The notes below the pieces were generated by a model. The model saw only the letters and a program-made list of their open reading frames with translations. It did not search any database and was not told the DNA's origin. A program made the position numbers and the translations under genes. A stretch of 20,000 nt of DNA from an uncultured virus (IMG/VR IMGVR_UViG_3300024255_000005) (taxonomy: Duplodnaviria; Heunggongvirae; Uroviricota; Caudoviricetes), in IMG/VR virus record IMGVR_UViG_3300024255_000005; one strand, written 5' to 3'. The number at the start of each line of letters is the position of its first letter. Positions within the stretch are counted from its first letter, which is position 1. Below, one piece after another: positions 1 to 20,000 of the stretch.

Positions 1-1
1 G

Positions 2-2578
2 GTTGTTGGTCACTCAAGAAAGGGACCTTACAATACACCAGTATTAATCGAAAACGTTGAAGCATTCATTCAAGTATATGGAAACATCGACAAGTCGTTA
101 GAGAAAAAAGGAATGTTCTTCCACAGATCAGCTAAGGCTGCTCTTTCAAGAGGACCTATCCTAGCTCTTAACCTTGCTCATTTTGGAGAAAATGATTTAG
201 CTTCAGCTGCACAAATTTCAACAAATGGATCATATAAAACTGATGCCTTAATGGAAAGACCAGCTGGAAATACATGGGTGGCAGGAGATGCTATTCCTGG
301 TACTGGATCACCTGCACAGGCTCCAGTTGCAACCGCTATTACAGACGCGGCAGCGGCTACACTTTCAGTAGACGGTTTAACTTTAACATTAGCAGGTGTA
401 GATTTAACATCTAGCCTAGTAGGTACTTTCTATTTACTTTCAGATGCAGGTAGTGAACCTCATATCGAAGCAACAGCTGCGTTTGATGGTACAGATACTG
501 TAATTACAGCTTTAGATGCTATCAATACAGCTCACGACGGTGCTTCAACAAGCTTTAATATTTATGATATGGCATCGACTATCGCTGAAGTATTACCAGA
601 TACATACTCAGAAGCTGATGTAGCGGCAGACTTTACTATTGCAACATATCCTGAATTAGGTCACCAAACTGGAGACTATGCTTATGCTAATTTCTTTGAC
701 ACAGATAAATTCATGATTCCTTCTGACGAAAAAGTATTACAAACACTAGGACAGGATTCTAATCAAGTTTTAAACTTTGTAAATATTAAACAAACCGCAA
801 TCACAGTTTTCACAAGAAAAGCACAAAATACTGATGGCTTTGATGTTACTGCAAGAGAATGGTATGGAGAAGGAAATGTTCCAGCATATTTAAATGACAA
901 AGATTTAATGTCAGATTATATGATTGACGTATTTGTATTCAAAGGTAAATTTGATGCTGCGGCAATGGACACTGATCCAGTTTATGGATATTACTTTGAC
1001 AATAAAGGTTTAAGAAAAGAGCTAATAGAACAATTTGCAAATTTGAGACAAGTTGAAATGATAGGTTCTTATACGGGTTCAATGCTTCCAGGTTTTAAAG
1101 ACTTAGAAGGAAGAAACGTATATATCGAAACAATGATTAACGCTGAAGCAAGAAGAACAGGTTTATTCTGTGCAATTGCTGAAGATTTAGTAACTGACGA
1201 ATCTGGAGATACTCCAATTGATTTAGTTGGTCACACATTTGACGAAGCCGCTCAAGATCAAGTAGTATTATCTTACGACATTGCAAATAGAACAATATTA
1301 TTCCCCGGGTCGGATTTAACATACTCTGCTGATGGAACTAATGCAATATTTACCTACACTGGTGCACTATCTACATTTACTCCTGAAGTTAAAAAAGGAA
1401 ATTATATCAGAACAGGTGAAAGATTAGCTCTAGTTGAGCAGGTTTCTGTTTCTAAAAACGAAAGCGGACAAATAGTATGGACTATTAAATTATCAGAAGC
1501 GGCTCCTTTAGTTGCCCCTACTGCATTTATTGAATCTTTAGAAGATGCAGCAGTTTCATATACTCCATTCGTATTAAATGGCGCAGATATTGAAGCAGAA
1601 ACTATTACTTCATGTTTACAGGCTATTTCATTAGGAACAGGATTGGCAACTGGTTTAGTAGATAAAGATGCAATTGACTTTAGATATATTGTTGATACAT
1701 TTGGATCTTACGATTTAAATGGATTACAAAATAAAATTCAATTATCTCAATTAGCAAAAGAAAGACAAAACGCAGCAGCTATATTAAATGCACCAATGGT
1801 AAAAGACTTTAAAGAATCTACGGATCCTTCATTTAAAGATCAATTTGGCTCATTTAAAACTTCATACATTAAAGATGGAGGTAACTTAGATCAAAATCCA
1901 ACATCACTATATACATTACCGAGTATCGCAGATGGTGCAAACTTTGCATTCTACTATGGTCCTGGTCTTATTGTAAGAGAAAATGGAAAAGATTTAATCG
2001 TTCCACCAGCTGCTTATGTATCTAATAACTATATTGATAAATACACAGACGCTTTACCATGGTCAATTGTCGCTGGTCCTAGAAGAGGTGTTGTTGCTGG
2101 AACTAACGTTGCAGGAGCTGAATATTCTTTTGACAAATCAGATAGAGACATTTTAGAGCCATTTGGTTATAACCCAATTGTATTCCAAAGAGGAGTTGGT
2201 TTAACTATCTTAGGAAATAAAACTGCACAGCAATCTATTAAATCATCACTATCTTCAGCTCACGTTAGAGAAGTGTTAATTTACATTCAAGATGCAATGG
2301 CAGATATCCTTAAGGATTACGTATTCGAATTTAATAATGCACAAACTAGATTAGAAATCAAAACTTTAGCAGATTCATTAATGGAATCAGTTAGACAAGA
2401 CGGTGGAGTATATGATTTCAAAAACGTAATGGATCAATCAAATAACACAGGTGAGGTAATTGATAACAACATTGGTATCATAGATACATTTGTTGAGCCA
2501 GTTAAAGGTTTAGAAATAGTTGTACATAGAACAACGATTTTAAATACTGGTGAAATTTCAACAGGAAACTTTAGTTAA
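2..2578 (+). CDS. Contractile tail sheath protein (T4 gp18-like), 5'-truncated
   Basis: The frame is open from nt 2 (VVGHSRKGPYNTPVLIENVEAFIQVYG, a typical sheath N-terminal motif), so the true start lies upstream of the window rather than at 113. C-terminal sheath motifs: VPPAAYV, PWSIVAGPRRG, NPIVFQRGVGLTILGNKT, HVREVLIYI, FEFNNAQTR. Confidence 0.93.
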   Translation, partial: VVGHSRKGPYNTPVLIENVEAFIQVYGNIDKSLEKKGMFFHRSAKAALSRGPILALNLAHFGENDLASAAQISTNGSYKTDALMERPAGNTWVAGDAIPGTGSPAQAPVATAITDAAAATLSVDGLTLTLAGVDLTSSLVGTFYLLSDAGSEPHIEATAAFDGTDTVITALDAINTAHDGASTSFNIYDMASTIAEVLPDTYSEADVAADFTIATYPELGHQTGDYAYANFFDTDKFMIPSDEKVLQTLGQDSNQVLNFVNIKQTAITVFTRKAQNTDGFDVTAREWYGEGNVPAYLNDKDLMSDYMIDVFVFKGKFDAAAMDTDPVYGYYFDNKGLRKELIEQFANLRQVEMIGSYTGSMLPGFKDLEGRNVYIETMINAEARRTGLFCAIAEDLVTDESGDTPIDLVGHTFDEAAQDQVVLSYDIANRTILFPGSDLTYSADGTNAIFTYTGALSTFTPEVKKGNYIRTGERLALVEQVSVSKNESGQIVWTIKLSEAAPLVAPTAFIESLEDAAVSYTPFVLNGADIEAETITSCLQAISLGTGLATGLVDKDAIDFRYIVDTFGSYDLNGLQNKIQLSQLAKERQNAAAILNAPMVKDFKESTDPSFKDQFGSFKTSYIKDGGNLDQNPTSLYTLPSIADGANFAFYYGPGLIVRENGKDLIVPPAAYVSNNYIDKYTDALPWSIVAGPRRGVVAGTNVAGAEYSFDKSDRDILEPFGYNPIVFQRGVGLTILGNKTAQQSIKSSLSSAHVREVLIYIQDAMADILKDYVFEFNNAQTRLEIKTLADSLMESVRQDGGVYDFKNVMDQSNNTGEVIDNNIGIIDTFVEPVKGLEIVVHRTTILNTGEISTGNFS

Positions 2579-2581
2579 GAA

Positions 2582-2589
2582 GATATATA
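2582..2589 (+). promoter_or_regulatory. Putative late promoter GATATATA
   Basis: Lies between sheath and tube genes. The same motif occurs on both strands at 19609-19625, and AATATATA at 4694. Analogous to the T4 late promoter TATAAATA. Confidence 0.5.
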
Positions 2590-2614
2590 ATAAAAAATAA
2601 AACAATAAAGACTT

Positions 2615-3169
2615 ATGGCTTTACCACACTATTCACAAGATCAAACTAGTAAGGCGGGTAGACAATTCGAACCAGTACAAGGAAACTTATTTGAGGTAAC
2701 TATTTTACCTCCTGCTGGAGTTGCTGATGCACCGTTATTACTTCAACATGTTAACACTGTTAGCGGGTTGGAATTATATAAAGCACCTGGAGAGGTAGCA
2801 CAGAAATACAAATTCTCTTCACGTTCATACGCTGGAATGCCAGATGATACTACACTTACAGTGGGTATTAACTTTTCGTTAAATTTAAACGAGGCAAACC
2901 AAGCTTATTTATATAAAACAATGAGACAATGGTATAACTTAGCTTACGATCCACAAACTGGGGTAATGGGCTTAAAGAAAGACTATACCGGAACAATCGT
3001 AATCGTACAATTCAATAGAGCTGGAGATATTTACAGAACTATAACATTAGAAGATTGCTGGATTAATTCTGGACTTCCATTCACTAACGACTTAAGTTAT
3101 GAATCTCCAGAAGCTGCTGCTTTAGAAGTAACATGGAAATGTGATACCTTTAAAGAAGTATTAGCTTAA
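2615..3169 (+). CDS. Tail tube protein (T4 gp19-like)
   Basis: 184 aa directly after the sheath. Motifs FEP..NLFEV, MRQWYNL.YDPQTG.MGLKKDY.GTI.I.Q, TLEDCW and L.VTW..D are typical of gp19-like tubes. Confidence 0.88.
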   Translation: MALPHYSQDQTSKAGRQFEPVQGNLFEVTILPPAGVADAPLLLQHVNTVSGLELYKAPGEVAQKYKFSSRSYAGMPDDTTLTVGINFSLNLNEANQAYLYKTMRQWYNLAYDPQTGVMGLKKDYTGTIVIVQFNRAGDIYRTITLEDCWINSGLPFTNDLSYESPEAAALEVTWKCDTFKEVLA

Positions 3170-3180
3170 TTTATTAAAAG

Positions 3181-3212
3181 TAGGACGACCTTAATTGGCT
3201 CGTCCTATTTTT
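3181..3212 (+). terminator. Rho-independent terminator
   Basis: TAGGACGA-CC-TTAATT-GG-C-TCGTCCTA stem followed by TTTTT, right after the tube stop codon. Confidence 0.85.
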
Positions 3213-3214
3213 AT

Positions 3215-3243
3215 GAAACTAAAATATAATATAATGATATAAT
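3215..3243 (+). promoter_or_regulatory. Putative promoter GAAAC-N18-TATAAT
   Basis: Member of a recurring (G/T)AAAC-N17/18-TATAA motif. The ATG follows 3 nt later. Confidence 0.5.
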
Positions 3244-3246
3244 AAT

Positions 3247-3465
3247 ATGTCCAGTAAACTAACGAAGAAATTACAGGTATTACTCTCTGAAGAAGAAGTG
3301 TTTATCATAAACAGAATTATACTAAACGAGGCGATTGAAAATGGAGAGAGACCGGTTTCAGTTTCGGCGTTTATCAGAGACTTAATAAGACAAGAAATAG
3401 ATAAAAAAAGCGATCTTCAAAAGAGTTGGGATCGAAACAGAATTAAACAACTCAAATCTAAATAA
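3247..3465 (+). CDS. Ribbon-helix-helix (CopG/Arc-like) DNA-binding protein
   Basis: 72 aa. Beta-strand KKLQVLL, then a helix, then the SVSAFIRDLI second-helix pattern. Confidence 0.6.
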   Translation: MSSKLTKKLQVLLSEEEVFIINRIILNEAIENGERPVSVSAFIRDLIRQEIDKKSDLQKSWDRNRIKQLKSK

Positions 3466-3471
3466 TAAAAC

Positions 3472-4434
3472 ATGAGCGAAGACAAAAACAACCCAGTTGA
3501 CCTTGACCAGCAATATAAAGCTATGATAGAGGATAACGAAAACAATGCACCTGTAGAAGCTGAAGAACCAGTTGATCTAGGAAAGGTGGACATGAATAAG
3601 TTTAAACCACAGGAAGCTAAGGAAGCAGATTTCCATTTAGGATATCATAGTGTTTCTCATGCTGAACTTCCTTCAGGTGGAATGTTCTATAATGAAAAAT
3701 CAGAAATTTCTATTAGAGCTGCAAAGGTTTCAGAAATTAGACACTTTTCTACAGTAGACGAGAATAATGTACTAGATATTGATGAAAAATTAAATAACAT
3801 AATTGAATCATGTGTAAGAATTACATCCGGATCTAAAAGAATGTCGTATAGAGATATTTTAGAGGAAGATAGATTCTATTTAGTTTTAGCTATTAGAGAT
3901 CTTACTTTCCCAGAACCTGAAAGTCAATTGACAGTTCCTTATCAAGATAAAAAAGGAGGAAGACACACTGTTGAAGTAAGTAAGAAATATTTTCAATATT
4001 TTAAAATACCAGCAGAATTAGATAAGTATTATGATCAGGAATCTAAGAGTTTTAAAATTGAAACAAAATCCTTTGGTATAATTGAAATGACTCCACCTAG
4101 TATCGGGGTTATGCAAAAAATGACTAAACATATTAAAGATAAGCAGGAAAAAGGAGAAATAGCAGATCAATCTATTCTACAAATAATTCCTTATATCGTA
4201 AATGATTGGAGACAATATACTGATAAGACTATCTTTAATTTTGAAATGGAAGTTAATGGTTGGTCAAATAAGAAATATAGTTTAGTATACAAATTAGCAG
4301 AAAAATTAAAAGTCGGAATCCAGCCTGAGATGTTGGTACCGCACGAGGATGACGAGGTCCTCGTTCCGATTGGGTTTCGTGACGGAATCAAATCTTTATT
4401 CATTGTTCAAGATCTCTCTGGAGAACTTCTTTAA
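3472..4434 (+). CDS. Baseplate hub / tail assembly protein (T4 gp26-like)
   Basis: Motifs LPSGGMFY, ISIRAAKVSE and DILEEDRFYLVLAIRDLTF. Located between tube and tape measure genes. Confidence 0.7.
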   Translation: MSEDKNNPVDLDQQYKAMIEDNENNAPVEAEEPVDLGKVDMNKFKPQEAKEADFHLGYHSVSHAELPSGGMFYNEKSEISIRAAKVSEIRHFSTVDENNVLDIDEKLNNIIESCVRITSGSKRMSYRDILEEDRFYLVLAIRDLTFPEPESQLTVPYQDKKGGRHTVEVSKKYFQYFKIPAELDKYYDQESKSFKIETKSFGIIEMTPPSIGVMQKMTKHIKDKQEKGEIADQSILQIIPYIVNDWRQYTDKTIFNFEMEVNGWSNKKYSLVYKLAEKLKVGIQPEMLVPHEDDEVLVPIGFRDGIKSLFIVQDLSGELL

Positions 4435-4651
4435 AACGAAGTTTCATATCTATAGAGTCTTACATGTACAACCTTCCGAATTGGAAAACATGGATTATTA
4501 TGAATTTTACTATCTCGTAAAAGATCTAACTGATCATTTACAGAAAGAAAATGAAGCTAATAAGGGACAACAAGAACAAAGTGAACAGATGCAACAGAAT
4601 ATGAAAATTCCAAAAATGAATATTCCAAAAATATCAGTTCCTAAATTATAA
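4349..4651 (+). CDS. Small tail/baseplate assembly protein overlapping the gp26-like gene in the +1 frame; start uncertain (ATG 4349, TTG 4403, or frameshift fusion)
   Basis: SLENFFKTKF...PSELENMDYYE resembles the small ORF that follows gp26 in T4-like phages. It overlaps the upstream gene by 86 nt if ATG 4349 is used. Confidence 0.6.
   Translation: MTRSSFRLGFVTESNLYSLFKISLENFFKTKFHIYRVLHVQPSELENMDYYEFYYLVKDLTDHLQKENEANKGQQEQSEQMQQNMKIPKMNIPKISVPKL
4601..4645 (+). repeat. 3 x 15-nt degenerate tandem repeat encoding MKIPK/MNIPK/ISVPK
   Basis: atgaaaattccaaaa, atgaatattccaaaa, atatcagttcctaaa. Confidence 0.75.
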
Positions 4652-4657
4652 TAAACT

Positions 4658-4695
4658 TTAAAGGAATAATGGGAACTGTCCCGTTATTCCTTTAA
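4658..4695. terminator. 17-bp hairpin (terminator or processing site)
   Basis: TTAAAGGAATAATGGGA-ACTG-TCCCGTTATTCCTTTAA with one G-U pair, immediately after the stop at 4651. Confidence 0.75.
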
Positions 4696-4733
4696 TATAT
4701 AGACTATAAACTAAATAAAATTATAAGATTAGT

Positions 4734-4964
4734 ATGAAACGTGTAAAAACATATGAAGACATTATTTCCGAAAAACAAGAACTTAGTACCTCATTAATTT
4801 TAGAGAATAAATTTAAGAAATTTATGAGTTCGCTTGGTCGCCATGCCGTTTCTGCAATAATAAGTTATTTTCATGAAAATCCAGATGCCTTAAAGGAAGT
4901 TCTAGGTTCTATGAAATCATCAAAAGATCAAGGTGTACAAGGCGCCCTAAAAGAGATCAGATAA
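4734..4964 (+). CDS. Small hypothetical protein, possibly virion-packaged
   Basis: 76 aa. N-terminus MKRVKTYEDIISE. Preceded by an AATATATA late-type motif at 4694. Confidence 0.7.
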   Translation: MKRVKTYEDIISEKQELSTSLILENKFKKFMSSLGRHAVSAIISYFHENPDALKEVLGSMKSSKDQGVQGALKEIR

Positions 4965-4978
4965 ATTTAGTTTAATCA

Positions 4979-7708
4979 ATGGCCAATAACGCAAAGGACA
5001 ACATACTGTTATCTCCTTTACAGAGGATAGCTAAGGCAAGTGAAAATACAGACAATAAAATGTCTGCTGTCGCGTTAGGCGTAGATGTTCTAATCAAGGG
5101 TAGCGATAATGTTAAAAGTATCTTAGAAAGACAAACTGATGTATTATTAGATATTAAGACTGCAATTACAGATTTACATAATGATATTAAGGGAGGCAAG
5201 GCAGCTGGTAAAGCAGGAGGAGAAAAAGGAGGCTTTGGCCTTGGAGGTGCTGCTAAGCTAGGAATTATGGTAGTGTTAGCCGCTGGTGCTGTTACACTCG
5301 CTTCTTTTATTATGCAAGGAATTGCTCCAGTTTCGGTTGCTCAGTTAGCAACAGCCATTCTTATATCACTTGCATTAATTCCATTGGTTAAAGCAATGGT
5401 AGAAATGTTAATGTTACTTTCACCCGTCAGAGGGTTGGGTTTCATGGCAGGTAAATTTGCGATATCTAAATTTGGAGGAGCAGCTGGTAAAAGTGCACTA
5501 GGTCCAGGTGGAGATGAAATGTCTAAAAATGGAGCGATGAAAATGGCATTTATGGTTGTATTAGGTGCAGCTGTATTAATAACTGTTTCAAGTTATATTT
5601 TATCAGTAGTAAAACCCGTTGAATTAAAGAAATTAATATCAGCCGCTGTAATAGGATTTGCACTACAACCTATGGCAATGGCATTTTTAGGTGTCGTAAT
5701 GGCATTAAAGAAGGGCGGAATAGGAATGGATAAAAATGGAGCAAAAACAATAGCAATGTCGATGTTAGTTATGGTAGCAATTACACTTGCAATAGCAGGT
5801 GTCGCAGGAGCCATGGCCATGATGCCAGCAACCTTTATCGAAGGACCTCCATTAGATTGGATTTTTATGACAGGGTTAATGCTTTTTGTTTTTTCAATTC
5901 CACTTTCTATAATATTAAGATCGGTCAAAGGATTAAATCTTAAACAAATGATATTTGCTTCACTTGCAATACCATTAATAGCTTTAGCAATTGCTGGAGT
6001 TTCTTACGCAATGGAAGGATTAAGCGGTAATTATGTGGCTCCACCTGCATCATGGACTCTAAAGGCAGGTTTTGCTCTTTTCGTATTTTCTATTCCATTA
6101 GTGATGGTATTAAGAAGTATTAAAGGAAAAACATTAAAGGAGATACTTTATGCATCTTTAGCCGTCCCTTTACTTGCGGGTACTATTGTTGCTGTAGCTT
6201 TAATGTTTACTTTTTTAGAAAAAGTAAAGGCATATAATGCACCCCCAGCAAAATGGACTTTAAAGGTAGGTTTGGCTATGGCAGTGTTTGGTATAGCATT
6301 TTATTTTATTTCTAAAGCAACTCGATCAATGGGTATAAAGGAAATTGCACTTGCAGCATTAGCCATGGGATTCATAGCTTTAGGTATATTAGCAGTCGCA
6401 TTCATATTCCAATATCTACCAGATGAATTTAAAACAGTCCCGGTTGAATGGTCATTAAAAACAGGATTAGCAGTAGCTATCTTTGGTCTTGGGTTTATGA
6501 TAGTAGTTAAACTGATGAAAACATTTGGAGTTGGCCTTAAAGATTTGGCAATGGGACTAGTCGGCATAGTAGCGATCGGTATCGCAGTACTTGCAACTGC
6601 ATGGATATTCTCAGTTTTACCAGGAAGTTTTGTACCAATACCAATTGAATGGACTATTGGCGCTGTGTTTGCTATTTCTGCATTTGCAGTTCCACTTGGT
6701 GTCGTTGGCTTAATTGCTACATCAGGTGTAGGTGCTGCAGCATTAGGATTAGGTGCCCTTGGTATGATATTATTAGCAGGTACTATATGGGCAGTTGCTT
6801 GGATATTTAGCAAATTACCAGATTTAGGAGCAATTGGTAAAAATTTCACAAATATGTTATTAGCTCCTGTTAACGGAATGATAGATTCATTTGTTAGAAT
6901 AAAAGAAGAACTTGGAATAGAAAATTTAGGAGCCCTAGGCGCTGGTTTAGTTTCAATTGCAGGTGGTTGGTTAGCATTAGTTGGTGCATTGGCTGGACAA
7001 GCAGCTGGCGATCTAGTAACTGGCGCATTGGGTGCCGGTAAAAAAGTTCTTGATTTTGTGTCATTCGGATTGACTGCAACAGAAGGACCGTTTGAAGTCT
7101 TAGATAAATTAATAAGCAGAAGAAAGGGTATTACTAGTTTAGGACCAGCTGTGGCTGCTGCCGGAAGAGGTTTTGCAGAATTATCTAAATATCAAAGCAA
7201 AGGAGTTAAAGCTCTTAATGCACTATTACCATTCTCTAACGAATGGAGAGTAAAATACTTAAGAAGTTCGGCAACACATGTTGGAACGCTTGCTAAAAAT
7301 TATGGCCTATTGGCAAAACAATCCAATAAGATGAATGTTGGTGCAATCAACGCAACCACAAGGATGTTCGATTCTTTACGTAAATTAGCAGAACAGGATA
7401 ATAATCCAATGAAAGTCCTAGCTGATGATCTGTTAAAAGCAGTTGCAGAATTATCAACTGCAGTTGACGCCCTGGATAAAGCAGTTGCTAGACAAGGTAA
7501 AACTTCTGGCGAAGCCACTAGTGTAATTGGTAAGGCACTTAATAGAGTTAAAGATCTAGTCACGAGCAATACTGAAGAAGTTAAAAAGAATACTCCAAAA
7601 GGAGGAGCTCCTAAAATGGACTTCTCTCCAGTCGTTGACGCCATATCAGAGTTAGAAGAAACATTAACCTCATCTGGAATTAAAGTTAAAAGGAATTCAG
7701 GTTGGTAA
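4979..7708 (+). CDS. Tape measure-like protein with hydrophobic repeats
   Basis: 909 aa, Ala/Gly/Leu-rich and helical, with coiled-coil-like ends and Trp-anchored repeats at 65/67-aa spacing. Canonical position downstream of tube and chaperone genes. Confidence 0.75.
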   Translation: MANNAKDNILLSPLQRIAKASENTDNKMSAVALGVDVLIKGSDNVKSILERQTDVLLDIKTAITDLHNDIKGGKAAGKAGGEKGGFGLGGAAKLGIMVVLAAGAVTLASFIMQGIAPVSVAQLATAILISLALIPLVKAMVEMLMLLSPVRGLGFMAGKFAISKFGGAAGKSALGPGGDEMSKNGAMKMAFMVVLGAAVLITVSSYILSVVKPVELKKLISAAVIGFALQPMAMAFLGVVMALKKGGIGMDKNGAKTIAMSMLVMVAITLAIAGVAGAMAMMPATFIEGPPLDWIFMTGLMLFVFSIPLSIILRSVKGLNLKQMIFASLAIPLIALAIAGVSYAMEGLSGNYVAPPASWTLKAGFALFVFSIPLVMVLRSIKGKTLKEILYASLAVPLLAGTIVAVALMFTFLEKVKAYNAPPAKWTLKVGLAMAVFGIAFYFISKATRSMGIKEIALAALAMGFIALGILAVAFIFQYLPDEFKTVPVEWSLKTGLAVAIFGLGFMIVVKLMKTFGVGLKDLAMGLVGIVAIGIAVLATAWIFSVLPGSFVPIPIEWTIGAVFAISAFAVPLGVVGLIATSGVGAAALGLGALGMILLAGTIWAVAWIFSKLPDLGAIGKNFTNMLLAPVNGMIDSFVRIKEELGIENLGALGAGLVSIAGGWLALVGALAGQAAGDLVTGALGAGKKVLDFVSFGLTATEGPFEVLDKLISRRKGITSLGPAVAAAGRGFAELSKYQSKGVKALNALLPFSNEWRVKYLRSSATHVGTLAKNYGLLAKQSNKMNVGAINATTRMFDSLRKLAEQDNNPMKVLADDLLKAVAELSTAVDALDKAVARQGKTSGEATSVIGKALNRVKDLVTSNTEEVKKNTPKGGAPKMDFSPVVDAISELEETLTSSGIKVKRNSGW

Positions 7709-7718
7709 TTCCAACTTT
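7699..7718 (+). terminator. Possible terminator hairpin overlapping the tape measure stop codon
   Basis: AGGTTGG-TAATT-CCAACTT followed by T; the stem is short. Confidence 0.4.
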
Positions 7719-7722
7719 AACT

Positions 7723-7750
7723 GAAACAACCCCCTCTTATTTAGTATAAT
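7723..7750 (+). promoter_or_regulatory. Putative promoter GAAAC-N17-TATAAT
   Basis: GAAAC 7723-7727 and TATAAT 7745-7750; recurring motif. Confidence 0.6.
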
Positions 7751-7755
7751 TAATA

Positions 7756-7771
7756 GTTCTTTGACAGCTAT
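7756..7771 (+). promoter_or_regulatory. boxA-like element and 5' arm of a long-range RNA stem
   Basis: GTTCTTTGACAGCTAT resembles rrn boxA (E. coli TGCTCTTTAACA) and is complementary to 8147-8162. Confidence 0.6.
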
Positions 7772-7793
7772 ACTTAAAAATAAACACAAGTAT

Positions 7794-8123
7794 ATGGAAA
7801 CAACTATTATTACATTCGGTCTGGGTGTGGTGCTAACTCTAATTATTTTAGGCGTAGTGTCATTGTTCAGGTCAACTAAAAAAATCAGTGAATTAGATTC
7901 GTTGATTAATCACATCGAAAGCGATATTCAAGGTAGAATAGATTCAGTCGAGCACTATTTAGATAATTGTATAGATGATCTAGATAGAAGATTAGATTCT
8001 AGAGTAGATAGAGCAATTTCTCAATTTGAGAAAGAAATAGAAGAAATGGATTTAAGATTAGATAAAATTATTGATAGTTTTAATCTTCAAAAATCCAAAG
8101 AAAAGGAAAACATTCCTAATTAA
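7794..8123 (+). CDS. Single-pass membrane protein with acidic coiled-coil tail
   Basis: ATG 7794 after an A-rich leader is more plausible than TTG 7761. Hydrophobic helix IITFGLGVVLTLIILGVVSLF, then heptad-like IDDLDRRLDSRVD and MDLRLDKI. Confidence 0.8.
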   Translation: METTIITFGLGVVLTLIILGVVSLFRSTKKISELDSLINHIESDIQGRIDSVEHYLDNCIDDLDRRLDSRVDRAISQFEKEIEEMDLRLDKIIDSFNLQKSKEKENIPN

Positions 8124-8146
8124 TTTAAATAAATAAACATTAACCC

Positions 8147-8162
8147 ATAGTTGTTAAAGAAT
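8147..8162 (+). other. 3' arm of the long-range RNA stem
   Basis: ATAGTTGTTAAAGAAT pairs with 7756-7771 (13 Watson-Crick + 3 G-U pairs). Confidence 0.6.
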
Positions 8163-8163
8163 A

Positions 8164-8248
8164 GGAGAAGTGGCAGAGTGGTCGAATGCACTGGTCTTGA
8201 AAACCAGCGAACTTCACGGTTCCAGGGGTTCGAATCCCTTCTTCTCCG
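8164..8248 (+). tRNA. tRNA-Ser (anticodon UGA)
   Basis: Acceptor GGAGAAG/CTTCTCC, anticodon arm CTGGT-CTTGAAA-ACCAG, long variable arm, T-loop TTCGAAT, discriminator G. Followed by CAA, so CCA is not encoded. Confidence 0.96.
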
Positions 8249-8253
8249 CAATT

Positions 8254-8330
8254 GGTCTGGTAGTTCAGTTGGTTAGAATACATGCCTGTCACGCATGGGG
8301 TCGCGAGTTCGAATCTCGTCCAGACCGCCA
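8254..8330 (+). tRNA. tRNA-Asp (anticodon GUC)
   Basis: Acceptor GGTCTGG/CCAGACC, anticodon arm CATGC-CTGTCAC-GCATG, T-loop TTCGAAT, encoded CCA end. Confidence 0.97.
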
Positions 8331-8337
8331 CTCAGAG

Positions 8338-8362
8338 AAGCACATGAAACATTGTGCTTTTT
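8338..8362 (+). terminator. Terminator after the tRNAs
   Basis: AAGCACA-TGAAACAT-TGTGCTT followed by TTT. Confidence 0.6.
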
Positions 8363-8373
8363 GGGGGTATAAC
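8346..8373 (+). promoter_or_regulatory. Putative promoter GAAAC-N17-TATAAC overlapping the terminator
   Basis: GAAAC 8346-8350 sits in the hairpin loop; TATAAC 8368-8373. Confidence 0.55.
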
Positions 8374-8394
8374 TAATATAGAAAACAATTTAAA

Positions 8395-8631
8395 ATGAGA
8401 AAAGTACACAGAGGTAGTCGAGGAATGGTCGCTGGAGTATGTGATGGTTTAGGATATTATTTTGGAATTGATCCATTAATATTTAGACTTTTATTCACAT
8501 TAGCATTCTTTACACCTACAATTCCAGCAATATTAATATACATTATATTTTGGATAGTAATACCAGCAAATAAAAAAACAAAAACAAATGACAAGAGCGC
8601 AAATAGTTCAAAAACTACTAGACGAAAATAA
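8395..8631 (+). CDS. pspC: PspC domain membrane protein
   Basis: Classic PspC pattern R....MVAGVCDGLGYYFGIDPLIFRLLF...ILIYIIFWIVIP. Confidence 0.9.
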   Translation: MRKVHRGSRGMVAGVCDGLGYYFGIDPLIFRLLFTLAFFTPTIPAILIYIIFWIVIPANKKTKTNDKSANSSKTTRRK

Positions 8632-8767
8632 GATAACAACAGCAGAAGCTGTAGTTCTTCTTACACCAGAGGATTCATACACTCGTCCTACAACTTATTT
8701 ACCTTACCAACCACAACGAGGAACAGATCCTTATTGGTTCACAACATCGACACATGATAACGCCTAA
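8588..8767 (+). CDS. Hypothetical protein (59 aa), not in the ORF track
   Basis: MTRAQIVQKLLDENKITTAEAVVLLTPE...THDNA* fills the gap between pspC and the nuclease. The N-terminus is SHOCT-like. Confidence 0.65.
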   Translation: MTRAQIVQKLLDENKITTAEAVVLLTPEDSYTRPTTYLPYQPQRGTDPYWFTTSTHDNA

Positions 8768-9152
8768 CTATACATTTAACGCAAAACTAATTAGAGTAGT
8801 AGACGGAGATACTGTATGGGCACATGTAGATTTAGGATTTGATATTTGGAAAAAGGTAAACGTTAGACTACATGGAATAGATACACCTGAAACTAGGACT
8901 AGAGATCTAGTAGAAAAAAGAGCAGGTCTTAAATCTAAAGAAAGACTAGCGCAGTTACTAGAACAAGGAAACAATGAATTCGTATTGGTTTCTAAAGAAG
9001 TGGATAAATATGGAAGAGCGCTAGGAGAACTATATAATGGTTATCATGAAGTTCATGTCCATGAAGGTGAAACTAGACCTATATCAATTAGTATAAATCA
9101 AGTATTATTAAACGAAGGTTTAGCAAAACCTTATAATGGAGGAAAAAGATAA
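8754..9152 (+). CDS. Thermonuclease (staphylococcal nuclease-like)
   Basis: Motifs RVVDGDT, VRLHGIDTPE, DKYGRALG and INQVLLNEGLA. Confidence 0.92.
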   Translation: MITPNYTFNAKLIRVVDGDTVWAHVDLGFDIWKKVNVRLHGIDTPETRTRDLVEKRAGLKSKERLAQLLEQGNNEFVLVSKEVDKYGRALGELYNGYHEVHVHEGETRPISISINQVLLNEGLAKPYNGGKR

Positions 9153-9155
9153 AAT

Positions 9156-9734
9156 ATGAAATCAAGAAAATTTAGCATTTCAGGATTATTAGAATTAAGA
9201 CCTGGAAAATTTGAAGACGAAAGAGGAGAGTTTATAGAAACATTCAAATCTTCAAAACTTAAAGAACTTGGAATTACAGAAGAATTTCTACAAGATAATC
9301 AATCTGTTTCTAAGAAAGGAGTATTTAGAGGAATACATTTACAAACCGGAGACAGTGCTCAAGGAAAATTAGTAAGAGTTTCTAAAGGAGCTGTTGTAGA
9401 TTTCGCAGTAGATCTTAGGCCTGGTTCCCCATCCTATGGAGAATGGACTTATGTATTATTAAGTGCGCACATAGGAAATCAATTTTGGATTCCAGCCGGA
9501 TTTGGCCATGCGTTTCTTGCCCTTGAGGATGATACAATCTTTTCATATAAATGTACTAAAGAATATGATAAGAGTGCAGAGGAGTGTCTCCTATGGACCG
9601 ACAAGGATATAGATCTGACTATAGATAAGAGTATACTTGCACAATTCAATATATCAGACATCTTAGTCTCTGAAAAGGATAAAGAAGGTATTACGCTAAA
9701 GGAATATACTAAAAAATATGGCGTACTGGTTTAA
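9156..9734 (+). CDS. rmlC: dTDP-4-dehydrorhamnose 3,5-epimerase
   Basis: Motifs FEDERGEFIETF, QDNQSVSKKGVFRGIHLQ, QGKLVRV, VDLRPGSP, IPAGFGHAF, YKCT and SEKD. Confidence 0.95.
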   Translation: MKSRKFSISGLLELRPGKFEDERGEFIETFKSSKLKELGITEEFLQDNQSVSKKGVFRGIHLQTGDSAQGKLVRVSKGAVVDFAVDLRPGSPSYGEWTYVLLSAHIGNQFWIPAGFGHAFLALEDDTIFSYKCTKEYDKSAEECLLWTDKDIDLTIDKSILAQFNISDILVSEKDKEGITLKEYTKKYGVLV

Positions 9735-10203
9735 AAGAAAATACAGACAAATTAAAAGAGTCTTAGATTACTTGCCAATTATTTGGAAAGGTTATGATTT
9801 TGATTATAGATACGCAATTGATTTATTTAAACATCAATTAATACGTACTGAGAAATTCATGTCTTCTCCTAACACAGTCACAGTAAACGCTAATAGTAGA
9901 GCTAAGAGAATTAAAACCGCTATCGAACTTCTTGATAAAGTTTACGATGAAGAATATGGAATGGAATACATGGATCAAATGAAAAAGATATATGGTGATA
10001 ACGTATTAGATTGGAACTTTGAAGACACTGGAAAGGGAGATGGAAGTTCATATCTTAATTATGAATATGAGAAGTGGGAAAATAAAAATGAAGTTAAAGA
10101 AACCTTTGATAAACTATTTAAACAGTCTAAAGAAAAGCAAATTAGAGCAGAGAAATTAGTATGGAAATTTATATCCCATAACATCCGAGGATGGTGGGAT
10201 TAA
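9718..10203 (+). CDS. Hypothetical phage protein
   Basis: 161-aa ORF overlapping the end of rmlC; ends in HNIRGWWD. Confidence 0.75.
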   Translation: MAYWFKRKYRQIKRVLDYLPIIWKGYDFDYRYAIDLFKHQLIRTEKFMSSPNTVTVNANSRAKRIKTAIELLDKVYDEEYGMEYMDQMKKIYGDNVLDWNFEDTGKGDGSSYLNYEYEKWENKNEVKETFDKLFKQSKEKQIRAEKLVWKFISHNIRGWWD

Positions 10204-10230
10204 AATAATTTGAAAATAATTGCCTAAATA

Positions 10231-10270
10231 TTTTTTTATCTCAGATATTTTGCTTATATTAGTATAGTAA
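10231..10270 (+). promoter_or_regulatory. Repeated early-type promoter, copy 1
   Basis: TTTTTTTATCTCAGATATTTTGCTTATATTAGTATAGTAA. TATATTAG resembles the Bacteroidota -7 element TAnnTTTG. Confidence 0.8.
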
Positions 10271-10290
10271 TAATCAATAAAGCAAAAAAT

Positions 10291-10518
10291 ATGTCACTTA
10301 ATTTAAACGTAGAAAAAGCTTGGGTAACCTTCTTAAATGATGGTTGGGAAAGCGTTTGGCATCCAGTAACAGACGTTCTTGGAAACCATTTAGACTGGTC
10401 AGACGAAATCATGGACCATTGTAGAAAACAATTTAATGACTCTGACAATTGGGTTAGTTTTGGAATCGCTCCTACTTCTCAAATGTTAATTAAAAACTCA
10501 GTAAGAGATAACCTTTAA
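10291..10518 (+). CDS. Hypothetical protein
   Basis: 75-aa ORF directly after the promoter repeat, with an A-rich leader. Confidence 0.75.
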   Translation: MSLNLNVEKAWVTFLNDGWESVWHPVTDVLGNHLDWSDEIMDHCRKQFNDSDNWVSFGIAPTSQMLIKNSVRDNL

Positions 10519-10528
10519 AAATATAAAA

Positions 10529-10987
10529 ATGAAAACAGTAATTTTCGATTTAGATGGAACTCTCGCTCTTATCGACGATAGGAGAGCTATTTCCACAAAA
10601 GATAATGGTAAAATGGATTGGGACACTTTCTTCGATCCAGCAAACATTCAATTAGATAAACCGAATTGGCCAGTTATTCACATGGCAAGACTTCTTAAGA
10701 AAGATGGCCATAGAATTGTAATTTTCAGTGGAAGATCTAAAGCAACTAAGGACGCAACAAGAGATTGGTTAAACGATCTTGATATTCCATTTGATGTTTT
10801 AAAGATGCGACCAACTGATGGCGGTTTTAAATGGATGAAAGATGATGTGTTAAAAAAGAAATGGCTTGATGATTTGTTTCCAAACACAGACGATATTACA
10901 TGTGTATTTGACGACCGAGATAAAGTTGTTCAAATGTGGAGAGACAATGGTATCACTTGCTTTCAAGTAGCTGACGGTAATTTTTAA
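10529..10987 (+). CDS. HAD-family phosphatase (T4 PseT 3'-phosphatase domain-like)
   Basis: Motifs FDLDGTLA, FSGR, LKMRP and FDDRDKVVQMWR. Confidence 0.9.
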   Translation: MKTVIFDLDGTLALIDDRRAISTKDNGKMDWDTFFDPANIQLDKPNWPVIHMARLLKKDGHRIVIFSGRSKATKDATRDWLNDLDIPFDVLKMRPTDGGFKWMKDDVLKKKWLDDLFPNTDDITCVFDDRDKVVQMWRDNGITCFQVADGNF

Positions 10988-10997
10988 AATAAAAGAT

Positions 10998-11282
10998 ATG
11001 AAATTCAAAGATTTAACATTTAACAAACAAACGCATGGTGGTGTAGGCACCACTGTAAAATTCAAAGACGTTACGGTGAGTATTCAGGCTGGTAAGTTTG
11101 TTTACAGTAATCCTCGAGAGGATGGCTTAGACTCTACACAATACTCTTCATTCGAAGTTGCTGTATGGGAGAACTCCAAAGACGGAAGTTTTGTCACTTC
11201 TAAATTTATAGATACTGAAGATCAGGTTGCAGGATGGACTTCTAAAAAAGATATTGATAATCTTTTACAAAAATTGAAATAA
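10998..11282 (+). CDS. Hypothetical phage protein
   Basis: 94-aa ORF in the operon; SIQAG..VYSNPR..FEVAV pattern. Confidence 0.75.
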   Translation: MKFKDLTFNKQTHGGVGTTVKFKDVTVSIQAGKFVYSNPREDGLDSTQYSSFEVAVWENSKDGSFVTSKFIDTEDQVAGWTSKKDIDNLLQKLK

Positions 11283-11509
11283 TGGGAATAGAAGGATTAT
11301 TTTTAACGATTTTTTTAGGAGCATTTGCATTCGTAATGGGATGGATGAAAGGATGTGAAGACGAGCAATCGAGAATTAGAGAAGCTTTCAGGTCAGAAGA
11401 ATATGACTATGAAGGCTTCTTTAATGTTCTTGAAAAATATGAAGAAAGGAAGGAAGCCGATAAGCAATGGGCTAAGTTTAATAAAAAAAGAGAAAAAAAT
11501 AAAAAATAA
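11282..11509 (+). CDS. Small membrane protein
   Basis: TAATG translational coupling with the previous gene; N-terminal hydrophobic helix. Confidence 0.7.
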   Translation: MGIEGLFLTIFLGAFAFVMGWMKGCEDEQSRIREAFRSEEYDYEGFFNVLEKYEERKEADKQWAKFNKKREKNKK

Positions 11510-11520
11510 ACAGCTAAAAG

Positions 11521-11560
11521 TTTTTTTATCTCAGATTTTTTGCTTATATTAGTAGAGTAA
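11521..11560 (+). promoter_or_regulatory. Repeated early-type promoter, copy 2
   Basis: TTTTTTTATCTCAGATTTTTTGCTTATATTAGTAGAGTAA. Confidence 0.8.
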
Positions 11561-11581
11561 TAATTAATAAAAGAAACCATT

Positions 11582-11782
11582 ATGGCAGAATTAAAAAACA
11601 AACAGTATATGTTCACCTTTGAAGGTGGTGGTTGGAACACAGTGTGGGCCAAAACTAAACGCGGTGCAATTAAAGCCGCTCTTAAAGAATACTCAGATTC
11701 AGATACTTTGAATCCACGTATTGATTCTTTTCATAAAGCTACCGAAGAAGGTCTTCGTTCAGCAATGTCTCTTTTCTACTAA
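11582..11782 (+). CDS. Hypothetical protein
   Basis: 66-aa ORF directly after the promoter repeat. Confidence 0.75.
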   Translation: MAELKNKQYMFTFEGGGWNTVWAKTKRGAIKAALKEYSDSDTLNPRIDSFHKATEEGLRSAMSLFY

Positions 11783-11794
11783 AAAAAATAAAAA

Positions 11795-12139
11795 ATGAAT
11801 AAATTACAATCACTTAAATGCGTTGAAGTAACTTCACAGACGCAAGCCGACAATGGAACTATTTGTTACCATGACCCTATCACGAATACTGACTACCTTT
11901 CATATGAAAGTGGATATATTCGTAGAGCATATACTCGAAATTACGAAAATTATAAAGGATACGGATGGTCTAATAGAACAATCTATCAATTAAATCCTAC
12001 TAAGAAAACAACACATGAATGGAATGGAAGTTTATGGCCTTCAACTGAAAGGATTATGATCGAAGATCCAAACGAGCGTTTAGACAGACTTGCAAAGGCT
12101 GTAGTTAATTATAGAAAAACCCTTAGCAAGAATGCGTAA
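11795..12139 (+). CDS. Hypothetical protein
   Basis: 114-aa ORF with an A-rich leader. Confidence 0.75.
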   Translation: MNKLQSLKCVEVTSQTQADNGTICYHDPITNTDYLSYESGYIRRAYTRNYENYKGYGWSNRTIYQLNPTKKTTHEWNGSLWPSTERIMIEDPNERLDRLAKAVVNYRKTLSKNA

Positions 12140-12248
12140 ACTAAAACACACACTTAAGCAGATTGATAGTGTAGACATCGTCCTAATTACTGCGTTTGGA
12201 CTTTATATGATTCTACTTATTTCTAACCTTTTAAAAATGGTAAACTAA
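12132..12248 (+). CDS. Small membrane protein (38 aa), not in the ORF track
   Basis: MRKLKHTLKQIDSVDIVLITAFGLYMILLISNLLKMVN*; its stop overlaps the next ATG (TAATG). Confidence 0.65.
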   Translation: MRKLKHTLKQIDSVDIVLITAFGLYMILLISNLLKMVN

Positions 12249-12481
12249 TGAGATATACTGTAACATTTGAAGTATACATCGATGCAGATGACGATAAACA
12301 CGCTCTGTCAAAGGGTGAACTTATCGCCAACAATCAAGAAAATAAATACGGCCAATCATGGGACGTAACGCAATTACACCAAACTCCTTTCGCTTCCTTT
12401 AACATAAAGAAAGTAGATATTCAAAAACTTAGAACGGAGCAAATGATTAAATCAATAGAAGAAGATCCATTACCATTTTAA
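12248..12481 (+). CDS. Hypothetical protein
   Basis: 77-aa ORF ending in the DPLPF acidic tail. Confidence 0.7.
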   Translation: MRYTVTFEVYIDADDDKHALSKGELIANNQENKYGQSWDVTQLHQTPFASFNIKKVDIQKLRTEQMIKSIEEDPLPF

Positions 12482-12482
12482 T

Positions 12483-12662
12483 ATGATGACCTATTTGTAC
12501 ATTGGCGTTTTATTCTCTTTATTTTTACACATATCTCATGATATTCAGTCGAAATATATTGAAGACTATGATGGAAAAAGATTTACCCTTTTAGAATCTA
12601 TTTTCTTGACACTAGCATGGCCATTTTACTTATTTTATTTTATCAAAGGATTTTTCGAATAA
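12483..12662 (+). CDS. Small two-TM membrane protein (59 aa), not in the ORF track
   Basis: MMTYLYIGVLFSLFLHI...ESIFLTLAWPFYLFYFIKGFFE*; fills the intergenic gap almost exactly. Confidence 0.65.
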   Translation: MMTYLYIGVLFSLFLHISHDIQSKYIEDYDGKRFTLLESIFLTLAWPFYLFYFIKGFFE

Positions 12663-12687
12663 ACTTTTTGTAAAACCCATATATAAA
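12660..12687 (+). promoter_or_regulatory. Putative promoter TAAAC-N17-TATAAA
   Basis: Variant of the recurring motif; the ATG lies 4 nt downstream. Confidence 0.45.
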
Positions 12688-12691
12688 CAAT

Positions 12692-13525
12692 ATGCCAGAA
12701 TTAGCAGAATTAAAATTTACAGCAGATTACGTTAACCAAATATCGGAAGGCATGAAATATGTTAACGTAGTAAAAAACCCAGAACATAAGTGTGAAGATC
12801 TAAATATACCCTTTAAGTTTTTTAAAATTAAAGCAGAATCTAGGGGTAAGGAAATGGTTCTTCTTATTTTAGATAATGATTCTGATAAAATTATTCCAAT
12901 TCGAATGACAATGGGAATGAGCGGGTATTTTAAATTGACTAATACTGGCGACGAAGCAAAACATTCACACCTTAAATTTCATCGCAAAGACGGAACAACC
13001 CTTTCATTTGTAGATATGCGTAGATTTGGCAAGTGGAAGCAGGGTTTATGGTGGAATGATACACGAGGGGAGGATCCAACGACCTCCTTTGATTCTTTTT
13101 GGAAAGATATAATGACTAATCTAACGTCACGCGCTTTCAAGAAACCACTCTATGAAGTCCTGATGAACCAAAAATATTTTAATGGAATAGGAAATTACTT
13201 AAGAGCGGAGATTATTTATAGAGCCAAAGATGTAGATCCGTTTCTTCCAGCTGGAATGCAACTAGCAAAATACCCTAAAATACTAGAACTATGTAAAGAT
13301 ATTCCAATGCTAGCATACGCAAAAGGAGGAGGAAGCATTAAAGATTGGGATAATCCATTCGGAACAGATGCTATTCAAGAAAAATTCATGCTATGTTATG
13401 GAAATCCTGTTATGTCAAAAAGAAAAGATAGAAACGGAAGGATGTTTTGGTATGATTCTAAATGGGACAATGTTCCTACAAGTAGAGACGATTTAAAAGA
13501 ATATTTTCATGGCGATAGAAGCTAA
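12692..13525 (+). CDS. nei: Fpg/Nei-family DNA glycosylase/AP lyase, NEIL1-like (zincless finger)
   Basis: N-terminal MPELAE, RGKE, GMSG, FVDMRRFG, H2TH motif LMNQKYFNGIGNYLRAEI. No CxxC zinc finger; C-terminal DRNGRMFWY. Confidence 0.92.
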   Translation: MPELAELKFTADYVNQISEGMKYVNVVKNPEHKCEDLNIPFKFFKIKAESRGKEMVLLILDNDSDKIIPIRMTMGMSGYFKLTNTGDEAKHSHLKFHRKDGTTLSFVDMRRFGKWKQGLWWNDTRGEDPTTSFDSFWKDIMTNLTSRAFKKPLYEVLMNQKYFNGIGNYLRAEIIYRAKDVDPFLPAGMQLAKYPKILELCKDIPMLAYAKGGGSIKDWDNPFGTDAIQEKFMLCYGNPVMSKRKDRNGRMFWYDSKWDNVPTSRDDLKEYFHGDRS

Positions 13526-13694
13526 GAAGTGGCTTAACGAAAACGAATGGCCAGATAATAATATAGACAGCGATGCATTTTCTCATTACACTAAAATGAG
13601 CAGTATAATGGAACAATATGCCAGAGAATATCATGCTAAGAAATTAGAAGAAGCTCGAAAAAAAGAAGTAACACAATTTAAAAAGTTCTTATGA
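13509..13694 (+). CDS. Hypothetical protein
   Basis: 61-aa ORF overlapping both neighbours (ATGA coupling with the next gene). Confidence 0.7.
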   Translation: MAIEAKKWLNENEWPDNNIDSDAFSHYTKMSSIMEQYAREYHAKKLEEARKKEVTQFKKFL

Positions 13695-14323
13695 AGAAAC
13701 TAGAACGCATGCAAAACTTAATCGTAGTTGGACATCCTGATAAAAAATCATTTTGTTATAACGGAATTTTTAAAACAATCCAAGAATCTCTATTAGATAG
13801 TGATTACCTAAATGAAATACAGGTAATAGATTTATATAGAGATGATTTTTCTCAACCAAGAAAAGATCTTATTAAGGAATATCAAGATGCTGTAACATGG
13901 GCGGATAGAATTTACTTCGTATCTCCTGTTTGGTGGTTTAGATTAACACCTAGAATGGAAATATTCTTTGACGAAGTATTTACCCCAGGTTTTGCGTATA
14001 AGTTTGTTCCCCTTTTCGGAGCATACGCGTATCCAAGGCCATTCTTAAGTGATAAAAAGGTAAGGACATATATAACCCATGGAGCTCCTTCATTACCGGT
14101 AAGAACTCTATATTTAAACTCAGTTAAATTACGTTTAGTGATGGGAGTATTTACATTTGTATTTGGATGGAATATTTCAAGATGGTTAAAGACAAAACAA
14201 TTTTGGTCAGTTCCCTTCGTGAGCGATGCAAAAAGAAAGAAATATTTAGACAGAGTTAAAAAAGATATTAAGAGAGATCTTAAAAAACATCAAACATTAC
14301 CTATGCAACATGAAAGTATATAG
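13691..14323 (+). CDS. NAD(P)H-dependent oxidoreductase, flavodoxin-2 fold (KefF/MdaB/NQO-like)
   Basis: Motifs VVGHPDKKSF, IDLY.DDF, ADRIYFVSPVWWF..TPRME.FFDEVFTPGFAY and THGAP. Confidence 0.88.
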   Translation: MKKLERMQNLIVVGHPDKKSFCYNGIFKTIQESLLDSDYLNEIQVIDLYRDDFSQPRKDLIKEYQDAVTWADRIYFVSPVWWFRLTPRMEIFFDEVFTPGFAYKFVPLFGAYAYPRPFLSDKKVRTYITHGAPSLPVRTLYLNSVKLRLVMGVFTFVFGWNISRWLKTKQFWSVPFVSDAKRKKYLDRVKKDIKRDLKKHQTLPMQHESI

Positions 14324-14561
14324 ACCCACAAAAGAAATGAGAATTAATCCACTTTCCTTACAGGAGGGAGGATCTATAGTAACGGTGATTTACGATAATT
14401 ACGCCGTTGAATTTACAAACATCAAATCTCCTTATTCGTATATTTCTTCTATTCGCTTTGCTAAACGCAATGATATTTCTCTTAGAGGTTTTTTAATAAA
14501 CGGTGAAGTATATGACATGTGTAGTGGTAATAAAGAAACAAAAATAAATAAATCAGTATAA
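14310..14561 (+). CDS. Hypothetical protein
   Basis: 83-aa ORF overlapping the upstream stop codon. Confidence 0.7.
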   Translation: MKVYRPTKEMRINPLSLQEGGSIVTVIYDNYAVEFTNIKSPYSYISSIRFAKRNDISLRGFLINGEVYDMCSGNKETKINKSV

Positions 14562-14562
14562 T
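14535..14562 (+). promoter_or_regulatory. Putative promoter GAAAC-N17-TATAAT
   Basis: GAAAC 14535-14539 and TATAAT 14557-14562; ATG 5 nt downstream. Confidence 0.6.
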
Positions 14563-14567
14563 ATTAT

Positions 14568-15461
14568 ATGAAAAACGTATTAGTCACAGGTGGTGCAGGA
14601 TTTGTCGGAAGCAACCTCATTAAACACCTACAGGAAACCTATCCAAAAATTAAAATAACTTCATTAGATAATTACTTCACGGGAAAAGAAGAAAATCATG
14701 TTCCTGGCGTAACCTATTATAGAGGACATACTTGGGAAGCAGATACTATTTTTGAAAAATTACCAGAAGAAAATTACTTTGACACTGTATTTCACTTTGG
14801 AGAATATAGTAGAATTGTTCAATCGTTTGAAGATATTGATTTTGTCCATAGATCTATTCTATCTGGAACACCTGTTATATTAGAACTATGTAGAAAATGG
14901 AATTCAAAGTTAATTTATTCTGCATCTAGTTCTAAATTCGGTAACAACGGTGAAGATGAGAATCTTTCTCCTTATGCTTGGATGAAATCTAAGATGGTAG
15001 AATTAATCAAAAACTATAATACATGGTATGATCTTCAATATGAGATCTGTTATTTCTTTAATGTATACGGACCTGGTCAAATTACATCAGGTGATTATGC
15101 AACAGTTGTTGGTATTTTTGAAAGACAATTTAAGGCAGGTGAAAAATGTTCAGTAGTTTCTCCTGGAAATCAAAGTAGAGACTTCACACATGTTGAAGAC
15201 GTAGTTACAGCGCTCGGATTAGCAGCACAGAGAAAAGACAATCACGAATGGCACCTGAGAAGCGGAGTTAATACTACAATGATAGAATTAGCAGAAATGT
15301 ATGGTGATTGGGTAATGATTCCTGAAAGAAGAGGCGAAAGGTTTACAAGCGAAGACTTCCCATCAGACACTGAAGAAAAATTAGGCTGGAAACCAACTTG
15401 GAAATTACAAGATTGGGTAAATTTAGTAACATCATCAAAACAAGAAAAAATTAATGCATAA
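14568..15461 (+). CDS. NAD-dependent nucleotide-sugar epimerase/dehydratase (extended SDR)
   Basis: Motifs VTGGAGFVGS, DNYFTG, SASSS, YAWMK (YxxxK), FNVYGP and RDFTHVED. Confidence 0.93.
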   Translation: MKNVLVTGGAGFVGSNLIKHLQETYPKIKITSLDNYFTGKEENHVPGVTYYRGHTWEADTIFEKLPEENYFDTVFHFGEYSRIVQSFEDIDFVHRSILSGTPVILELCRKWNSKLIYSASSSKFGNNGEDENLSPYAWMKSKMVELIKNYNTWYDLQYEICYFFNVYGPGQITSGDYATVVGIFERQFKAGEKCSVVSPGNQSRDFTHVEDVVTALGLAAQRKDNHEWHLRSGVNTTMIELAEMYGDWVMIPERRGERFTSEDFPSDTEEKLGWKPTWKLQDWVNLVTSSKQEKINA

Positions 15462-15945
15462 AAAAGGTAAAATAGTATTAGTAGGAAAGGCAGCCGCTGG
15501 AAAAGATTATTTAAGAACTAGATATGAAAATAGAGGTTTCGTTTTTGGAGTCTCTTATACTACTCGTCCTCCTCGTAAGAAGGCAAACGAACAAGAAGGA
15601 GTAGACTACTATTTTGTAAACGAAGATAGCTTTAAAAACATGATCGATAATGATGAATTCGTTGAGTATCAAAAATTTAACGGATGGTATTACGGAATCA
15701 CAAAGGAAGAATTTGAAAGATGTGACGTAATGATTTTAAATGCGGAAGCAGTCGATTTATTAAATGAAGAATATCGAGGTAGATGCTTTGTAACCTATAT
15801 AGATATACCAATTGAAGTAAGAAGATCAAGAATTGTTGAAAGAAACGATCCAGACGACAATTTCGAAAGAAGAATACAGGCAGATGAAGATCAATTTAGA
15901 AACTTTTCTAATTTTGATTGTAGAATAACTAACCACAACTTTTAA
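15454..15945 (+). CDS. gmk: Guanylate kinase-like NMP kinase
   Basis: P-loop GKAAAGKD, plus SYTTRPPR, EQEGVDYYFV and FNGWYYG. Confidence 0.88.
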   Translation: MHKKGKIVLVGKAAAGKDYLRTRYENRGFVFGVSYTTRPPRKKANEQEGVDYYFVNEDSFKNMIDNDEFVEYQKFNGWYYGITKEEFERCDVMILNAEAVDLLNEEYRGRCFVTYIDIPIEVRRSRIVERNDPDDNFERRIQADEDQFRNFSNFDCRITNHNF

Positions 15946-15967
15946 AACAACAATAAATAATAATAAG

Positions 15968-16480
15968 ATGGCAGATTTAAAGATGAACTTATCACAACTA
16001 GAAACAAAGAGAGACGAACTTATCAAAGAAATTGATGCGACTTCAAAGGATATGACTAATAAAACCTATGATGTTGATTTCGTAAGTAACGCTAATATTA
16101 ACAAAACATTATCTCATCTAGATAAAAATTACAAATGGACAGTTAAGAATGCTGCTCTTTTAATTAATCTTCACGAAGCTCTAAAGGCTGAAAAAACTAG
16201 AATTTCAAAAGAAGGTGGCGATGCAGTAGTAGCCCTAAAAACAGTTCCACTTAATACACTATACAGTGCTCTGACAACACTTGAAGGAACGGGTGTATCT
16301 CAGGCAAAAGCATTTACAACTCTTCTTACACAGGTTGGTTTCAATATTAGTGAAGCTATGAAAACTATGCAGGAATCAAATAAAGAAATACAAACTCTTC
16401 ATGTTTCTTTAGCTGAAGTTGAAAAAGAAATAGAAGAGAATAACGTAGAAACAGTAACACCGGATGAAGTTAGCAAGTAA
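15968..16480 (+). CDS. Hypothetical coiled-coil protein
   Basis: 170 aa with heptad-rich N- and C-terminal helices. Confidence 0.75.
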   Translation: MADLKMNLSQLETKRDELIKEIDATSKDMTNKTYDVDFVSNANINKTLSHLDKNYKWTVKNAALLINLHEALKAEKTRISKEGGDAVVALKTVPLNTLYSALTTLEGTGVSQAKAFTTLLTQVGFNISEAMKTMQESNKEIQTLHVSLAEVEKEIEENNVETVTPDEVSK

Positions 16481-16979
16481 ATCTAAAAACAGATTAGAAC
16501 TCTTAGACGTAATTCAAGAAGGAATTACGGTCGAAGATACGACTCTATCTGTTGAAAAGATTAAACAATTAGCCTATCCTAGCCTTTTAGAAAAGGTAAG
16601 CGGATGGGTTACTGAAAAGAAAGGTTTTAGTGGAGGTCTTGCAAAAGAGAAAGCTAAAACAATGATTAAATTTGATAGTAGTAAAACAACAGGTGCAAGG
16701 AGTATGCATTTTATGGGAACTACTAACAAGCCCACTCTTACCGTAGAGAGTGCTGGAATTAAGGTTGCTATAGAATTTATTAAAGGAGATAGGGGCTCAG
16801 ATTTAAGAGAAGCTATTGGACAATCAATGATATACTCAACAGCGTATGATTTTGTAATGTGTGTATTTTTAGATTCAACCGATGATAAAAGAATTAAAGG
16901 AGGATCTTCTTCAATCACAGAACATTATTTTTTAAACAACCTTTGGGATAATTTTAACGTAAAGTTTACATTAGTATAA
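16464..16979 (+). CDS. Possible PD-(D/E)xK restriction-endonuclease-fold protein, degenerate
   Basis: KPTLTV...VAIEFIK...LREAIGQSMIY resembles PD..(D/E)xK plus the Qx3Y motif, but PD appears as PT. Confidence 0.45.
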   Translation: MKLASKSKNRLELLDVIQEGITVEDTTLSVEKIKQLAYPSLLEKVSGWVTEKKGFSGGLAKEKAKTMIKFDSSKTTGARSMHFMGTTNKPTLTVESAGIKVAIEFIKGDRGSDLREAIGQSMIYSTAYDFVMCVFLDSTDDKRIKGGSSSITEHYFLNNLWDNFNVKFTLV

Positions 16980-16989
16980 CAAACCATAT

Positions 16990-17520
16990 ATGCAAATATT
17001 TGTAACATCAAACCAACAGTTTGGGAGACCCGGGGCTATCAAGAAGTATGATAGACCCTTTTCTTCGCTAGAAGAGATGAATGAAACATTAATAGAAAAC
17101 TGGAACCTTACAGTTTCACCCGAAGACGTAGTATATGTTTTAGGTAATTTTGGATGGGATCCGACCACCGTAGAAAACTGTATTAATACATTAAATGGCC
17201 ATATATATTTTATAGAAGGAGAATTTGATAAAGCGACCGTTGACGTTTCTATGCTTCCTAACGCAGATAAGAAGATGGAAGAAATAGGACAAATAGACTT
17301 TTTACCAGAAATGGACGCATGTATGTCTTATTGGCCTCTTTCAATTTGGCCTGGTAAATACTTATTAAGCGGTCATCCTTCTAAGAAAATTAAAACAAGT
17401 CCTTCTAAAAAGATAATTAACGTATCATGTGACCAATGGTCTTATAAACCAGTTAACATAAAATCACTGATAGGGTTGTTCGAGGAAAATAATTTGAAAA
17501 AAAGTGAAAATAAACAGTAA
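16990..17520 (+). CDS. Calcineurin-like metallophosphoesterase homolog lacking most metal ligands
   Basis: Scaffold IFVTS..FG, RPFSSLEEMNETLIENWN.TV...DVVYVLG and INVSCDQWSYKPV match the phage phosphoesterase family; the catalytic motifs are altered. Confidence 0.8.
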   Translation: MQIFVTSNQQFGRPGAIKKYDRPFSSLEEMNETLIENWNLTVSPEDVVYVLGNFGWDPTTVENCINTLNGHIYFIEGEFDKATVDVSMLPNADKKMEEIGQIDFLPEMDACMSYWPLSIWPGKYLLSGHPSKKIKTSPSKKIINVSCDQWSYKPVNIKSLIGLFEENNLKKSENKQ

Positions 17521-17556
17521 AAAGTTTTTTTATCTCAGAAATTTTGCTTATATTAG
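17505..17556 (+). repeat. 52-bp perfect direct repeat containing early-type promoter, copy 3
   Basis: tgaaaataaacagtaaaaagtttttttatctcagaaattttgcttatattag, identical to 18611-18662. Confidence 0.92.
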
Positions 17557-17591
17557 TATAGTAATTAATTAAAAACCAAAAAATATAACGT

Positions 17592-18191
17592 ATGGCTACC
17601 TACAAACAACTAACTCAAAACTTTCTAGAAACAGGATCAGATCAAGACTTCGCAGCTCTTTACAACAAGATAAAGCCGGGTCTAACTTCGTACATTTACA
17701 AAATAGTTAAAGATCGTGAAATGGCAGAAGACATTGCAGTAAACACATTAACTAAGATGTGGACCAAAATCGAACAATATAACCCAAGTTACGGAATTAC
17801 TACTTGGTTATATAGAATCGCATTTAACGACTCTTTAGGTTATATTAAAAAAAGAAATCAAACTACGTCTTTGAGTAAATTATCAGAATATGGCGTAGAA
17901 ATAAGTGGCGCTGGATCAGTTTCAAATACTCTAAAAGATTTAGTCTTAGATCATGAAGAAAAAACTGAACAAGATTATCTAGAAGAAGATGACGCTCTTC
18001 AAGACAAATACATTAAAACTCTAGAAGCTATGCAAAATCTAAAAGAAATGTACAGAGACATCTTAGTAGACAGAATGGTAAATCATATGAAATACGATCA
18101 GCTAGCTGATAAATATAAACTTCCACTTCAAACTATTAAGAATAGAATCCGTAGAGGTAAAGCTTTAATCGTTGAAGCTGTAGAAAAATAA
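17592..18191 (+). CDS. RNA polymerase sigma factor, ECF/sigma-70 group 4-like
   Basis: Region 2: DFAALYN, AEDIAVNTLTKMW, TTWLYRIAFN. Region 4 HTH: MKYDQLADKYKLPLQTIKNRIRRGK. Confidence 0.92.
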   Translation: MATYKQLTQNFLETGSDQDFAALYNKIKPGLTSYIYKIVKDREMAEDIAVNTLTKMWTKIEQYNPSYGITTWLYRIAFNDSLGYIKKRNQTTSLSKLSEYGVEISGAGSVSNTLKDLVLDHEEKTEQDYLEEDDALQDKYIKTLEAMQNLKEMYRDILVDRMVNHMKYDQLADKYKLPLQTIKNRIRRGKALIVEAVEK

Positions 18192-18210
18192 ATATGAAAG
18201 GAAGCACAAC

Positions 18211-18411
18211 ATGCAAGAAGGAAAGAAGAATGAACCTGAGTTTGTGTTCTGTTATTGGGACGAATTTAAACCTAACGTAGAAAAAGATGATAGTAGTAGT
18301 TTACAAAAAGAGCAAGACGGCAAAGAAATTATACATGACAGTGTTCGAAAGCGAAGCAACTCCGGACAGGATAATAAATGCAAAAGCAAGAAAGCCCCTG
18401 ATTCCGAATGA
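18211..18411 (+). CDS. Possible small protein
   Basis: Fills the gap after the sigma gene but overlaps the next ORF by 125 nt, so it is uncertain. Confidence 0.35.
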   Translation: MQEGKKNEPEFVFCYWDEFKPNVEKDDSSSLQKEQDGKEIIHDSVRKRSNSGQDNKCKSKKAPDSE

Positions 18412-18499
18412 ATATGAAATCGTAGAATTAGGAATGGGTGCAGGTTTTATTGAAATGTATAAAGATAAGCATAAAATTAAAAAACATGAATTGGCGTAA
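18287..18499 (+). CDS. Hypothetical basic protein
   Basis: 70 aa with protein-like composition; overlaps the start of the next gene. Confidence 0.65.
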   Translation: MIVVVYKKSKTAKKLYMTVFESEATPDRIINAKARKPLIPNEYEIVELGMGAGFIEMYKDKHKIKKHELA

Positions 18500-18626
18500 T
18501 CAAATTGACGAATGGGACGAAGAACTTTACGAAGATCGTCCTAGGAAGGGTAAATTGCCTAAAATGAAAGACGTTGAAAAATCGCTAGCAAGCAAAAAAA
18601 GAAAAGATATTGAAAATAAACAGTAA
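18486..18626 (+). CDS. Small hypothetical protein (46 aa)
   Basis: ATG 18486 (MNWRNQIDEWDEELYE...) after an A-rich leader; ends inside the direct repeat (ENKQ*). Confidence 0.6.
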   Translation: MNWRNQIDEWDEELYEDRPRKGKLPKMKDVEKSLASKKRKDIENKQ

Positions 18627-18662
18627 AAAGTTTTTTTATCTCAGAAATTTTGCTTATATTAG
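18611..18662 (+). repeat. 52-bp perfect direct repeat containing early-type promoter, copy 4
   Basis: Identical to 17505-17556. Confidence 0.92.
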
Positions 18663-18685
18663 ATAAGTAATTAATTAAACAAGTA

Positions 18686-19243
18686 ATGAATCATCAAGAA
18701 ACATCAATAGAAAAATTAGAATCAGCTCCTCAAAGTACAACTGAGAAAGCAATTGATACTCTATTTTCTGTACTATGTTCTTCTTCTAAAAAAAGCAAGA
18801 AGATAGTTTATGTGGATATGGATGGCGTCTTAGTAGATTTACATGCAAAACTCAGAGAATATCCTGAAGACGTTGTAAAATCTCTAGGAAACGATATTGA
18901 TAAATTACCTGCTCTTTTCCTCGATCCTCCTCCAATGGAAGGTGCGATTGAAGCCTTTAACATTCTTTGTTCTTTATTCGATGTGTATATTTTATCAACT
19001 GCACCGTGGGATAATCCTGAAGCTTTAATGCACAAAAGACTATGGGTTGAAAAGCATCTAGGAAAAAATGCATATAAAAGATTAATCCTTTCTCACAACA
19101 AACATTTAAATGTTGGAGACTTTTTAATCGATGATAGAACTGCAAACGGAGCTGGTCAATTTACAGGAGAACATATTCATTTTGGAACAGAAAAATGGCC
19201 AGATTGGAAGGCTACTTTAGACTATCTTATACCTCACGCTTAA
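18686..19243 (+). CDS. 5'(3')-deoxyribonucleotidase (NT5C-type HAD)
   Basis: Motifs YVDMDGVLVD, PPMEGAIEA, ILSTAPW, KRLWVEKHLG and GDFLIDDR. Confidence 0.92.
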   Translation: MNHQETSIEKLESAPQSTTEKAIDTLFSVLCSSSKKSKKIVYVDMDGVLVDLHAKLREYPEDVVKSLGNDIDKLPALFLDPPPMEGAIEAFNILCSLFDVYILSTAPWDNPEALMHKRLWVEKHLGKNAYKRLILSHNKHLNVGDFLIDDRTANGAGQFTGEHIHFGTEKWPDWKATLDYLIPHA

Positions 19244-19604
19244 ATATAAGCTTAATCCAGTTATATCTTTTTCTGGATTCTAGATATTTATAATTATTTT
19301 CATTGGCATACGCTTCTCTTTCAAATGAGATGTTACGGTATGCTCCGGTTCCATAGATGAACAATTTTATAAACCATTCAGTAACATATAGAATATAGAA
19401 AGGAATCACTAGAAGTTCTTCCTGCTGCTTTATATGTATAGATTCATGATTAATAATCCTCTTCGCTCTTCCTCTCCACCATTTACCAGAATCATACTTT
19501 TCTCTTAGAACGATAAAGGGCCAAAGGGTAATTCCTCCAATTGACATAAACCAGCTTACTGCGTTTAAAAATCTGTCACTATATTTAATAATCGGTGTTT
19601 TCAT
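19227..19604 (-). CDS. HExxH zincin-like hypothetical protein
   Basis: Motifs GITLWPFI, INHESIHIKQQ and YRNISFEREAY. Confidence 0.8.
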   Translation of the reverse strand: MKTPIIKYSDRFLNAVSWFMSIGGITLWPFIVLREKYDSGKWWRGRAKRIINHESIHIKQQEELLVIPFYILYVTEWFIKLFIYGTGAYRNISFEREAYANENNYKYLESRKRYNWIKLIFKREV

Positions 19605-19608
19605 ATAG

Positions 19609-19625
19609 TATATATCAGATATATA
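19609..19625. promoter_or_regulatory. Back-to-back GATATATA motifs (divergent putative late promoters)
   Basis: TATATATC-A-GATATATA is a perfect inverted repeat between divergent genes. Confidence 0.6.
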
Positions 19626-19697
19626 ATACTAGTCCTGTCGGAACGCCGACACTTTAATCCTCCGGACTATAAATCCTTAAATACTTATTTTTTAAAC

Positions 19698-20000
19698 ATG
19701 ATGAAACGTATATTCATCGCAATGCTCGTATTCCACGGGTTCTTGGCCAGTGGTCAGTGCGATCTTGCTATTACCGACTTTAATTTTACCACCGGGGATC
19801 TAGTGGTAGAAGTTATTAACTCAGAAAACTGTGGTTGTAATGATTTTACAAACATAGAAACTACTTGCGAAGCATCTGCAAGTGGAGCCGTACAAAATAA
19901 TGAGACTATTAGTCATATTGTTTTAGGATTACACTTAGATGATTTTGATTATCAATGGACTGATTGTGTCAGTGGTAATAATCATCCTGGCTGGACTTTT
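19698..20000 (+). CDS. Secreted Cys-containing protein with signal peptide, 3'-truncated (not in the ORF track)
   Basis: MMKRIFIAMLVFHGFLASG-QCDLAITDFNFTTGDLVVEVINSENCGCNDF...GWTF; open to the end of the window. Confidence 0.8.
   Translation, partial: MMKRIFIAMLVFHGFLASGQCDLAITDFNFTTGDLVVEVINSENCGCNDFTNIETTCEASASGAVQNNETISHIVLGLHLDDFDYQWTDCVSGNNHPGWTF

Follow-up and report, generated by a model that had tools for sequence, protein, structure and literature searches.

Leader-trailer helices and the boxA elements of rrn operons are regarded as devices of rRNA synthesis, and the locus described here raises the question of why a protein-coding gene of a phage should be enclosed by both. It lies in a 20,000-nucleotide stretch of DNA from an uncultured virus of the Caudoviricetes (IMG/VR record IMGVR_UViG_3300024255_000005), referred to below as the window. 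A sequence-only reading had proposed for the mRNA the layout of a mini rRNA operon, with a promoter, a boxA, a stem-closed cargo, tRNAs and a terminator. The features of the locus are as follows:

7723..7750, + strand: promoter-like element from a consensus scan, GAAAC (7723-7727), 17 nt, TATAAT (7745-7750)
7756..7771, + strand: 5' (leader) strand of the helix, from sequence and fold, conserved and covarying
7756-7766, + strand: boxA-like box GTTCTTTGACA, the 11 nt that open the leader strand, equal to the Flavobacteriales spacer box
7772..7793, + strand: A-rich leader from the helix to the start codon, with no Shine-Dalgarno sequence, unpaired in the centroid fold
7794..8123, + strand: cargo ORF of 109 aa, an N-terminal transmembrane helix followed by an acidic coiled coil
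8124..8146, + strand: 3' untranslated spacer from the stop codon to the trailer strand, with almost no variation among close relatives
8147..8162, + strand: 3' (trailer) strand of the helix, from sequence, fold, conservation and covariation
8164..8249, + strand: tRNA-Ser (anticodon tga), ARAGORN and Rfam RF00005 (61 bits)
8254..8330, + strand: tRNA-Asp (anticodon gtc), ARAGORN and Rfam RF00005 (68.3 bits)
8338..8362, + strand: terminator-like hairpin read from the sequence, 7-bp stem, 8-nt loop and TTT

Inspection of the two arms confirmed the uninterrupted pairing claimed for them: 7756-7771 (GTTCTTTGACAGCTAT) and 8147-8162 (ATAGTTGTTAAAGAAT) pair at 16/16 positions, through 13 Watson-Crick and three G-U pairs (pairs 1, 8 and 12). 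The remaining geometry held as well, in that the helix begins 5 nt past the -10 box TATAAT, its 375-nt loop (7772-8146) contains one ORF, and a 1-nt gap separates the trailer arm from the start of tRNA-Ser(tga). Folding of 7751-8165 placed the helix in both the minimum-free-energy and the centroid structures (z = -3.83; equally good folds in 0/100 shuffles). Helices of ≥16 bp, with G-U allowed and a span of ≤600 nt, occur three times on the + strand and once on the - strand of the window. Four fully paired 16-mers were counted in the window; the 15 block shuffles averaged 2.5, and 13 of them contained one or more. The pairing of the single sequence is therefore not beyond chance, since block shuffles of this AT-rich window give similar counts; it is the placement of the helix and, above all, its conservation and covariation in relatives that exceed the chance level.

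Complementary flanks, on which the original proposal hinged, were found in the homologous genes examined. The close set comprises 34 sequences (the window and 33 loci), 18 of them distinct; both arms are present in 16, and all 16 complete variants pair, over 16-17 bp. Each substitution in an arm retains + strand pairing, for example G-U to A-U or G-C and U-A to U-G, and an additional 7770 A>G variant, in a metatranscriptome contig, gives a G-U pair; at the 17th pair, A/C (unpaired), G-C, G-U and A-U were observed. Distant homologues, with 29-40% protein identity, carry complementary 5' and 3' flanks of 10-20 bp at 20/20 loci, and these loci contribute seven of the eight helix sequence types. 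In nine representative lineages the energies of the own duplexes range from -17 to -27.5 kcal/mol, values reached by 0/300 shuffles in 8/9 lineages and by 1/300 in the ninth, and the own 3' flank is the top partner in 7/9 rows.

Covariation was taken from motif-anchored tables made with our own scripts; in both MAFFT whole-unit alignments the 3' arms of L289 and L302 were misaligned and the 3' arm of the window lineage was split. In the anchored columns, compensatory double changes appeared at 0, 7, 8, 9, 10, 11, 12, 14 and 15. The argument from G-U pairs for selection on + strand RNA was upheld, as the internal non-Watson-Crick pairs are all + strand G-U, with no A-C, and the + strand duplex is stabler than the - strand duplex in 6/9 lineages. 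The helices are not uniform: bulges of 3 nt and 1 nt occur in L289 and L286, respectively, and in L287, L292 and L302 the helix continues outward past the conserved box. Gene orientation and synteny were identical in every locus examined. For comparison, the pattern TATAAT-N3-6-GTTCTTTGA was searched in viral contigs, and 80 loci were examined of at least 117 matching stretches; 79 of the 80 proved unrelated, so this set was used only as a control, in which the anchored helices of the unrelated loci reach at most 13 bp. A single-protein locus search with the C-terminus of the tape-measure protein returned close relatives only. Relatives without the helix at the equivalent ORF are also without the box, and when the helix-bearing family was compared with transmembrane/coiled-coil ORFs that have no helix and occupy this position in phages further removed, the hhalign probability was 58.6%. 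Taken together, the end pairing around the cargo ORF is a conserved, covarying helix on + strand RNA.

The 5' arm also bears out its proposed resemblance to rrn boxA. Its first 11 nt are identical to the box in the tRNA-Ala/23S rRNA spacer in 4/10 sampled genomes of the Flavobacteriales, the likely host order, and the other 6/10 spacer boxes differ at one to two positions. The pattern G[TA][TA]C[TA]TTGACA occurs once per Flavobacteriales rrn segment (n=10), always past tRNA-Ala, and once in the window over both strands, at 7756. In the sampled Flavobacteriales genomes the spacer box overlaps or immediately precedes the 23S leader-trailer helix, whose sampled stalk segments are uninterrupted over 12-20 bp; GTTCTTT[AG][AG] is present in 8/17 16S leaders. 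The consensus GYTCTTTAANA, given in the part of PMC5725501 used here, is gamma-proteobacterial, a group different from that of the likely host, and is matched at 10/11 positions by the window and at 11/11 by L031. Across the family the box is retained in 7/8 helix types though the remaining helix sequence changes, and in L302 the match to the host-order 23S spacer box reaches 15 nt; L304 and L305 have a 10-bp helix without the box. A box repeated in noncoding DNA was considered and rejected: TTCTTTRACA occurs 11 times in the 176-kb relative G002, and the 10 other hits lie mostly within open reading frames (FFD/FFN codons), none in a promoter-plus-arm context, so that there is no genome-wide noncoding box in G002.

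The arrangement GAAAC...TATAAT/TATAAA after the tape-measure gene was also seen in the other related lineages shown, and leaders of 19-31 nt were present in 9/9 representative lineages. A Bacteroidetes-type -7 promoter box was sought within the arm and gave no fit by eye. The terminator-like hairpin, which the terminator scan missed because it has too few T, is kept in relatives; in L028 and L031 a single A-T pair has become T-A by a double change. On its 5' side the helix is bordered by a promoter, by the stop of an upstream ORF or by a tRNA, and on its 3' side by tRNA-Ser or a terminator hairpin. The Rfam search returned only the two tRNAs above threshold, and in a DNA search of cultured phages with 7600-8450 the matches were to tRNA only.

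The cargo is a conserved protein-coding ORF and not a ribosomal RNA, with homologues at 63-100% identity besides the distant ones noted above. Pfam and PHROG searches returned no family above cut-off, and an Atlas search gave viral hypothetical clusters only, apart from a Mu releasin-like family as a weak lead (0.84). The homologous proteins are 109-144 aa long and have a long soluble coiled coil. Why this protein should need such handling is left unexplained by a pre-rRNA-like reading of the locus.

Part of the stretch is present in 18 RNA runs. Four were examined, as contigs in which starts, ends and strand are not visible. The contigs were continuous from the tape-measure gene over the promoter to 8191 in 3/4 runs, so that read-through transcripts or DNA carry-over exist. 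The sole joint listed falls within tRNA-Ser and comes from a single contig in a single run, so that these contigs lend no support to circular or back-joined forms of the message.

On balance, we favour the view that the phage transcribes and processes 7723-8362 as one unit on the plan of a host pre-rRNA, with a boxA and helix mechanism to match. The mini-rRNA-operon layout is supported because the homologue flanks covary and the box equals the Flavobacteriales 23S spacer box. For this unit we infer that Nus factors would be recruited to the box, that RNase III may cut the helix and that the ends of the message would be protected, as follows. Transcription would start at about 7756, and the emerging boxA would be bound by host NusB/NusE (S10), placing RNA polymerase in an rrn-type antitermination complex that is fast and Rho-resistant. 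Because boxA would stay tethered to the polymerase, the 5' end would be kept near the RNA exit until synthesis of the trailer strand, some 390 nt further on, would allow the helix to close. The closed helix would bury boxA, and the modification would end just ahead of the tRNAs and the terminator. RNase P at tRNA-Ser (8163/8164), possibly together with RNase III in the helix, could then free a monocistronic message with base-paired 5' and 3' ends, which would be shielded from end-dependent decay while the A-rich leader and start codon remain accessible to translation.

The position of the box constrains such a mechanism. It stands early in the predicted transcript, at the start of the 5' strand of the long-range helix. 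The final fold pairs all of it, so that it would be free only over the ~390 nt transcribed before the trailer strand. As the RNA bound by NusB/NusE is single-stranded, Nus factors could act here only during transcription. PMC10250234 describes leader-trailer helices and their cleavage by RNase III, and presents the idea that boxA tethering promotes helix formation; for E. coli it gives a requirement of >17 bp in pre-16S and a length of 27 bp in pre-23S. The phage helices span 10-20 bp over the lineages, with 16 bp in the window and 17 bp in some variants, which makes RNase III cutting uncertain. In L287/L288, L291-L293 and L302/L303 an ORF stop or a tRNA lies right upstream with no promoter, so that in these loci the arm is not a primary 5' end. 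More tentatively, Bacteroidota phages may disguise one mRNA as pre-23S rRNA, with a 5'-terminal copy of the host spacer boxA that loads the rrn antitermination complex. The complex would bring the 5' end onto the trailer strand, and antitermination would limit itself on helix closure, leaving an end-clamped, possibly RNase III-trimmed message.

The unit can be set beside several known systems. It shares with the rrn spacer boxA and pre-23S helix the same box (GTTCTTTGACA, with the identity in 4/10 genomes given above), and in both the box coincides with, or comes shortly before, the 5' strand of the long-range helix around the cargo; it also shares with rrn operons the tRNA genes in the same transcript and a covarying helix with G-U pairs. 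Unlike the 2.9-kb rRNA cargo of rrn, the phage cargo is a translated 109-aa ORF of ~0.4 kb; the phage helix (10-20 bp) covers the whole box, whereas rrn pairs only the 3' part of the box or starts ≤2 nt later; and the phage tRNA follows the helix, whereas the rrn tRNA precedes the box, with L302/L303 as the exception. According to the sections of PMC5725501 used here, Nus factors act outside rRNA, and boxA in the 5' UTRs of suhB and others lies, as in the phage unit, ≤~50 nt upstream of the start codon of a protein gene; the suhB regulation was concluded to be repressive, and those boxes, in gamma-proteobacterial hosts, are described there outside any ORF-enclosing 5'-3' helix. Lambda nut, as presented in the portion of PMC10250234 considered, is likewise a boxA in a phage transcript, where Nus recruitment belongs to nut itself and is presumed for our unit; unlike nut, with its boxA, boxB, boxC and protein N, our unit has no boxB hairpin beside the box and no N-like protein identified, and nut in that account includes no long-range helix. 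The icaR mRNA of Staphylococcus aureus is another bacterial message whose 5' and 3' UTRs pair with each other, and the title of PMC3868564 states that this pairing controls icaR translation; the phage pairing, by contrast, is found at the very ends of the message and leaves 19-31 nt before the start codon.

An alternative explanation is that the helix is no more than an end clamp, which would block decay that depends on the 5' end as well as attack by 3' exonucleases, the resemblance of its pyrimidine-rich strand to boxA being incidental or serving another factor. The helix does stand at the predicted transcript ends in every lineage, 2-5 nt past the -10 box in four helix types and 0-4 nt ahead of tRNA-Ser or 5-7 nt ahead of the terminator hairpin; L304/L305 have a helix but no box, and the helix is absent from relatives in which another ORF follows the equivalent ORF directly, leaving it without a separate 3' end. 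However, a local 5' hairpin would be simpler and equally protective, and pairing alone hardly explains either the retention of the box while the rest of the helix is replaced or its identity to the host-order 23S spacer box. We therefore regard the end clamp as a rather unlikely account of the whole.

The type I toxin mRNAs hok and aapA1 encode membrane proteins and have 5' and 3' ends that pair with each other. A comparable lock, which the sequence-only reading had raised, would keep the mRNA of a harmful membrane protein stable and untranslated until 3' processing removes the trailer strand. The 5'-3' end pairing, the N-terminal transmembrane segment of the cargo and the RNase P processing site at the tRNA adjoining the trailer strand agree with such a lock. 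The idea is nevertheless a poor fit. Between the helix and the ATG there are 19-31 nt, which leaves the start unsequestered and the leader unpaired in the centroid fold, and the protein, with its long soluble coiled coil, is far larger than type I toxins, which are very small and hydrophobic and are accompanied by a cis antisense RNA. Moreover, an RNase P cut would leave the trailer strand attached to the mRNA, and the leader strand, unlike that of hok/aapA1, is a boxA copy. We consider this silencing improbable.

Even less probable is a DNA-level inverted repeat, whether the termini of a mobile cassette, the recombination sites of an inversion switch or paired operator half-sites. Four loci (L131 and L140/L142/L144) have the promoter followed directly by tRNA-Ser with no gene between, from which it follows that the window cassette exactly fills the interval from the -10 box to the tRNA, and the outermost bases are the best conserved in several lineages. 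Such a repeat is at odds with internal mismatches that are all + strand G-U (C-A on the - strand), with the bulges, with helices that extend outward past the conserved box, and with the single orientation and synteny; the cassette encodes no transposase or recombinase, and no target-site duplication is visible in the window. Finally, chance complementarity in AT-rich sequence, although 16-bp G-U-tolerant helices are as common in block shuffles as in the window, is rejected on the comparative evidence from close and distant relatives and is practically negligible in view of conservation and covariation over eight helix types, the duplex-energy shuffle tests and the 79-locus control.

A boxA and a leader-trailer helix, conserved and covarying, thus surround a translated gene in many uncultured marine phages, an arrangement for which our literature search found no published description around a phage mRNA. 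If the pre-rRNA-like reading is true, this would be the first leader-trailer helix known for a protein-coding message and a new viral borrowing of the host machinery of rRNA synthesis, and the rrn antitermination/chaperone complex would be redirectable to mRNA. The unit would provide a natural, compact (~0.4 kb) model for boxA tethering that drives long-range helix formation, and an annotation signature consisting of a box, a helix and then a tRNA or terminator. It would also represent a new phage control of message synthesis, processing and stability in the Bacteroidota, where RNA biology has been little studied.

The leader strand (7756-7771, GTTCTTTGACAGCTAT) and the trailer strand (8147-8162, ATAGTTGTTAAAGAAT) are paired at 16 of 16 positions, 13 of them Watson-Crick and three (pairs 1, 8, and 12) G-U, as a sequence-only reading had stated; folding of 7751-8165 recovered this helix in both the minimum-free-energy and the centroid structure (z = -3.83). 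The 375-nt loop (7772-8146) contains a single ORF (7794-8123) encoding the 109-aa cargo protein. The source of the window is a large tailed phage, whose relatives are contigs of 160-180 kb, and the features of the unit and its surroundings are:

113-2578: tail sheath
2615-3169: tube
4979-7708: tape-measure-like protein, 909 aa
7745-7750, + strand: TATAAT, ending 5 nt upstream of the leader strand
8164 (start), + strand: tRNA-Ser(tga), 1 nt past the trailer strand
8254-8330, + strand: tRNA-Asp, after tRNA-Ser
8338-8362, + strand: terminator-like hairpin, 7 bp and then TTT, read by eye (the scan made no terminator call)
8395-8631: PspC-domain membrane protein, 78 aa, directly 3' of the unit (Pfam E = 6.6e-18)
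17592-18188: sigma-like protein

The hairpin 3' of tRNA-Asp (8338-8362) carries GAAAC in its loop, and in two close relatives (L028, L031) an A-T pair has become T-A through a double change. Repeated hydrophobic, Gly/Ala-rich segments make up a long central stretch of the tape-measure-like protein, and the protein matched no PHROG family. Local hairpins of 17 bp (4658-4695, just past ORF 4349-4651) and 14 bp (3175-3213, just past the tube gene) are probably terminators. Genes 3' of the unit encode the PspC-domain protein, a nuclease, an RmlC-type epimerase, kinases, and a sigma-like factor. The cargo protein combines an N-terminal transmembrane helix with an acidic coiled coil bearing repeated D-x-R-[IVLT]-D motifs, and matched no family above the cut-off. 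Part of the stretch occurs in 18 RNA-library runs, as contigs that show neither transcript ends nor strand.

Taken singly, the helix is unremarkable. Helices of at least 16 bp, with G-U allowed and strands at most 600 nt apart, number three on the + strand and one on the - strand of the window, and fully paired 16-mers number four, where 15 block shuffles averaged 2.5; equally good pairings are common in shuffled sequence. What is distinctive about the helix is its placement and its comparative record, not the pairing taken alone.

An alignment-based search gave 20 distant loci, which encode proteins with 29-40% identity to that of the window. Complementary flanks, which the sequence-only reading had proposed as a check, were found in 20/20 of them, in eight helix sequence types including the window lineage.

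Leader / trailer strands, pairing, and boundary features of the distant loci
L286: AAGGCTCTTTGGC / GTCAAAGAGTCTT; 13 bp, 20 bp when extended across a 1-nt bulge
L287, L288: CTAGTTCTTTAGCC / GGCTAAAGGACTAG; 14 bp; 3' end adjoins tRNA-Ser
L291-L293: TAGTTCTTTAGCCTAAG / TTTAGGCTAAAGGACTA; 17 bp; tRNA-Ser 1 nt on in L292/L293, L291 stops there
L294 (same contig as L149): TTCTTTAGCCAAGAAT / ATTCTTGGCTAAAGAA; 16 bp, Watson-Crick throughout; tRNA-Ser 4 nt on
L295-L301: TTCTTTAGTCGAG / TTCGACTAAAGAA; 13 bp; 3' boundary a terminator
L289, L290 (same contigs as L117/L114): GTTCTTT / AAAGAAC, 3-nt bulge, ATTACGGT / ACCGTAAT; 7 + 8 bp; terminator
L302, L303: ACGATTATCGTTCTTTG / CAAAGAACGGTAATCGT; 17 bp; tRNA-like gene ends 2 nt before the unit
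L304, L305: ATGTTGTCGC / GCGACAACAT; 10 bp, without box; terminator

Own-duplex energies in nine lineages ranged from -17 to -27.5 kcal/mol, and shuffles of the 3' flank were as stable in 0/300 cases for eight of the nine and in 1/300 for L292. When flanks were crossed between lineages, the best partner was the own 3' flank in 7/9 rows. In a covariation table anchored on the common TTCTTT/AAAGAA core, two-sided changes with pairing kept appeared at columns 0, 7, 8, 9, 10, 11, 12, 14, and 15. Unrelated viral loci that begin with the same promoter and arm start served as a control: in 79 of these, no anchored helix in the next 660 nt was longer than 13 bp.

The close set (33 loci plus the window) reduced to 18 distinct sequences. 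Both arms are present in 16 of these, and in every one of the 16 they pair over 16-17 bp. L033 stops inside the ORF; L030 (821-2295 of a metagenome contig) keeps the promoter, the leader arm, and most of the ORF, then near the ORF end turns into unrelated sequence without trailer arm or tRNA, and may be either chimeric or a rearranged form. Every arm substitution in close relatives kept + strand pairing: G-U became A-U at pair 12 and, in L031, at pair 8; G-U became G-C at pair 1 in L001; and pairs 6, 7, and 9 changed to U-G or G-U. The next inward position is an unpaired A/C in the window, G-C in L006 and L025, G-U in L023, and A-U in L028. A contig variant from an RNA-library run (7770 A>G) turns its pair into G-U.

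Such arms might instead be a repeat acting at the DNA level. The G-U argument raised earlier for + strand RNA held, in that all internal non-Watson-Crick positions are G-U on the + strand and no A-C, the - strand equivalent, lies inside a helix; past the helix ends, no helix resumed after a single A-C. In 6/9 lineages, the duplex on the + strand has the greater stability, by 9-12 kcal/mol where several G-U pairs occur. Gene orientation and synteny are identical across all loci, no enzyme gene lies inside the cassette, and helices are bulged in two lineages. These observations speak for selection acting on the + strand RNA rather than for a repeat acting at the DNA level, and the comparisons as a whole show a conserved + strand RNA helix linking both untranslated ends.

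On its 5' side the helix is flanked by a promoter, an ORF stop, or a tRNA, and on its 3' side by a tRNA or a terminator. In four helix types (window, L289, L286, L304), a -10 box is placed 2-5 nt upstream of the leader strand; an ORF stop precedes it in L287/L288 and L291-L293, and a tRNA in L302/L303. In these three groups no promoter adjoins the arm, which could become a 5' end only by processing. A promoter-like pair, GAAAC followed after ~17-20 nt by TATAAT/TATAAA, recurs in these phages both past the tape-measure gene, in the related lineages compared, and past terminators (window 7723-7750; upstream regions of L100-L143 and L289-L305), and may define a phage-specific promoter class. In L302, the helix-enclosed gene sits within a tRNA cluster: an unusual tRNA-like gene (1070-1146, no ARAGORN anticodon) ends 2 nt upstream of the leader strand, and a T-run and second tRNA-like sequence (1580-1660) lie 3' of the trailer strand. 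L286 has a tRNA-like start immediately past the trailer strand (1585-1650), with no ARAGORN call. In phages further removed, this position holds a transmembrane/coiled-coil ORF with the next ORF directly after it, and the locus has neither helix nor box; these ORFs may be related to the helix-bearing family, with an hhalign probability of 58.6%. In L131 (9300-9430), L140 (13440-13577), L142, and L144, relatives with 78-79% identical tube protein, tRNA-Ser(tga) follows the promoter after 8-9 nt, with no small gene, box, or helix between.

The 5' arm had also been likened to boxA. Its first 11 nt, the box, match GYTCTTTAANA, the gamma-proteobacterial consensus given in PMC5725501, at 10/11 positions (11/11 in L031). 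The likely host group of the phage is Flavobacteriales/Bacteroidota. This assignment is consistent with the best sheath matches among the cultured phages listed (33-42% identity; hosts Tenacibaculum, Flavobacterium, Prevotella, Sphingomonas), with a 91% identical RmlC on L306 (a contig of 4.5 kb from the Flavobacteriales metagenome-assembled genome G003, probably phage-derived and placed in that bin along with its host or because of its composition), with weaker RmlC matches, mostly in Bacteroidota, and with the absence of Shine-Dalgarno sequences from the leaders. Among sampled Flavobacteriales genomes, GTTCTTT[AG][AG] adjoins the leader-trailer stalk in 8/17 16S leaders, ~80-106 nt upstream of 16S in six and ~257 nt in two; two further leaders read GTTCTTTGC, and one of the 17 offered no more than 37 nt. 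In 10 genomes, each 5.1-kb rrn segment contains a single copy of G[TA][TA]C[TA]TTGACA, always past tRNA-Ile and tRNA-Ala in the 16S-23S spacer, as GTTCTTTGACA in four, GTTCATTGACA in three, GATCATTGACA in two, and GTACATTGACA in one. In 6/10, the 5' strand of the 23S-enclosing helix begins within the box or at most 2 nt past it, with its partner ~2.9-3.1 kb downstream (rrn segments L330, TTTGACATTTTGGACA / TGTCCGGAATGTCAAA; L338, TTGACATATTGAGAGT / GCTCTCGATATGTTAA). Within the 20-kb window this motif has a single occurrence, at 7756; L302 has a 15-nt match to the host-type box, and the box is retained in 7/8 helix types with the remaining helix replaced. At the sequence level, this establishes the leader strand as a copy of the rrn box of the presumed host order.

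Silencing of translation by 5'-3' pairing, of the hok/aapA type, is unlikely since the start region stays open; that pairing is the sole feature the unit shares with the hok/aapA and icaR types. Protein-coding genes preceded by boxA have been described (PMC5725501), there without an enclosing helix, unlike the unit. No description of such a unit was found in open-licence PubMed Central papers or bioRxiv. Among known systems, the spacer boxA together with the pre-23S leader-trailer helix comes nearest, and the unit stands outside that family because its cargo is an ORF and Nus binding and cleavage are only putative.

The covarying flanks, the rrn-type box, and the promoter, tRNA, and terminator bounds support the proposed layout as a mini rRNA operon. 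By analogy with the E. coli rrn model, as outlined in parts of PMC10250234, NusB/NusE would bind the nascent box and convert polymerase to an rrn-type antitermination complex. The tethered box would favour helix closure once the trailer strand emerges, and RNase P, perhaps with RNase III, would free a message whose two ends are base-paired. In general, pairing of the 5' and 3' ends slows decay. We regard this mechanism as somewhat probable for the unit.

Follow-up and report, generated by a model that had tools for sequence, protein, structure and literature searches.

A marine tailed phage, probably of the jumbo type, carries a gene for a DNA glycosylase that profile searches, phylogeny and a predicted structure together support as a NEIL1-type enzyme and not as an ordinary bacterial Fpg or Nei. 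This phage copy belongs to a large, old and diverse phage-borne family rather than reflecting a lone transfer, and eukaryotic NEIL1 has no closer known relatives than that family. We consider it likely that the product is an active, compact NEIL1-type bifunctional glycosylase/β,δ-lyase that removes oxidised bases during infection. Our analysis covered a window of 20,000 nucleotides (the whole stretch of DNA under study, from IMG/VR record IMGVR_UViG_3300024255_000005), the features of which are listed in Table 1; a preliminary description of the sequence had placed the gene in a bacteriophage, in agreement with the tail sheath and tube encoded in the window and with the IMG/VR contigs on which relatives occur.

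Table 1. Features of the glycosylase gene and its neighbours in the window.
Feature	Position	Strand	Evidence
NEIL1-type DNA glycosylase/AP lyase coding sequence	12692..13525	+	Open reading frame list; 277 aa plus stop
N-terminal catalytic domain, residues 1–115	12692..13036	+	Pfam Fapy_DNA_glyco, E 4.5e-12, 47.1 bits, cut-off 25.5
H2TH (helix-two-turn-helix) DNA-binding domain, residues 138–208, including NGIGNYLRAE	13103..13315	+	Pfam H2TH; helices in model
Putative lesion-recognition loop, residues 211–230	13322..13381	+	GGG-x-x-K/R-x-W
Zincless finger, residues 231–255, β-hairpin with Tyr236, Asp246, Arg250 and Trp253	13382..13456	+	Pfam Neil1-DNA_bind and model
Stand-alone polynucleotide-kinase-type 3′-phosphatase domain	10529..10987	+	Pfam HAD_PNKP, E 1.2e-30
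Small conserved open reading frame, 61 aa	13509..13694	+	17-nt overlap with the 3′ end of the glycosylase gene
NAD(P)H quinone oxidoreductase-like flavodoxin-fold gene	13691..14323	+	Pfam Flavodoxin_2, E 4.5e-21; just downstream of glycosylase

The glycosylase gene opens with the codons ATG CCA GAA (Met-Pro-Glu) and has a GC content (0.32–0.34) like that of its flanks. Its translation contains three cysteines (C34, C201 and C235, one of them within the C-terminal 45 residues) and no CxxC...CxxC finger, which bears out the earlier claim that the four-Cys zinc finger is missing; the same pattern, sought by regular expression, was found in none of 160 NEIL1-type rows vs seven of 16 Fpg/Nei control rows. 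A whole-protein phmmer search of the PDB matched 35 sequences, the best 15 of which were all human NEIL1 (hNEIL1; top match E 4.9e-39, 137 bits), followed by formamidopyrimidine glycosylase chains 3a45/3a42 at 6e-9 and no more than 38 bits, with E. coli Fpg (1k82) at E 7.7e-8. Judged by sequence, the match to hNEIL1, which falls into two aligned stretches (residues 1–187 and 193–256), is far beyond chance. All five phage segments quoted in the preliminary description occur in the translation, and the five hNEIL1 segments given there as their counterparts are all aligned to them by HMMER.

Among eukaryotic proteins, tuatara NEIL1 scored 161 bits at 35% identity by BLASTP, metazoan NEIL1s were 33–43% identical to the phage protein, and of the eight named eukaryotic NEIL1s that aligned in full, all but Pelomyxa (130 bits) scored 141–163 bits. 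The corresponding scores for E. coli Fpg and Nei were 52 and 35 bits. These figures already contradict the proposal that the gene is an ordinary Fpg/Nei derived from a bacterial host, with its zinc finger lost and its NEIL1 likeness acquired by convergence, which we regard as extremely unlikely. Such an origin would account for the shared Fpg/Nei fold and for the matches to NCBIfam Fpg models at E 1e-20, but the protein fell under every NCBIfam cut-off for bacterial Fpg and Nei, and far under those of the equivalog models: 73.9 bits vs 203.3 for TIGR00577 (Fpg) and 33.5 vs 252 for NF007763 (Nei). Furthermore, in an outgroup-rooted mixture-model maximum-likelihood tree, the NEIL1-type group was split from Fpg/Nei at 100/99, so that the grouping within bacterial Fpg/Nei named beforehand as grounds for abandoning the NEIL1 assignment was not seen. 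A sample of 401 Bacteroidota genomes yielded a strong match only in a genome with a phage contig, the remaining 25 matches having E-values of 7e-8 or weaker.

The AlphaFold2 (AF2) model of the protein (pLDDT 93.3, pTM 0.88) is predicted to have the Fpg/Nei architecture of N-terminal β-sandwich, H2TH and C-terminal finger, with finger strands at residues 242–245 and 251–254. A structure prediction had been proposed at the outset as a check, and the model was indeed closest to hNEIL1, which took every Foldseek rank down to at least the 50th (best E 5.6e-27) and aligned in VIA-align with Z 30.9 and rmsd 2.2 Å over 256 residues (model residues 2–265 vs hNEIL1 2–290), against Z ≤23.2 for Fpg, MvNei1, Nei and NEIL2/3. 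At domain level, the Pfam H2TH match had E 3.8e-5 but 24.0 bits, under the cut-off of 34.7. The search with the Neil1 DNA-binding model (Neil1-DNA_bind, PF09292), also proposed earlier, did return a match (E 1.2e-4), although at 22.2 bits it lies slightly under the cut-off of 25.

Residue-level comparison points the same way. In the HMMER alignment, Pro2, Glu3, Glu6, Lys53, Met76, Arg110, Arg111 and Phe112 of the catalytic domain correspond to hNEIL1 Pro2, Glu3, Glu6, Lys54, Met81, Arg118, Arg119 and Phe120, and all eight are invariant in 81/81 phage copies, every one of which begins M-P-E and has M-P-E-x-x-E. In the finger, Y236 corresponds to hNEIL1 Tyr263 and R250 to hNEIL1 Arg277, and R250 is kept in all 80 phage copies that reach that position. 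Of the 15 hNEIL1 catalytic or DNA-contact residues whose roles are set out in the available extract of PMC10164570, 11 are identical in the phage protein and all 11 are invariant among the 81 copies (80/80 for R250). The H2TH motif is similarly constrained across 108 sequences, with Q160, G167 and Y169 invariant and N164, G165, N168, L170 and R171 nearly so. Among phage copies, dN/dS was 0.05–0.11 at dS 0.6–3.9, and the gene is under purifying selection. That a catalytically dead DNA-binding protein has merely kept the fold has a negligible probability, given that 55 distinct phage proteins show no variation at Pro2, Glu3, Glu6, Lys53 and Arg250 and that dN/dS is about 0.1.

The four differing contacts are R78, Q130, K242 and Y244 of hNEIL1, replaced by T73, N122, G214 and I216. 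Two of these four lie in the lesion-recognition loop, so the substrate range may differ from that of NEIL1. The pairing of hNEIL1 Lys242/Tyr244 with G214/I216 comes from a HMMER alignment that is unreliable in the loop, where K/R217 and W219 are conserved close by, and pLDDT in the model falls to 81 and 73 there. The loop has its own pattern—G212–G214 and W219 in 81/81 copies, with residue 217 K in 73 and R in eight—unlike the GG-K/R-G-Y of vertebrate NEIL1.

Relatives of the gene were found on 146 IMG/VR contigs in a single-query scan and on 436 IMG/VR stretches in a profile-pattern scan, and, when clustered at 90% identity, the phage-borne family falls into 1,795 clusters or more. The JGI label on relatives is ‘endonuclease VIII-like 1’. 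Among the records open to the search, cultured phages gave no blastn match and just 10 weak tblastn matches at ≤34% identity, and no host system in culture was found. When 185,579 species genomes were scanned with patterns, an approach that detects close relatives only, a single carrier contig came up, in a Flavobacteriaceae metagenome-assembled genome; this contig was rejected as a bacterial carrier, as it has the same size and range as an IMG/VR contig (L034) and is thus a binned phage contig, and it is the phage contig behind the one strong match in the Bacteroidota sample. Six RNA-labelled marine metatranscriptome runs contained 0.69–0.80 of the gene’s sampled words, although these runs consist of contigs and may include DNA. 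Our literature search found no paper on a phage NEIL1-type family.

We judge it very unlikely that the gene was captured recently from an animal or another eukaryote, or that eukaryotic contamination was mis-assembled onto phage DNA. The identity to metazoan NEIL1 given above speaks for this reading, as does an approximately unbiased (AU) test that did not reject a clade uniting the phage forms with six Metazoa (p 0.315, lnL 20.3 lower). Against it, 80 independent viral loci have the gene at the same position, its neighbours conserved, ten contigs from different records are 99% identical, and the gene matches its flanks in GC. Phage forms are as divergent from one another as from eukaryotes (window protein vs phage form P0164, 159 bits; vs Hydra, 163 bits), they lack the post-H2TH insert and long C-terminal tail of the eukaryotic enzymes, and the maximum-likelihood tree contains a eukaryote-only clade at 98/98. 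The glycosylase gene has been resident in phage genomes for a long time.

In that tree, which was rooted on eight Fpg/Nei rows and did not include NEIL2, NEIL3, MvNei or plant Fpg sequences, the 22 eukaryote and long-form rows make up the 98/98 clade, with the phage protein outside it; the eukaryote clade sits among phage lineages, where basal branches are weak. Short-form monophyly appeared in 0/200 mixture-model bootstrap trees, whereas FastTree gave a monophyletic short clade with support of 100, and we trust neither tree for the root. For the basal short forms P0136 and P0147, the pattern scan brought up no close relatives in IMG/VR; P0136 is a singleton, its next relative 44% identical, and shows no bacterial marks. 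The post-H2TH segment measures 7–13 residues in 80 of 84 short rows vs at least 16 in 22 of 24 long rows. The phage protein stands apart from the crown eukaryotic NEIL1 orthologue group in its position outside the clade, its missing insert and its length of 277 aa; the tree part of this exclusion is soft, as the AU test does not reject the Metazoa grouping.

The preliminary description had likened the protein to metazoan NEIL1 and proposed that it bears on the origin or transfer of NEIL1. NEIL1-type likeness holds, but ‘metazoan’ is too narrow, as homologues that their sources name NEIL1 come from Amoebozoa and a choanoflagellate as well, and the phage protein is roughly as near to vertebrate NEIL1 as these are: vertebrate NEIL1 scored 161 bits against the phage protein and 173, 142 and 133 bits against the choanoflagellate and amoebozoan homologues. 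The family is indeed relevant to where NEIL1 came from; the AU test rejects neither a sister relation of phage and eukaryotic forms (p 0.39) nor the Metazoa grouping, and so singles out no direction of transfer. We tentatively entertain, as a possible though doubtful reading, that eukaryotic NEIL1 was not born in animals and instead descends from the phage family, acquired by an early eukaryote ancestral to animals, choanoflagellates and Amoebozoa, and later gaining the insert and a regulatory tail.

Among known systems, eukaryotic NEIL1 (human structures such as 1TDH, 4NRV, 5ITx, 6LWx and 8FTJ) is closest in both sequence and fold, sharing with the phage protein the N-terminal Pro-Glu, Glu6, the lysine, the Met/Arg/Phe wedge, the H2TH motif and a zincless finger with Tyr and Arg. 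It differs in being carried by eukaryotes rather than phages and in its size, roughly 360–490 aa for named animal NEIL1. Bacterial Fpg (MutM) and Nei (endonuclease VIII) have the same fold and N-terminal Pro/Glu chemistry (Z 19.8–23.2), but carry the four-Cys zinc finger. Mimivirus Nei1 (MvNei1) is reportedly a viral NEIL1 ortholog; PDB entries 3A45, 3A46 and 3VK7 are presumably this enzyme, and 3A42 carries that title in our structure comparison. It is much further from NEIL1, with 28 bits (E 1e-5) against tuatara NEIL1 compared with 161 for the phage protein; phage protein and MvNei1 chains match at 38 bits and Z 22.8, and MvNei1 is carried not by a phage but by a giant virus of eukaryotes. 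As far as the available portion of PMC3188539 goes, MvNei1 resembles the phage protein in that it is an Fpg/Nei enzyme encoded by a virus and its finger is zincless, and the Fpg/Nei phylogeny given there has NEIL1 as a metazoan clade (‘MeNeil1’) and mimivirus enzymes as its viral examples.

The surroundings of the gene suggest how such an enzyme might be used. The upstream 3′-phosphatase matches polynucleotide kinase chains in the PDB (1ltq positions 160–301, 5uj0 and Pnkp1 4xrp) and is a possible downstream partner that would clear the 3′-phosphate left by β,δ-elimination. No more than 6 kb separates it from the glycosylase in 19 of the 80 loci (close relatives of the window plus three others), and it is distant from the glycosylase in G405 and G407; tight linkage of the two genes is not conserved beyond close relatives and was discarded. 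Among five related partial phage records, the 3′-phosphatase occurs anywhere in four, ATP ligase in four, family-B polymerase in all five and pyrimidine-dimer DNA glycosylase in one, while NAD-dependent ligase and family-A polymerase occur in none. In any case, large phages commonly carry phosphatase and ligase genes. The 61-aa open reading frame has a tblastn match in 38/80 related loci and no family match in domain searches. The flavodoxin-fold gene, which matches NADPH quinone oxidoreductase structures (3lcm/4f8y, E 4.9e-12), stands immediately downstream of the glycosylase in 42/80 loci, and the two may form an oxidative-stress pairing. A downstream block, made up of GMP kinase, orf170, orf171, phosphoesterase and sigma factor, is shared by 51–59 of the 80 loci and retained down to 52–55% glycosylase identity.

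Once Met1 is removed, the amine of Pro2 would attack a damaged, flipped-out nucleotide at C1′ and Glu3 would protonate O4′, with Met76, Arg110 and Phe112 filling the gap in the helix and Lys53, Tyr236 and Arg250—the last on the zinc-free β-hairpin—holding the backbone. Base release followed by β,δ-elimination would leave a one-nucleotide gap with a 3′-phosphate. The phage polynucleotide-kinase-type 3′-phosphatase, or an enzyme of the host, could clear this end, after which closure of the gap could fall to a polymerase and the ATP-dependent ligase of the phage. During infection, in sea water that is oxygenated and may be sunlit, the likely substrates would be oxidised pyrimidines, hydantoins, Fapy lesions and AP sites, carried by the DNA of the phage and perhaps by that of the host.

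Rather than repairing oxidised bases, NEIL1-like catalysis might serve mainly to cut AP sites or unusual bases in host-DNA takeover, in nucleotide salvage or in dealing with damage inflicted by defence glycosylases of the host. We rate this as unlikely, though less so than the other alternatives. The gene sits among neighbours with nucleotide-metabolism roles (GMP kinase, NT5C-type nucleotidase, SNase-type nuclease and phosphoesterase), the GMP kinase block being the most conserved (59/80 loci), and its recognition loop is unlike that of vertebrate NEIL1. However, nothing in the data points to any specific non-repair substrate, the quinone-reductase-like neighbour fits oxidative stress better, and phage repair glycosylases have precedent: the accessible part of PMC9964418 describes a pyrimidine-dimer DNA glycosylase in cyanophages with a proposed role in repairing damaged DNA during infection. 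Enzymes of this T4 endonuclease V type are a precedent for a phage-encoded base-excision glycosylase/lyase, but have an unrelated fold and act on UV dimers rather than oxidised bases.

Repair of oxidised bases remains our preferred role for the phage enzyme. The mimivirus enzyme is far more remote from NEIL1 than is the conserved and very large family carried by marine tailed phages, and the origin of NEIL1 becomes testable as passage from phage to early eukaryote, the reverse, or descent along old sister lines. The family offers compact natural NEIL1-type enzymes, free of insert and tail, for structural and substrate studies. It also suggests that large marine phages invest in oxidised-base repair, possibly with their own 3′-phosphatase and ligase. 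Human cells possess a route from NEIL through a 3′-phosphate to PNKP, as outlined in the available section of PMC10778768, and such phage repair would mirror this APE1-independent NEIL–PNKP branch of human base excision repair.

The phage glycosylase is set apart from bacterial Fpg/Nei enzymes by its sequence matches. When the protein was compared by phmmer with every chain sequence in the PDB, 35 distinct sequences had E up to 0.01, and human NEIL1 accounted for all of the top 15 (hNEIL1; E 4.9e-39 to 3.3e-37), aligned in two stretches (residues 1–187 and 193–256). Next came the formamidopyrimidine glycosylase chains 3a45/3a42 (6e-9; 3a42 is titled MvNei1), and E. coli Fpg (1k82, 7.7e-8) ranked behind both. 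The preliminary description had paired segments of the protein with segments of human NEIL1; as every one of these pairs is present in the hNEIL1 alignment, that observation is confirmed. Pfam Fapy_DNA_glyco exceeded its cut-off (E 4.5e-12), while H2TH fell just short of its own (24.0 bits, cut-off 34.7). The Neil1-DNA_bind model, proposed earlier as a check, gave the protein a score (22.2 bits) slightly under its cut-off of 25. No bacterial NCBIfam equivalog model came near its cut-off (Fpg 73.9 vs 203.3; Nei 33.5 vs 252), and the PHROGs counterpart, phrog_21295 (E 1.7e-17), is a family without known function.

The protein begins M-P-E (codons ATG CCA GAA) and contains three cysteines (C34, C201, C235). 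Because only one falls within the last 45 residues, the protein lacks a bacterial Fpg/Nei-type zinc finger with four Cys, as had been noticed at the outset. A CxxC...CxxC pattern occurred in 0/160 NEIL1-type rows (the window, 9 near relatives and 150 representatives) vs 7/16 Fpg/Nei controls, namely E. coli Fpg, E. coli Nei and five of 14 Bacteroidota proteins.

An AlphaFold2 model built with a 108-row alignment (mean pLDDT 93.3, pTM 0.88) showed lower confidence only at a loop around residues 211–230 (block means 81 and 73) and beyond residue 260. When this model was searched with Foldseek, human NEIL1 chains filled at least the top 50 ranks (best E 5.6e-27, TM 0.75–0.91). VIA-align against 48,161 cluster representatives, named here by structure title, gave Z 30.9 for hNEIL1 (rmsd 2.2 Å, 256 residues), followed by Thermus thermophilus Fpg (23.2), E. 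coli Fpg (23.1), MvNei1 (22.8), MutM (4cis, 22.4), Arabidopsis Fpg (20.6), a viral DNA glycosylase (4mb7, 20.0), E. coli Nei (19.8), mouse NEIL3 (18.3), M. smegmatis Nei2 (17.8) and NEIL2 (11.3).

Fifteen hNEIL1 residues named in PMC10164570 were transferred to the phage protein through the phmmer alignment. Eleven are identical: Pro2, Glu3 and Glu6 (P2, E3, E6), Lys54 and Met81 (K53, M76), Arg118, Arg119 and Phe120 (R110, R111, F112), and Arg133, Tyr263 and Arg277 (R125, Y236, R250). Arg78 and Gln130 are replaced by T73 and N122, and the recognition-loop pair Lys242 and Tyr244 by G214 and I216. Across the window and 80 IMG/VR copies (55 distinct proteins), the M-P-E start and P2, E3, E6, K53, M76, R110, R111, F112, R125, G212–G214, W219 and Y236 were present in 81/81. 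D246, R250 and W253 were conserved in 80/80, one copy (L049) being truncated at its contig end; at residue 217, 73 copies have K and eight have R. Compared with the window, dN/dS was 0.05–0.11 in eight loci (dS 0.6–3.9) and 0.20 in locus L001 at dS 0.04.

Cluster look-up gave the name NEIL1 to long representatives from Hydra, tuatara, three molluscs and a tinamou. Deeper ones belong to the Amoebozoa Planoprotostelium and Pelomyxa and to the choanoflagellate Salpingoeca; for ten representatives of the compact short forms the look-up returned no organism names. Long forms carry a post-H2TH insert of at least 16 residues in 22/24 rows, whereas short forms have 7–13 residues after H2TH in 80/84 rows (the printed tally being 81 rows). 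The phage protein scored 163 bits to Hydra NEIL1, about level with some members of its own short-form family (P0164, 159 bits). Tuatara NEIL1 scored 445 bits to hNEIL1, 173 to Salpingoeca, 161 to the phage protein (35% identity), 142 to Planoprotostelium, 133 to Pelomyxa, 38–47 to E. coli and Bacteroidota Fpg/Nei and only 28 to 3a42/3a45.

Trees were built without NEIL2, NEIL3, mimivirus or plant sequences. FastTree, on 165 rows including 16 Fpg/Nei outgroup rows (11 rows <235 aa dropped), supported the NEIL1-type ingroup at 99, a 93-row short-form clade at 100 and a 44-row clade with six named Metazoa at 87. IQ-TREE (LG+C20+F+G4, PMSF; 1,000 ultrafast bootstraps) was run on 71 rows: 41 short forms, nine named eukaryotes, 13 unnamed long forms and eight outgroup rows. 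It separated the NEIL1-type ingroup from Fpg/Nei at 100/99, bearing out the initial assignment to NEIL1 rather than Fpg/Nei; this separation is the sole firm result of the trees. All 22 eukaryote and long rows fell in one clade (98/98; Metazoa 88/95). The outgroup joined among the short forms, beside members P0136 and P0147, on weak branches (87/37 and 93/58), and short-form monophyly appeared in 0/200 IQ-TREE bootstrap trees. In AU tests neither short-form monophyly (lnL 8.4 lower, p 0.393) nor a clade of short forms and six Metazoa (lnL 20.3 lower, p 0.315) was rejected. As the trees do not fix the branching order within the NEIL1-type group, they do not fix the direction of any transfer either.

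Relatives are numerous. Of 1,387 candidates from a word-indexed search, 1,143 proteins reached E<=1e-5; the 120 matches listed (69–96% identical, 206–288 aa) carry no organism names, and several are labelled 'endonuclease VIII-like 1' by JGI, so this automatic annotation had already captured the NEIL1 similarity in databases. Our literature search found no paper on NEIL1-type genes in phages, most subscription journals lying outside its coverage, so that an earlier mention is possible. PMC3188539 calls the clade 'MeNeil1', and 'phage' is absent from its main text as far as available; the accessible part of PMC9001079 mentions neither phages nor viruses. Exhaustive search of representatives of 50%-identity clusters gave 1,875 (E<=1e-3), 407 (<=1e-10) and 133 (<=1e-30), and a search from the divergent member P0136 gave 1,795 clusters at 90% identity (E<=1e-20, of 1,981 candidates), the 120 listed having longest contigs <=349 kb and no organism names.

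A relative was encoded in 146/147 pattern-matched IMG/VR stretches, and in 436/450 with profile patterns; the nearest six ESM Atlas rows were 78–95% 'Viruses', Uroviricota being commonest, and cultured phages in INPHARED gave only 10 matches, all weak. A pattern scan of prokaryote genomes returned a single contig, filed in a Flavobacteriaceae MAG. It equals an IMG/VR viral contig (41,865 bp) in length and range and shares genes of the phage lineage. A binned phage contig, it offers a weak hint of the host at best. Among 401 genomes sampled for bacterial carriers, all Bacteroidota, 26 had a match, strong only in that contig (2.4e-142; runner-up 7.4e-8). No Shine-Dalgarno-like purine run was found in the AT-rich spacer before the glycosylase ATG (12663–12691), a combination that would fit a Bacteroidota-type host. 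Sampled glycosylase words occurred in 20 runs from 19 studies with seawater or marine metagenome labels (2016–2025), two of them being possible sources. Six RNA-labelled runs held 0.69–0.80 of the words; these runs are contigs and could carry DNA.

Features of the window around the glycosylase gene
Feature	Position	Strand	Remarks
909-aa ORF	4979–7708		
tRNA-Ser(TGA)	8164–8249	+	adjacent to tRNA-Asp
tRNA-Asp(GTC)	8254–8330	+	adjacent to tRNA-Ser
dTDP-4-dehydrorhamnose 3,5-epimerase	9156–9734		
Stand-alone PNK-type 3'-phosphatase domain	10529–10987		152 aa; 1.7 kb upstream of glycosylase
NEIL1-type glycosylase ORF	12692..13525	+	ATG start, 277 aa; from ORF list
61-aa ORF	starts 13509		overlaps glycosylase 3' end by 17 nt; downstream in 38/80 loci
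NAD(P)H quinone oxidoreductase-like gene	after 61-aa ORF, to 14323		downstream in 42/80 loci
NAD-dependent sugar epimerase/dehydratase	14568–15461		
Sigma-70-like factor	17592–18191		regions 2 and 4; found in 51/80 related loci

Proteins encoded in the window include a tail sheath (phrog_34521, E 7e-121) and a tube protein, together with an SNase-type nuclease, sugar-nucleotide epimerases, a GMP kinase, a sigma-70-like factor and an NT5C-type nucleotidase. The closest sheath relatives come from an uncultured phage of 462 kb (49% identity), from Lak megaphages, and from jumbo phages of Tenacibaculum, Flavobacterium and Sphingomonas. Five related IMG/VR records span 124–236 kb at 44–77% estimated completeness, and dividing size by completeness would put full genomes of this lineage at ~280–310 kb. 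GC in the glycosylase region (0.32–0.34) is that of the window. The two sugar epimerases lie in the phage's nucleotide-metabolism region, with host surface sugars or DNA modification as candidate targets. The 909-aa ORF, lacking Pfam or PHROG matches, was found by tblastn in 35/80 related loci; its stretch has GC 0.38 and the window's highest GC skew (~0.2).

By tblastn of window proteins against 80 loci, many of which end at contig edges, the GMP kinase was found in 59, the downstream ORFs orf170 and orf171 in 57 and 55, and a phosphoesterase in 53. The 3'-phosphatase occurred in 19/80, comprising 16 close relatives along with L047, L051 and L053, and lies immediately upstream of the glycosylase in the last two. 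Even in the most distant loci, whose glycosylases are 52–57% identical, the GMP kinase sits immediately 3' of the glycosylase, so the latter is an old resident of the phage lineage.

By analogy, the phage protein would be an active bifunctional glycosylase/beta,delta-lyase working like hNEIL1, whose chemistry is described in PMC10164570; PMC10778768 covers the resulting 3'-phosphate and how PNKP removes it. The window's phosphatase domain matches positions 160–301 of the polynucleotide kinase chain 1ltq, and also 5uj0 and Pnkp1, and the kinase half is absent. The quinone-reductase-like neighbour would fit an oxidative-stress theme. Family-B polymerase matches in all five related records are split over two open frames (~467 and 400 aa) ~4 kb apart, at 113054–113392 and 117453–118223 in G403, the record of locus L003, and likewise in G404–G407, which suggests a split gene in related phages. 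Large phages commonly carry phosphatase, polymerase and ligase genes, which here show no linkage to the glycosylase beyond close relatives. Since the five partial records hold the phosphatase (four), an ATP-dependent ligase (four) and a family-B polymerase (five), a phage-autonomous NEIL–phosphatase–polymerase–ligase route is possible.
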